Shown piece by piece: positions 1 to 64,000 of a DNA stretch of 64,000 nt. The notes below the pieces were generated by a model. That model saw only the letters and a program-made list of their open reading frames with translations, did not search any database and had not been told where the DNA came from. Every line of letters begins with the position of its first letter. Within the stretch, counting starts at the first letter, position 1. The translations under genes and the position numbers were made by a program. Origin of the DNA: an uncultured Nitrospiraceae bacterium (GTDB lineage Bacteria; Nitrospirota; Nitrospiria; Nitrospirales; Nitrospiraceae); the NCBI GenBank assembly GCA_963846575.1, contig CAWJWJ010000002.1, forward strand, positions 448,001 through 512,000, written 5' to 3'.

Positions 1-1706
1 GGCCGGCACTCGTGCCGCCTGGGGAGTTGATTGCAGACGATTCTTTTCAATTGTGGGATCCGTGACATGCCCGCAATTCATGCAGCGGATCGTGCTCACC
101 CACATCCCTTGGGTCTCTCCGAGATCACAGCTCAAATCCCCAACCATCAACCCCTGGCATCGTGGACAGGTCATGCATCACCCCCTCGTGACATGTGATA
201 CATGAAGTCTATCGGGTTGGAGCGATTGCGATAGACCTGAAGGCAGTACTGCTTAAGAGGACACTACGCCCCTCAGACCGCCCAGTCCGAAAGGGGGCTA
301 CATGGCTTCGTGACTAGTTGGGTGACTATCGCCGCACCGACCTTCCTCACCATTGCTGAGGCGTGCGTGGTTAGCACCTGTTGGCCCGCCGTAGATCTCA
401 GCACACCTGCCCATCCAAAGGGACAATGTCCTCACCCGCCTCTGAACGATCTTCGCGAGGATGAGCGGCGTAGGGTGCCACCGTCTGCTGCCCACGCATG
501 CAGTTTTTCGGGCCAGCACAGCAACTAAACCGGGAGAGGGACCGTAGAGGAAGAAACGACAATCAAACCAAAATGTGCTAATGCAAACCTGTCTCAGTGA
601 AGGGGTTCACCCCAGAGCACTGTGGCTAAACTGTAGCAGCATTATCCTTCAGGTTTGATCGGTTCTTCTCCTGTCTCTGATTTTTGGGTAAGTACCGTGA
701 CGGGCAATAAAGAACACTGGGGGGCCTTGGCAACTGCTTAGGTGAACGCGAGAAAGCGATCGCAGCCTTTGATGATATCGGTCAGCACGACCAGTCCACA
801 GAGCGAAATGCACTAATCGAGCCCGGCGGTGGCTACGACATGCTGCTGACATCCGTACGCGCAGACGAAGAGCTTGAGACCGCGACTCACGAGTACCTGC
901 ACCCTTGCGTCATCGAGGTTTTTCACGCCCTCATCAATGAAGTACAAGTACACTCAAACCCTGCCAGCTCGGGGAGCTGTATGAGCGGCATGGCCGTCCC
1001 AAAGACGCCCTTTGCCATTACGCGGCGGCCAAACGGTGCCATCCAGGGCCACACTAAACCCAAGTGTCATTCGTCTTAATCAGATGCTGGTGCGGAGACC
1101 AGAGGCCTCGCCCGCGATTCACGAAGCCATGCTCGAAGATTACAGCGGGAACACATCGGACCTTGCGCCCGCGCATCGAGGACCAAGGAGGGCAAGATCA
1201 GGAGCGGAAAGAAAAAAGGCGGCCTCCCTGGGGTCTGTCACCAGAGAGACCGCCGATCACAATGAAGGGTCTGCTGCGGAAGCCGCGGCGTCTCAGCCGC
1301 TTTTTATGCGAGGCATTCCAGCGACTTCTTTCCGTACTCTCACCAGCTAGTATTGGGGGCAGATGAAGAGGAATCTCAGTCTGTACTCCGGCTGCCGCCT
1401 GTCACTCATCGACTCTTACCTCGCGAGGGTCTTCCTCCATTCCATTCGGCACGAGTGCACCGACGCGGAGGCGATTAAGGCCTGTGCGACCCTATCTGAA
1501 CCGTTCGGATGCGCGAATGTGAAGGATGCTTGACGCCTCGTCGACTCGTGATAGGGTGACCCAGTAACGGACACCGCCACTGCGGACGGACGGGCGCCAG
1601 GGCGGACTCTCCCCCTTTGTAACCCTCTTCCCCACAGCCGGGCTCACACAGTCGACATCGGCCACGCCGATGCCTTGTTGACCAATCTCCATGAAGGAAC
1701 CACACG

Positions 1707-3080
1707 ATGCACTCACTGCGTCATCAGTCTCGGATCGCCATCGAACGCCTCGGTCTGGTGAGTGGTCATGGCCACACCACGGAATGCCGGGTCTTAGATT
1801 TTACCGAAGAGGGATTCCGTCTTCAGACAGACGCGCTGTCCGTCCTGGTGGGCGACGTCGTGCACCTGACCTGTGCTCTGGGTGCCCACGACAACATCGA
1901 GTGCCGCGTGGTTGTGACGCATCTTCATCCGTCGGGCGTGGGGACACAGATCGTCGACATGTCGACCGAACACCGGGCGCGGCTTTCGCAGTTCATTGAG
2001 GATGTAATCACCGTCAATATCACGGACACGGTCGTGGTGGATCACGAGCCCCAACACAGGACACCTCGGATTACGTCGCATCCGGTGAGTCACCTGGTGC
2101 CCCTCCTTTGCCTCTGCGGCGTGATCGTGCTCGTCAGTGCCATTACGCCAGCGATCAAATATACGCTCCAGCATAGTGCCGTTGATTTTTTGGAACTGGC
2201 GACGAGCCGGGTCGCCATTGGATTTCTGTTTCTGGCGGGGATCACGGTCTGGTTTGATTTACCGGGTCTTCGATCGCTGACCCCGCGCGAGGTGGGAAAG
2301 CTGACGCTCTTAGGACTGCTGGGCGTCGGCGGGTACCCCATCGCCGCGTGGGGGCTGGTCTATACGAGCGTTACGCATTTCGCCATTATTTACAGCTTGC
2401 TGCCCACCTTTACGACGATGTTGAGCATCGCGCGTGGCAGGGACCACGCCACTGTCGCGAGTGTGACTGGCCTGCTCCTGTCCTGGGCTGGCTGTCTGCT
2501 GGCCGTCCTAGCCAGCCCCACCGTTTCAGGCAAGGGGTGGGGCGTGGGAGATGTCCTGATCTTGCTGTTTACGTTGATGATGTCCTGCTACCTCGTCGTG
2601 AGCCCGAACACCATCAAGCGAGTGGGGGTGTGGACGGCAAATACGATGATGTTTGGCACGGCCTCACTCGTCCTCCTGTCGGGCGAGGCGGCCCAAGGCA
2701 CGCTATTCCTGCATGATCTGCCCGCTATGGTGTATGGCTTGCTCTTCTTCATCGGCACCGCCACCGCTGGGGTCTTCTTGTTGCGCTCTCGGGCGCTGCA
2801 ATCGCTCTCGCCAGCCGTGGTGGGTGCGTACCACAATCTCATTCCGATCTGCACCATTGGCTTGGCCTATATGTGGTTGAGCGAGGCCGTCACCGTCTCT
2901 ACCTGCCTTGGCGCGCTCGCCGTCGTAGCGGGGACCGAATTGATCCGACGTGCCCCGTGCTTCGGTCGGCAGGGACGCCACCCGTCTGGCGTCGGACTGA
3001 CATGTCCCCCGTCATCAAGCGAGACGATGTTCAAGGGAGACCCAGCAGGCCTACCTGATCTCCCTGCGAGGGTCGCCTGA
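1707..3080 (+). CDS. PilZ domain fused to EamA/DMT family transporter
   Basis: N-terminal ~105 aa has PilZ-like RxxxR (RHQSR) and D-x-S/T-x-x-G (DFTEEG) motifs; the rest is ~10 hydrophobic helices in two EamA-like halves (e.g. YSLLPTFT, YHNLIPICTIGLAYMWLSE). SD-like AAGGA upstream. Confidence 0.8.
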   Translation: MHSLRHQSRIAIERLGLVSGHGHTTECRVLDFTEEGFRLQTDALSVLVGDVVHLTCALGAHDNIECRVVVTHLHPSGVGTQIVDMSTEHRARLSQFIEDVITVNITDTVVVDHEPQHRTPRITSHPVSHLVPLLCLCGVIVLVSAITPAIKYTLQHSAVDFLELATSRVAIGFLFLAGITVWFDLPGLRSLTPREVGKLTLLGLLGVGGYPIAAWGLVYTSVTHFAIIYSLLPTFTTMLSIARGRDHATVASVTGLLLSWAGCLLAVLASPTVSGKGWGVGDVLILLFTLMMSCYLVVSPNTIKRVGVWTANTMMFGTASLVLLSGEAAQGTLFLHDLPAMVYGLLFFIGTATAGVFLLRSRALQSLSPAVVGAYHNLIPICTIGLAYMWLSEAVTVSTCLGALAVVAGTELIRRAPCFGRQGRHPSGVGLTCPPSSSETMFKGDPAGLPDLPARVA

Positions 3081-3279
3081 AGGCCTCGCATCAGGATGCC
3101 AGGGTCCGGGGCCCGAGCGACGCACCCGTGAACGCTCCCACGAAGCCATCACCATGGGGCGCGGAGCCTGGCCCAATGGTATTCATGGCACATGAAAAGG
3201 GTTACACTACCTCACCGTCAGCAGCGACTGGCACCAAATCAGAGGGATTCATTCATGTGGGTACGCTTCGGCAGATGGA

Positions 3280-3561
3280 AGATGGGAGGTTACAAACCGG
3301 ATGACACCGGCTCCGATACCCACGACCCTTCGAGCGCCATGGCCCACCACGGAAGAGTTCGTCCGCGTCGCCACACGGTCGCGAGGTTGAACAGCCTGTC
3401 CAGAAGGGCGTAGCCACCGAAGAGCCACGCCAAAGCCACCATTGGAGGGAAGCGGCAACAGAAAGGTGATGACACCAATGAGAACGCTCACGTGCCCTCG
3501 GATCGCGATGCCCCACCAGGTTTCTCGAAGCAAGAACAGTAGCCTGTGAGGTGTCGTTCAC
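3280..3561 (-). pseudogene. HdeD/DUF308 family membrane protein remnant, frameshifted, N-terminal half only
   Basis: Pieces in three frames join to LASRN/WWGIAIRG..VLIG..FLLP/ALAWLFGGYALLD.LFNL..WRR..LPWWAMALEG/VGIGAGVI, the typical HdeD pattern. Confidence 0.65.
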
Positions 3562-4109
3562 CGGAGTCGCTAACCTGAATCGTAACAAGCGGACCTCGTC
3601 AGTGAGCTCCACTATAAAATGAAACGAGAAAGCCCACGGCTAATCCCGCAGTGACCCACCAAAATATTACTACCTCTCGCTTCTTACGTCCTTGGGGAAT
3701 CGGCTCAAAAGTGCGGCCTTTAAGTCTTCAAAAAACAGTTCATGATCGAGACAGTGTTTCCTTTTTTCCAAAGCTAGAGGGATAGGTGGCGTAGCAGTTC
3801 CCTCTGCTTTTTCTTCGAATCACCGTTTGTAACTGGCTGCCCGAATGTGTGCGTGGACCAGATGCGAGTGGCTCTGGGCACGCCGAACCGCTACGCAACT
3901 CACTTGGTGTGCTGGAGGGGATCTCGCAGCTTCAAGCGCCTCGGTCCCAGGAGGGTGCTTAGTGCCTGGAGAGGAGGACTCTAACGCCACAGCCGCAACT
4001 GAGCGCGTCGAGAGACGACCAGTGAGGGTAGAGCGATCAAGACGGTGCGGAACCGATTGATTACCCATGTTCGGCGCACCGGAAAGTGCGATGGGCGTAG
4101 GGAAAGATG

Positions 4110-5066
4110 CTAGGGGGTCAGATCATCGTAGGTGTAGATGGATCGCATATCCAGCACCTCGGAGGGTCGCATCGGGGGAGAAATGAGCGAGTCCATCTGA
4201 TCGTTGATCCGGTGGCCTCGTAAGGCCGATGGCGCACTTTGTGGCGGTGCATAGGACCGTCCGTTTTGCGTGAGCCAGCCTTCCCAGAGGCGGTCCACGT
4301 TGCAGTGATTCAGGTAAAACACCGGGTCGTTGGGAGAGCTCGACGGCAGCATGTCTCCACCCACCCAGACATGCACACGGTTATGGAGCGCCGGCGCGGC
4401 GGGCGGCGCCCAGCCCTCAAGCCGATTGCGGAATCCTGAGGAAGAGGTATCCCAGGGCGCGGTATCATACGGGGTCATGGTCACCACTCCCTGGGTGTCG
4501 GTGGTTGTGGGCAACACTGAGATCTGCGAACCCAACGCACGTCGCAACCCGCGATTCACCTGCACGAGCTGTCCATTGACGTTCGCTTCGATCCGCACGC
4601 GGAAACTGTTGGAGTTAGCCGCGTTGTATCTGAACGGTCCGGTTCTGACTGGACTCCCTGAGCTCCCAAGTGCGTTGGGGGCCCACAAGGCCGATCGCCT
4701 CTGCTCCGCGGGAGACCCCGCACCGTCGGCGGCCCAGTCCCAATATGGCAGCCCGAATGTCGTGTCATTCAGGACTCGCTGAAAATTCAGTTCAAGTTGA
4801 TACAACATGAAGCGGTGCCAAGGGCAAAAGACTGGCCCCCGATGGGCGGCGTTGCGATCACCTTGCGTGGGCGGGGTCAGGGTCGACATGGCTGTGTGGT
4901 GCCAGACGACGAAGAGGTCATAGGTACTCACGAGGCGCGAGGGTCCCGCGATGCCAAGACTCGTGGTCGTGGGACCAGTAAACTCTCGTTTCAGCAGCAT
5001 GACGCCCTGAGTGTACTGTTGCCTCACCGCAGGGTTTGCCAGAACATTGAATCGGGTGACTGCCAT
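4110..5066 (-). CDS. Tyrosinase (type-3 dicopper enzyme, MelC2-like)
   Basis: CuA: WHH...AHRGPVFCPWHR; CuB: LHNRVH...SPNDPVFYLNHCNVDRLW. Start chosen at MAVTRF, which has a GGAAGG SD. Confidence 0.93.
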   Translation of the reverse strand: MAVTRFNVLANPAVRQQYTQGVMLLKREFTGPTTTSLGIAGPSRLVSTYDLFVVWHHTAMSTLTPPTQGDRNAAHRGPVFCPWHRFMLYQLELNFQRVLNDTTFGLPYWDWAADGAGSPAEQRRSALWAPNALGSSGSPVRTGPFRYNAANSNSFRVRIEANVNGQLVQVNRGLRRALGSQISVLPTTTDTQGVVTMTPYDTAPWDTSSSGFRNRLEGWAPPAAPALHNRVHVWVGGDMLPSSSPNDPVFYLNHCNVDRLWEGWLTQNGRSYAPPQSAPSALRGHRINDQMDSLISPPMRPSEVLDMRSIYTYDDLTP

Positions 5067-5091
5067 GTGGGTGCTATCCTTCCGGTGGCGT

Positions 5092-5484
5092 CTAGTGATG
5101 CGGGCGAGTGCGTGTAGGCTTCCGTGCCGGACGTCGGCGACGAGTCCGTGGTGCCTTTTTGGAGAAGTCATCGGGGAACACGTCAATGAGTTGTTTTACT
5201 AAATCAATGGCCGAGGCAAACGACATATTCGGCACGGGATGATAATGCACCTGCCCATCATTCGTCACGCCCATATGGCCGGTCACCGCACGCCCGTCCA
5301 CTTCGATCTCATAGTGAGTGCGTACGACAATATGATGGCCCTGATAGTCGGCCTCTCGAACGCTGTCGGTCACAGGGTGCTGGTGTTGCTGCAGGTGCAG
5401 AACGCGGTTTGCATTCTTCTGCACGTAGGAGGCAATGGATTGCACCGTCGGGCGGGGCCGTGCCCGACTCTTGGATTTTGGCAT
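5092..5484 (-). CDS. Probable tyrosinase caddie / copper chaperone (MelC1/GriE-like)
   Basis: Directly upstream of and co-oriented with the tyrosinase; His-rich; YQGHHIVV..IEVDGR..HM..NDGQ..YHP..SAIDLVKQLID resembles the MelC1 core. GGAGG SD. Confidence 0.65.
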   Translation of the reverse strand: MPKSKSRARPRPTVQSIASYVQKNANRVLHLQQHQHPVTDSVREADYQGHHIVVRTHYEIEVDGRAVTGHMGVTNDGQVHYHPVPNMSFASAIDLVKQLIDVFPDDFSKKAPRTRRRRPARKPTRTRPHH

Positions 5485-6443
5485 ATTGGTCCTCCGATTG
5501 CGGGGTGCTCTCGCGCATCGTAGCTAGATCGGTGAACGAGAGCAACTGCTGAGTATGCGCTGTGTCGATGTGACCACCGTCTAAGAATGGCTTCTACAGT
5601 AGGTAATTCGGGAGCAAGTTGTCCTATCGACCGGAGTGGCGTGGAACCGCAGCCCCAACATGTGCCGTGGTGGGTGCTGTGCTGTTTTCGAGAGCGTTAT
5701 GTGCACCCACAGAAAGCATAGCCCCATGACGAAGAATCAATGCCAGGTCGTCGAATAGTACTACGTGCTCTCGGAGCGCATTGTACGGGTCTAGCCACAC
5801 TCCCTGCGACTCCAGTGAGCCTGTAGTTATAGACTAAGCGCCTGGGAGCTGCTCGTAAGCCTTCGTTGGCCAACAGGTCACTCGCTCCCTCCCCTCTCTG
5901 TCCTTCCCTGCGTTGCATAGAATGGCTCGCCATGCACGCCAAGTACGCTACCCTAATCATTCGTGCCCTCCCGTTAGAGGAGGTAGTGTAGGTAGACGCC
6001 TACAGAGCCCATTGGTTCTATTGGTAGTGAAAGAACAATGCTAATGCTACTGTATTCACCTGGCATGTGTGTTCAGTCACTATCCCTAGTGGCGAACCAA
6101 AGGTGGGCTTAACGTCAATGGATGAAGGATTTTAGACTTCCATGCTGGGGGAGTTCGATGTGGATGGACCCCCAAGGACACCCTGTCGAGCTAAAATACC
6201 GCACGATTAGACTACATCGCACGCTCTGCGAGCGCCCATCATCACGTTAAGGGATTGCTTCGGTCCCCGAAGGTGAATCTGCCAGTACTTCGTAGGCTTT
6301 CTATGTGCCACCGCCTTCATGCGGCTCCATTTCGCGAACTAGGGATCCCACTAGCTTCTACGTCTCTAGGATTTCTGTACCTTCCTTTTGGGAAAATCCT
6401 TAGTCGGAACACCGTCGGCTCTTTCTGATCGGAGGTTGCAGCT

Positions 6444-7958
6444 ATGCCAGCAAAGCACGACCCAATAACGGCGGGCACTCAACTAGAAAAAGAAGCCAAG
6501 CTCCGAACCGTCATTGAGTCGGTCCCGAATGGCATTCTCATGGTTGATGAACAAGGCAAAATCACGCTGTGTAACACGGAAGCCGAACGAATGTTTGGCT
6601 ATGGTCGGAATGAACTATTGAACATGCCCATTGAAACGCTGGTGCCGAAAAAAATCCGTGAAAGGCATCCGAGCTATCGGGACAGTTTTCTGCACGATCC
6701 ATCCAAACGACAAATGGGGGCCGGCCGCGATCTGACCGGCATTCGCAAAGACGGGGCTGAGATTCCCGTGGAGATCGGGCTCAATCATATCAAAACCGAG
6801 CAAGGCCCCTTCGTAGTTGCCTCGGTCGTGGACATAACCGAGCGAAAAAAACAGGAAGAAAAATTTCGCACCATCGTCGAATCCGTGCCGAACGGCATCA
6901 TCATGGTCGATACGACAGGGTCTATCACGCTCAGTAATTCTGAGGCGGAAAAAATGTTCGGCTATGACCGAGGTGAATTGCTCGGCAAGAAAGTCGAATC
7001 CCTGGTCCCCATGCGATACCAGGGCAATCATCCTCGCGACCGGGACCGATTCATTGATTCCCCCCAGAAACGCCAGATGGGAGCGGGTCGTGACCTTTCG
7101 GGCCTCAAAAAGGACGGCACAGAAATTCCGGTTGAAATTGGACTGAATCCGATTGAAACCCCCGAAGGGCGCTATATTCTCGCGTCAATTCTGGATATTA
7201 GCGAGCGCAAAGGCATCGACGACAAGCTGCACAAGGCTTACGAAGAGGTACAGCAGAAAAACCAGGAGATGGAGCAGTTCGTCTACACCGTCTCCCACGA
7301 TCTCAAGGCTCCGCTCGTGACCAGCATGTCCTTTATGGGATTCCTCAAGGAAGACATCGCCGGTCAAAACTTTGAGGAAGTGGCCGACTCACTGGTCCGC
7401 CTGGAAAAGGCGCATAAGCGCATGCAGGAACTCATTGATGACCTGTTGCAGGTGAGCCGCATTGGCCGCATGGAACTCCATTACGAACCGGTGGTGCTCA
7501 AAGAGGTGCTCATGGAAGTGGGGGAGAATGCGGCGGAGCGATTACAGTCCACAAATGCGCGGTTTGAGTATGCAGCCGATTTTCCTGAGCTGATGGCGGA
7601 TCGGAAGCGCGTTGCCCAGGCCTTTGAAAACCTCATCGGCAATGCACTCAAGTATACCGCTGAGGGAGCACAGCCCGTGGTGCAAGTATTGTGGAGCGAT
7701 GCTGGACATGAACTCCATGTGTGCATCAAAGACAACGGCCCAGGGATCGAGCCACAATACCATGCCAAGATTTTTGGGCTATTCCAACGGTTGGATTCCA
7801 GCAAGGAAGGCACGGGCGTCGGGCTCACGATCGTCTCTCGTATCATGCAGCTCCATGGGGGTCGCGTGTGGGTGCAGTCTGCATTAGGCCAGGGCTCTGA
7901 ATTTTGGCTTGCGTTTCCAAAAGTGCCCACGCGAAAGGAGTCCATAAATGCCAACTGA
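6444..7958 (+). CDS. Cytoplasmic PAS-PAS sensor histidine kinase (Cph1-like HisKA/HATPase)
   Basis: Two similar PAS/PAC repeats; H-box VSHDLKAPL; N-box ENLIGNALKY; DNGPGI; GTGVGL. Confidence 0.93.
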   Translation: MPAKHDPITAGTQLEKEAKLRTVIESVPNGILMVDEQGKITLCNTEAERMFGYGRNELLNMPIETLVPKKIRERHPSYRDSFLHDPSKRQMGAGRDLTGIRKDGAEIPVEIGLNHIKTEQGPFVVASVVDITERKKQEEKFRTIVESVPNGIIMVDTTGSITLSNSEAEKMFGYDRGELLGKKVESLVPMRYQGNHPRDRDRFIDSPQKRQMGAGRDLSGLKKDGTEIPVEIGLNPIETPEGRYILASILDISERKGIDDKLHKAYEEVQQKNQEMEQFVYTVSHDLKAPLVTSMSFMGFLKEDIAGQNFEEVADSLVRLEKAHKRMQELIDDLLQVSRIGRMELHYEPVVLKEVLMEVGENAAERLQSTNARFEYAADFPELMADRKRVAQAFENLIGNALKYTAEGAQPVVQVLWSDAGHELHVCIKDNGPGIEPQYHAKIFGLFQRLDSSKEGTGVGLTIVSRIMQLHGGRVWVQSALGQGSEFWLAFPKVPTRKESINAN

Positions 7959-8412
7959 AGCCGTCGCTAGAAGTATGAAGTTTCTCCTGGTTGAGGACGA
8001 TGACGACCACGCCACGATCGTCATCCGATGTCTACGAAGAGAGAATGGTCTCAATACCGTTGACCGCGCCACCGATGGCGTCGAAGCAATCCAATATTTG
8101 AAGGGGGAGGCGCCCTTTCAGGACAAATCGCTGCCAGACGTGATCTTGCTGGACCTGAAGCTGCCCAAAAAAGACGGCCATGAAGTGTTGGCGGAAATCA
8201 AACGGGACGAACGCCTACGGGTGATTCCCGTCGTCGTACTAAGCACCTCCGACGCCGAAAGTGATCGCATGCAAGCGTATCATCTGCATGCCAACAGCTA
8301 CCTGGTGAAGCCACTCAGCGGGGAGTACTTCAAAAAGATGATTCAAGATATGAGTCTGTACTGGGGCAGTTGGAACCGATCCCCCAACATTGCATTGACG
8401 CCTAGTGCCTAA
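7948..8412 (+). CDS. Single-domain response regulator (Rcp1-like)
   Basis: LLVEDD, LLDLKLPKKDG, ANSYLVKP; overlaps the kinase stop. Confidence 0.92.
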   Translation: MPTEAVARSMKFLLVEDDDDHATIVIRCLRRENGLNTVDRATDGVEAIQYLKGEAPFQDKSLPDVILLDLKLPKKDGHEVLAEIKRDERLRVIPVVVLSTSDAESDRMQAYHLHANSYLVKPLSGEYFKKMIQDMSLYWGSWNRSPNIALTPSA

Positions 8413-10543
8413 CGCCACTCAGCTCAGCGTCCTCTTGATTGAGGACAACGACGAGCACGCGACCATTATTGCTCGACACTTGAGGCAAGTCGAAGATGCC
8501 CGCGTGGTCGTCTCGCGGGCCTCGTGTCTGGCCGATGGGCTGAGTCTGCTCGCGGCGAAGCGATTCGATGCCCTTCTCTTGGACCTCCAACTGCCCGATA
8601 GCCAGATAGACGAGACCTTGCGCTGCACGCTGAAGTATACCGTCGAGGTCCCGATCATCGTTATTTCCACCATTGAAGAACGCGCCCTCGCCAAGCAAGC
8701 GTTGAAGGAAGGGGCGCAAGCCTACCTCTGCAAAGCCGATCTCTCGTCGGAGCTGCTCTACCGAGCCATCGATTATGCCATTGAGCGGCAAGTGACCGAC
8801 GCCCGCCTGCGCGCAGAGGTTTCGCGGAAACAGGTTCTGTTCGATCTCAGTCAACAGGCCTTATATGAGAAGGACGTGGTCTGCCTCTTTGACAGGGCAG
8901 TGTCCACATTGTCGCATGCATTGCACGTTAAGTTCGTCATCTTGATGGAGTTTCTCCCAGACGAAAACCGGTTTCTCTTACGCGCGGGCACGGGGTGGAA
9001 AGACGGCCTTGTTGGACGGGAGAAAGTTGGGGCCGAATTGGACTCGCTGGCGGGCTTCACGCTTCGCGCCAGCCGTCCGACGATTCCAGGGAATCTGAGC
9101 ACCCTCGAACCGGTGATCATTAGTGATCTGACGACGGAAAGACGTTTTTCTCCCGCCCCGTTCCTGCCCGATCACGGCATCATCAGCGGCCTCAGTGTCG
9201 TTATCCATGGCAAGGACCAGGCGCATCCCTATGGCATCTTGGGGGTGCATTCGGCAACCCGTCGTGAGTTCACAGCCGATGAAGCCCAGCTTCTCCAATC
9301 GGCGGCGAACGTGTTGGCGGCGGCGCTCTTGCGAGTACAGCTCGAAGGGGACCTCATAGAATTGAACGCCGACTTAGAGCGCCGGGTGGCGAAACGCACC
9401 CATGACCTGGAGCAATCTCAGACGCTTCTGCGCGGATTAGCCACCAAGCTGAACCTGGCTGAACAGCGCGAACGCAAGCGGGTGGCGACGGAATTACACG
9501 ACCATCTGGCCCAAATGCTCGTACTCGGACGCCTAAAGCTGGGAGAGGCAAAGCAAAGCGTATTATTGGACTCCGAGTGCCAGGCCTTGCTGGGTGAAGC
9601 GGACAAGGCGCTGAGGGACTCGCTATCCTACGCTCGCACACTCGTTGCCAGTCTCAGCCCCTCTGTTCTGTATGAGTTCGGCTTACCGACAGCGATTAAG
9701 TGGCTGGCCGACCAGATGCAGCAGTACAACCTAACGGTCATTCTCGAATTACCGGATGGGCCTCCCATATCCCTGCCCGAAGACCAGGCCGTGCTGGTCT
9801 TTCAGTCGGTGCGTGAACTACTCATGAACAGCGCGAAACATTCCCAGTCTTCTCAGGCCAGAGTTATCCTGCAATATCGACAGGAGGCATTACGGGTCGA
9901 AGTGCGGGATCAGGGCGTGGGCTTCGATGTAGCGGCATTGACGCAAGCGGGGCTCTCACCTAAATTCGGTCTTTTCAGCATCCGTGAGCGCATGACGGCG
10001 TTGGGTGGGTCGTTTACGATTCAGTCTGAGGACGGACATGGAACGCTCGCCGTGTTGACCTTGCCCATGCCACGAGAAGTGCCTCACCCATCGCCTGAGC
10101 TTGAGCCCGCAGTCCAACGTAGGGCGCTCATCGCTCAGTTGGCGTCACAGGCCGTCCAAGCGGACACCGGAGTGCAAGTGTTGCTGGTGGATGACCATGC
10201 CATGATACGGCAAGGCTTACGCAGCGTACTTGAGAGGTATTCGGACATTTGTGTGGTCGGGGAAGCGTGCGATGGCGTGGAAGCGATTGCCCAAGCCGAC
10301 CGGCTGTGCCCGTCGGTCGTCGTGATGGACATCAACATGCCAAACATGAATGGCATTGACGCGACGAGCATGATCAAGACCCGTCACCCCGAAATGGTGG
10401 TCATCGGATTATCAGTCAACGCCTCGCCTGAGAATGACCACGCCATGCGGGGAGCAGGGGCGGTGCTGCTGCTCACCAAAGAGGCGGCTGTGGAACAACT
10501 CCACGCATGCATTCGAGAAGCCATGCATGGATCCAGACCCTAA
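8405..10543 (+). CDS. Hybrid kinase REC-GAF-HisKA_3-HATPase-REC
   Basis: N-terminal REC (LIEDN, LLDLQLP), GAF (GILGVHS..RREFT), ELHDHLAQ H-box, DQGVGF, C-terminal NarL-like REC (VDDH, MDINMP). Confidence 0.92.
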   Translation: MPNATQLSVLLIEDNDEHATIIARHLRQVEDARVVVSRASCLADGLSLLAAKRFDALLLDLQLPDSQIDETLRCTLKYTVEVPIIVISTIEERALAKQALKEGAQAYLCKADLSSELLYRAIDYAIERQVTDARLRAEVSRKQVLFDLSQQALYEKDVVCLFDRAVSTLSHALHVKFVILMEFLPDENRFLLRAGTGWKDGLVGREKVGAELDSLAGFTLRASRPTIPGNLSTLEPVIISDLTTERRFSPAPFLPDHGIISGLSVVIHGKDQAHPYGILGVHSATRREFTADEAQLLQSAANVLAAALLRVQLEGDLIELNADLERRVAKRTHDLEQSQTLLRGLATKLNLAEQRERKRVATELHDHLAQMLVLGRLKLGEAKQSVLLDSECQALLGEADKALRDSLSYARTLVASLSPSVLYEFGLPTAIKWLADQMQQYNLTVILELPDGPPISLPEDQAVLVFQSVRELLMNSAKHSQSSQARVILQYRQEALRVEVRDQGVGFDVAALTQAGLSPKFGLFSIRERMTALGGSFTIQSEDGHGTLAVLTLPMPREVPHPSPELEPAVQRRALIAQLASQAVQADTGVQVLLVDDHAMIRQGLRSVLERYSDICVVGEACDGVEAIAQADRLCPSVVVMDINMPNMNGIDATSMIKTRHPEMVVIGLSVNASPENDHAMRGAGAVLLLTKEAAVEQLHACIREAMHGSRP

Positions 10544-10652
10544 GGCAGGCTGCACCCGTTCCATTCAGCAGGGACGGGGGAATCGCAGATTAGCATAGAG
10601 AGAGTGGGCAACACTCTCTCTATTGCCACGGAGTCAAAGCGGGCGGAGGTGT

Positions 10653-10988
10653 ATGTCCTCGATTCTTCTCATCGAAGACGATGTCAGTCTGCGAGAATTG
10701 ATACATATCACCTTGAGGACGGCGGGATACGACGTCATCGATGCGGTGAACGGCCGACTCGGACTCAAGGCATTTCGGAAGTCGCCGACCGACCTGTATA
10801 TGCCAGAGCGAGACGGTTTGGAAGTGCGGCGCTCCCATCGCAGCGTTAAGGTCCTCGCGATCTCGGGGGCCTCAGGGACCATCGGATATTTTCCACTCGC
10901 GCAGTCCTTAGGCGCCGTGGCTGTCCTTCAAAAGCCATTTTCTCCTTCAGTGTTATTAAAGGTCGTCGCGGAGCTGCTGAGTCATTGA
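10653..10988 (+). CDS. Single-domain response regulator with internal in-frame deletions (possible pseudogene)
   Basis: LLIEDD, DLYMP, AISG, LQKPF present; beta3 and part of alpha3 appear missing. GGAGG SD. Confidence 0.65.
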   Translation: MSSILLIEDDVSLRELIHITLRTAGYDVIDAVNGRLGLKAFRKSPTDLYMPERDGLEVRRSHRSVKVLAISGASGTIGYFPLAQSLGAVAVLQKPFSPSVLLKVVAELLSH

Positions 10989-11083
10989 TGGCTCAGGGTC
11001 GGAGCCAGTCGATTCCAGAAAAGCGAGCCTCCAGAACACGCGCGCACATCGGCGAATTGTGTTGCCAACTGAGGCTAAATAAG

Positions 11084-11431
11084 ATGATGGAAAATCCGTT
11101 GTCCCCCCACGCCCCTCTCAACCACTGCCCGCCCCCACTTGTCCCGATCATGCTGGAAGTCGTTGCGGCTCACAATGCCGCCATGCCAAGTGTGGGCGAA
11201 GGCATCCACGAGAAGACGGTGGAGATGGCCGGCAGCGACTACGATCAGCTGCTGGTGCTGTACTACACTGCATTCGGGACGCCCTTCTCCTGTAAAGACG
11301 CACAGCACGGGGTCACTCATACTTTATCCTTCGCCGATAAACCAGCCGTGGTACAGGAAACTCTGACTAGCACGACTCGCCGCTATACCGTACAGGTGAA
11401 GTTGCTGAAGCTGCCGGCCGTGCCCTGGTAG
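11084..11431 (+). CDS. Hypothetical protein
   Basis: Open frame with protein-like composition; no recognised motif. Confidence 0.4.
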   Translation: MMENPLSPHAPLNHCPPPLVPIMLEVVAAHNAAMPSVGEGIHEKTVEMAGSDYDQLLVLYYTAFGTPFSCKDAQHGVTHTLSFADKPAVVQETLTSTTRRYTVQVKLLKLPAVPW

Positions 11432-11858
11432 CCCCTGAATGCCGAAAGGCACTCGAGTGGTCGATTCAATCCCGTATGGGACTGTTCTCCTTTTGGATCA
11501 GCGTACTGGCGATGGTGTGCTTGAACCATGCGATGCGCACGTGGACGAGACTCACGCATCCCTGTGCGCACGTCGCTGGGCTCGGTGATCGGCCTTCGCG
11601 GTTGCCTGGGGATGTTGACCCCTCGTCAGTCGGCATGGTGGGCTGAGAACCATCCCAGAACGAGGACGCTACCTGGCCATGCGTGCGATGATTCTGTGAG
11701 CTCTGTCGTGGTTCGCGCAGAAGTTTGGTCCATACACGCGAGAAAGACGTCATCTGCACCAGCACCAGGCCCTAGGACGCCTTGATCCTCCCAATCGTAG
11801 AGCCCATTCCATCTAACGCGGAATAGCCGTCCTAGCGGCTTTGTCCTAGAGTCGCGCC

Positions 11859-12230
11859 ATGCAAATATGCTGCTCGCCGAACGAGGATGAAGGCCTTCCC
11901 TTCTCTTGTACGATCTCCATCACCGATGAAGCCGAGCCCATGGATGGCACGATCTGGGCCTTCTACCCGCATCGCTGTCTCCTTGAAAGCGGTCGCGGCC
12001 TCACTCTCGGAATGGGCGTCTCCCAAACGTTGGACCTCTCTGAGATCGCGCGGGTCCGGCTCGGGCCTGGGATCGTCACATGGGTCTGCGACAAGGCATG
12101 CGGCATTGAGTTTCCACACAGTTCGGCATCTACCACCTTTGAGCGGCTACCATGCGCAGGTGAGGTCTCGGCCGTCGATCACGCCCATGTCTCCAGGGTC
12201 CACCTGTGCCCAACACTCCCCGCGGATTAA
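11859..12230 (+). CDS. Degenerate PilZ-like protein
   Basis: DGTI...CLLES...LGMGV..L.L...GIVTWV...CGIEF beta-barrel pattern; RxxxR and DxSxxG absent. Confidence 0.55.
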   Translation: MQICCSPNEDEGLPFSCTISITDEAEPMDGTIWAFYPHRCLLESGRGLTLGMGVSQTLDLSEIARVRLGPGIVTWVCDKACGIEFPHSSASTTFERLPCAGEVSAVDHAHVSRVHLCPTLPAD

Positions 12231-12254
12231 CTTTGAGGAGACCAGTCACCGTCT

Positions 12255-12614
12255 ATGGAGCAAGTCGACGCACATCTAAAGATCCTTCTGCAAGACTTCG
12301 TGCGACTGTGTCCCGAGGACACGCCCTTAGAAGGAGACGACTGGGCCGGCCTGCATGAAATTTGTGTGTTTATCCACGAGCAAGAGATTCAGTGCGCACC
12401 TTCGACCTTTCGGGATTTCTTGATCCAGCATGGCTGTTCGGAGAACAAGGCCACGGCCGTGAGTCAGTACTATAGTCACTACCTTCACCAGCTGAAGGTG
12501 CGTGGTCACGATCCCCAGACCTCTGTCCAGAAGCTGGACGAGACGCCAACGCAAACTGGCGCTGAGGCTCACGCTCACAACCAAGGAGCGACGGATGTGT
12601 CGGTTCCAATTTAA
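12255..12614 (+). CDS. Small helical Cys/His protein, paralog of 13682..13954
   Basis: GAGGAG SD; shares LLQD..R.CP, DW, EIC..H, R.FL..GCS..KA with the 13682 ORF. Confidence 0.75.
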   Translation: MEQVDAHLKILLQDFVRLCPEDTPLEGDDWAGLHEICVFIHEQEIQCAPSTFRDFLIQHGCSENKATAVSQYYSHYLHQLKVRGHDPQTSVQKLDETPTQTGAEAHAHNQGATDVSVPI

Positions 12615-12777
12615 TCGGAAGAATCATGAGTCAGTTGTCGTCAAGGGAAGACGGGTCGACATAGTGGACGGTTGCATCACAGTCGTGGATGCACAAGACC
12701 GGCCTCTTGCAACGTTTGACCCAGCCGAGCTGTCGAGTTGGTGGATGGTGCCCGAGACCCGAACGCCCTCCTCATGA
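12595..12777 (+). CDS. Small hypothetical protein (60 aa, beta-rich)
   Basis: AAGGAG SD 6 nt before the ATG; overlaps the upstream gene end. Confidence 0.55.
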   Translation: MCRFQFNRKNHESVVVKGRRVDIVDGCITVVDAQDRPLATFDPAELSSWWMVPETRTPSS

Positions 12778-13320
12778 TTATCTGCTATCTCACCAGGTCG
12801 CATCCTCTTTTCAGGTCGTCTGGACCACAAATTGAATAGCAGAAAAAAAGGACAGCCGCAGTGTCCATGTGGCTCAGCCGGTTTCAAGGCATCGATTAAA
12901 CCAAAGTATGCGGTGAACGACTTATCGCTCAATTTCTGGAGCCTTTGCCCTCCTTTCGGAATACAGCGAGTGGTATGGTCTTAGTGCTGGGCTCTTCACA
13001 TAGCGCGGCAGTCAGGCCAGAAGCACGCTTTGAAGTCCCGTCTATACACGGACTGAGTCACACAATTATTTCTTCGACGACCGCATTCTCTTGCTAGTCT
13101 CCGGTGGGAACTAATTGGCCGTCATTGCCATGATAGCAAGTCGTCGCCCGTGGGTCACTCCGCCTTCCAAATGCAGGCCATCCTTCAAATCTTTGCACAG
13201 TACACCTAGGTGCCCTCCCGCCTTTGCGGTACGTCCTCTGGGGCATGGCAAAGATGCGAGGTTGGGTTATTCTTCCTCATGGACAGGACGGCTACCCTAG
13301 GAGAACAAAGTGTTGCCTCC

Positions 13321-13632
13321 ATGATTGAGATCCCTTGCCGAGTTGACTATCGCCCGACCAACGCCCAGCAATTTTGCGAATGGACCGGCCGAGTCGCTCG
13401 GCTGTCTGCTACCGAATGCCGGATCGTCGCTGCCCATGTACCTCAGCCCGGCGCCTGGCGGGAGCTCCGGATCTATCTGCGCGGACATGCCTGGCCAATC
13501 AAGGTCCCCCAGGCAGAGGTGGGGTGGAGTCACTGGAGGGACTTTACGGTGGGATTTCTTCATTTCTCGAGGCAGGAGCAGGACCAGCTCGAAGGCTCTC
13601 TCAGAGCCGCCTCGGTCCTAGTCGCGAATTGA
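13321..13632 (+). CDS. Degenerate PilZ-like protein
   Basis: IPCRV...GRVARLS.TECRI...PG...ELRIYL...WPIKV..AEV.W...FTVGF...EQDQL matches stand-alone PilZ; c-di-GMP motifs absent. Start uncertain. Confidence 0.7.
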   Translation: MIEIPCRVDYRPTNAQQFCEWTGRVARLSATECRIVAAHVPQPGAWRELRIYLRGHAWPIKVPQAEVGWSHWRDFTVGFLHFSRQEQDQLEGSLRAASVLVAN

Positions 13633-13681
13633 CGAGCCATTCCTGCCCCCTGAAGAATCCTCACAAAGGAGTACGACTGGC

Positions 13682-13954
13682 ATGGACAAACACGTTCAGA
13701 GACTGCTGCAGGATCTTGCCCGAACCTGCCCCGCCAGCGATCTTCAACAGAAGGATTGGGAAGAGATGTATGAAATCTGCCTGTACGCGCATTTGAATGC
13801 CATAGTACTGACCCCTCGTAGCCTGAGAGTGTTTCTCCACGAGCAAGGGTGTTCGGTGCAAAAGGCAGCTTTTTTGAGTCACCAAGTTGAACATCTGACC
13901 CGCATCCTGAGCCTCTATGACGAGCGGCGAGCCGAACAAAGCGCCCGAGACTGA
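13682..13954 (+). CDS. Small helical Cys/His protein, paralog of 12255..12614
   Basis: AAGGAG SD; clear similarity to the 12255 ORF. Confidence 0.78.
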   Translation: MDKHVQRLLQDLARTCPASDLQQKDWEEMYEICLYAHLNAIVLTPRSLRVFLHEQGCSVQKAAFLSHQVEHLTRILSLYDERRAEQSARD

Positions 13955-14002
13955 CCACCGGTGCTTCCAGGGATTTCATCGCACATGGAACCGGGAGTGA
14001 GC

Positions 14003-14419
14003 ATGCAACGTCTTGAGAAGGCAACAGTTGACGCGAAACTCCAGATGCTGATCCGGCATTTGGTGCTCAGCTTTCTCCAAGCCACCATTTTTTCTCGTGA
14101 GGTGGAGGAGCAGTACGCTGTCGTGGTCATCGCCCCTTATGACGGGGGCCCTGACAAAGTCATTCAAGTCGAACGGGCGTGGCTGGCCAAGCAGCCGGAC
14201 ACGATGGAAGCATTTCGACGTGTGCTGGAAAATCTGAACTTGCCGACCGTCCTCCAACGGTACGGAAGATACGACCTGGGATCGGCCGATTGGAGCGACC
14301 CCGCCAACGCACGATGGCTGGCGGCCCAAGGCAGCGATGTGGTCTCTCTTGGCCGCCTGCACCTCTCGGGTCCGTCCCTTCCATCGTCTGCCCGTGCAGT
14401 CTTCCCTGCCCGTGCATAA
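14003..14419 (+). CDS. Hypothetical protein
   Basis: GGGAG SD before ATG; follows 13682 in an apparent operon. Confidence 0.55.
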   Translation: MQRLEKATVDAKLQMLIRHLVLSFLQATIFSREVEEQYAVVVIAPYDGGPDKVIQVERAWLAKQPDTMEAFRRVLENLNLPTVLQRYGRYDLGSADWSDPANARWLAAQGSDVVSLGRLHLSGPSLPSSARAVFPARA

Positions 14420-15187
14420 CGAACACCTCCAGGGCACCGGGAACGCTCTGAGATCCGTCCCCCCGACGAAATACTCGATCACCTGATTGGATTCGAGTGA
14501 ACCTATCCTATTTGGCAGGTTTTAGGATATACGATGGATTTTACTTTTGGCCTGGTGCCCTTTGAAGGCGAAGTGCGCGCGCGAATTCTTCACTAGGAAT
14601 GACTTAGATTCATACCCGTGTAGCGCATTCCATTAGGCCCGTTTAAGTGCCTCTCCACTTTGGTCGATGTGTCCCATAGGCTATTCCTTTGCTCGGAGCT
14701 CCCACTGCGGTCGGGGATCTTCACTCAATTTTCACCGGTGTGAATTCCGACCATCCTCACGCAGCCAGAGCGATTCCTTCAATTTTGAAGGAAAGCCCTG
14801 ATACCAACGATGGGCGGATTGCTTGCCCTCCACCAATTCCTTCCTCCCTGTCACGCAGCTGCTACATGATACCTGGCGGGTCATTAGGCTGGTTGTCTCC
14901 TAAACGGTTGCTCTATTCTCCGCTGAGTAGCTTCTCATTCATGTGAGCCTTTTGGGTCACATCCATCAGGTCTCGTCAACTCCGCGCACAAGGTCCCTTG
15001 ATCGCCTGCTCCTGTTGGAGTGATGCATCGACCACCTCCGCCTTGCGGCCTCGGTCTCATCAGGCACTTAGGTGCCGATACAATTGTGCCATATACAGTG
15101 AAGAGACTCAGGCCTAGGATGCAGCCTTCCGCTGTGTTCACCCTGAGGCAGTTCTCGTCTCGCCTCACCCTGAGAAAGGATAACGGC

Positions 15188-15465
15188 ATGACACCACTTC
15201 ACCAAGAAGTGCTGGGATACATCCGTGCCTGCGAGCATCTGCTATCCCCACGCGTGCGGCAGCTTTCCCGGACGAGCAGGAACTGGTGGTTCATTACGCG
15301 ACCGAAGTGCTGCAGTTATTCGCGCCCGGTGGCGACTCCCGTCCTTTCGCGCAACAGACCAAGAACCCCTGCCACGCCAGCGGTAATGACCGCAAGATCG
15401 ATCGCGGCGGTCCCCCGGGCGAACGGGTCGGTGGCGAGCGCCTTCCCGATCGATCGAATCTGTGA
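15188..15465 (+). pseudogene. Small helical protein with apparent 1-nt frameshift near 15268
   Basis: AAAGGA SD; MTPLHQEVLGYIRACEHLLS continues as an amphipathic LSPDEQELVVHYATEVLQLF if one C is added to TTTCCC. Confidence 0.4.
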
Positions 15466-15755
15466 TGCCTGATGCTCAATGCACCTAAGTCACATCCCCC
15501 AAGCGCTTCAGTAGGTGCTTGATAAGCAAAAGCTCTGTTCGTCAATACTTGCTTTCTTGTCTTCCAGCCATCCCGCCTGCCAAGGCCCTTCTCCTGGCCG
15601 AAAGGCCTCGATATCTTCCTCGAAGATCGATATATTGCCGCCGATAGTTGCCTCGGGTGCCTCCAGTCGAGCCAGCGCGCCGCACTCGAGGAGGTCTAAT
15701 CGCTCACTGCTTGGCCTCGGCTAGAGGATTCGGGTAGCGTGGCAGGAGAACGGAA

Positions 15756-17285
15756 ATGGGCAAGGAGGATACCGACAAGCACCAGCCGCTTGCCATAGTC
15801 TCGACTACTCGGACTGGAACCATCACGAGCTTCAATAGAGCCGCCGAACGCCTCTTGGGGTTTGATGCGGAGGAGATCATCGGATTACGTTCCCTCGTCT
15901 CGTTCCATGATCCAGCCGAGTTGAAGCGTCGAGGCGCAACCGATCTCTCCGAAATCAGGACAGCGGCAGGAGATGAGTTTGGCATCATCGTCGCAGAGGC
16001 CGTACCCGGTCATACGACCGATCACCAGTGGACCTATATCCCTTGCAAGGGCCGTCCCGTGCGGGTTCGCCTCTGGGTCACGGCCCTGTCCGACGAAACT
16101 GACGGCATAGCGGGGTACGTCATGGTCCTTCAACCCCACGATGAAAAATCGCGTTCCAGCGAGCTTCTCAGGCATCAAGCGGAACTTCTTGACCTCGCGA
16201 ATGACGCGATACTGGTACGAGATCTGGAACACGATACCATTGACTATTGGAATGACGGGGCCGTGCGTCTCTACGGATGGACCAGTAGCGAGGCTGAGGG
16301 TGCATATATTCATGATTTTCTGAAGACGGTCTTTCCTCAGCCATTGACGGAGATTAAAGAGAGTTTTCTCGCCGACGGATTTTGGACCGGGGAACTTCTG
16401 CATACGACACGGACCGGCGAGAGGATCGCCGTCTCCAGTCGCTGGACTCTGCTCAGGAATTCGGAGGACGTCCCCAGCGCGAGTCTGGAGTTGAATACGG
16501 ACATCACTAAGCAAAAACAGGCGCAAGAAGCGCTGACGGCCGCCCATCAAGAACTGGAACGGCGTGTCGAGGAGCGCACGATGGCGTTGAGCGACGCCAA
16601 TACCCGATTGCAGGTCCTCTCGCGACGATTGATGGAGATCCAAGAGTTGGAGCGTCGCGCCATTGCGAGAGACCTGCACGATGAGATCGGGCAGGCATTG
16701 ACGGCCATAAAAATGAACCTTCGCGAATTCGAAGTGCAGCGTGAGGCCGAGGGGCCGTCCGACAAACAGCTGGCCGAGAGTCTACTAATTCTGGATCAGG
16801 TGCTTCAGCATATACGCAACCTGGCGTTGGACCTGAGGCCCTCGATGCTTGACGAGTTGGGTCTCATTCCCGCTTTGAGGTGGTACGTCGCAAGACAGGC
16901 CGAACGTGCTGGATGGATCCTGAAGTTTCTGGCCGATGAGGCCATGACCAGACCGTCTCCGGAGGTGGAGATTACCTGTTTCCGGCTCACGCAGGAGGCC
17001 TTGACCAATGTGGCGCGCCATGCGAAAGCCACAGTAGTGGAAGTTCGTCTCGAACGCAGTGGTGCGGAGCTGGATCTCATCATTCGGGACGATGGGGTCG
17101 GATTTGTGCCGGATCTTATTCGCAGCGGGATTCGTGCGGGGACAAGTGTAGGCATCTCCGGCATGGAAGAACGCGTTCGTCTTGCAGGAGGACGAATCCT
17201 GATCCATTCCACCCCCGCGGCCGGAACTGAAATCCGCGCCACGTTTCCGCTAGACACGAGTCGCGCCGAGACAGCCTATGAATAA
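15756..17285 (+). CDS. PAS-PAS sensor histidine kinase, HisKA_3 (NarX/UhpB type)
   Basis: Two PAS domains, signalling helix, ARDLHDEIGQ H-box, QEALTNVARHA, DDGVGF. Confidence 0.93.
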   Translation: MGKEDTDKHQPLAIVSTTRTGTITSFNRAAERLLGFDAEEIIGLRSLVSFHDPAELKRRGATDLSEIRTAAGDEFGIIVAEAVPGHTTDHQWTYIPCKGRPVRVRLWVTALSDETDGIAGYVMVLQPHDEKSRSSELLRHQAELLDLANDAILVRDLEHDTIDYWNDGAVRLYGWTSSEAEGAYIHDFLKTVFPQPLTEIKESFLADGFWTGELLHTTRTGERIAVSSRWTLLRNSEDVPSASLELNTDITKQKQAQEALTAAHQELERRVEERTMALSDANTRLQVLSRRLMEIQELERRAIARDLHDEIGQALTAIKMNLREFEVQREAEGPSDKQLAESLLILDQVLQHIRNLALDLRPSMLDELGLIPALRWYVARQAERAGWILKFLADEAMTRPSPEVEITCFRLTQEALTNVARHAKATVVEVRLERSGAELDLIIRDDGVGFVPDLIRSGIRAGTSVGISGMEERVRLAGGRILIHSTPAAGTEIRATFPLDTSRAETAYE

Positions 17286-17928
17286 TGTACGCGTATTACT
17301 AGCCGAAGATCATACCTTGGTGCGCGCAGGTTTCAGGATGTTGCTGGAAAAGATTCCGGGTGTTCTCGTCATCGGAGAAGTCAGCGATGGCCGGATCGCA
17401 GTGAAGACGTCGAAAGAACTCGAACCTGATGTTGTGTTGATGGATATCGCCATGCCGGGGATGAACGGGCTCGAAGCGACTCGCCGCATCCGACAGGAGA
17501 GCCCGCGCATCAAGGTGTTAATGCTGTCCATGTACACGAATGAGGAGTATCTGAAGGAAGCGTTACGGGCAGGCGCGGCTGGTTATCTTCTCAAAGATGC
17601 CGATCGAAACGAACTTGAACTGGCCATTAACGTCGTGTGGCGGGGAGAGACCTATCTCACACCTAGCATGGCCAAGTTCGCCGTGGATGCCTATTGTCGA
17701 AAAGGGGAGGATCAGACCGGCCCACTGGCGCGTCTGACCGGTCGGCAGCGCGAAATCCTGCAATTGATCGCAGAGGGATGCTCTACGAAACAAATCGCGC
17801 AACGGCTGGAGCTGAGTGTCAAAACGGTAGAAACCCACCGGGCGCAGCTTATGGAGCGCCTTGAAATCCATGATGTTCCAGGTCTTGTCCGCCTAGCGAT
17901 CCGCACCGGTCTGGTCAAGCCAGATTAA
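17278..17928 (+). CDS. NarL/FixJ family response regulator (REC + LuxR HTH)
   Basis: AEDH, MDIAMP, LTGRQREILQLIAEG..TKQIA..LELSVKTVETHR. Confidence 0.95.
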   Translation: MNNVRVLLAEDHTLVRAGFRMLLEKIPGVLVIGEVSDGRIAVKTSKELEPDVVLMDIAMPGMNGLEATRRIRQESPRIKVLMLSMYTNEEYLKEALRAGAAGYLLKDADRNELELAINVVWRGETYLTPSMAKFAVDAYCRKGEDQTGPLARLTGRQREILQLIAEGCSTKQIAQRLELSVKTVETHRAQLMERLEIHDVPGLVRLAIRTGLVKPD

Positions 17929-18015
17929 GCTCCCGATCGCCTCAACTTTGTATTACCTAAGGTGTTTTTCGACTCTTTCCAAGGGTAACCCCGATTCCTT
18001 CGTTGTGGTGTGATA

Positions 18016-18030
18016 TGGCACCTTGCTTGC
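18016..18030 (+). promoter_or_regulatory. Putative sigma54 (-24/-12) promoter
   Basis: TGGCAC-CTTGC-TTGC is an exact match to TGGCAC-N5-TTGC, intergenic and pointing at the 18187 ORF. Confidence 0.65.
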
Positions 18031-18186
18031 CATATTTGCCGTCAAGCAGGGGGACGGGCGCCTTGCGAAACTCTCGAGAAAAACTCGGGGGAGAGGCGGG
18101 CAGAAAACTCGACAAGCAGTAGTCGCATCGAGCGATAGAAGCTCGTGAACGGTGCGGCGATTTCACAATAAGTGGAGCCATGTGTG

Positions 18187-18396
18187 ATGAAACACGCGAC
18201 TTCTCTCTTGAGCAGAGCCAACAATCGCCTGCGAGTTTTATCCCGCAGCCTCCTGGATGGCCGGGAGTTTGACCGATGCTCGATCGCACAGGACTTGCGT
18301 GACGAGAACGGGCACGTCATTCCCCTCATCACGCTGAATGTTTGTGAGATCGGAAAACCGCCGGGACATCCGAGTGTTGCGCTGTGTGAGGAATAG
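18187..18396 (+). CDS. Stand-alone pseudo-DHp microprotein (copy of neighbouring kinase S-helix/H-box, His to Arg)
   Basis: 23/47 ungapped identities by hand to the 15756 kinase segment LSDANTRL...MNLRE; GGAG SD. Confidence 0.6.
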   Translation: MKHATSLLSRANNRLRVLSRSLLDGREFDRCSIAQDLRDENGHVIPLITLNVCEIGKPPGHPSVALCEE

Positions 18397-18531
18397 CTGG
18401 CCGATGGCTTCCCGAATGTAGATCAACTGCTCCGACATCTCCGCCGGTTAGCGTCGGATACGAAGGCTCACAATCCGTGATGGAGTGGACCCAACCCCGT
18501 GGTGAAACGGGGTCCCTCGAAGGAGATGCCC

Positions 18532-18675
18532 ATGAAGCACATGACTCCTCATGCAAACTTCAGTGATCTGAAGCTGAAGGACAATCAGTTTAAAAAACTG
18601 GCTCTGGCGTCCGCGATTCTTCTAGTGACAGTCCTTGCCATCCTCATTCTGGAACTGCCCGGAATCAGGCGCTGA
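18532..18675 (+). CDS. Small single-pass membrane protein (47 aa)
   Basis: AAGGAG SD; MKHMTPHANFSDLKLKDNQFKKLALASAILLVTVLAILILELPGIRR; below the ORF-track cut-off. Confidence 0.55.
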   Translation: MKHMTPHANFSDLKLKDNQFKKLALASAILLVTVLAILILELPGIRR

Positions 18676-19269
18676 CTGCACGTGAACCTCCCTAGCCTAA
18701 AGATATCGCGCCTATCCGGGAATGATGCGACAGCCAACTGGTATTCATCGAATGCCTGCATAATTGTCGAGCGACGAAGGCATAATCTGCCAAATCGGCT
18801 GGCGATACTCACCGCCGTAGCTACCGGCTTCATGCTCGTGATTCTCCTCATCCTAGACCTCGGAGAGATGGCGACCGGAGTTGTCCATCAGTTACGGAGT
18901 GAGAGTCCCTTTCCAGATAGCAAGGAAGGTCAGGTGCGCTCAATGAGACCCAAGCCGAATCCCGGTCGGCGGGCGACTGAGAACTATGGGGATGGTGCGC
19001 ACGGCAATAACCTGGGGACCCAATGGTATTCCCGGCAGGACGGCGGGTTTGCCGCAGGTTCAAGACTCTAAGATCGTCGAGTCCGACAGCCCCATTAGTG
19101 ATGACCGTATGGTAAGGCCCCGAACATCTGTTGCCTCCATGCCTGACAGATGCAATGGTTAGCTCTCTAAGAATGGCGGCGCCAAGAAGAACATGGGCGA
19201 ATCGAGGCCTCAGATGTTTCCACAAGTTTCGTAACGTGCCGCCTCTGAAACGTTCATGAGGTAGGGGCC

Positions 19270-19457
19270 ATGGGACCTTCAGCCTATTGTCGGGATTGTT
19301 GAATGCTGGTGGCGATGGCAAAACATCGGAGGACCGGCAGCGGTTGGATGTTCTGCTGAATGCGTGGAGGTCCGGGGGCGAACTCGAACAGCGGGAGGGC
19401 CCGTGCGAGCGGTGCGGCCACTATATGGAGGTGAGCTACTACGAGGTGACTACTTAA
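19270..19457 (+). pseudogene. Small zinc-ribbon-like protein (CRDC...CERC) split by a 1-nt frameshift
   Basis: MGPSAYCRDC in one frame and LNAGG...EGPCERCGHYMEVSYYEVTT in another; one extra T at ~19300 joins them. Confidence 0.45.
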
Positions 19458-19741
19458 GCCGTCTTCATGCAGGTGGAGCGTATCAACGATTGGATCGCTG
19501 GCTCAGAAGGACTCCGCCAACAAAAAAGAGCAGAGTTCCTGCGGAGCGCGAGCCTCACTTGCCTCGGTCTACCTCACTCTGATTTTCGTGCTGATGCGTT
19601 GTCATCGGGGCTAGGGGATAGAACTGCGTGCACGACAGGGCCACGCATGTCTCGGCCCGCCATGGAAGTCTACGGACGTTGAAAATTGAGGGTCGGTGAA
19701 AGTCTAGCAAGGTCGAGGGATGCGGGGGAAGGCAGTCACGG

Positions 19742-20065
19742 TCATTTGTACACGACGGTGACCCGAGCGAGGAAATTCTGAAGGTGTTCCTGCTGATCCT
19801 GCAGCGCGATAAGGTTTTTCGCCATGGCGGCCTCTTCAAGGTGATGCCCGATCGTACTGATCTGGGCAAACCCATACCCTCCGCCATCGCCCTTCATGCG
19901 ATGGCCCAAAACCCGAATGGTATCCAGGTCTCCCTGCTGGAGGCAGGCAGCGATCGTGCTGAGGTCCCGCTGGCGATTGGCCAGGAATCCCGGCACGATG
20001 GCCTCCAGGTCGACGTCCACCTGTACGACAATTTTTTCTTCGGCAGTCGGGCGCGCGGGGATCAT
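19742..20065 (-). CDS. Hpt phosphotransfer protein
   Basis: [13 protein letters not shown]pt motif. Confidence 0.9.
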
Positions 20066-21831
20066 TGAGGTCGGGTCCTTTCGAAGGCAGTCAACAGCTC
20101 TAAGAGTGTGATTCTCTTCAGCGGTTTGGTCATGTGGGCGTTGCAGCCTGCCTCAATGATTCGTGCGGATTCTTCCTTCAGTGCCAACGCCGTGAGCGCC
20201 ACGATCTTGACCGCGGGTAGGTCTTGCTCTTGTTCCCATTTGCGGATGGTTCTGGTGGCGGTGAGGCCGTCCATGACCGGCATCTGCATATCCATCAGGA
20301 TCAGGTCGTAATGTCCGTTCTGGAATTTTGCGACTCCGATCTGGCCGTTGTCGGCCAGATCCATTCGATGGGGGGTGTCCTTGAGGTAGGATTTGATCAG
20401 GATCTGGTTATCCGGCGAATCTTCGACAAGGAGAATCCGCAATGGCTTGCACAGGGAGGCTGCGGGCAAATGAGAATGCTGAGCGGTTGCCAGAAGACCA
20501 TTTTGGCTGCGTCCAAGGGCAATGCTGATAGTTTGTTGGAGATCAGGACGCCGGATCGGCTTGACCAAATACCCACCCAGGCCGAGTTCGTAAGTTCTGG
20601 CAATGTCGTCAGCCCAACGGTCGGAAGCCAACATGATGATCGTGAGGCCGCTGAGGCGATGATCATCTCGGATCCGCTCGATGACTTCAAACCCGTCCAT
20701 GCCGGGCATTCGGCAATCCAATAATAGGAGGCTAAAGGGCATGTTGGAAGCAGCCGCCTGGTTCAGCAGTTCCATGGCCTGCTCGCCGCACTCGGCTTCG
20801 TCCACGAGGGCCCCCCACCCGAATAGTGTTTCGCGCAGAATTAAGCGGTTGGTCGGGTAGTCATCCACCACCAGGCAGCGCAATCCTTTCAAATTCAGCG
20901 CGACGGGTACCTTGGATGCCGACGGAGCCGTTTGTACGCCGAGCCGAACTGCGCAATGAAAGGTGCTGCCTTCGCCGAGTGTGCTTTCGGCCCAGATTCG
21001 ACCACCCATGAGCTTGGCTAATTGCTGCGATATCGATAATCCCAGGCCTGTGCCGCCGTACTGACGGGCGATGGTGCTATGAGCCTGAGTAAATGTCTCG
21101 AAAATGGTTTTTAATTTATCCGGAGGGACTCCGATGCCGGTGTCCTTGATAGAGAATCGAATCCCGCCGGCTTCCCGGCAGTCTGGATCGTTGGTTATGG
21201 TCATGACCACTGAGCCCTGCTCGGTAAACTTGATCGCATTCCCAAGGAGGTTCAGGAGGATCTGGTACAGCCGATTAGGGTCGCCGATCAGATGGCAGGG
21301 GACGTCATGTGCCAGATGCGAAACCAGTTCGAGCCCCTTCTCATTGGCCCGAAGCGCCAGCATTTCGCTGGCCTTGTCGATCAACTCAGAGAGATCAAAG
21401 TCAATCCTGTCTAAATCCAGACGCCCTGATTCCACCTTGGAGAGGTCCAGAATGTCGTTAATGAGGCTCAGCAGACTCGCGCCAGCACGGCGAAAGATAC
21501 GCAGATATTTTCTTTGCTCAGACGTGAGGGCGGTTTCCCATAACAGATCTGCCATGCCGATGATGGCGTTCATGGGAGTCCGAATCTCATGGCTCATGCT
21601 GGCCAGGAATTCACTCTTGGCACGATTGGCGACCTCAGCGGCGTCCTTGGCGGTCTGAAGCTCTGCGACGCGGCGCTCCAGTTCGCCGGAGACGCGCTGT
21701 AGGGCCCGTTCCGCCCGCCGGCGTGCAGCCTGTTCGCGTTGTAAGGCCGTGAGCGGACGAGAAGGAGTACGGGACACGGGTTTTGCCGGGGGGGCGGAGG
21801 TTCGGTGGGGATGAGCTGCGCGTTTCGCCAT
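20062..21831 (-). CDS. Hybrid histidine kinase HisKA-HATPase-REC-REC with no input domain
   Basis: [31 protein letters not shown], two REC domains. Confidence 0.95.
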
Positions 21832-21898
21832 GTCCTGGTCGGATCGTGTTCAGCCCCGGATGGGGATGCGGAATGGACCGCACATCGGCGTGAGGCCG

Positions 21899-22903
21899 TT
21901 AGTCCTTATGAATGTGATGCACCAATGTCAGCACGCCGGCCTGTTTGGCGCGATTGCGCCCTTCCTGTTTCGCTTGGTATAGCGCTTGATCGGCGGCCCG
22001 TATCAGATCGGTCGGGGCCGCAACGCGGTTCGGTACCGTACTCGCGAAGCCAAGACTGATAGTAATGGGATCTCCATTGGGATGTTTGATTTCAGCCTCA
22101 CAGACCTTTCGCCTCAGCGTATCCGCAACCTGTGCCGCGCCTTCCACCGTGGTTCCCGGTAAGACGATGACGAACTCGTCGCCCCCGTAGCGGGCTACCA
22201 AGTCACCGGGACGGTTGACATGGCTGGAAATAAGTTGGGCGACCTGGCGCAGACACTCATCGCCGGCCTGGTGTCCGTGGCTGTCGTTGTAGGTCTTGAA
22301 AAAATCGATATCCAGCATGATCAGAGACAGTGGCGTCGATTCGCGGGCGGCCCGCCGCCATTCCTGATCAAGGAAGTCGTCGAATTGCCGCCGATTCGTA
22401 ATCCCCGTCAAGCCGTCAAGACAGGAGAGGCGTAACAACATCTGATTGGCTTCCTGGAGCTGGCGCATGACCTCGAGGAGTTCCTGCTCGCGTGCGCGCC
22501 GCCGTTCGATTTCATGGACGAGGCGGAGCACGCAGCGGACGCGCGTCAAGAGCTCAATCTTGCTGAGGGGCTTCGCCACATAATCGATCGCGCCGGCGGC
22601 AAAGGCGAGTTGCAGATCCACGGGATCCGTTTTGACCGTAGCCATAATGATGGGGATGTCCCGATAGCGTTCGACGGCTTTGATTTGCCGGCAGGCCTCG
22701 ATGCCGTTCGTAGACGGCATGACGATGTCCATTAATACCAGATCGACCCGGCCAGTCAGTTGCTTTCCGCCGTCGAGACCCAGGAGGCGAAACGCGGCTG
22801 CGGCGGATTCGGCAACGAAGGTTTCTTCATAACCGGCGTTCGTGAGAATAGATTGCATCAGGAGGCGATCGTCCGCCGAGTCATCGACGATCAAGATACC
22901 CAT
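21899..22903 (-). CDS. Response-regulator diguanylate cyclase (REC-GGDEF)
   Basis: REC; DGLTG..NRR; RPGD I-site; YGGDEF active site. Confidence 0.95.
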
Positions 22904-22947
22904 GGCAGCAGTCTCCGTAGGGGTGTGTCGTAGGAGGATGCTAGCAG

Positions 22948-23595
22948 CTAGTCTGCGTAAACACCAGGGTAAAGCTTTTTGATGCAGGGGGTGCAGAGTC
23001 CGTGACTGAATTCGGCTTCGGAATGTTGTTGGAGGTATTCCTCTAACTGTTGCCAGAATCCTTGATCGTTGCGGATCTTCTTGCAGGAGGCACAGATCGG
23101 CACGAGACCTTTGAGGACCTTCACTTCGCGCAGGGCTTGTTGCAGTTCTTCATTGCTGCGCCGCAGTTCCCGTTCGCGCGCTTTGCGGCAATCCATTTCT
23201 TTTTTTAACATGAGCGCAGAGTTGACACGGGCGAGAAGTTCTACGCTATTGACCGGCTTGTTGATGAAGTCCATGGCGCCGGCTGAGAAGGCGGCTTGCA
23301 GATTATCGAGATCCGTTTTTGCCGTGACGACGATCACGGGGATATCCCGAAGACGGTCCAGGCTCTTGAGATGGCGAGTGGCGGCCACCCCGTCTGTGCC
23401 GGGCATGAGGAAGTCCATGAGAATGAGATCAATCGAAGGTGGAATATCTGATGTCGAAGCAGACGTCGCGCCGAGTAGGTCATACGCGGAGGAGGCCGAT
23501 TCTGCGACGAGCAACTCGGAATAACCGGCTTTGTTCAAAATCGTACGGAGCAGCAATTGCTGGTCCGGCGAATCGTCAACGATCAAAATGCTCAT
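22948..23595 (-). CDS. Response regulator with C-terminal Cys/His putative Zn-binding domain
   Basis: REC (VDD, MDFLMP, KP), coiled coil, [10 protein letters not shown]...SHGLCTPC. Confidence 0.9.
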
Positions 23596-23748
23596 GTGTC
23601 GACCTCATCCGATGGTTGGCCTGAGAGACCTCGAGAGATACGATGGGATAGCCGGACAGTCGACATCCCGCAGACGAGATCCGCTCTTGTAGTCCGTCAT
23701 ATTCGTATCGGCAGATTGGATGGCCAGGTTGAGTCTAGCGGGTGGGGG

Positions 23749-24198
23749 CTAACGTTGGAGGGCGGTCTTCACCAATTCACTTACCAGCTTGCCGTCGACG
23801 GATTGACCGGCCAGGCGGGCCATGACCGCTTTCATTACGCTGCCCAGCTCTTTGAGAGAGGACGCGCCGCATTCCTTGACCACGGCCTCGACGACCTCTG
23901 CTATTTCGCCGGAGGAAAGGGCGTTCGGGAGATATCCCTCGATGATGGTAATCTCAAGCCGTTCCTTTGTGGCGAGGTCTTGCCGGTTGCCTTTCTCGAA
24001 TTGCTCGGCAGCCTCTTTTCGCTGCTTGATCAGAGTGGTCATAATCCGGCTCATGCCTGCATCGTCCAGATCTTGCTTGAGTTCGACTTCCTTGTACTGC
24101 ACAGCGGCTTTGATCATGCGAATAACGTCCATGCGCAGTTGATCCCTGGACTTCATCGCCGATTTCAAATCCTCGCTCAATCGATCATGCAGTGACAT
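23749..24198 (-). CDS. GatB/YqeY domain protein
   Basis: LSEDLKSAMKSRD..IKQRKEA..F..GNR.DLA..E..YLP; GSVMKAVM..DGK. Confidence 0.92.
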   Translation of the reverse strand: MSLHDRLSEDLKSAMKSRDQLRMDVIRMIKAAVQYKEVELKQDLDDAGMSRIMTTLIKQRKEAAEQFEKGNRQDLATKERLEITIIEGYLPNALSSGEIAEVVEAVVKECGASSLKELGSVMKAVMARLAGQSVDGKLVSELVKTALQR

Positions 24199-24412
24199 AG
24201 GCGTCCTTTCAGGTGGGAAGCAGTACCGGCCTGCAGAATAGCTTTTTTGCAGGAGGCAGTCAACGCAAGGGCCGCTCGACCGTGGGACGAGAAAGCGAGG
24301 GGCCCTCCAAGGCCAGGGTTTTCAAGTTGAGAGCCGAGGGAGTCTGTCCCATAATGAATGAATGTGCGTGAAGGCGATCCGGCAGAGAACAGATAAATGG
24401 AGGGGTCCTGAG

Positions 24413-24625
24413 ATGAATGACAGGAACGGGTGCAGGGGGGAGGGGAATCGGCTTGGGGTGATGGTGTGCGGCTTTCTTGCCAGCGCGTTGTTGGTCGCGG
24501 GTTGTGCCAGCGACAAAACAAAACCGATGGCTCAGCCATCACCGGAGCAGGTGAAGGGTAGTGCGGATCGCGCATTCGATAAGCTCAAACAGGAAGAACG
24601 GGATCGCAGGCCGGCCGGCATGTGA
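24413..24625 (+). CDS. Small lipoprotein
   Basis: GGAGG SD; hydrophobic stretch ending in lipobox VAGC. Confidence 0.7.
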   Translation: MNDRNGCRGEGNRLGVMVCGFLASALLVAGCASDKTKPMAQPSPEQVKGSADRAFDKLKQEERDRRPAGM

Positions 24626-24661
24626 TCGGCCCTGGCCGGGGACTCTTCATCCTAGGAGGGG

Positions 24662-26071
24662 TCAGGCAGGATTTCTCCAGGGCCAGAGGGCTGCGATCGG
24701 TTTGACCAGCGGGAGTTCCCACACCAGTTGCCGGCGAGACGGGGGGCGGAGTGGCCGGGGCTCGCCGAACGCGCCGAGCAAACTGGCGGCAATCACCAAT
24801 CGTAATGCGCCGGAGAGGCAGAATAGGAAGGGCAGGTTCGAAGCCGGCGTCAGTTCCCAAACGCCAATCGAAAGATGGGTGGGTATCATGGTAGCGAGCC
24901 AGCTGCCAGTGAGGGCTCCGAGACCCCATCCGATCGCATTCACCCCGTTGCCAAGCGCGACGCCTCGCGTGCGCTCCTCGGGCCGGACCGAATCAAAGAC
25001 ATAGTTCTGCAGCCCGAGCGACAATCCTGCCCAGATCACGCCGCCTCCGAAGTTCCACAGCACCAAGAACAAATACTGCTCGCTTAACAGGTACCCCATG
25101 GGCAGCAGGGGCACTGCCAATCCGGTAACCGCCAACAGCGTCTTATTGCCGTATCGATCGCCGAGTTGTCCCCAGGCGGTGAGGGTGAGGAACTGCGCCG
25201 AAATGCTGCTGGCCATCCATCCGGCATACTGCAGATACGTCCACTGTAAATCCCGCAGCAAATAGACCACGAAGAATGGTCCGGAAAGGAGGACGGCGAA
25301 ATGCATCAAACCTGAAAATAGGAGGAAGTACCGAAAATCTGCAGTGGCGGTTTCGGTGAGAAAATGGCGGAATCCGTGGGGGGCTTCGATCTGATGTGTC
25401 GGGACCAGCGTGGAGATGTTGGTCTGGCAGCGAGTGGCTCCTACTCGAGCCGCGGCGGCACCCAAGAAGATGATCACGAATCCGACCCAGCTGATCTCCC
25501 ATTCCTGGCCGATGGTTAGGACTGCACCAGCCACTCCCAAGGCAACAAAACTGGTCAATGCCGTGATGCGGGCTCGACGGGCAAAATAGGTGCCCCGGTT
25601 ACTTGCATCGACGAGATCAATCAGCAGACTGTTCCAGACTGGAATTGTGGCCTGACCGAAGGCAAAGTAGGCCATAGCGCAACCGATTAAGAGCCAGGGG
25701 CCATGTTCGGGCACGAGCAAGGGCAGGGCCAGCAGCGGGATCCAGCAGATGGCTTGCCCCCAACCGCCGGCGCGGATGAGGTCGCCGGGCACACGGAAGT
25801 ACCGGCGAAGTTTGACCGAACAGAGCTGAGCGAGCATGCCGACCAGTTGAGGCAGTGCGGAGAGTATGCCGATGTGGAAGGAAGATGCCTGTAGGAGCAA
25901 CGCGAAGGCGGAAAAATAACTTTCCCCGCCGCCTTGGGCTGCTGCTTGGAAGGCCGCGTCGCGGGCGCCATAACGCTGGCCGAGAGCCTTCACGTCCGGG
26001 TCGAGCGGAGTTTTTCCATCATCGGAAGACGGAACGGAAGCCATGTGCCGCTCGGCGGGTAACTGATTCAT
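24662..26071 (-). CDS. MFS transporter
   Basis: About 12 TM helices; WGQLGDRYGNK MFS motif A-like. Confidence 0.88.
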   Translation of the reverse strand: MNQLPAERHMASVPSSDDGKTPLDPDVKALGQRYGARDAAFQAAAQGGGESYFSAFALLLQASSFHIGILSALPQLVGMLAQLCSVKLRRYFRVPGDLIRAGGWGQAICWIPLLALPLLVPEHGPWLLIGCAMAYFAFGQATIPVWNSLLIDLVDASNRGTYFARRARITALTSFVALGVAGAVLTIGQEWEISWVGFVIIFLGAAAARVGATRCQTNISTLVPTHQIEAPHGFRHFLTETATADFRYFLLFSGLMHFAVLLSGPFFVVYLLRDLQWTYLQYAGWMASSISAQFLTLTAWGQLGDRYGNKTLLAVTGLAVPLLPMGYLLSEQYLFLVLWNFGGGVIWAGLSLGLQNYVFDSVRPEERTRGVALGNGVNAIGWGLGALTGSWLATMIPTHLSIGVWELTPASNLPFLFCLSGALRLVIAASLLGAFGEPRPLRPPSRRQLVWELPLVKPIAALWPWRNPA

Positions 26072-26229
26072 GAGGCGACGCGGGACCGTGAAGGGAAGCA
26101 GGTATAGAGATAAATCCTTGAGGCCCGAGGTCTAGCGAAAGTATATCAGAACCAGGGGCCATAATACGCTTTGTCCCACGAAACACCCACCCCGTTGACC
26201 CCTACGCTGACACTGAGTACGATACGAGT

Positions 26230-26925
26230 ATGAACTTGAATCCGTCATGGTCAACTGTGCGGCGATGCCTTCACATGGATCTCGGCCTGCCACCCTACCG
26301 TCTGGTCTCGGCACTGCTTCTCACGGTTGGTCTAGGATTCTCACCGTCCGTAGTCCAGGGTCGTGACCTGATGGTTCCGAAGGAGCAGGAATCGACGGAG
26401 TTCGAGCCGACCGAGACGCCCTCGCTGGATACTCAACAACGAGGCGTTCCGCAGTCGCTTTTTACCTGGATCAAGATGGCGCGCGGGTACGAAGTGGAAT
26501 GGGATACATTCGGGAGAAAGGGCTGGTATACGCAGGATCCTCGTTTGAAGCCGATCGATCCGGGCACCACTCGATTCACGCCCGACACCCCGGCGGTGTA
26601 CATCGTCTTCGAGGTTGCTCCGCTGGAGGACCCCGCTCAATTTGCCGCACAGGTCTATCCGGTGTCGACGGAAGGCACAACGGCCGATACAGTCATCGTG
26701 AGCGATAGACTGGAGGTGCCGGGTCATGAGCGATATGGATTTCTCGAGTTGAGAAAACCTTCTGCCGGATGGCCGTCAGGAAAATACGTCGTCAAAATCT
26801 ACATCACCTCGCTGGGACAGCAGCCCTTCCACGCCGTCAATCAGGTTGGCATGATGCATTTTACCGTCACCGACGCCCCGGCTCCCGATGCCTCATCCTT
26901 CGTGCCGGATCCCACAACACGTTGA
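26230..26925 (+). CDS. Exported hypothetical protein (beta-sandwich-like C-terminus)
   Basis: Signal-peptide-like N-terminus; WPSGKYVVKIY strand pattern; start may be 26275. Confidence 0.7.
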   Translation: MNLNPSWSTVRRCLHMDLGLPPYRLVSALLLTVGLGFSPSVVQGRDLMVPKEQESTEFEPTETPSLDTQQRGVPQSLFTWIKMARGYEVEWDTFGRKGWYTQDPRLKPIDPGTTRFTPDTPAVYIVFEVAPLEDPAQFAAQVYPVSTEGTTADTVIVSDRLEVPGHERYGFLELRKPSAGWPSGKYVVKIYITSLGQQPFHAVNQVGMMHFTVTDAPAPDASSFVPDPTTR

Positions 26926-27013
26926 AATCTCCCATAGCTTGGTCTAACGTGCATCACCGTCCGCCGTAGTCGACGGCGGCGACGGTCAGTCGATTTTACC
27001 CGGGAGTAAGTGC

Positions 27014-27289
27014 ATGAATGAAACCGATGCGGAGAAGTTGGCGCTGTTATACGAGCGTTTCTGTGACGTGTGTCTGGTAGAGAAGGAAGTCTGGACCGAG
27101 ATCTATATGCCTCGAACCTTTAAGGACGGTACCGCCGTCCGGACGAATATTCAAGACCGGTATGATGTGATCATCGATGACCCGTCGGTAGAAGACGCCT
27201 TGGAGGCGAATATCCCCCTTGGGAAGGCCGCGTTGAGCGCGGCCATTCAAGAATATCGAGCCCACATCAACTTTGAAAAGAAGGCGTGA
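27014..27289 (+). CDS. Hypothetical protein
   Basis: GGGAG SD, ATG, protein-like composition. Confidence 0.75.
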   Translation: MNETDAEKLALLYERFCDVCLVEKEVWTEIYMPRTFKDGTAVRTNIQDRYDVIIDDPSVEDALEANIPLGKAALSAAIQEYRAHINFEKKA

Positions 27290-27295
27290 GGCGCG

Positions 27296-27916
27296 TTACT
27301 GTCCGGCAAGAAAACGTTCGACGTCCTTCACGACCTCCGCGGCCAGGGGTTTTGTCCGATGGTGGTAACGAGCCACTACATTGCCGGAGCGGTCGACCAG
27401 GTACTTCTGGAAATTCCACTCCACCTCACCCGGAAATGGACTCTGTTCCGTCAGGTAGTGATAAAGGGGATGTTTGTCGCTTCCCTTCACGCTGATCTTG
27501 CTGAAGAGAGGAAACCCCACGCTGTACTTTGTCAGGCAAAAGCCCTTGATTTCCTCGTTGGTTCCAGGTTCTTGCTGGCCAAAATTATTGGCGGGGAAGG
27601 CAAGGATCTCAAAGCCCTTGTCCTTGTAACTCTCGTACATAGTTTCGAGGTCCGTATATTGCGGGGTATTGCCGCAGAAGCTGGCCGTGTTCACCAGCAT
27701 AATCACCTTTCCTTTGAACTGGCTCAGCGAAACCGGTTTCCCGTCGATGTCGTTCAGGGTGAAATCGTACACGGTCGATGCCTTAGCGGCCATACGGACT
27801 CCTCCTTGTTCTGCCGAACTCACTTGCTCGAGGCCTGGGAAGGCGCCTAGGCCAAGACTTATAAACAGCCCCCCAACGAGCACTTTCCAGGAACATGATG
27901 GTCGGATGAACGGCAT
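27296..27916 (-). CDS. Glutathione peroxidase family protein (Cys type) with signal-peptide-like extension
   Basis: VNTASFCGNTPQY, AFPANNFGQQEPG, WNFQKYLVD. Confidence 0.95.
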   Translation of the reverse strand: MPFIRPSCSWKVLVGGLFISLGLGAFPGLEQVSSAEQGGVRMAAKASTVYDFTLNDIDGKPVSLSQFKGKVIMLVNTASFCGNTPQYTDLETMYESYKDKGFEILAFPANNFGQQEPGTNEEIKGFCLTKYSVGFPLFSKISVKGSDKHPLYHYLTEQSPFPGEVEWNFQKYLVDRSGNVVARYHHRTKPLAAEVVKDVERFLAGQ

Positions 27917-27931
27917 GGGAATACTCCTTGG

Positions 27932-28849
27932 TTAGAGTCGTTGCAAGGCTGCGACGCGCTCTTCAATCGGAGGGTGGGTTGCCAGCAAGTGCATGAAGCC
28001 CGACGTACTGCCGGAAATCTTCATGGTTGCCAGTGCGTCCTGAGTTGAATACTCGAATTGGGTGCGATTTACCCACCGGTCGATTCCCTGCAGCGCATTG
28101 ATCATCGACTGTTTCCCGTACACTTTTGCCGCGAATGCGTCTGCGGCAAACTCCCGGCGGCGGGAGTGCCAACTGACCACGACCATGGCCAACACCGACA
28201 GCACGACTTGCAGGAAGATGTAGACCACGAAGCCCAGAATGGGATTCCCGCTCTGACCTGCTTCCCGATCCCCCCCTTGAGGCTGCGCAACCATTTGGTA
28301 AACAAAGTTGCTGATGTAGTGAACGAATGTGTTCATCAGACCGGCCAAAACGGTGGTGGAAAACATGTCGCCGTTGAAGACATGGCCCATTTCATGGGCG
28401 AGCACCGATTTCACTTCGTCTTCGCGCAAATTCGCCAGGAGACCGGTCGACACGGCGACCATCGCATTATTCTTGCTGGGTCCGGTGGCAAAGGCATTGG
28501 GATCGGCTGACTCATAGACCCACACTTCCGGCATGGTGATGTGGAGGCGTTGGGCAATTTCCTGCACGGAGCCGTAAATGACATGTTCGGCATTCGTGCG
28601 CGGCTGCGTAATCTGGGTGCAATCCAACATGGCGCGCGCCATCTGTTTGGAAAGCAGTAGACTGATGAAGGCGCCGCCAAAGCCAATAACGAGGGACCAG
28701 ACCAGTAACTCTTGGCTGAACGCTCCCCGGACATCTATTCCGAAGGTCGGCAGCACGACATTGATCAAGACCCTGACGGTTATCGACAGGGTGAGATAGA
28801 TGAGCACGTTCGCAATGAGCAGCAACCCGATACCCTTCAGCGACTTCAT
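27932..28849 (-). CDS. htpX: Zinc metalloprotease HtpX (M48)
   Basis: PNAFATG, AHEMGHVFNGDM, SRRREFAADA, THPPIEERV; AAGGAGG SD. Confidence 0.93.
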   Translation of the reverse strand: MKSLKGIGLLLIANVLIYLTLSITVRVLINVVLPTFGIDVRGAFSQELLVWSLVIGFGGAFISLLLSKQMARAMLDCTQITQPRTNAEHVIYGSVQEIAQRLHITMPEVWVYESADPNAFATGPSKNNAMVAVSTGLLANLREDEVKSVLAHEMGHVFNGDMFSTTVLAGLMNTFVHYISNFVYQMVAQPQGGDREAGQSGNPILGFVVYIFLQVVLSVLAMVVVSWHSRRREFAADAFAAKVYGKQSMINALQGIDRWVNRTQFEYSTQDALATMKISGSTSGFMHLLATHPPIEERVAALQRL

Positions 28850-29123
28850 GTATGCCCTCCTTAAAGGCCGATTTCCGCGCTCTTCTCTGTCTCGGGCGAG
28901 AGGAAGCTGGTTACCATTATACCCAATTCGTCCTGACCTGCTCTGGGGATAGCAACAGGCGACGATTTGGATTCGGTATGGCAGATAATACCATTTTGCC
29001 ATACAGTCAAGGCTGGATGGGTCAGGGAGTCCTTCAGCGACAGAGGTCCATAGCAGCGGGACGGCGCGGCAAGCGGGCGCCGTCTGGTTGACCCACTCTC
29101 CGCCCTTCTGCTAGAAAAGCCCC

Positions 29124-29567
29124 ATGAGAACGGCCTGGAGATATGTTCATGTGAGCATGTTGGCTCTTCTCATGCTGGTTGGTCCCGTCTTTACCCTGCC
29201 CGTGAGAGGCGCGGAGGGGCCACTCGTCCCGCCGTTATTCGTACCCGTCGATCCTCTAGATGGTATTCAGCGTGCCACCATCATTCTGGACAGCTACGCG
29301 TACACGCCGAACCATGTGATCGTGCAAGCCGGGAGGCCGGTCGAATTACTCCTGACCAGTATCACGACCATCACTCCGCATAACTTTTTATTAAAAAACG
29401 AGGCCGCGGGTCTGTCTATCGAGCGCGACGTCGGTTCAGGGCGTACCGTTACCGTCCAATTCACCGTGATGAAGCCCGGCATCTACCCGTTCCATTGCGA
29501 CAAAAAACTCCTGTTCTTCCCTAGTCATCAGGAGAAGGGCATGGAAGGCACATTGGAAGTGAGATAA
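29124..29567 (+). CDS. Exported cupredoxin-domain protein
   Basis: Signal peptide; PHNF and PGIYPFHC......HQEKGM type-1 Cu ligands. Confidence 0.85.
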   Translation: MRTAWRYVHVSMLALLMLVGPVFTLPVRGAEGPLVPPLFVPVDPLDGIQRATIILDSYAYTPNHVIVQAGRPVELLLTSITTITPHNFLLKNEAAGLSIERDVGSGRTVTVQFTVMKPGIYPFHCDKKLLFFPSHQEKGMEGTLEVR

Positions 29568-29579
29568 GTAGGTACCTCC

Positions 29580-30620
29580 ACGTCTATTGATTCCGCAAGA
29601 CACGAACTTCTTCACGGCATCCTCAAGCAGGTTTCACGGTCTTTCTACCTGACCCTCAACGTGCTGCCGGCGGATGTGCGGGATCAGATGGGCCTGGCCT
29701 ATCTCTTCGCTCGCGCCGCCGATACCATCGCCGATACCGATTTGATCAGCCGTGAGGAGCGTCTCAGGTATCTGGAACAGTTCCGGGCGCAGTTCAGCGT
29801 CGCTCATGTGGAACGGAAGGATGTGCTGGCGATCCAACTGGCGCTCGTTGGCCGTCAGACGGAGTCAGCGGAGCGGGTGCTGCTGCAACGGTTGGACGAG
29901 TGTCTGGCGCTCTATGACCGGTTCGACTCGGCCGATCAAGAGCGCATTCGATGGCTGATGGGAGTATTGCCTGACGGCATGGCAATGGATCTGAAGTGTT
30001 TCCCCGGTCAGTCGGCGCAGGAGCTAACGGCCCTTGGAACACTTGACGAACTCGATCGGTACACATACCACGTTGCCGGTTGTGTGGGGGAGTTCTGGAC
30101 CAGGATGATCTGTGCCCACCGTCCGGCAATGGCCCGGTGGGATGTGAAGCAGATGTCTGCCATCGGTGTACGATTCGGTAAGGGCTTGCAGCTCACCAAC
30201 ATTGTCAAAGATCTCGCACGGGACCTCCAACGTGGCCGCTGCTACGTGCCCGAACCGCTCCTGCGAGAAGTCGGACTGACACCGGCAGACCTGCTGAACC
30301 AAGGCAACCTGCCGAAATTCAGACCGGTTTTGAACAGGTTGATCCGAACGGCCATGGAACACTTGGATCAAGGCTGGATGTACACCATGGCCCTTCCACG
30401 TTTTGAAATCCGTCAACGATTGGCTTGCATGTGGCCGATTTTACTGGCCGGGGAAACGCTCAAGCGTGTGGCCGCGGCGACTGATCTCCTGGACCCCGCC
30501 GTCAATGTCAAAGCGCCGCGCGCCGTCGTCTATCGCGTGCTGGCGCTCACGACCCTCACGGGAGCTTGCGGTTATGTCGGCACCGCCTATTGGGGCCGGC
30601 TACGAAAGCAGATCGTCTAG
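29580..30620 (+). CDS. Squalene/phytoene synthase family protein (SQS-like)
   Basis: LKQVSRSF, RAADTIAD, YTYHVAGCVG, GLQLTNIVKD..D..RGRCYVP. Start placed at ACG 29580 (see findings); first canonical start is GTG 29661. Confidence 0.9.
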   Translation, partial: TSIDSARHELLHGILKQVSRSFYLTLNVLPADVRDQMGLAYLFARAADTIADTDLISREERLRYLEQFRAQFSVAHVERKDVLAIQLALVGRQTESAERVLLQRLDECLALYDRFDSADQERIRWLMGVLPDGMAMDLKCFPGQSAQELTALGTLDELDRYTYHVAGCVGEFWTRMICAHRPAMARWDVKQMSAIGVRFGKGLQLTNIVKDLARDLQRGRCYVPEPLLREVGLTPADLLNQGNLPKFRPVLNRLIRTAMEHLDQGWMYTMALPRFEIRQRLACMWPILLAGETLKRVAAATDLLDPAVNVKAPRAVVYRVLALTTLTGACGYVGTAYWGRLRKQIV

Positions 30621-30785
30621 CCTGACCGCGCACGTTCCCCTTGTGTCTCCGCAACTCCTCGTGTGTGCCGGTCCGTCAGTGTGCGTCCCATTATAGGTCT
30701 GTCCTGGTAGATTCCCGCGGCGCGCGTCCAATGAGAGCCTTGTTAGCCTGCCTGTGCGGAACAGGAGGCTCTGCCAGGAGTCCGC

Positions 30786-31088
30786 TTACTTCTTCTGCGG
30801 TTCCAGCAGCTTCTCGCCCTTCTTGAAGACGGCATAGATCGCTTGCGACGGACAGGCGTCCAAACATAACCGGCAGCTTTCGAGGCAACGGGAGGGATCG
30901 AACTTATAGGGCGGTGTCGAAAGCCATGCGCTGGTCGGGCAGATGGGAACACAAATGGCTTGATGGGTGCAACGATCGGGATGGCGGACGAGGTGATCGC
31001 GAATGACCAGCATGGGCTTCACTCCTTCGAAGAGACCTTGCGAGAAGATCTCGAACATGTTTTTGTGCGGTAGACTGCTCACTTCCAC
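30786..31088 (-). CDS. Dicluster-type Fe-S ferredoxin
   Basis: CTHQAICVPICP and CLESCRLCLDACP; exact start uncertain. Confidence 0.8.
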   Translation of the reverse strand: MEVSSLPHKNMFEIFSQGLFEGVKPMLVIRDHLVRHPDRCTHQAICVPICPTSAWLSTPPYKFDPSRCLESCRLCLDACPSQAIYAVFKKGEKLLEPQKK

Positions 31089-31492
31089 TCCTTGACCAGA
31101 GCTTTAAGCCGGTCTTTCAATTCCGGGATCTGTTCCATGTTATTGCGGATCGCCCCAAGGATATTTTCAAGACGCGCCGATCGCTGGGCATCTTTATCTT
31201 GCTTCACCAGCTGATCATATCCGACATAGGCCTCGCGGTGTAGAGGCTCCAGATAGGGTCGGCTTGCTTGTAACGCTTCGCCCAGTTCGTATGGTTCGGC
31301 CGCCAGCGCGGGAGCCACGACAAATGAGCCATCTGTGAAGACGAGGACCACCGATCCGGCCTTGCTTTTCAGTGGCGTCACGACTTCGACCGTCTTCCCG
31401 GTAAGTTGTTCCCAGTGGTGGAGCAATCCCGGAAATGCTTTAAGGTAGGCCACCTTTTCCATGTTGGCCTTCCATTTATCGTCGGCTGGCAT
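31079..31492 (-). CDS. Hypothetical protein
   Basis: GAGG SD; coupled to the downstream ferredoxin. Confidence 0.78.
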   Translation of the reverse strand: MPADDKWKANMEKVAYLKAFPGLLHHWEQLTGKTVEVVTPLKSKAGSVVLVFTDGSFVVAPALAAEPYELGEALQASRPYLEPLHREAYVGYDQLVKQDKDAQRSARLENILGAIRNNMEQIPELKDRLKALVKEWK

Positions 31493-31527
31493 AGAAACCT
31501 CGCGAGATGCAGGGGCCTGTGCTGAAT

Positions 31528-31878
31528 TCAGGCCTTTAGTGGAGAGAGGAGCGGGGTCGGGGCTTGATCGGGCATGAGCAGGCGTTCGACGAGCTCCCCC
31601 TTCACGATGTGGCGCTCCATAATTTCTTTGACGTCAGCCTCGGAGGTGACGCGATACCAAACGCCTTCAGGATATACGACGACGCTCGGACCTTGAGCGC
31701 AATAGTCTAGGCAACCCGCTTTGTTGGCACGGACGATCCCTTTCAGATTCAGACGCTTGGCTTCCTGCTTGAAACAGGCATGCAGCCCTTCGGACCCGAG
31801 CTTCGAACAGCTTCCCCGCGGATCGTCGGGTTCGCGTTTGTTTGTGCAGACGAATATGTGGCGTTGATAGCCGGTCAT
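31528..31878 (-). CDS. Thioredoxin-like [2Fe-2S] ferredoxin
   Basis: HIFVCTN...SC...GCLDYCAQGP.VVVYPEGVWY. Confidence 0.92.
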   Translation of the reverse strand: MTGYQRHIFVCTNKREPDDPRGSCSKLGSEGLHACFKQEAKRLNLKGIVRANKAGCLDYCAQGPSVVVYPEGVWYRVTSEADVKEIMERHIVKGELVERLLMPDQAPTPLLSPLKA

Positions 31879-31915
31879 ACGACTTCTTCCACGAAATGCG
31901 GTCTGATGTGCACGG

Positions 31916-32284
31916 TCATGCCTGACTATGGAACCGTTCAATGAGTTGCTTGACGTCCCCGACATTGAGAAGCGGCGAGCCGGCAGCCTGGGTGCCTGCA
32001 ATTGCGGCAATCTCTTGAAGGCGCAACTGGGCGCGCTGTTTCGCTTCCGGTTCCGAGAGGGCGGATACCCGCTTCTTGGCGAGTTTGTCGAACTCGGCCT
32101 GGATGTCTCGGAAATCGCGTTGAAGGTGTTTCATCATGGAGCAGGGATCACAATACCACTTCGGGCTTTGGTCCGAAGCCGGTGAGAGGCGATCGTAGGT
32201 GCGTCCGAAAAAATCCTTACCCAGCGACAGCTTCATTAACGGTGTGCCTGCGGCGTTGCAGGCATTACAAGCTCCGGCATCCAT
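31916..32284 (-). CDS. Hypothetical protein with two CxxC pairs
   Basis: CNAC and YCDPC; GGAGGAG SD. Confidence 0.75.
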   Translation of the reverse strand: MDAGACNACNAAGTPLMKLSLGKDFFGRTYDRLSPASDQSPKWYCDPCSMMKHLQRDFRDIQAEFDKLAKKRVSALSEPEAKQRAQLRLQEIAAIAGTQAAGSPLLNVGDVKQLIERFHSQA

Positions 32285-32450
32285 GCGCGAGGTGCTCCTC
32301 CCAGAAAAAGTGATGATTGACAGCCCGCGGATCTTACCGCACTGAACTTTGCCGTAGCAAGGTGGACCTGTCTGCGTGGCGCATCGGTGGCCGAGGTGTT
32401 CCATGTATAATGAAGTGTCACAGAGATCCGTTGTTATCAAGGAGGCTGTC

Positions 32451-33554
32451 ATGCTCATTGGCGTCCCGAAGGAAATCAAGGATCATGAGCATCGGGTAAG
32501 TGTGACGCCGGATGGCGTCCGCATGTTAGCGAAGTCCGGACATCACGTGCTGGTGGAACCCTCGGCGGGAGAAGGCAGCGGGTTTCCGGATGAAGCCTAT
32601 CGTCAAGCCGGCGCGCAGATGGCTCGTTCGAAGGCAGAATTATTCCAACAGGCGGAAATGATCGTGAAAGTCAAAGAGCCTCAGATGTCTGAGTGTGCGC
32701 TCTTTCGTCCCGGCCAGGTTCTATTTACGTATTTGCATCTGGCATCATTGCCGGATCTGACCAAGGCGCTGATGGCCGCACAGGTGACCGCCATCGCCTA
32801 TGAAACCGTCGAGGCCGACGACCACAGCCTCCCCATCCTGCGACCGATGAGCGAGATTGCCGGGCGGTTGTCCGTGCAGGTGGGAGCTCACTATCTGGGG
32901 CAGGTGCAGGGTGGCCGCGGGCTCTTGCTGGCAGGAGTTCCCGGTGTGCCGCCTGGGCATGTGGTCGTCCTGGGAGCCGGAGTTGTGGGAACGTCCGCGG
33001 TCAGGATTGCGGTCGGCATGGGAGCGCGGGTTACGGTGATCAACTTGGACCTTGACCGCTTGCGGGCTCTCGACGATTTGTACGGTGGACGCATCGAGAC
33101 CTGCGCTGCGACGGAATCAGCGATCAGGCGTGCCATCGCCGAGGCTGATCTGGTGATCGGCGCAGTGTTGGTGCCTGGCGCGCGCGCGCCAAAGGTCATC
33201 TCGCGAGACATGGTATCGACCATGAATCCTGGCTCTGTAATTGTAGACGTGGCGGTTGATCAAGGCGGGTGCAGCGAAACAACACAGCCCACCACCCACT
33301 CGGATCCCGTCTATGCGGTTGACGGCGTGCTACATTATTGCGTCACAAATATGCCGGGCATTGTTCCCCATACGTCAACCCTGGCCTTGACCAATACGAC
33401 CTTGCCGTACATTCTCCGACTCGCTTCGGAGGGCGTTGAGCACGCTATTCATTCGGATGCTGGCCTAGCCAAAGGGGTGAACGTGAGAAACGGCGCAATC
33501 ACCTGTCAGGCGGTGGCCGAAGCACATGGCTTGCGTTTTACATCCATCTTGTAA
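32451..33554 (+). CDS. ald: Alanine dehydrogenase
   Basis: [44 protein letters not shown]. Confidence 0.96.
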
Positions 33555-33588
33555 GACAATCCGGAACTCGTGCTCGGTTCTGCCCGGT

Positions 33589-33667
<79 letters not shown>

Positions 33668-33981
33668 ACCGCACTTCGTTCGAAGCTGCGGAGATGCCAC
33701 CTCTCTCACCCGCACAAACGTCTTCTCAATCCGGCGCCTGTGGTGCGCAGCCGAGACACTGCTCCTCCCGGCACTGTCGGGTCGTTGCACGGGAATTTTA
33801 TCGAAATATCCGGGCGCTTATGCTCCGTACTCGATCGTCCGATATATCACTACAAACAGTGCGATGGTGCCGCGTAAACTCGCAAATCGCGTGACGACGT
33901 ATGGGAGCTGTGAGAGTATCCTTTCCTGGGTGCCGTGCGGAACGGGTGACGGTTGTCCCGCCACGTAGAGGCTTGCGAAGC

Positions 33982-34269
33982 ATGACCACAACCGGTGCCG
34001 AGGTACATGCCAAGATTCTGGTAAGCGGACACGTGCAAGGGGTGGGCTATCGGGCGTTCGCCTGCCGAATGGCGGTTTCGCGCGGACTCAAGGGCGGCGT
34101 AGAAAACCTCGATAGCGGGCAAGTGGCCTTGGATGTCGAAGGGGGCAAGGAGTCGGTTGAAGCATTATTAGTGGATCTCAAAAAGGGTCCGGTCGGGGCA
34201 CGCGTGATCCAGCTCCAAGTAGAGTGGAGTGCAGCGACGGGCCGACATCACGATTTCACGATTTGGTAG
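33982..34269 (+). CDS. acyP: Acylphosphatase
   Basis: [17 protein letters not shown]....EG. Confidence 0.92.
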
Positions 34270-34283
34270 CAGGTACTGATCTT

Positions 34284-35282
34284 ATGGCTCGACGCGCAAC
34301 AGTTCGTCAGACAGCTGAGATGAATCCGGCCGCTGCGGTTCGCCGGCCTCGTGCCGCCCGCGCTGAGGAGGACGACGACGGGGATCCGCAGGAAGGTCCT
34401 GAGGCCGAAGCCTCCGGAGCGGAAAGTCGCCCCGCGGAATCGGGACGGGCTGAAGGCCTCGACACGATAAAAAGTTATTTGAGAGAAGTTCGTAAATCGA
34501 CGCTGTTGAATTTCAAACAGGAACAGTCGTTAGGTAAGCGGGTCATGGCCGGCGATGAAGCCGCGCGCCAGGAAATGATCGAGGCCAACCTCCGTCTGGT
34601 CATCAGCATCGGGAAGCGCTACATGAACCGTGGATTCCCGTTTGCCGATATCGTCGAGGAAGGCAATCTTGGCCTGATCAAGGCGGTGGAAAAGTTCAAT
34701 TATAAACGGGGCTTCCGTTTCAGCACCTACGCGTCCTGGTGGATTCGTCAATTTATCGAGCGTGCGATTATCAATCAGGGCAAGTTGGTTCGGCTGCCCG
34801 TGCATGTGGTCGAGCGATTGAACCGCTACCTGGGCAAGGTGGAGCAATTGGTGCATGAGTTGGGACGGGAACCCCGGACCGATGAAGTCGCCGCCAAGTT
34901 GAAAACGAGCGAGGAAGAAGTCGACGATCTGAAGCAACTCGTCCGTACCACCTGCTCCCTCGACAGTCCGATCAGTGATCGACAAGATACCTTTCTACGG
35001 GACGTGATCGAGGACCCCCTCTGCCTCACGCCGGCCGAGACGACCGAAGGGGTGATGCGGCGGGCGGAGCTCATGGCGTGGGTGAAAGAGCTGCCCGAGA
35101 AGGAACGCACGGTCATTTTGGCCCGGTTTGGGCTTGACGGCGCCGAGTCGCGGACGTTAGAAGAGATCGGTCGCGAAATGGGACTGACTCGAGAGCGGGT
35201 ACGCCAAATTGAAACGGCGGCACTTGTCAGGCTCCGAGGAATTATCGAACGCAAAACTATGAAGCGGGGCGATCTCCTATGA
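34284..35282 (+). CDS. RNA polymerase sigma70 factor, group 2 / RpoS-like
   Basis: Regions 1.2 (YLREV), 2 ([19 protein letters not shown]), 3 and 4 ([16 protein letters not shown]); no region 1.1. Confidence 0.92.
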
Positions 35283-35306
35283 GAACGTCCCGACGCCACC
35301 GCCATC

Positions 35307-35822
35307 ATGAACTACAAAGCCCTCATCCGAGAAGTCCCCAACTTTCCTAAGCCCGGCATTCTGTTTTACGACATTACGACCCTCCTCAAAGACGCGCAGG
35401 CGTTTCGGGCCATCGCCGACGAGCTGGCGACGCGGTATCAGGGGCAGGGCATCGCGAAGGTAATCGGTATCGAGTCGCGAGGCTTCATCCTGGGCGGGAC
35501 ATTGGCCGCTCGTCTCGGCGCCGGCTTTGTTCCCGTGCGAAAACCCGGAAAGCTCCCGGCTGATATTTTTGAGGTGCAATACAACCTTGAATACGGGTCC
35601 AGTGTATTGGCCATTCATCGGGACGCGGTGGCCATCGGCGAGCGAGTCCTGATCGTGGACGACCTGCTAGCCACAGGTGGAACGGCTGCGGCAACGGTTC
35701 ACTTGATCCGACAACTGGGTGGTGAGATTGCAGGATTGGATTTCCTCGTGGAGCTGAAAGGCCTGAACGGACGCGAGCGGCTTACCGGGTACGACGTGCA
35801 TTCGATGATCATCTATCCGTAA
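35307..35822 (+). CDS. apt: Adenine phosphoribosyltransferase
   Basis: [34 protein letters not shown]. Confidence 0.96.
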
Positions 35823-35926
35823 CTCCCCAGCCCTAGGGGAGCGAAGGGCTTGTCAAACGATTTGTAGCGTGATATACCAGCCAAACTTTTTCGCCTTGCA
35901 CTCATCACGAAAGGGTATGAGACTCT

Positions 35927-36502
35927 ATGGCGACGAAAGTCCACGCGAAGAAGAAAACACCAACGACGAAAGCCAAAGCGCTCGCTCCTGAAAAGCCTGT
36001 GAAGAAGGAGCGACCGGCACCGGTTACCCATATGACGCAAAAAGACGAAGATAGTGTAGCGGCACGTGTTGTAGCGGCGCTTACCCTCAAGGAAACGCCG
36101 AAAGAGCGCGAGGAGCGCCAGCATCGCCGTGAGGTGTTGCAGCGCATGTTGCTCGGCAAACGTCAGGAAATCATGCGGGAGATCGAGGGCAATCTGGGTC
36201 AGTCCCTGACGGAAGATCAGCAGCGCCGCCTGGAATCTGCCCGTGACGTGGGCGATCAGGCCCTCATGGACCTGGATCGGGAACTGGGCATCTCATTGAT
36301 GGAGATGCGCAATCGGAAGCGTCAAGCGATCGACGAGGCCTTGACCCGCTTGAACGAGGGAACGTACGGGATCTGCGCGGAATGCGGCATCGAAGTGAGT
36401 GAAAAGCGGTTAGAAGCGGTGCCGTTCGCCAAGCTCTGTGTCCAATGCCAGTCTCGGCAGGAATTACTGGAAAAGATCGAGAAGGAAGAGGACCGCGACT
36501 AG
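35927..36502 (+). CDS. DksA/TraR family C4 zinc-finger protein
   Basis: DVGDQA (DxxDxA) tip; YGICAECG..RLEAVPFA.LCVQC. Confidence 0.9.
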   Translation: MATKVHAKKKTPTTKAKALAPEKPVKKERPAPVTHMTQKDEDSVAARVVAALTLKETPKEREERQHRREVLQRMLLGKRQEIMREIEGNLGQSLTEDQQRRLESARDVGDQALMDLDRELGISLMEMRNRKRQAIDEALTRLNEGTYGICAECGIEVSEKRLEAVPFAKLCVQCQSRQELLEKIEKEEDRD

Positions 36503-36617
36503 TCCCCTGGGCTGGTCGCATCAGTACTACAGTTCTTGAGCATTGTGTTGCGCCGCGGGGCAGCTTTCGCGACCCTCTCGCCTGTGCCGGTGATCCACCC
36601 CTTTTCTTCCTCTATCT

Positions 36618-37316
36618 ATGACTCAGGTCGTTCCCAGGGCAGTCGTGTTGCTCAGTGGCGGGTTGGACTCCACTGTGACAGCTGCAATCGCACAACAGGA
36701 TGGATTCGCCATTTACTGTGTGACGGTTTCCTACGGACAGCGTCATGCTATTGAGATCGAACGGGCACAGGCGGCCGCCCGGGCGCTCGGGGCACTGGGG
36801 CATGTCGTGGTGGACGTGGACCTGAGAGCGTTCGGCGGCTCCGCTCTGACCGATGACATGGAGGTCCCCAAAGACCGCACGGAAGCAGAGCGCTCAGGGG
36901 CGATTCCGGTCACCTATGTTCCCGCAAGAAACACCGTCTTTCTGTCGCTGGCCTTGGCTTATGCCGAGCGGGTCGGTGCGCGGACGATCTATTTTGGTGC
37001 GAATGTCCTGGATTACTCCGGATACCCGGACTGCCGGCCTGAATTTATCCGCGCGTTTGAGGCCGTTGCGCGGCTGGGCACAAAGATGGGCGTCGAAGGC
37101 GAAGCGATCGAGGTCCGCGCACCCCTGCTCATGAAGTCGAAGGCCGAGATTGTACGATGGGGGAAGGAACTGCGCGTGCCGTTCGAACTGACGCACAGTT
37201 GCTATGACCCGAGCGAAGACGGCGTCGCTTGTGGACGCTGTGACAGCTGCCGCATCCGACGGGAAGGCTTTCGTCAGGCAGGAGTTGTGGATCCTGTCGC
37301 TTATGCGATACCCTGA
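36618..37316 (+). CDS. queC: 7-cyano-7-deazaguanine synthase
   Basis: LSGGLDS, YGQRH, TYVPARN, GYPDCR, SCY..CGRCDSC. Confidence 0.96.
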   Translation: MTQVVPRAVVLLSGGLDSTVTAAIAQQDGFAIYCVTVSYGQRHAIEIERAQAAARALGALGHVVVDVDLRAFGGSALTDDMEVPKDRTEAERSGAIPVTYVPARNTVFLSLALAYAERVGARTIYFGANVLDYSGYPDCRPEFIRAFEAVARLGTKMGVEGEAIEVRAPLLMKSKAEIVRWGKELRVPFELTHSCYDPSEDGVACGRCDSCRIRREGFRQAGVVDPVAYAIP

Positions 37317-37433
37317 CTGAAGTCGGACTGACCATCAGAGAGAGAAACGAGTCGTTCTCAGGGGGGATGACCGTTTTCGATTCCCTCCCAGCCCTGTAGG
37401 GTGCGGTCACGCAATATTCTGGAGAACGTACCT

Positions 37434-37610
37434 ATGACACCCGAAGAATTCTTCATGTATCTCATCATCGGTCTTGTGATCGTCGCGCCTATCGGTGCGC
37501 GGATCTATCGGCGATTGACCCTGAATCGAACAACCCGGATGTTGCGTGAGCAATTGAACCAATCCCAGGGAGCCCCCTCCACCGTTCCCAGGCCGGAGCC
37601 CCCGCGATGA
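37434..37610 (+). CDS. Small membrane protein
   Basis: GGAG SD; one TM helix; ATGA overlap with the next gene. Confidence 0.65.
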   Translation: MTPEEFFMYLIIGLVIVAPIGARIYRRLTLNRTTRMLREQLNQSQGAPSTVPRPEPPR

Positions 37611-38029
37611 GGCCCCTCACGTGGAATGGTGAACGGGCGAACGTATTGCTGCGTGTAACCGCGATAGGTTTGTTGTCGGCTGTGCTGGCGGCTTGTGACA
37701 CGAGTGCCACGAGTCCGGAGGCCGCGAAGGCCCCGGGGGGCGCTACGCCAACGGAATTTCAGGTGGGCGAAACAAAGTTTGCCGCCAACTGTGCCGCCTG
37801 CCATGGCGTTCGAGGAGTCGGGACCAAGCAAGGCCCTCCGTTGGTCCATAAGGTCTACGAACCGAATCATCATGCCGATGCTGCCTTCCAGCGGGCAGCG
37901 GAGAATGGCGTTCGTGCTCATCATTGGGAGTTCGGCAACATGCCGAAGGTCGAAGGGGTAACCGCGGGGGACGTGGATCACATTATCCGCTACGTGCGAT
38001 GGCTGCAACGGGAGGCCGGCATTTATTAG
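37607..38029 (+). CDS. Monoheme cytochrome c lipoprotein
   Basis: Lipobox LAAC; CAACH; HHWEFGNMP distal Met. Confidence 0.9.
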   Translation: MRPLTWNGERANVLLRVTAIGLLSAVLAACDTSATSPEAAKAPGGATPTEFQVGETKFAANCAACHGVRGVGTKQGPPLVHKVYEPNHHADAAFQRAAENGVRAHHWEFGNMPKVEGVTAGDVDHIIRYVRWLQREAGIY

Positions 38030-38213
38030 TATCGCGCCTTCTGTGCGTCGAAATCCCTGCATCCCTGCTCTTCTCTGCTGTTCCAGCACCATCCCCGTTT
38101 GACAAGGCATTCAAGTGGTTCGTAAGGTATTCGCATGGCCTCGCGAGGCTTCAGATCGCGCTGGACGCCACCGGGCGTAACTCGTGGGCCTCGGTCCAAC
38201 AGAGGAGGAACCT

Positions 38214-39041
38214 ATGAGACAGGGAGCCGGGTTGATGGTGGCGATAATGACGGCTGTGCTGGCTACGTCTGGCTGCGTCGCGATCGAGGCGGGCCATGAA
38301 GGGGTTTTGGTTCAACAACCTTTTTTCTTCGGTCATGGAGGCGTCGATCCCGAGCCCACGAAGACCGGACGCGTCTGGGTTGCACCCACCACGAAGGTAC
38401 AGGAAGTCGACATCAGGCCGCTCCAGTACTCGGAGCACTTCGACATCATTTCGGCGGAAAATGCCCCGGTTTCCTTCGATGCGTTCATGATCGCTAACGT
38501 CATTGAAGGCCGGTCACCGGAACTAATCAGTCGCTACGGTCCCAGCTGGTATCAGAACAACGTCAAGGAAGCTTTCCGCACCTTCGTTCGGGAAGAAGTG
38601 CAGCGGTACCCGCTCTTTCAATTGACTACCGATCCCACGACCAGAACCAAGTTGCAGGATGCCATAGCGCGTGAGGTTCAGACCAAGCTCATCGACAAAC
38701 AAACGATGCCGATTCGCCTCAATCGCGTTGTGGTGGGCAGCATCCTGCCGCCCAAAGGTGTAGTCGAACAGACGACCCAAACCATCGTGCAGGAACAGCG
38801 GAAGCTCACCATGGTTGAGTTTCAGAAGGCGGAAGAGGCGCGCGAAAAGGCTGAAAAGCAGCGTGGGATCGCCGACCGTGCGTATCGGGAATCATTGGGA
38901 CTGACCGCACCGGAATTCGTCGATTTGCGTCGGGTCGAAGTTCAGAAGGAGATCGTTCAGCACTCACCGGCGGCTTTGACCGTCATCATGGGACTGGAGC
39001 GCTTCGGAGTCAACCTTCCGCCCATCGCGGGGGATCGGTAG
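38214..39041 (+). CDS. SPFH/band-7 (prohibitin-like) lipoprotein
   Basis: TSGC lipobox; IEAGHEGVLV SPFH start; C-terminal coiled coil. Confidence 0.82.
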   Translation: MRQGAGLMVAIMTAVLATSGCVAIEAGHEGVLVQQPFFFGHGGVDPEPTKTGRVWVAPTTKVQEVDIRPLQYSEHFDIISAENAPVSFDAFMIANVIEGRSPELISRYGPSWYQNNVKEAFRTFVREEVQRYPLFQLTTDPTTRTKLQDAIAREVQTKLIDKQTMPIRLNRVVVGSILPPKGVVEQTTQTIVQEQRKLTMVEFQKAEEAREKAEKQRGIADRAYRESLGLTAPEFVDLRRVEVQKEIVQHSPAALTVIMGLERFGVNLPPIAGDR

Positions 39042-39081
39042 TCACGGCAATCGGAATGCCTGTCGGGCAGAAGCGGGGAGA

Positions 39082-39109
39082 GACGAGCCGGACGTGGAGA
39101 CGGCTCGTC
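39082..39109. terminator. Hairpin between convergent genes
   Basis: GACGAGCCG-10 nt-CGGCTCGTC perfect 9-bp stem; no U-tract. Confidence 0.45.
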
Positions 39110-39125
39110 CTCCAATCCTCGCGGA

Positions 39126-39857
39126 TTATTTCACCAGCCACACTCGATACGTTTTTGTATTAAGAGGTTTGGCGATCTTGAGGGTGCCGATCTCTCCGGG
39201 ATTCATCACGTCGTCCCCGGTCGTGGTTTTTCTTGCCGGGTACCGGGTGCTCCGTAGCAAAATGCCCTGGTCATCATAAAACTCTACCATCACATCCGCC
39301 GATTCTCGCAGCGTACCCTGGTACGCGGTGCTAAGCCAGTCGAGACGTTTCAGCGCCTGGTACACGACGACGACGGTGCCATCAGGTTCTTCTCGCGTGC
39401 TGAGGATCCGCAGCGCCCGGTTCTGATCCACGGCAAGCTCACCGCCGGTACTGGCCTGGGACAGCAGCACTCGTTCCACGCCTTCCGGGTGAAAGTCCGC
39501 CCTGACCTTGCAGTAGACTGTCCGCCCCTTGTCGCTTTGCTCCAGAATCTGTTGGCCGCTGACATATTGTGCGGCTAAGGTGTGGACCAGATTGTGAAAC
39601 GCTTTGGAATCCACCAGCGAGGCTGTCCGCTCGCGAACCGCGGCCGTCGTGCTGATAGCTTGATGCAGGGCTTCCAGGCAAGCCGTTTGTTTGGCTTCGG
39701 AGAGGGTTTCAGGTGCGTGATAGGCATATCGATAATCCCCCACAATTTCGATGGCCGGCGTGACCGAAAGCGCGAGCGAGGGGATACCGAATGCGATGCA
39801 CTGTAGGACACATGCCAGCAGCGCAGGACTGGTTAAGAGGGATCGTAGTCGGGTCAT
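39126..39857 (-). CDS. Exported hypothetical protein
   Basis: Signal-peptide-like N-terminus; long clean ORF. Confidence 0.72.
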   Translation of the reverse strand: MTRLRSLLTSPALLACVLQCIAFGIPSLALSVTPAIEIVGDYRYAYHAPETLSEAKQTACLEALHQAISTTAAVRERTASLVDSKAFHNLVHTLAAQYVSGQQILEQSDKGRTVYCKVRADFHPEGVERVLLSQASTGGELAVDQNRALRILSTREEPDGTVVVVYQALKRLDWLSTAYQGTLRESADVMVEFYDDQGILLRSTRYPARKTTTGDDVMNPGEIGTLKIAKPLNTKTYRVWLVK

Positions 39858-40154
39858 CACAAGCCACCTACCTTTCTGGGGCAAGTTTCGGATCGGTCGG
39901 GATGCCAATCGCCAAGCGGCGGCTCTCAGTCATGCTACCACGCGGTCGAACCGTCAGCAATGTGACTCAACCCGGACGGGCAGCCATCGTTCTCTGATCA
40001 CGTACATGGCGGTGTGTGATCCTGCCGGTCTCTTCATATGAGAGCGAGCGGACCATCGAGGCCGATAAGGGGGAGAATTGCAGCCTCCTGCTGCGAGAAA
40101 CCCTCGGATGCCTTGACTTGATTGAGCGCTTCACTCAAACTCTGGCAGCACACT

Positions 40155-42419
40155 ATGTACGATGGTACCGAGCAAGACCTGCTTTGCCTCCTCGCCTCGC
40201 GGGCCGGAATTTCTGCCGAGTTTTACGACATCGCCGGCACTCTTCACACCACCAGCGAGCACACGACCCGGGCTATCTTGTCCGCGATGGGCTTTTGCGT
40301 CGATTCGCGTGAGGCGCTGGCTCAGGAACTTACCAGGTGGGACGAGGCTATCTGGCGGCAGCCCTGCGATCCCATTCTCATCCTCCAGCAGGGCTATGAG
40401 TCGGTGCACTGGTCATTGCGACTTCTGCTTGAGGGAGAGGACGAACAGCGGGTGGCCGTCCGATGGCATGTGACCGATGAAAAAGGCACGGTCGTTCATC
40501 GCGCGGAAGCCGGCCCCCACTTGGTCGCGGCAGAGGAGCAGGATCTGGGGGGGCGCCGCGCTGTGCGGTTTCAATTGCCGCTCGTTGCCGACTTGCCGCT
40601 CGGGTATTACGATCTCTCGGTGATGGCTAGAGGAAGCCATGAAGAGACGCAGGGATCACTCCGTGTCGTCGTCGCTCCGCCGCACTGTTACGTGCCGGAA
40701 GGTATGGCCAACGGGGAGCGGGTCTGGGGCCTGGCGATACAACTGTATTCGCTGCGATCCCGGGCGAATTGGGGGGTCGGCGACTTTTCAGATCTGGCCC
40801 AGTTGGTCGAATGGGCGGGGAGGGATTTGGGCGCCGGGATCATCGGCTTGAATCCGCTACACGCGTTAAAAAATACCCGTCCCCACCATCTGAGTCCCTA
40901 CTCACCGACGAGTCGGCTCTTTTTGAACGAACTCTATATCGATGTCGAACGTTTGCCGGAATATCGCAGTTCGCCGGAAGCGCAGCGGTTACGGAACAGT
41001 CCGGAGTTTCAGAACGAGTTGGAGCGGGTCCGGCAAGCGGACCATCTTGATTCCGAGGCCGTGGTGAAGCTGAAGCGCACCATGTTGGATTTTGCCTACC
41101 GTCAGTTTCTCACCGACAACTACACAGGGATTGAGCCCTCCCTGCAGCCGGCCAGCGCGCGCGGGTGGTTACTCGAACGGTTTATTCGCGACGAGGGTGA
41201 ATCGCTTGAACGGTTCGCCTTGTTTCAGGTTCTGGAGGAAGAGAGGCGTTTGGTCGAGCTGGCTCCCAAGCTATGGCCCGAGTGGCCTGACCAGTACCGG
41301 ACTCCCGGTTTGCCGGCATTACGAGAATTCTTCAGGCGACATCGCAAGCGGGTCCGGTTCTTCCAATATATGCAGTGGATTGCGGCCGATCAGTTGAAGG
41401 AGGCCAAGGTCCGCGCGTCTCAGGTACAGATGACGGTGGGATTGTATCCCGATCTGGCGCTAGGCAGCGATCGCAACGGCGGCGAGGCCTGGATGTTACA
41501 GGACGTCCTGGCATTGGGAGCGGACTGCGGAGCTCCTCCTGATGCGTTTGCTCCACAAGGGCAGAACTGGGGCTTTTCGCCATTTCACCCGCTTCGCCTC
41601 AAAGCCACGGGGTATCGCTCCTTCGTGGAGCTATTACGGAAAACCCTCCGCCAGGGTGGGGCTGTCCGCATCGACCACGTCATGATGTTGTTCCGGCTAT
41701 TTTGGGTTCCCCGTGGATTGACTGCGGCGGCGGGGGCATACGTGCAATACCCCGCCGAAGACCTGCTCCGTCTGCTGGCGTTGGAGAGCATGCGCGCTCA
41801 GACGCTGGTGATCGGTGAAGACTTGGGCACGGTACCGGATTACGTGCGAGAACAGCTCGCGCGCTACAAGATCCTCTCCTACCGCGTCCTCTACTTCGAG
41901 CGTAACTGGAATGACGGGTCGTTCAACCCGCCTGCGGACTACCCGGAGCAATCGCTGGCGGTCGTCACTACGCACGATCTTCCCACCCTGACCGGTTACT
42001 GGGAGGGAGAGGATATCCGGCTACGCGCGAGTCTCGGCATGTATGCGAGCGAAGAGGCCCGTCTGCAGGCTGTTGAGGAGCGGATGCGGGACAAGGGGCA
42101 CATGCTTGCGGCCCTCAGGCAAGCGGGACTCCTGCCGTCAGATCTGAGCGACCGACCGGAAGAGGTGCCCCGGATGACACCGGAACTCTGCCGGGTGATC
42201 CATGCCTATCTCGCAACATCCAAGGCCTGGATTGTGATGGCGAACCTTGACGATCTCATCGGCGAAGTGACACAAATGAACCTGCCCGGGACTTTGGATG
42301 CCTATCCGAACTGGTCTCGAAAGTTATCGCTGTTGCTCGAGGAGCTTCAACGGGATGAACGAGTGCAATCGCTTGCCGCGGCCGTGCGCGCCGTCCGTTC
42401 CCCTGCCGCCAGCCAATAG
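40155..42419 (+). CDS. malQ: 4-alpha-glucanotransferase (GH77)
   Basis: QLYSLRS..WGVGDF, SPYSP, GAPPDAF..GQNWG, RIDH, GEDLG, THD, NLPGT..PNW. Confidence 0.96.
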   Translation: MYDGTEQDLLCLLASRAGISAEFYDIAGTLHTTSEHTTRAILSAMGFCVDSREALAQELTRWDEAIWRQPCDPILILQQGYESVHWSLRLLLEGEDEQRVAVRWHVTDEKGTVVHRAEAGPHLVAAEEQDLGGRRAVRFQLPLVADLPLGYYDLSVMARGSHEETQGSLRVVVAPPHCYVPEGMANGERVWGLAIQLYSLRSRANWGVGDFSDLAQLVEWAGRDLGAGIIGLNPLHALKNTRPHHLSPYSPTSRLFLNELYIDVERLPEYRSSPEAQRLRNSPEFQNELERVRQADHLDSEAVVKLKRTMLDFAYRQFLTDNYTGIEPSLQPASARGWLLERFIRDEGESLERFALFQVLEEERRLVELAPKLWPEWPDQYRTPGLPALREFFRRHRKRVRFFQYMQWIAADQLKEAKVRASQVQMTVGLYPDLALGSDRNGGEAWMLQDVLALGADCGAPPDAFAPQGQNWGFSPFHPLRLKATGYRSFVELLRKTLRQGGAVRIDHVMMLFRLFWVPRGLTAAAGAYVQYPAEDLLRLLALESMRAQTLVIGEDLGTVPDYVREQLARYKILSYRVLYFERNWNDGSFNPPADYPEQSLAVVTTHDLPTLTGYWEGEDIRLRASLGMYASEEARLQAVEERMRDKGHMLAALRQAGLLPSDLSDRPEEVPRMTPELCRVIHAYLATSKAWIVMANLDDLIGEVTQMNLPGTLDAYPNWSRKLSLLLEELQRDERVQSLAAAVRAVRSPAASQ

Positions 42420-42449
42420 GCCGTGGTTGTTGCCCGGTCCGGAATCGCG

Positions 42450-43601
42450 ATGAGGAGCCGGAATCACCTCATCCTCGCCATTGCATCGTTGTTATTTCTC
42501 CTGATCGTGGTCATGGAATGGATGTTCCCGCTCAATGTGGTGGGCGCATTCGGATTTGTGCTGCCGATCCTCCTCGTGGCCACCCTTCGCAGTCGCCGTC
42601 TGATGATCATCACATTGACCTTGTGTATCCTGGTGACGGTGATCGGACTCATCCAGCCGGGTAAAAAAAAGGAACGTTTCACCGCCGTCGTCTTTAATCG
42701 CACCATGGTGGTCTGCGTGTTGGCGGTCGTTGCCTACATCGGGGTCACATGGGAAGAACGCAAAGCGCGTGAGGAGGCCGCCCGATCCGCCCTCGCGGAG
42801 CAAACCGAACATCTATTGCGCGCGAATACCCAGCTGGTGGAGGTCAAGGATAAATTGGCGCGGGCTGAGCGGCTGGCGGCACTGGGACAACTGGTCGCTT
42901 CGGTTGCGCATGAGGTAGGAACCCCGCTGCATTCTATCGCCTGGCATGTGGAAGCCTTGGGTGAGGAGCCGGGGGTCACGCCTGAGATGCAGAAGCGAAT
43001 CGATATCATCGATGAACAGTTGAATCGGGTGGTACGCATCATTCAAGATCTTCTCTCGTCAACGCGACAACGCAAGCCTGACCCGACGTGGTATCCTGCG
43101 GAGCGGTTAATCGAGCCGGTTGTGGAGTTGATCGAGCCAGCGTATCACGCTAAGGCGGTTTCACTTCGAGCCACCGTGACGCATCCGGTACTCGTCTGGG
43201 CGGACCCCGAAAAGATCCACCAGGTCTTGGTCAATCTTCTGACCAACGCTCTAGTTGCCACTGCCGCAGGGGGACAGGTGACAGTCGACGTGTCGACGCG
43301 GGCCGCCTCGATGGAAGAACGAGAGCGCGCGTCGGACAGGAGCCGGCTCGATCTTGACACCATGGTCATATTGGCGGTGAGCGATTCCGGCTGCGGGATG
43401 CCTCAGGAGGACGTGGAACGGGCTTTCCAACCATTTTTTACGACGAAGGCGATCGGGAAGGGCACGGGTTTGGGATTGTTCCTGAGCCGCGAGGCCGTCG
43501 TGGCCCACGGGGGACACCTGACGCTCCAGAGCGAAGTGGGGACAGGCACGACTGTGACCGTCATTCTCCCCGGCCTCCGCTCGGACCCGACCGCAGTCTA
43601 G
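42450..43601 (+). CDS. Membrane sensor histidine kinase (NtrB-like core)
   Basis: N-terminal TM helices; VAHEVGTPL; NLLTNA; PFFTTK..GKGTGLGL. Confidence 0.92.
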   Translation: MRSRNHLILAIASLLFLLIVVMEWMFPLNVVGAFGFVLPILLVATLRSRRLMIITLTLCILVTVIGLIQPGKKKERFTAVVFNRTMVVCVLAVVAYIGVTWEERKAREEAARSALAEQTEHLLRANTQLVEVKDKLARAERLAALGQLVASVAHEVGTPLHSIAWHVEALGEEPGVTPEMQKRIDIIDEQLNRVVRIIQDLLSSTRQRKPDPTWYPAERLIEPVVELIEPAYHAKAVSLRATVTHPVLVWADPEKIHQVLVNLLTNALVATAAGGQVTVDVSTRAASMEERERASDRSRLDLDTMVILAVSDSGCGMPQEDVERAFQPFFTTKAIGKGTGLGLFLSREAVVAHGGHLTLQSEVGTGTTVTVILPGLRSDPTAV

Positions 43602-43614
43602 GAGACATCCCCCA

Positions 43615-45009
43615 ATGAGCCAGGCGAAACTCTTCGTGGTTGATGACGACGATGCGGCACGCGCGCTGCTGGCTGAAGCGCTTCTGAAGGAAGGTTATGA
43701 GGTCGAAGCCTTCTCCAGCGGGCAAGCGGCCGTTGAGCGGGGCAAACAATCGCCTGTTGATGTGGTCCTGACCGACATTCGCATGGAACAAGGCGACGGC
43801 TTTCTCGTCTTGAAGGAGTTCAAGCGGTTCAGCCCGGAGACGTCGATTGTCCTACTCACGGCCTTCGGGTCGCTCGAGGGCGCCATCGAGGCGATCAAGC
43901 AGGGTGCCTATGACTACCTTGCCAAACCTTTCAAAAAAGATGACATCCGGCTGGTGGTGCAGCGTAGCCTGGAGCACTGCCGCCTGGTTCGAGAGAATGC
44001 CCGCTTCCGGGATGATGCGCGTGTTCGCGAACCCTGGTCTCAGTTGGTGGGCAGCAGTCCGGCCATGTTAGAGGTGTATAAGCTGGTGGCGCGTGTGTCC
44101 GAAGGACGTAGTACGGTTCTCATTGAAGGGGAGAGCGGAACCGGGAAGGAGTTGATCGCCAGGGCTGTGCATTTGAACAGTCCTCGTCGGGATAAACCGT
44201 TTATCCCCGTCAACTGCGGAGCCCTCCCTGACCATCTGCTGGAATCAGAAATGTTCGGGTATGAAAAAGGCGCCTTCACAGGAGCCGTGGGGACGAAGGT
44301 CGGCCTGTTCGAAGCGGCGCATGGCGGAACCCTGTTTCTTGATGAGATCGGTGATCTGGGACAGGCACTCCAGGTCAAATTGCTGCGGGTGATGCAGGAA
44401 CAGGAAGTGCGCCGCGTGGGTAGCACCTCGTCCGCTAAGGTAGACGTGCGCGTCATCGCCGCCACCAATCGAGATTTGGCCACGTTGGTCAAAGAAGGTC
44501 GGTTCCGGGACGACTTGTACTACCGTCTCAACGTGGTGCGAATAGCCTTGCCCTCGCTGGCCCAGCGACGGGAAGATATTACGATGCTTGCGCATCACTT
44601 TCTGCAGAAGTATGCCAAACACTCGCTGCATCTCAGAGGATTCTCGCCGGAAACGATGGCCCTGCTGAAGCGCTATCACTGGCCGGGCAATGTGCGGGAA
44701 CTTGAAAATGCCGTTGAACGGGCCGTCTCACTGAGCCATGGGCCGCTCTTGCTGCCGGAAGATCTCCCCGAGGCGATCAGAACGGACCCGGCGCCTGCTG
44801 ACTCGCTGAGGGCGGAGTCCTCCGACAGGGGACAGGACGCCCTGATGACGCTGGATGAGGTGGAGAAGCGGCATCTCGCGCTGGTCCTGAAAGAGACGCG
44901 CGGCAATAAGGTGAAGGCGGCGAAGATTCTGGGGATTGATCGGCGCACCTTGTACCGGATGGCCGAGCGGTTTGGGTTGGATTTCGGGGACGAGGCCGAA
45001 GGGAAGTAG
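43615..45009 (+). CDS. Sigma54-dependent response regulator (NtrC/AtoC family)
   Basis: REC; GESGTGKE; GAFTGA; FLDEIG; WPGNVREL; Fis HTH. Confidence 0.96.
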   Translation: MSQAKLFVVDDDDAARALLAEALLKEGYEVEAFSSGQAAVERGKQSPVDVVLTDIRMEQGDGFLVLKEFKRFSPETSIVLLTAFGSLEGAIEAIKQGAYDYLAKPFKKDDIRLVVQRSLEHCRLVRENARFRDDARVREPWSQLVGSSPAMLEVYKLVARVSEGRSTVLIEGESGTGKELIARAVHLNSPRRDKPFIPVNCGALPDHLLESEMFGYEKGAFTGAVGTKVGLFEAAHGGTLFLDEIGDLGQALQVKLLRVMQEQEVRRVGSTSSAKVDVRVIAATNRDLATLVKEGRFRDDLYYRLNVVRIALPSLAQRREDITMLAHHFLQKYAKHSLHLRGFSPETMALLKRYHWPGNVRELENAVERAVSLSHGPLLLPEDLPEAIRTDPAPADSLRAESSDRGQDALMTLDEVEKRHLALVLKETRGNKVKAAKILGIDRRTLYRMAERFGLDFGDEAEGK

Positions 45010-45018
45010 ATCGGCTCG

Positions 45019-45465
45019 TCAGAGCACTCGAAGCGCGTTCTTGACCAGGCGAATTTCATTCGCCGCACTTTGTGGCAAAGGGGTCTGGGCATCTTCCCAC
45101 GAGTCGAGAAGCCCGTCCTTCTCGCGATAAAACACTTGCAGCCGTAGACGGGTCGTGCTCTCGTCCAGCGCGACCACCCGAGCCTCCACTCGGCTCTTAC
45201 CCACTCCAAATCGCCAGCGCAGGAGCCCGTTCCACGGACTTCTGACTTCCCGTCGCATCCCGGTCGTCAGATTGCCGTCGTCTTCCTGCTCGACTTCATA
45301 CCCTCCTTGCGTCAGGACATACGCGACCGCGGTTTTGACTTGGTCGGCAGGGACCGGCAGCATCACTTCCATCACATCGAATTCCTGAAGGGGCGGCCCG
45401 GAGGCACATCCTCCAACCGTCGCAAGGATGAGTAGCAGCCACAGGCTGGCGGCCCGGAACTTCAT
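45019..45465 (-). CDS. Lipoprotein of unknown function
   Basis: Lipobox VGGC. Confidence 0.78.
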   Translation of the reverse strand: MKFRAASLWLLLILATVGGCASGPPLQEFDVMEVMLPVPADQVKTAVAYVLTQGGYEVEQEDDGNLTTGMRREVRSPWNGLLRWRFGVGKSRVEARVVALDESTTRLRLQVFYREKDGLLDSWEDAQTPLPQSAANEIRLVKNALRVL

Positions 45466-45716
45466 TTGGGTTTAGTTTCCTGAAGGCGGTACACCATGTG
45501 GGTATCCGTCTGATCGACACCGGGGATGGCATGAATTTTAGCCAGCACCAACTGGGTTAATGCATCTTGATGGGGGATTTCGACGATGGTGAAAATATCC
45601 GGCTTCCCCCAGCAAGGATCAATTTGCTTGATTTCCTTGATCGTCGTTAAGGCCTTGACGACATCCGCCGTTTGACCGGGGTGCACATTGATCAGTACGT
45701 AGGCTTTGTCCGGCAT
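45462..45716 (-). CDS. Stand-alone Lrp/AsnC ligand-binding (RAM) domain protein
   Basis: AYVLINV..G...V...L...G..DI...VE......L...I..IPGV..T.T. Confidence 0.85.
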   Translation of the reverse strand: MPDKAYVLINVHPGQTADVVKALTTIKEIKQIDPCWGKPDIFTIVEIPHQDALTQLVLAKIHAIPGVDQTDTHMVYRLQETKPK

Positions 45717-45846
45717 GCAGGGCATCTCCCATGGTGTGCACGAATGCGGCGGCACTATCTCCAGCGTTTCGAAACGTATCGGATTGCTTCGGGTGAAGTC
45801 AACCGAACCCCGGTCGGTCGTCCGGGGATGACGACGGTCTCTCACG

Positions 45847-47532
45847 TCATTTAGGGGCGACGATGACCTCGACTCTCAACCGCCCGCTGACTACGCTGAG
45901 GTCGGCCTCCAGCCCGCGAGGATTTCCGACGCGACCTTCCGGGTCGTAGATAAAGCAGAGGAGGATCTGTCCGTTCGGTCGCTCAGAGTAGTGGGCTGCG
46001 TCCAATTTGACCTGCTCGGCCAGATCCTTTGTCGTAAGCCCGGATCGAGTCTGCTTGACGACCAGGACAATCCTCTCCCAATCGAGAAGATAGCTGGTCC
46101 GACGGGCGCCACTCGCATAGGCCGGAGCCCACTCATCCGTCCCCACCTCATCAAACTGCAGACGCAGAAGCGCATACACGAGATCCTGCAGGTCGTATTC
46201 GTCGGTGATCTCCAGCGTGGGGCGGTACTCTCCTCGCAGGCGTAGTTGCCGGGCCACCAGGTGAAATCGGGTGCACAGTCTCCGAAGCCCTTCGAGCGTG
46301 CCGGTCTCAGTGTGTTCTGTCCCAATGACCACGTTCCGGAAAGGATGAGAGGGCGCGACAATTGAATCGACCGTAGAAAGGCCAGGGGCCTGTGATGGCT
46401 CGGGGCATGGGGGTGACGGGCGCTCAGTGCTCCGTACCTCACGGGCGACGTGTTGTGCGGCGTTCAATTGGTCAGGGGATTCCGATTCTATCGAAGGCAT
46501 CGATCGGATCGGGACAGCTCTGGATGTCGAGTCGGAAAGCGTATCTGGAAGTGCGTCCAAGGTTTCGACCGTTCCTGCAGGGCGTGGCGGTTGGATCAGC
46601 GGTTCTGCCGAAGGAGTCGAAAGGTTGGGTGGAGTCCGGACGGTCTGAGGCGCGCGGGGAACGGTTGTCTGCGAAACCACTGTCTGGAGCCCAGCCGAGC
46701 GGACCGGCATGGGCGTGGTCGAACAGGGCTCCGATGTCTCCGGCACAGCTGCAACGCCGGCCGGAGACGCCGGGCCAGGCATCGTTGGGCTGCGATCCGG
46801 TACTGGGACGCTTGAGGTCCCCTCTCTTCCCGTTCTGACATCGGGCGTAGTCTCGGCATCGTGAGTCCGGGAGGGCGATGGCGGCCGAGGTTGCCCGGGC
46901 ATGGAGGTGTCGCTGATCGGTTGAGTGGCCTTTGCGGGGGTCGGAACGGGAAGCGGGGGATTCACGGAAGCCGGGGGCCTGACGGGGAGGGGATCGCTAG
47001 CCTGGGGCGACGGCATGACGTTGGCCGACTGTTCACTTGTGGTCACCTTCGGAGAACTGGATGGTGTCCCCGTTGTGCCGGGGGTATCTCGCGGGGAAGC
47101 GGCTTTGCCTCGAGAATCGGACAGCGAGGCCGGGGCAACTGCCGTCAGCGTCGGACGTTCCGGTGCTGTGACCGGGGGTGACGCTCCTGAGATGGCTGCG
47201 AGACCCAAGAGGTCGGCCTTTTGGTCCTCCAGTGCGCGGATCAACTGTTTGAGAAGGGTTGTACTTTGCGCGGATTCGGCCGGATTTCCGACTCGTAGCT
47301 TGTGATTCTTGTGCGTCTGATACTCCGGGGATTTGTCTCCAAACACCCGCCGAATCGTTTCACGAAATGAGAGTTCGGTTCTGGCGCGGCCTGCGTCGCG
47401 GTAGGGAAAGCCCTCCCGGCTAAGGTCGTCGATTTGCGCGCTCAGTACCCGCAGTTGCTCAATTCCGTGGGTCAGTTCCTCAGCGATGGTGAGTTTCGCC
47501 TTACGCGATTCGCTTGTTTTTGGTCGTGCCAT
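45847..47532 (-). CDS. Protein with helical N-domain, Pro/Ser/Thr-rich linker and C-terminal degenerate PD-(D/E)xK (REase DpnII/MboI-like) domain
   Basis: C-terminus DEYDLQDL..ALLRL.FD....EW.P.YA...CFIYDPEGRVGNPRGLE.DL. Confidence 0.75.
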   Translation of the reverse strand: MARPKTSESRKAKLTIAEELTHGIEQLRVLSAQIDDLSREGFPYRDAGRARTELSFRETIRRVFGDKSPEYQTHKNHKLRVGNPAESAQSTTLLKQLIRALEDQKADLLGLAAISGASPPVTAPERPTLTAVAPASLSDSRGKAASPRDTPGTTGTPSSSPKVTTSEQSANVMPSPQASDPLPVRPPASVNPPLPVPTPAKATQPISDTSMPGQPRPPSPSRTHDAETTPDVRTGREGTSSVPVPDRSPTMPGPASPAGVAAVPETSEPCSTTPMPVRSAGLQTVVSQTTVPRAPQTVRTPPNLSTPSAEPLIQPPRPAGTVETLDALPDTLSDSTSRAVPIRSMPSIESESPDQLNAAQHVAREVRSTERPSPPCPEPSQAPGLSTVDSIVAPSHPFRNVVIGTEHTETGTLEGLRRLCTRFHLVARQLRLRGEYRPTLEITDEYDLQDLVYALLRLQFDEVGTDEWAPAYASGARRTSYLLDWERIVLVVKQTRSGLTTKDLAEQVKLDAAHYSERPNGQILLCFIYDPEGRVGNPRGLEADLSVVSGRLRVEVIVAPK

Positions 47533-47627
47533 GAATCATGCGCCTCTAGTCAGACTCTCTCGAGAAGGATGCTGTCACGCAGCGACGAGTCCGATTTCAT
47601 TCGGGGACAACGTGGACATACTTGCTG

Positions 47628-48122
47628 CTAATCAAACCACTCAACTTCCCCCTGGCCGGTCCGTGCGGATTTTTTTAGATTCGCCGTGGCCGGTGGGCCT
47701 GCTAAAACCTGCAGCACCAGCGTCAGCAATGCTTCTGTCGTAAAGGGCTTCTTCAAAAATGGCAAACCATCCCGTATAAGACCGCGACTGAGCAACTCAA
47801 GACGGGGACTACCGGACATGAGAACCACACGGAGTTCTCGTTTTCCTGCTAACAGCCGCTCAATCATCTCAAGCCCATTCACCCGGGGATAGGGGTTCTG
47901 CTCTACTGAGAGCTGGAATCCGGGCGGCGGAAGGAAGATGTCGGTGAGAACGAGATCGAGCGGTTTGAGCTGCTCGGCAGAGAGTCTCAGTGCCTCGGAG
48001 CTTCCTGGCGCTTGCAGCACCTTGTATCCGGCCTCCTGTAATGGCTTCGAGCAACGCAAGAGGTTAGAGGGATCGTCGTCTACAATCAAAATGGTCGAAG
48101 GCTGTTTCGGGTCGGTGGTCAT
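47628..48122 (-). CDS. Single-domain response regulator with loop insertion
   Basis: IVDDD, LTDIFLP + insertion, MSG, KKPF. Confidence 0.85.
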   Translation of the reverse strand: MTTDPKQPSTILIVDDDPSNLLRCSKPLQEAGYKVLQAPGSSEALRLSAEQLKPLDLVLTDIFLPPPGFQLSVEQNPYPRVNGLEMIERLLAGKRELRVVLMSGSPRLELLSRGLIRDGLPFLKKPFTTEALLTLVLQVLAGPPATANLKKSARTGQGEVEWFD

Positions 48123-48160
48123 GGCGGTTTTCTCCGCGGGATGTGCGCTCTCTCGCCGGC

Positions 48161-49009
48161 CTAGAAGGGACGACGTTGCTCCTTGAGACGTTCATATTCG
48201 CGCTGTTCGCAGCGCTTTTGCTCCGGCCGCAGAGATGCCGGGACCTCCGCAAACCGTAACGTGCAATATCGTTGCGCCTGTTGCCGCCGGTCCTGGTCCT
48301 GTTGCTCCTCGAGCTGTTGTAGCCGGACCGTCAAGTCGATGGCGGGAAGCTCTCTGTCTGCCGGTCTGTCTGGCTGTGGCGCGGGGGGTGCATCGTCGCT
48401 TGAGCGCGGGTGTGGACCGTTCAGTCGCCAACGTGTCACCACGTCGTCCTGGTTAAACACGATGGTCAGGCCGAACTGGGAATACTCCCATGTCAGTTCG
48501 CCTCTGTCTGGATGTGCCAGGATGGAACGGGGAAGTCCGTAGCGGTTCCACACTTCGTCCCGCAGCATGCCGACGCGTGGAGTGAGATTACGGACTGCTG
48601 TGATGTGGGCGACGATTGGCGAAATATCCGCCTGCCTGCCAGGGGTAGGTTGTCTCGTGAGGGATTCGAGCATGGTTTTGGGAGCACGTAAGAGCCGCCA
48701 TACTGTGACCAATCCTGGAGGACAGTCGGGAGGATGTGGTTCCTCGAAGACCATTTGGGTATCCAGGGGAAAGCCGCCGATTTCCCGGGCCCTCGTGAAA
48801 TTCTTCACCTCCTGCACCGCGGCGACATATGCACGTTGACGTCCTTCCTCCACGTTCGGCGCGCAAGAGGATCGTCCGGTGAAGAAGACGTCGTCGCCAA
48901 AGTGGAAAAGAGCCTGCTCAGTCCAAAACGGATGGTTTTCAACGGCCTCTGCCGTCGAGACCACCAGCAGACTGAGGCTCAGGAGCGAGGTCGCAATGAA
49001 ACGGGCCAT
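48161..49009 (-). CDS. Exported hypothetical protein
   Basis: Signal peptide (AEA); GM..DEV...YG.P...WEY resembles small SmpA/BamE-like modules. Confidence 0.7.
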   Translation of the reverse strand: MARFIATSLLSLSLLVVSTAEAVENHPFWTEQALFHFGDDVFFTGRSSCAPNVEEGRQRAYVAAVQEVKNFTRAREIGGFPLDTQMVFEEPHPPDCPPGLVTVWRLLRAPKTMLESLTRQPTPGRQADISPIVAHITAVRNLTPRVGMLRDEVWNRYGLPRSILAHPDRGELTWEYSQFGLTIVFNQDDVVTRWRLNGPHPRSSDDAPPAPQPDRPADRELPAIDLTVRLQQLEEQQDQDRRQQAQRYCTLRFAEVPASLRPEQKRCEQREYERLKEQRRPF

Positions 49010-49176
49010 AGGCCTGCCTGCCGAATGAGGTTGCGGTCAGCACTCCTGCAGTATAACGCCTGGGCGGGCAAAATCGACAAAAGACCATTTTCCCGCTCGT
49101 TGGAGGATCCGGTGGAGTACCCGCGCAGCCAGGGGATGATGGTAAGGGTCGGGGCGAATGATGGAAGATAAATCGA

Positions 49177-49866
49177 TTAGTAGTTCGTGGACGTCGTTGG
49201 ACTTTGATTGCTCGAAGCAGGGGGAGCGGCTTGTGGTTTGGGATGGCTCACCTCGCTTGTCATGAGGCCGGATCCCGGAGGGCAGATACTCTCGGGCGCA
49301 TTGGCACCAGGGTTGCGCATGCCCCAGGCCGTCGCAAGGGCATGACAGGTGAGGAGGCTGATGCCTTCTTCGATATTCCCGAAACGCTCCGCGGACTGAG
49401 CTTTGCCGCTCCATTCAATTTCACCGGTGTTCACATCCACGGCCCTGAGAGCCACTGTCGCCGAATACACACGCTGATTGTGCGGAAAACCGGTGCTCCA
49501 ATCCAAAGCCTCCCAGGATCCCACCTCGGCATTGCTGAAGACCACGAGTCGAGCGCCTACTAATTTGGCCATTCGCAGTACGTCTGTTTCAAGGTACTGG
49601 TATCCCGTGAGATTGACCTTTTGATCGGCTGCGGCTTGGAGCACTTTCGTCTGGTCCACCACGAGAATGCCCTTCTTCAACAACCAGGTGCTGGCGCTCT
49701 GGATCGTATCGGGGCGTCCACCCCACACGACTGCTCTGGTATAGGGGGCAGGGAGCTTCGAGTGGAAACCATCCGTCATGGGCGTGTCCACGAATGCGTA
49801 TCCTCTACAGCCGGCGGCTGCCAGCAACAGTAGGCATAAAACCAGACGCAGTGTCATTGTGTTCAT
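49177..49866 (-). CDS. Lipoprotein, possible CsgG/LpoB-like fold
   Basis: Lipobox AAGC; AKLVGARLVV..LRAVDVNTGEIEWS. Confidence 0.72.
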   Translation of the reverse strand: MNTMTLRLVLCLLLLAAAGCRGYAFVDTPMTDGFHSKLPAPYTRAVVWGGRPDTIQSASTWLLKKGILVVDQTKVLQAAADQKVNLTGYQYLETDVLRMAKLVGARLVVFSNAEVGSWEALDWSTGFPHNQRVYSATVALRAVDVNTGEIEWSGKAQSAERFGNIEEGISLLTCHALATAWGMRNPGANAPESICPPGSGLMTSEVSHPKPQAAPPASSNQSPTTSTNY

Positions 49867-50178
49867 CGGTCTCTCAGCTCCGGGACTAGCCGGAGGTCAT
49901 CACTGTGAAGCTGTTTCATCGAAGACATGTGAGCTTGTGCGCGGTAGTGTCTGCTGCTGCGAGACAGTATACATGAACGATTCTACACAGGTTAGCCGTA
50001 TTCGTCGAGACGATTGCATGACGAAGAACCTGGCTATAGGAGGAACGGAGGGACGCGCACTCTCGAGCCGCTGGGGAGCGCAGGGGATGAGCCTGCCAGC
50101 CGTGCGTCTGATCCGTCATGGGTTGTGGAGAACTGATGGTGAGAGGGGGCGTGACTAGGTGGCGCGAGGTACCAAGCA

Positions 50179-50215
50179 CGCGGCGGTTCTAGCGAAGGCT
50201 GCTAGGACCGCCGCG
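50179..50215. terminator. 15-bp stem hairpin just after the small ORF 50220..50351
   Basis: CGCGGCGGTTCTAGC-GAAGGCT-GCTAGGACCGCCGCG, one mismatch. Confidence 0.5.
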
Positions 50216-50219
50216 GAAC

Positions 50220-50351
50220 TCACAGAATTTCGACCTGTGGGAACGTGCTCTGGTCGCCGGTCTGTTGTGGCCGATCCGCCATGACCATAAGCTGGACCGC
50301 GATAAATGGAACCACTGCGTAACCGATGAGGATCAACGGGAACTCAATCAT
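50220..50351 (-). CDS. Small membrane protein (43 aa)
   Basis: AAGGAG SD; MIEFPLILIGYAVVPFIAVQLMVMAD; followed by a hairpin. Confidence 0.55.
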   Translation of the reverse strand: MIEFPLILIGYAVVPFIAVQLMVMADRPQQTGDQSTFPQVEIL

Positions 50352-50658
50352 GGCCTGGAACTCCTTTGTTATCTGGAGCGCTGTTATGCAAAGCCGGGGC
50401 CGTACCATTGTCGTTCCGTAACGTATTGATTCCTCATACGAGTGAGTGCCAGGTCGATCGCAAGCGTGCGTCAATTGTGACAGCGGAGGAGGGAAGAACT
50501 TGTGCAATCAGGGCACTTTACGCTGAGCCAGAAGACCTAAGGGTAGTCGGGCAGAATGGAAAGCCTTCCGGGGCATACGGAAGCCTTTCCATTGTCCCTG
50601 CCTCGCACCTGGAGGACCACCGGAAACGATTGCCTCCTCCGTGCCAATTCTCTGCCTG

Positions 50659-50674
50659 TGAGCAATTTTGATCA
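50659..50674. promoter_or_regulatory. 16-bp palindromic operator candidate, copy 1
   Basis: TGAGCAATTTTGATCA; similar copies at 55789 and 56739. Confidence 0.55.
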
Positions 50675-50811
50675 GTCGTCATCGGTGCATCGGGATAGCA
50701 TGGTACCGGAGGTTCGGTGGTGTGTGCTGCTCGCGTCCCGAGAGCGGCAAAGACGTGCCCTAAGGTTGGAGAGGTCGGCTGTCAGTTCGCTAGGGCAGAA
50801 CAGGAGGAGCC

Positions 50812-51039
50812 ATGCAGCCATGCAAACGATGCGGCGGGTTTCTGATGATCGAAAACTGGTTGAATCTCGCCGGCGATCTCACACAGAAGGACATCCAGGG
50901 AACCAGGTGCGTAAACTGCGGGTCGATCGATGACCCGGTCATACTCGCGAACCGTCGACGGCGCCACCCTGCTTCGGTAGAAGCCCGAGCAACGCATCGT
51001 GGACGGCAATATCTCATTCTCTCCACAGGTCACAGATAA
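50812..51039 (+). CDS. Small C4 zinc-finger protein (CxxCxG..M / RCxxCG..DPxIxxNR)
   Basis: AGGAGGAG SD; paralog at 58278..58490. Confidence 0.8.
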   Translation: MQPCKRCGGFLMIENWLNLAGDLTQKDIQGTRCVNCGSIDDPVILANRRRRHPASVEARATHRGRQYLILSTGHR

Positions 51040-51575
51040 AACTACGAGGCAGATAGGGAGACGTCAGCGCTCGCCGGCAGCAGGGGCATGCCATCTCGCA
51101 TCTTTCTCGCGTGCAGCTTCGAGTTCCTGATCCCGAGGACCGGCGTCAGGACCCGGCCCCCCTTCTCGCGACTTCGGTTTGTGCCTCGACATCTCGTGGG
51201 TTCTGTTGGCGGGCGTGCAGGAGGCACACAGATGTGGGCCCGAGATTCTGGCGGTTGAGCAGACCTCCAGATTTGGCGAACCACATGCCGCACAGATCGC
51301 CAACTCAATACAGGCTATAGGTTGAGGTGCACGGGCAGTCCGGCAGGTCATGGTGCCGCCTCCGTGGTGCCGAGACGAGTTTTTCATCCGTAGGTCGTCG
51401 AGACATCTTGGTCACCACCCCGAAAAGCCGGCTACGGATGTACGTTCACGCTACTACGCCTGCGACTGCGAGGCTGGTCAAAACTGCTCAGGTTCGACGT
51501 TATGCCGGCCGGAGTTGAGGTTGCCTGTTGTGCAGGCGGGGGAGTAATGCAGACAGGAAGACCTGAAAGGTGGAA

Positions 51576-52229
51576 CTAGTCGTGCAGGACCACGTTGAGA
51601 AGAGATCTGTGGACGTGTAACGTGCCGTTGTACTCGATGAATCCGAGTTTTCGAAACTTATTCATAAAGAAACTCACCCGTGAGCGCGTGGTGCCGATCA
51701 TTTCAGCCAGTATCTCCTGGCTGATCTTGGGAATGACCGGCTCCGGCTTATCGTCCTTTCCAAAATGTGCCAATAGGAGCAGGACACGGGCGAGTCGCTT
51801 TTCGCTGGAGTTGAACAGTTGATCGACCAGATCTTCTTCGATGCGCATGTTGTGAGACAGCAGATAGGACATGAAGAGCTCGGAGAACGACGCGTCCTTG
51901 CGGAGCACCCGAAGCATCGCACTTTTTTCAATGCGCAGCAGCGTCGACTCTTCCTGTGCGGTCGCTGTTGCCATGCGTATCACCTGGCCCGCGAGACACG
52001 ATTCTCCGAAAAACGCGCCGGGTTCCAGCAACGCAAGGACCGCTTCTTTGCCCTGCCTGGAGACGACGCTAAGCTTGACCTTTCCGGTCTTGATGAAGAA
52101 CACCGCATTCGCGACATCCCCTTGCGAAAAAATCGTGTGGTGCTTAGGCGTACTCAGGCTCGTTTTGCCGGCCCCCACCTTAGCCAATAACGAGTCGGGA
52201 CAAAACCTCGGGGCGCGTTTGGTTGCCAT
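51576..52229 (-). CDS. Crp/Fnr family transcriptional regulator
   Basis: cNMP-binding fold (IFSQGD, G.VKL, FFGE) and HTH SQEILAEMIGTTRSRVS. Confidence 0.95.
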   Translation of the reverse strand: MATKRAPRFCPDSLLAKVGAGKTSLSTPKHHTIFSQGDVANAVFFIKTGKVKLSVVSRQGKEAVLALLEPGAFFGESCLAGQVIRMATATAQEESTLLRIEKSAMLRVLRKDASFSELFMSYLLSHNMRIEEDLVDQLFNSSEKRLARVLLLLAHFGKDDKPEPVIPKISQEILAEMIGTTRSRVSFFMNKFRKLGFIEYNGTLHVHRSLLNVVLHD

Positions 52230-52796
52230 GAGGAACCCCTCACTGCCAGTAGCAACGGCCGGACTGCGGCCAATGGTGGCATAGAGAATTCAACGATTCA
52301 AGAGATGTCGTCCCTGCGACCGCACTCTGTGGTGAGTCTAAGAGGCACCAGGGTAGGCTGCCGGGGGCATTGCAATCGATCTTCGAGTACTGGATCGTTA
52401 GTCGCACCGAGAGGCGGCGCGCCCTTCGCACCGGGGCAGGATAACCCCATTTCCCCAGTTGTTGTGGTAAAACGCCGGGCCCAGCCATACCGGGGAACGC
52501 TTTGTGATGCGCGTCATTCTGGAGTTTGAGCAAGTGATGGCCTAAGGCCTGGAACGCCTACCGGTAAGGGCGAAGGAACAAGACTATGCCGGCGGCGCAG
52601 AGCCGGTCGCTTGGAGCCTGCTTCGTTTACGTTGAGTCGGCCAAAAATCACAGCGGGGAGGAAATAGGTCTAGCAGAGAGCCCATCTTCGCTCCTGAGAC
52701 GCCGAGTGAACCATGCAATCCGGCCGGGCCGCTTCAAAGGCTGTCGCGTACATCGGCAAGGGTTGGCGACCTGAGACGCGCGATGCTGCGGGGGAT

Positions 52797-54713
52797 TTAT
52801 AGGCGCGGTACTGTGCCCGGGGACTGACCCGTCCATGGAATGGATGAGGGGCACAAAGTGTGGTCTTTCGCATGCCCGTCCATAATGAGTTCAAGTGAAT
52901 TTTTGAGTGAGTGCCCTCGCAGGGTTGAGGGACGTGCTGCCATGGCACGCTCAAATGGTTCGAGTATTCCAAGTACATCAAGAATCGTCGGCGTTACGTC
53001 GACCAGCGAGGCATGACAGACAGTCAAATGCGGCTGCGATGTTGGCGTGCCGCCAACGACAAACAGTAAGGGTACGACCGATTCGGCAGCTCTCAAGTGC
53101 CCGTGATCGGAATGAAAATGCCGGTGATTCTCGGTCTTCAGTCCCTCTATGACACGCCATTCCTGTTTGTTGGCATAGGTCAATCGTTTGGAGCGATCAG
53201 CCAGAAGAACAATGTCCGGCGCGCTCGACGGGTCCCCTGGCAGACTCGAGACGAGTCCATCGAGCCTTTCAGCAGCCATCGGAAAGGCCGCGGTATTGAG
53301 CAGGCTGTCTTTGACTTCCTGCGGCGGCAGTAGTTGAATGCCAGCATTTGCAAGACTGTATGGAATTACCACATAACGGCCGCCGGTCTGATAGAGCACC
53401 GCTTCCGGTCCATAACCATTCGTATGCATGGTTAAGAGCAGGTGCTCAAGGACCGGCTTCACCTCCTGGAGATAATCGGGACGGTCACGCCAGGTCCCAT
53501 CCCTGGGCTTGAGATGAATCCCCAACGTTCCTCCATTGAGGGTCGCTACGACATTCGCGCGCTCGGAGACCTGCCCTTCCTCGACAAGCCCCCACAGGGC
53601 GCGAATCTTGGACAAAGCGGTTTCGTTGATGAGCGACGGCTCTTCCACATGGTAGGCCCGACCACTGTTTTCGCTAAGTTCCTCGAAAATGAGCTTAAGA
53701 TCATCGATGCCGAGTGCGTCGACCCACCGCACGGGAGTGTGGCCATGGTCGGAGACCAGCACCACCATCGTCCGTTGCCAGGCGGGATTGTTCATAATGC
53801 CCTGCCATGCGATCGGATCGGTGCGGACCGGCTCCGATGCAGGCGAGGGAAAGTGATTCCTGGCGATCGCAGGATCGCCTGCGAAAAATTTCGAAATGAG
53901 ATGATCGAGATGATCCACGTAGGCGATTCGTGCGCCTTCCCCCCCTCCCATTCCCTCCTGGGAGATATGTTCTACGTGGTCCAACCCGGAAAAATAGACT
54001 GTAAATACCGAGGGCAGAATTCGCCCGGGTTCCTTCGAATTCTTCGTGGAGGTGCTGAGTGAGTGAACTGCCTCCCAGAGCGAATTTTCGTCCACGGCAT
54101 GACTGTGGTTGCGCTGATAACTCCAGAGCGTATCGAAGTCGGGCTTTCGCGCGACACCTCCGCGCGTAACCATATTGTGGACGATCATGCTCTGACCTCC
54201 GGCCGATCCCACGTACTCATGGAGCGTCTTGATGTGCGGATTGATATCGTTCGAGAGAAAGTCCTTGTCTAATTGGACGCGAATCGAATCGAGATGATAT
54301 TCCGTGTAGTAGCGGGCAATTTCACGATCCCGAAAAAATAGATTATTCCCGGTGATGCCATGTGTCCCCGGATAGACGCCCGTGAACATGCTTGTCCACG
54401 AGGGATATGTGAAAGAGGGAAATACCGTCACGGCCTGTTGCACCGCGACGCCTTTCGTCAACATGGTTCCCGAGCCGTCGCTTGTGATCCCAAAGAGATC
54501 GTGCAGCCCGCCCTTCCTTCTTTCACCGGGTCTTTCGAGGTACGACAGCAGGGTATCCTGCTTCAGGCCGTCGACTGCAATGATGACCACGTGATCAATG
54601 CGCTGGGAATGAACGCGTCCGGACGGGGGTGGCTGAGGGGGCAGCTCTGTCGTAACGCACCCTTGAGACAGCCCGAGAAGGGTCACAAGTGCGAAGAGTA
54701 AAAGGTATGGCAT
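52797..54713 (-). CDS. Alkaline phosphatase superfamily (NPP-like) lipoprotein
   Basis: Lipobox SQGC; VDGL, FPSFTYPSWTSMFTG (Thr nucleophile), LDHVEH, SDHG, HGH, DVTPTIL. Confidence 0.88.
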   Translation of the reverse strand: MPYLLLFALVTLLGLSQGCVTTELPPQPPPSGRVHSQRIDHVVIIAVDGLKQDTLLSYLERPGERRKGGLHDLFGITSDGSGTMLTKGVAVQQAVTVFPSFTYPSWTSMFTGVYPGTHGITGNNLFFRDREIARYYTEYHLDSIRVQLDKDFLSNDINPHIKTLHEYVGSAGGQSMIVHNMVTRGGVARKPDFDTLWSYQRNHSHAVDENSLWEAVHSLSTSTKNSKEPGRILPSVFTVYFSGLDHVEHISQEGMGGGEGARIAYVDHLDHLISKFFAGDPAIARNHFPSPASEPVRTDPIAWQGIMNNPAWQRTMVVLVSDHGHTPVRWVDALGIDDLKLIFEELSENSGRAYHVEEPSLINETALSKIRALWGLVEEGQVSERANVVATLNGGTLGIHLKPRDGTWRDRPDYLQEVKPVLEHLLLTMHTNGYGPEAVLYQTGGRYVVIPYSLANAGIQLLPPQEVKDSLLNTAAFPMAAERLDGLVSSLPGDPSSAPDIVLLADRSKRLTYANKQEWRVIEGLKTENHRHFHSDHGHLRAAESVVPLLFVVGGTPTSQPHLTVCHASLVDVTPTILDVLGILEPFERAMAARPSTLRGHSLKNSLELIMDGHAKDHTLCPSSIPWTGQSPGTVPRL

Positions 54714-55204
54714 ATTGAAAGGATCTCGCTTGAGGGGTCAACGAAATGACCGCTTTGTTTAAAGGGGTACTACGCGGTGGTAAGCGCGTTAGCCGTCTCC
54801 GCATCGATGTATGCATGGCGGGTGCTTTTTCCGATGCGGTGTTGTGTATGCAGTCACGGAAGTCAATCTCTCCTCTGTGCCTATGAAATTGTATGTAAAC
54901 AAAAACGATTCACCACTGGTAGGAACCCTGGCGCGCCAGTCAATAAGGAGAGATGACGAACAGGTGTGTGGCTCTCGAGTCGGACCGGGCACATGTGGCA
55001 TGGATAGGGAGGAACCCTTGCTCCTGAGCGGTGGCGTCTGTTCGTCCGGCTTATCCGATCGAGTACCTTCTCCGGCAGGAGCGAGAGGTCGGACCTTCCC
55101 GATATTAGGCAACCCGATCGGCGGAAGACCTATACGGCCATGATCGACGACTGGAGGTGAAGGAGGTTATCGAATCAGAAAGCAGGGCTTATGGGGGCCT
55201 GAGC

Positions 55205-55345
55205 CTATTGCAGGTCGTAGAGGGCTACGACGCCAAGCGCAAAAATGAAAGTCACCAGCATGAGCCAGGGGTGAAGCCACTCGAAGAGGTCGGCGCCCTC
55301 GGCACTATTCAGAAACGTGTCGCTATATTGCTCCCGGTCATTCAT
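55205..55345 (-). CDS. Small membrane protein (46 aa)
   Basis: AGGAGG SD; MNDREQYSDTFLNSAEGADLFEWLHPWLMLVTFIFALGVVALYDLQ. Confidence 0.55.
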   Translation of the reverse strand: MNDREQYSDTFLNSAEGADLFEWLHPWLMLVTFIFALGVVALYDLQ

Positions 55346-55788
55346 CGAAAATCGCCTCCTGTTGGCATTCTACCGAACCATATTGCCTTGGCAAGCAGCA
55401 TCAAAGTTTAGGCTGTCCAGTCAACGCGTGACAGCCGCCATCAGTAGCCGATAAGTACACGCTTGGAGGTATCACCGCCAATCGGGGCCGCCGGGTCTTA
55501 CCTTGGGCCACTCTGTGCGATTTTTCCGTGAAGATTCGAGGCGCGTTGTTTCGAGACATGTCGGACTCAACTTCAACCAGCCGATAAGACGTGAGAGCAC
55601 TCTTGAACAGGGAATGCCGGAAAATGTCTATTCGATTACTGAGTGTTTTAAGTGTATCAAGCGTGCCTGCTCTTCAGTTGATCCGTCGGTGACTGGCTCC
55701 TATGCGGCATTCCTAAGGAATCAGATCGATGGGGGACGCAACGCGTAACCGCCTTACTGTCTGCCGCTGTCCGACTCATTTATCTAGT

Positions 55789-55804
55789 TGAGCAAAATTG
55801 ATCA
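55789..55804. promoter_or_regulatory. 16-bp palindromic operator candidate, copy 2
   Basis: TGAGCAAAATTGATCA. Confidence 0.55.
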
Positions 55805-55875
55805 GACCACCTTCTTCAGGCAGTCTATAAAGAGAGCATATCCCGTCATCACCATCACACCTTGCGCGGACAGGT

Positions 55876-56065
55876 ATGAATCAGGAGTCTCCCCTGGCTG
55901 ATCAAATCCTCGAAGCAGTGGCCAAGATACCTACTTGTCGAATCGAGGAGTTGGCATCCCTGTTTCCAGACCTGACTGGTCGAGCTCTCCGGGAGGCCGT
56001 CGCCTCGCTGATCTGATCATGTACGTTGCGCTGGAGGAGCGGCATTTTCACCGTGAGGCCTGCCG
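55876..56065 (+). pseudogene. Probable small winged-helix protein remnant
   Basis: MNQESPLADQILEAVAKIPTCRIEELASLFPDLT then loses frame; 3' end approximate. Confidence 0.4.
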
Positions 56066-56131
56066 ACGAGTTGATGGGACAACAGCTCCTGCCCTATTAA
56101 AGCGCAGCTACTCGTGTGCGGAGGAACATTC

Positions 56132-56370
56132 ATGAACTGGACACTGGACATCCGTGGCTAGTTCAGGGGATCTAGAACCAGAGCCTACGTGAAATCTATG
56201 CGCCGTATGGCACCGTTGAGTCGGCTCGCATGATTAGTAGCTTTGGCACTCCCCAGCCAACCGGCCTGGGGATTGTTGCGGATGGAGTTCCCAAGGGCGT
56301 GGACGACACAGCCGCAGCGTTGAAAGAGGTCCGACGTGCCGGATATCCCATAGAAGCCTACTTCACGCGC
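56132..56370 (+). pseudogene. RRM RNA-binding protein remnant
   Basis: GGAGG SD; LREIYAPYGTVESARMI...GLGIV resembles RRM 'LRELF..YG.V.SA.VI...GFGFV'; early stop and frameshift. Confidence 0.5.
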
Positions 56371-56374
56371 CATC

Positions 56375-56735
56375 ACGAGCCGCTGAGAACATGTTCGCGC
56401 ATTGAGTTCCCTTGTATCGAGCTGTCTTCCCGCCTCCGAAACGTATTCAGAACAGCCTTAATTCGTGATCGCTTGGCGCCGATCATTGCGACCGCCATCC
56501 TCGGGCTTATACTCCGAGTGCCACCTCTGGCTTATGGTCCTTCCGAAATGCGCCGGCACAGTGACCTTCGCGAGACGCTTCTGTATCGACTGGTTGGAGT
56601 GCAGAATTGCGGTACAAAACCCTTTCGATTCGAAGGTTGTTCGATGGTAGATACGGCATAAACAGTTCGGAGAAGGTGCGCTCTTTAGGCCGCACCTCAC
56701 GCATTCGCAAGAGAGTAGATGATTGTCCCATTCAG
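56375..56735 (-). pseudogene. Crp/Fnr regulator remnant, paralog of 51576..52229
   Basis: STLLR..FSELFMPYLPSNNLRIE / KRLAKV..AHFG / KDHKPE / IS....AMIGAKRSRI...NTFR across frames. Confidence 0.8.
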
Positions 56736-56738
56736 TGT

Positions 56739-56754
56739 TGAGCAATTGTGACCA
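56739..56754. promoter_or_regulatory. 16-bp palindromic operator candidate, copy 3
   Basis: TGAGCAATTGTGACCA. Confidence 0.5.
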
Positions 56755-56854
56755 GTATCCGGTCGGGTTTGGCCATTAGCATGAGTGACGTTGTCTTTCC
56801 CCTGAGATTCTCATTGGGAATGTTATCGCTGCATGCATACAAAAGGGAGGCCGC

Positions 56855-57752
56855 ATGAAACAGAAAACGGTTTGGAGACTGATCGTATGCGGGCTATGGG
56901 CAGGTGCAGCGCAATCCGTTGTACATGCAGGACCTGGTGCAATGGAGACCGTTCAGCAGCTCATTGCAGGAGACCGTCTGGTGCTTGGCGTAGTCGAGGA
57001 AGTCAGAAGTGATCAAGCCCGCATCGGCACGAGTGAGGGCCGCCCTCGTTTCATTCCGATGAATGTGCGAAAAGGGGTTACCCATACTCAAAATAGGTGA
57101 TTTGGTCGAAATTACCCTGAACGACCAGAATTTGCTGGTCGACGTACATATGCCAGGGGAATCCAACCATCATCGCGTCGTGGTGGGGCAACTCGCCGCT
57201 CCGCTGGATACCGGCCATGACAAGGCCGTGATCCGTACGACGGACGGAAAAGTAGAATCCCACATGGTGCGTCCCAGTGCACAAAGCAAGGTGGCCTCCA
57301 TTCCTGTTGGCGCCGACGTCATTTTTCTCATTGATGAATTGGAGAAGATTGTGGACGCGACGTTGGGCAGCAAACAAGCCGTTCAATATGCTAGGGACCT
57401 TTGGCAGAAGATGAGCCCCCCGAAGGGCCACCTCTCCCAGATCGTTGGGGTAATCGCGACGCCCCTGAAGAACAATACGATTGTTCCTCGCATGGCAAAT
57501 GGCAAGGAGCACTCGTATGAAGTGCGGCCGTTGATTCAACAGAGACTGGGCACCCTGGCGACCGGCGATGCCGCGACCCTTCTCGTGGATGACGAAAACA
57601 AAGTTACGGACGTGGCCTTCGTACCGAATGGACACAAGAGTCAGGATGAGGGTGTGACACCTAATCTGGTCGCTAGGTACATAGACAGAGCAGGGGGCGG
57701 AGGGGGCCAGAATGGAAGCCGTCTCCTGCAACGACGCCTCCAACCTTCGTGA
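56855..57752 (+). pseudogene. Exported protein with three OB-fold-like repeats, split by a frameshift at ~57072
   Basis: GGGAGG SD, signal peptide (VHA); ORFs 56855 and 57063 join at AAAAGGGG. Confidence 0.7.
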
Positions 57753-58078
57753 AATGGCTGACCCCCCGCTCTCCGCCGTCTGCGGCGAGGAGGCCTGTTT
57801 CGTCTTCATGAGCATGAAGGGTTGTTGAGTGGTGGGAGGACGAAGATTGTTCGACTCTCACGTGCATTCGAACCGTTGGCTCTCCAGGCCTTCGACGCCA
57901 AGAAGTCGCCTCCGGTGCATGCAAACCCGCTAACAAGAGTGCGCCACCAGGCCGATCAGTGACTCAGCCGGCAGCACCGTGTTCCAACGAGTTCCGAATC
58001 CCCTAATGTTAGCGACGACTCGGTCGCGGTAGGCCTTGGTTTGCTCCGAAAGCCATACCTATTGCATGGGCACCCGGG

Positions 58079-58177
58079 CTACTGGGTGAGGAAAAACGCG
58101 ATTGCCATGGCACCCATCCAAAACAGCAAGAACAACGACACCGAGATCTCGGGCCACATGTCATGCCAGACCGTCAC
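58079..58177 (-). CDS. Small membrane peptide (32 aa)
   Basis: AAGGGGG SD, GTG start; MTVWHDMWPEISVSLFLLFWMGAMAIAFFLTQ. Confidence 0.45.
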   Translation of the reverse strand: MTVWHDMWPEISVSLFLLFWMGAMAIAFFLTQ

Positions 58178-58277
58178 GTTCACCCCCTTCCAGGAACCTC
58201 ACAGTCTGTCTCCCGCGTCGGCACAGGCGGCAACGTGGGTATTGAGAATCTAATCAGTGCTCGAACAGCAGCGCACC

Positions 58278-58490
58278 CTAGAGTTTTCTTTTCCCGTGCC
58301 AGGACGCGACTGAGCCCGGTAGCCGTGGTCGGCCCTCGGTCAATGGAGGATGGTTCTTACGATTGGCTTCAATTCCGGGATCCGTAGCCTCCCCACACAG
58401 AAGGCAGCGCCATCCTTTAACGGTCCCGGCAAGGAGCAAATCTCCCATCCAGACCGTCACCATGAGTCCTTCGCAACGAGAACACTGCAT
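58278..58490 (-). CDS. Small C4 zinc-finger protein, paralog of 50812..51039
   Basis: MQCSRCEGLMV...WRCLLCGEATDPGIEANR; AAGGGG SD. Confidence 0.8.
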   Translation of the reverse strand: MQCSRCEGLMVTVWMGDLLLAGTVKGWRCLLCGEATDPGIEANRKNHPPLTEGRPRLPGSVASWHGKRKL

Positions 58491-58925
58491 CCCATCCCCT
58501 TTCGGACCAAGGTGTCCAGAATAGCCGCCGTGGCCAGCTCGACAGGTTTTCAGAGAAGCGCTTAACAACGTAGCTCAAGGCTTCGAGGTGACCCATCGGT
58601 AGAGTCAGGAAGACGTCACTGACGAGTCCTGAGTGCTCGTCTTCTTGAAATACAATCTAGGCCCGGAGAGGGGACACGCGCCGCCTTGACCGTACCATAC
58701 GATCCGCTTCTCCCGTGGTGACGGCCCTCATGGGTTGTCTTGACGAAAACAACGGAGAGAATCGCCTCAAGCCTGTGCCGTGGGTGAACCGGCTCACCCC
58801 AGGGCTCCTCAACCTCCGATTCGCCTCAAACCGATTGAATTGGACCTTAGCTATCGGGGGAGTTGGGGCTTTGATCGCTGCTAGAGCCCTAGTGATAACC
58901 ATCATGAAGAAGTTGGAGGACGATC

Positions 58926-60257
58926 ATGACTGAAGTCACAACTCCGCTCCAGGCACTCACTCGCGCAGAGCGTTCCGAATCGCACTTGCTGGCGCACTAC
59001 GCCATCACTCTGGTCTTGGCAGAGTCCGCGACCCTGCAAGAGGCCATTCCAGCTATTCTCCGAAACATAGGCGAAAGTCTTGGATGGCAATTGACCCTCT
59101 TCTGGAAAGTGGATGAACAAACAAGTACGTTGCGGTTTATCAGCCTCTGGCATCACTCGAGGATCGACGCATCGGGATTCATTGCGGACAGCCGGGACGA
59201 ATCCGTCCAGCGCGAACGAGACCTGATTGAGCGGGTCTGGAAAACCGGCAAGCCGTTTTGGGCTCCGGACATTGTCGTGGACACTGGGTTCCGACGAGCG
59301 TCGATCGCGGCGCGCGCGGGTCTCCATGGCTGGTGTGCCTTTCCGGTTCGAAAAGGCGACCGGATTTATGGTGTCATTGAATGCTTCAGTCCGGAGATCC
59401 GTCAGCCCGATCACGCCGTGCTGCATATGATGGCGGACATCGGCATCAAGATCGGCCAATTTGTCGATCGAAAAGAGACGGAGGTCGCGCTTCGCGTATT
59501 GGCGGCGCAGGACGAGGAAGAGGCCCGGCTGGCTGAGGTGGCGCGCGTGTTGGGAGACATCGCGCACGACATCAAAAATATGCTGATGCCGTTGTCTCAG
59601 GAGCATCTCTTCTGGAAGAGGAACTCAACGAGTGCTACGGACGCATGCCGCAGCCGGCGACGACCGGCGTGACACGCAGCCGCGAGCTCACCAAAAGAGC
59701 TGATCGAGATGATCCAGAACGGATCCATGCGGATTCAGCATCGGGTGGGGGAATTCGCCGATTCCATCAAAGGACATACTCGATCTCCGCAAATTGCTCC
59801 CTGTCACATCGCCAAGGTGGTGTCGAGCGTTTATGCGATCCTCCGGATATCCCGGCCCAGGAATGCGGCATTGCCCTTGGCGTCGAGGGGCTCGACAGCC
59901 TGCCGATGATTCAAGCGGATGAAAGCCAGCTGTTCAATGCTTTTTACAACTTGGTGAACAATGCCTTAGCAGAAGTCCCGCCGGACGGCTCGATCACCAT
60001 ATCAGGGTCGAGACGGAGCCAGGACGGGAGGAACATCATGGTATCGGTCAGCGACACCGGCAGGGGCATGCCTCGCGAAGTCCGAGAGAGTCTGTTCACC
60101 TACCATGCCATCAGCCGGAAAGGTCGGAGGGACCGGACTCGGAACGAAGATTGTGAAGGATGTCATCGACGCGCATCACGGGGGGATTACCGTGGAGAGC
60201 GAACCGGGCGTTGGAACCTCGTTCCATATCACGTTACCGGTGGGCGGATTAGCGTGA
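58926..60257 (+). pseudogene. GAF sensor histidine kinase with at least four frameshifts
   Basis: GAF; IAHDIKN H-box; NLVNNA, DTGRGM, GGTGLG, GTSFHITLP spread over frames. Confidence 0.85.
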
Positions 60258-60805
60258 AGCAAGCTCGCAGGTGTGGGCGACTTCGCGAGACCGACAGAAG
60301 AGGTGGCGGTGACCCGGGATCGACCGGATGACTTGCGGCGTATGAATACAGATGCGTTGTTTGGTGAGTCCCGCTTCTGAATGAGCTTGTCGGGGCAAGG
60401 CCAGTTCCCGCTCCACAATGCGATTATTAGCCACATCAGGTCGTCCCCGCTACTGAATAAAAGCCCGACCGACCGACAACTTACGCCAGGCGCAAGGAAG
60501 CGCCAACGGGGTTGTAGGACCCCAGTGCAACCGTCAGCAGGCCAGCATGTAGTCGTTATAAAATGGGCATTGTGTTGGTATGGACTGGATGTCCCACGGT
60601 GCTTGATGGTGCGGTCGTTGGTCAGCCCCAGACCGAGTCGGGCTTCAATTTCTCACTGGGCTTGATGTTCGCCGGGCGCCTATCGATGGTCACACCTTGG
60701 GATGAGGCGGACACCCGGAAGAAAGTCAACCACATGAATCGAAGCTATCTCGGGGAGGAGTGCTCGTCTGTGCAGCTGAGCCCCATGGCTGTATGCGATA
60801 GCCCA

Positions 60806-62863
60806 CTAAGGCGGGCTGGTGAAGGTGTTCAAGCCAGTCAGCTCAATGCCCTTCATCGCGGTTTGAATGGCTCCATGAAGTTGATCACCGGCTGCTTCCT
60901 TGGGCAATAACACCGAGGCACCAGCCGTTCGCATCGCATCCTGATTGTCGACCGAGGCGTTGACAGACATTCCGATGACGATCGTGTCCGGATGCGCGGT
61001 CCTTATTCGTGAAGTAGCCTCAATACCGTTCATCAACGGCATATTTATATCTATCACTACTACCGACGGTTTGAGTTTCTGCACCAGCTCTACGGCTTCC
61101 CGCCCATTGGACGCCTCAGCAACGACATCAATATCCGAAAAGCCTTCAAGCACCAGGCGTAGCCCCTGCCGAACCATTGCGTGGTCATCCGCAATGAGCA
61201 CGCGACATGAGCCCGGCTTGAGGGAGCTCGTTATGAGCGCCTGTGTCATATCTTCAGGCTGTGGAACATTTGCCAATGAGGCCTCAATCGCCGGTTCTGT
61301 TAAGCCGGACAGGGGGAGAATCAGGGTGGCAACAGTACCCTCGCCTGGTTTGGACTGCATCTCCAGGCGGCCTCCTAAAGCTTCCATGCGTTGCCGGATA
61401 CTGAACAAGCCGAATTTGGATGAGTGAGCGGCCAGCTTTTGGGATGACAAGGCACTCAGATCGAACCCCACTCCCTGGTCTTCCACGATGATTCTGAGAA
61501 AACCATCACTGCTTGCCGCCACTATCAGTGCCTTCTTCGAGACAGCATGTTTGACCGCATTCAGGAGCAGCTCACGAACTGATTGAAAGACGAGCACTGA
61601 CTGATGTTCGGGTAATTTCAATTCTTCCGGTGTGTCGATGCGCACGGTTACATTCAAGTGGTAACGTTGCATCTGCTCGCCGAGCCATCGCAGAGCGGTG
61701 AAGAGCCCGAACTCATGAAGGACGGGTGGACTGAGTTCCGCCACCAGATTTCGGGTGTAGGTCAGGGATTCATTCACGACGTCTTCAGCCTGCTTAATCA
61801 TTTCCACAGAGCGGGATAGCGGTCCGACTTTGGCCTGGCCCAACTTCAACCGTACGAGTACGAGCATTTGAGCCAAATGATCATGCAGTTCGGCAGCGAG
61901 CCGAGTGCGCTCACGTTGTTCGGCCAGATTTAACTGGTTCGCCAGCGCGCGAAGTTGCTGCTGAGAGGACACTAACTCGTGCGTGCGCTCCGAGACTTTC
62001 CTCTCGAGTTCCTCGGCAAACTGTTCCAATCGCGCTTGCGATGCCTTCCGGTGGGTGATGTCGTTGAAAAGGATGGCCACTTTTCGTTCCGACGGCACGC
62101 CGATACGCCAGGCATATATTTCGTAATGGCGATGAAGCTCGTTCTCTTCCTTCTCGAATCGCAACGGCTCGCCCGTGATGGCAATTGACCCGTAAATCTG
62201 AAACCAGTGGTCTTCGTGCCGGGGAACGATCTCCCGCACGCGTCGGCCCACCACGTTCTGCAGGCCTGTCTGGATTTCAAAGGCCTGGTTGACAAGAAGG
62301 AAGCGGTAGTCGGTTGGCTTGTGATGCTCGTCAAAGAGCACTTCTATCGTGCAGAACCCTTGATCGATCGATTCGAACAGGGTTCGATACTCTTGTTCGG
62401 ATTCACGCAGCTGATGTTGCGCAAACGACTGCTGTTCCACTAAGTCCCTCACCAGATATTGCCGACGACGTGATCGCAAGCCCACCTCGATGGAACGCAC
62501 CAGCGTAGCCTCTCCTATCGGCCGTTCAAGCAGCGTGACACCGCCGGCCGCTTCGGCCACCAGATTGAGCAACCGCGCCAAACGCGATTCGCCACCACGC
62601 GTCAACACGATCAGGGGCAACTCGCTCCATGGCGGTTGTGAATCCAGGTGGCGAAGCAAATCAGGAATCTGTGGGAGCTCAAGCGCTTCTTCGGTCACGA
62701 GCAAGGCTGCTCCACCCACCGTCAACTGGTGGCAGGTTTCAGCGGCCGTGAGACAGACCGTCGCGTCAAATCCATTTCTCGCGAGCAGCGTTGCCATGGC
62801 AGGAGCGTCCTGACCGATCGGGGCGAGGATAAGGATGCGCTCCTCGGCCCTATGTCGTGCCAT
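60806..62863 (-). CDS. Hybrid kinase: pseudo-receiver - PAS - HisKA_3 - HATPase - REC
   Basis: RILILAPIGQDA pseudo-REC; PAS; ELHDHLAQ; DQGVGF; ADDH/IDINMP. Confidence 0.92.
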   Translation of the reverse strand: MARHRAEERILILAPIGQDAPAMATLLARNGFDATVCLTAAETCHQLTVGGAALLVTEEALELPQIPDLLRHLDSQPPWSELPLIVLTRGGESRLARLLNLVAEAAGGVTLLERPIGEATLVRSIEVGLRSRRRQYLVRDLVEQQSFAQHQLRESEQEYRTLFESIDQGFCTIEVLFDEHHKPTDYRFLLVNQAFEIQTGLQNVVGRRVREIVPRHEDHWFQIYGSIAITGEPLRFEKEENELHRHYEIYAWRIGVPSERKVAILFNDITHRKASQARLEQFAEELERKVSERTHELVSSQQQLRALANQLNLAEQRERTRLAAELHDHLAQMLVLVRLKLGQAKVGPLSRSVEMIKQAEDVVNESLTYTRNLVAELSPPVLHEFGLFTALRWLGEQMQRYHLNVTVRIDTPEELKLPEHQSVLVFQSVRELLLNAVKHAVSKKALIVAASSDGFLRIIVEDQGVGFDLSALSSQKLAAHSSKFGLFSIRQRMEALGGRLEMQSKPGEGTVATLILPLSGLTEPAIEASLANVPQPEDMTQALITSSLKPGSCRVLIADDHAMVRQGLRLVLEGFSDIDVVAEASNGREAVELVQKLKPSVVVIDINMPLMNGIEATSRIRTAHPDTIVIGMSVNASVDNQDAMRTAGASVLLPKEAAGDQLHGAIQTAMKGIELTGLNTFTSPP

Positions 62864-64000
62864 CGGGCCGCTCCATCACCTGTTCGACGCCGCCATGGAA
62901 GACCGGAGCGCCCGTCAGGACTCCCTGAAATTGTGTGAGGGGCGGGCCGATCCGTAACCCGCTGTGTGATACCAACTGATATTCCCGAATGGTTTTTTCA
63001 TGACGGCCGCTCCGTTTCTTAATGACCGAGAGTGCCTGCCGAACGGAGCCAGCCGCTTCGAAAAATCGTGCACTCACAATTGTGTCGGCGAGATAACTCA
63101 GGTTCAGCGGGCCTTCGGCCGGGCCAATGAGTCCGTACTGAGCTAGAATGAAAATCGTGATGACTCCCCTCTGGTTGAGGTAGGCGGACAGCTCGTGAAG
63201 CTGATTGACGAGGTACTGCTCCCCGGGCATCGCATTCAGATAACCATTGAGGCTGTCGACAATGACCAGCTTGCAGCCATTTTCCACTCCGCGGCGAATG
63301 GACATCCCCAGTTCACCGGGCGAGAGTTCGGCGGGGTCCACCTGCTGTATATGTATCAGGCCGGTCTTGATGTGCTGCATCACATTCAATCCCAGAGCGT
63401 GGGCACGAGCCAGCACGATGCTGCGAATTTCGTCGAAAGCAAACAGCATGCTGGCTTCCCCCCGCTTCGCCATTTGTGTGGCATATTGCATGGCTAGCGT
63501 GGATTTTCCGGTACCCGCCGGACCTGTGATCAGGTTCGTCGTGCCTCGATCGAATCCGCCGCCAAGAAGCTCGTCCAACTCTTTATGCCCGCTGGATACT
63601 GCTTCTGGCTCAAAATCACCACGGTGCTCAGACGCCACGATTCGCGGAAACACTCGCAATCCGCCTGTCTCGATACTGTAATCGTGATATCCCTCACGGA
63701 ATCGCATGCCGCGCATCTTCAGGACTCGCAGCCTTCGCCGTGATCGACCATAATCGGGCGATAACTGTTCCATTTCGATCACGCCGTGCGTAAGACTCAA
63801 TACGTGAGGGTCAGTACCGATCCGGCTATTGTCCATCTTGTCATCGAGCAGCAGAGCGGTGGTGTTGTACTTGAGCAGTTCCTGCTTGAGGTTCAGAAGC
63901 TGTCGCCGATACCGCAACGCGGTTTCCGCCATCAGCCGGAACTCGGAGAGTGAATCGAAGACGATCCGGGCAGGCTGAATGCGACGGATCTCCTCAAGCA
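62850..64000 (-). CDS. KaiC-like double RecA ATPase, 5'-truncated by the window edge
   Basis: CI end (VFDSLSE, LKMRG) and full CII (GPAGTGKS, VDSLNG, IKKRSG); frame open to the edge. Confidence 0.9.
   Translation of the reverse strand, partial: LEEIRRIQPARIVFDSLSEFRLMAETALRYRRQLLNLKQELLKYNTTALLLDDKMDNSRIGTDPHVLSLTHGVIEMEQLSPDYGRSRRRLRVLKMRGMRFREGYHDYSIETGGLRVFPRIVASEHRGDFEPEAVSSGHKELDELLGGGFDRGTTNLITGPAGTGKSTLAMQYATQMAKRGEASMLFAFDEIRSIVLARAHALGLNVMQHIKTGLIHIQQVDPAELSPGELGMSIRRGVENGCKLVIVDSLNGYLNAMPGEQYLVNQLHELSAYLNQRGVITIFILAQYGLIGPAEGPLNLSYLADTIVSARFFEAAGSVRQALSVIKKRSGRHEKTIREYQLVSHSGLRIGPPLTQFQGVLTGAPVFHGGVEQVMERPDGTT

Follow-up and report, generated by a model that had tools for sequence, protein, structure and literature searches.

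Large multikinase networks provide known cases of kinase inhibition via DHp heterodimers. RetS is a hybrid kinase of the HisKA type, large and membrane-bound. Sda and KipI are small proteins that are not DHp homologues, and plant microProteins and the pseudo-HPt protein AHP6 are small paralogues, with the interaction domain only or without the phospho-His, that damp the parent pathway. The plant examples are eukaryotic and their targets are transcription factors or Hpt relays; a literature search for a bacterial-kinase counterpart of the plant microProteins returned only an unrelated paper. The RetS-GacS pair of P. aeruginosa is a precedent for inhibition through a DHp-DHp heterodimer, in which the DHp of a paralogue takes over the homodimer interface, with autophosphorylation blocked as a result (PMC8498467). 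This is also the mechanism proposed below, except that in Nitrospira the target kinase would be paired with a DHp-only copy of itself. Sda and KipI are described as inhibiting autokinase activity at the DHp (PMC12189002).

DivL and the laboratory-evolved ChrS_CA-fs are reported to act by protein contact, their phospho-His and ATPase domain being dispensable, and ChrS_CA-fs was likewise born by a frameshift that removed catalytic function (PMC9491836). Both retain sensor or membrane regions, unlike the proteins described here, and both raise signalling; ChrS_CA-fs is a laboratory mutant in place of the kinase, not a second natural gene (PMC9491836). The HisKA-only "phosphotransfer proteins" of P2CS also consist of a DHp without a REC or HATPase domain, but they form a computational class with an assumed phosphate relay (PMC3018481, PMC4618731); the His of the Nitrospira proteins, by contrast, has been lost repeatedly. 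DesK, the DHp of which belongs to the same domain family and serves as the structural model of HisKA_3, has an N-terminal coiled-coil that folds in the kinase-off state and governs it (PMC5231405); it is, however, a full kinase, and the sequence match of the Nitrospira protein to solved chains is weak (E 0.27). In genome surveys, DHp-only genes have been classed as phosphotransfer proteins or fragments without testing. Our literature search, which covered mainly the main texts of papers available without subscription, found no naturally occurring DHp-only protein that inhibits the kinase from which it derives. The family described here is a DHp-only paralogue that occurs naturally, is under selection and has an origin that can be traced.

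The locus and its neighbourhood

The window, a stretch of 64,000 nucleotides from an uncultured Nitrospiraceae bacterium, contains on its forward strand a cytoplasmic histidine kinase of 509 aa (15756-17285) with the Pfam architecture PAS-PAS-HisKA_3-HATPase_c and, by alignment, the phospho-His codon at 16677-16679. It is followed on the same strand, as are all features named below, by a NarL/LuxR-type response regulator of 216 aa (17278-17928; REC and GerE HTH by Pfam). The 69-aa ORF at 18187-18396, 258 nt beyond the regulator end at 17928, encodes a coiled-coil, DHp helix 1 and a loop according to BLASTP, alignment and a structural model. The initial annotation had matched it to the kinase DHp, and its ungapped alignment was reproduced with 23 of 47 identities; pairwise BLASTP gave 24/51 (E 5e-12), and nucleotide identities at codon positions 1, 2 and 3 were 30, 36 and 16 of 47. 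Two further observations from the same source were borne out: kinase CAC 16677 pairs with CGT 18298, replacing the phospho-His by Arg, and a Shine-Dalgarno-like GGAG (18174-18177; tblastn and inspection by eye) lies 9 nt ahead of the ATG, in former kinase Leu-Glu codons.

Downstream lie the gene of a 47-aa peptide with a hydrophobic C-terminus (18532-18675), recognised by synteny and without a Pfam match, and the 5' remnant of an SGNH/GDSL-hydrolase gene (18682-19071), recognised by comparison with relatives. The peptide gene is kept 3' of a palindromic box in several genomes, and its product is a candidate small membrane regulator or target; peptides resembling it sit after the regulator in G073 and G069. 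The hydrolase gene is full length in G062 (358 aa) and G014 (C159) and broken in several other genomes. Near its remnant in relatives, glycosyltransferase-like and oxidoreductase-like ORFs were seen by eye, hinting at a surface-polysaccharide context. The locus belongs to a region dense in two-component genes (7948-23595). Besides single-domain receivers, this region contains another HisKA_3 hybrid kinase (8405-10543) and an Hpt protein (19742-20065); inspection by eye adds a hybrid kinase and a diguanylate cyclase. No Pfam match was obtained for several short ORFs at 10985-15472.

The window copy is prematurely stopped

The ORF had been described as free of stops and frameshifts. Its frame, however, runs on for 27 codons (18397-18480; frame reading and tblastn) beyond its TAG at 18394-18396, through DHp helix 2, to a TGA at 18478-18480, the usual stop position of the family. 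Kinase residues 275-359 align straight across TAG 18394 in tblastn, and a profile search flags "1 TAG" within the window match. Because the column is Gln in all 13 other small-protein rows of the alignment, TAG 18394 is a premature amber codon. Amber recoding was considered and rejected: TAG serves as a normal stop here, closing 323 of the 1262 long ORFs of the genome, and a search for an amber-reading tRNA revealed none. Judged from these comparisons, the window ORF is a prematurely stopped allele of a stand-alone gene of ~96-113 aa. In public reads, short pieces identical to the window came from three of the four soil runs; within the ORF they reach position 18285, short of the His and stop codons. 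The runs listed as holding the sequence included none of RNA.

An amber codon at a Gln column, set against intact orthologues, is a disabling mutation of the kind that marks a pseudogene. Of 25 near-invariant columns, the window row also deviates at 11, against 0-6 for the other 13 rows, and it has a long branch in both trees. Neutral evolution, on the other hand, does not describe this branch: its ω of 0.28 is below 1 (p=0.002) and not different from the background (p=0.38). Ahead of the stop ω is 0.22 (p=0.003 against 1); after it the value, 0.51, is uninformative. Given the ω of 0.28 for the branch, we infer that constraint acted on the lineage through most of its past and that the stop is recent or a sequencing error.

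The initial annotation had proposed that the 69-aa His-less peptide is itself a decoy; it would then work with a single helix. The low ω ahead of the stop is in agreement with this, as are the position of the stop, which spares the N-terminal coiled-coil and helix 1, the best-conserved part of the family (ω 0.28), and a sigma54-like site that is nearer consensus in the window than in relatives. However, no relative among the genus and metagenome copies compared stops at this codon, a word-based search of low sensitivity with the 69-aa protein returned only itself, and the upstream box is degenerate in the window. Furthermore, the stop takes away most of helix 2, leaving the window allele without the two-helix arrangement of a HisKA_3 DHp. 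An intact member forms helices at 6-23, 26-56 and 64-95 in its AlphaFold model (pLDDT 85, pTM 0.73), whereas the 69-mer retains only the first two (2-24 and 28-55), followed by a low-confidence tail (pTM 0.36). Neither the 69-aa nor the read-through 97-aa form gave a Pfam hit, HisKA_3 (PF07730) included. We give the 69-mer decoy little credence: as a truncation of a ~96-aa gene it is unlikely to be the functional unit, and its product, lacking most of helix 2, is probably crippled.

A small-protein family in Nitrospira

The profile search found stand-alone DHp copies in 10 of 39 genomes of the genus. Eight are intact (G003, G017, G020, G022, G024, G026, G030 and G031); the other two are the window genome (G000), with its one TAG, and G014, in which the gene is broken after the H-box. 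Among 262 genomes of other genera of the family no stand-alone copy was detected: 15 matched at E<=1e-17, all with open frames of >=286 aa, in a search that scored 16 candidates per genome and in which a broken copy like that of G014 would miss this cut. Named records place the small proteins in Nitrospira, including Ca. N. defluvii (L081), where the gene product, 113 aa long, is entered as CBK40697.1 with an unknown function. Our literature search, which covered mainly main texts available without subscription, found no expression study of N. defluvii.

Of 15 metagenome loci, 13 run from the N-terminal part to the usual stop region; of the other two, one is truncated at the start and one continues into unrelated sequence. 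In the latter (L100:788-1555) the continuation carries a terminase-like motif by eye, and the contig is probably a chimera of low coverage. Another contig, titled as an uncultured Legionella bin (L084), has a locus nearly identical to the Nitrospira locus L083 and is probably mis-binned. Protein searches added two clusters, with 160 and 164 members, as well as more divergent forms; two 75-aa proteins (P0016 and P0017) look frameshifted. Each of the eight sequences in the seed alignment has a HisKA_3 match at E<=1, the best being 1.1e-6. The first member scores 25.4 bits against the HisKA_3 cut-off of 24 and P0010 31.7 bits, while L081 and P0055 fall below the cut-off.

In four genomes (G014, G017, G022 and G026) the mini-gene is situated apart from the main kinase pair, which indicates that adjacency is not required. 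It was not found in G012 or G062, which carry the same kinase type. Broken in two of ten genomes and missing from these two, the mini-gene is, as far as its distribution tells, dispensable.

Origin by partial duplication of the kinase

In the tree, the 14 small-protein rows fall on one side of a branch and the 36 kinase DHp rows on the other (support 97/96). Kinase homology around the mini-gene spans about residues 247-398, and outside the core the duplicated tract is interrupted by stops and frameshifts (G017, G022, G026). The frames end after helix 2, with no HATPase_c in the same chain to make a histidine kinase, and tblastn around the gene revealed no CA-domain remnant past about kinase residue 398. 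By eye, the start codon and Shine-Dalgarno sequence arose within former kinase Leu-Glu-Arg-Arg-Val-Glu codons, and the usual family stop corresponds to kinase Met/Leu-Leu-Asp codons read after a +1 shift; G017 retains the old frame and reads through into the linker. On this sequence evidence, the family has a single origin in a duplicated kinase tract of ~codons 247-398.

G012 and G062 show the box and the 47-aa peptide gene with no mini-gene between them, and the peptide gene is thus the older of the two genes. By this comparison, the duplicate landed between a pre-existing palindromic box and the gene of the putative small membrane peptide. The box sits after the regulator in G004 and G108 as well; at L033:6640-6720 and L035:2270-2320 (G004 and G014) it comes after the main regulator, and the next gene is oxidoreductase-like instead. 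In G014 and G022 a decayed regulator fragment precedes the cassette; it matches best the G003/G024/G030 type and not the host's. This suggests that the cassette was transferred horizontally or that a second locus was lost. Such fragments lie 5' of the box at L036:1-460 and L082:586-848, nearer to the type of the window clade than to the host's copy.

Selection on the small protein

Codon models were fitted with our own GY94-type code on a fixed topology to 9 of the 16 collected genes, after near-duplicates, partial genes and the broken G014 copy had been dropped. The ω of 0.39 differs from 1 with a likelihood-ratio statistic of 56 (p=7e-14), and short branches alone give 0.38 (p=0.001). By part, ω is 0.28 in the N-terminal helices, ~1 in the loop and 0.51 in helix 2. 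The initial annotation had proposed comparing related genomes for synteny and dN/dS; the presence of the gene in 10 of the 39 genus genomes, eight times intact, and an ω below 1 are the outcome of that comparison.

The alternative that the gene makes no useful protein and is a partial duplication slowly decaying across the clade has to be weighed against these values. The constraint is weaker than in the kinase DHp, for which a similar set from nine genomes gives 0.10, so that ω is four times higher in the mini-gene. Very close strain pairs give noisy dN/dS, some near or above 1 from few changes, and there are broken copies in G000 and G014, frameshifted P0016 and P0017, and other remnants in the surrounding region. 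Decay of this kind, however, does not account for an ω significantly below 1 on short branches too, or for a loop near 1 beside a helix 1 at 0.28. The tree amounts to ~3.3 neutral substitutions per site, over which the frames have stayed open, whereas decay has overtaken both the duplicated flanks and the SGNH gene nearby. None of 2000 neutral simulations on the fitted tree, which modelled substitutions only, left >=8 of the 9 tips open (mean 0.28). Hence slow decay across the clade is distinctly unlikely, and by these measures the family is under purifying selection as a protein. The proposal of a selected DHp copy without a CA domain, downstream of its parent pair, is thereby upheld at the level of the family (synteny, one origin, ω and intact frames), but not for the 69-aa form.

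Conserved residues and catalytic chemistry

The initial annotation had named the ORF for the lack of its phospho-His. This loss does not define the family, in which the His is kept in 16 of 20 rows and replaced by Arg in the window, P0010 and P0057 and by Tyr in G017. The losses amount to at least three separate changes. A single His>Arg event shared by the window (G000) and P0010 was considered: the two join weakly in one tree (92/47), and the other tree does not resolve them. The main kinase of G017, the carrier of the His>Tyr member, aligns in two frames with a break near residue 414 (L039:2453-3945).

A positive modulator, or a His phosphotransfer intermediate that aids phosphorylation of its own or another regulator, would fit the retention of His in most rows. 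Proteins made up of an isolated phosphotransfer domain form an established class (PMC3018481, PMC4618731), and ChrS_CA-fs is reported to raise signalling (PMC9491836). However, the His, present in 36/36 kinases, is not in the small rows the invariant residue that would be expected of a DHp-only phosphotransfer protein; P0010 and P0057 have lost it while keeping helix 2. The acid at H+1 is absent in most His-bearing rows of the kinase-adjacent group, and the parent kinase has an intact H-box of its own. There is, in our view, only a slight chance that the protein works in this way.

A different pattern is seen in the rest of the molecule. L-30, R-24, R-22, L-20, L-16, R-8 and L-1, mostly coiled-coil and core residues, are invariant in 14/14 small rows, the same rows keeping His in 11 and Asp+1 in 7. 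Pro occupies H+8 in 20/20 small rows, and Thr in 36/36 kinases. DxxxQ, the motif of HisKA_3 phosphatases, is intact in 4 of 20 rows and reads D...H in the window. The conservation of the coiled-coil and core beside a drifting His and DxxxQ indicates selection on the dimerising surface more than on chemistry.

Alternatively, the intact protein may homodimerise and act on the regulator, at least in the G017/G022/G026 group, by sequestering it, by taking back phosphate on its His or as a dedicated phosphatase. The segment from H to H+17 is the regulator-docking region. G022 retains 13 of its 18 kinase residues, whereas the kinase-adjacent group has only 6-9/18 identical plus the new Pro. His, Asp and Gln are all intact in G022, P0013 and P0015, and the His is, as noted, common in the family; DesK H188V, according to the source, retains phosphatase activity (PMC5231405). 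Against this, DxxxQ is reported to be needed for phosphatase activity in HisKA_3 kinases (PMC3510030), and none of the rows known to adjoin a kinase has it intact. Action on the regulator is an unlikely alternative.

The upstream box and promoter

A bipartite box, composed of a half-site, ~18 nt and a palindrome, lies at 17955-17998 in the window. It is degenerate there, with a matrix score of 26.6 against 52.5-68.6 at 10 other mini-gene loci, but is still the top matrix hit in its own genome. The box precedes the mini-gene in all nine other carrier genomes and occurs once per genome in 12 of the 39 genus genomes; the window genome (G000), with several positions different, is unmatched. Its symmetry and position after the regulator suggest that it is a candidate binding site of the adjacent NarL-type regulator. 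An RNA hairpin or terminator was rejected as a reading of the box, on account of variants that, by eye, disrupt the stem without compensation and of a scan that found no terminator there. A wide regulon motif is not supported, given the single match per genome and a next-best score of 17.0 in the window genome.

The exact sigma54-like -24/-12 site TGGCAC-N5-TTGC seen earlier at 18016-18030 is present, 17 nt 3' of the box. The window contains two such matches, the second at 49302-49316, where 0.21 are expected, and 1 of 100 shuffles reaches two. By eye, 9 of 11 mini-gene loci show GG-N10-GC at this fixed distance of 17 nt from the box, which makes a sigma54 promoter for the mini-gene plausible. 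The full TTGC is confined to the window copy; the other loci have TGACA, TGTCA or TGCCA, which fits a sigma70 -35 element as well. Such a site would not by itself give feedback, because a NarL-type regulator lacks an AAA+ domain and cannot alone open a sigma54 promoter. The conserved palindromic box, which the initial annotation had missed, would be the better candidate for the feedback link.

Proposed mechanism and its implications

Like a decoy, the mini-gene shares the dimerisation domain of a larger paralogue without its catalytic domain. Our leading reading, quite possible although we stop short of calling it probable, is that the intact protein joins one subunit of the parent kinase and lowers its output, the window allele, without most of helix 2, being probably inactive. 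The protein would form a four-helix bundle with one kinase subunit. Such a mixed dimer would have one ATPase domain and a docking helix distorted by the Pro at H+8, and would damp signalling; should the regulator bind to the box, this damping would become negative feedback. The fuller version, in which a microProtein-type gene born by partial kinase duplication behind the regulator's binding site acts as a subunit-poisoning feedback inhibitor with a dispensable phospho-His, is more tentative still.

Several points speak against this reading. The gene is dispensable by its distribution and need not adjoin the main kinase pair, and decay is not shown by the ω of the window branch. The 16 retained His residues are not needed by a pure decoy, and a kinase without its CA domain can also raise signalling, as described for ChrS_CA-fs (PMC9491836). 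Foldseek with the monomer model returned generic helical bundles only, none at E<=0.001. A complex prediction that combined kinase residues 255-511 of L081, entered as a single copy without an alignment, with the small-protein alignment scored 0.02, a value that counts neither for nor against binding.

The reach of these findings is limited to one clade of one genus, in which the window's own copy is probably broken. Within it, birth of the gene (a new start, a frameshift stop and decaying flanks), apparent transfer to a second locus and repeated loss can be read side by side. If the parent kinase is inhibited, the family would show how a partial duplication can become a feedback regulator in few evolutionary steps. 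If this is true, it also suggests that other "HisKA-only" genes may be decoys.
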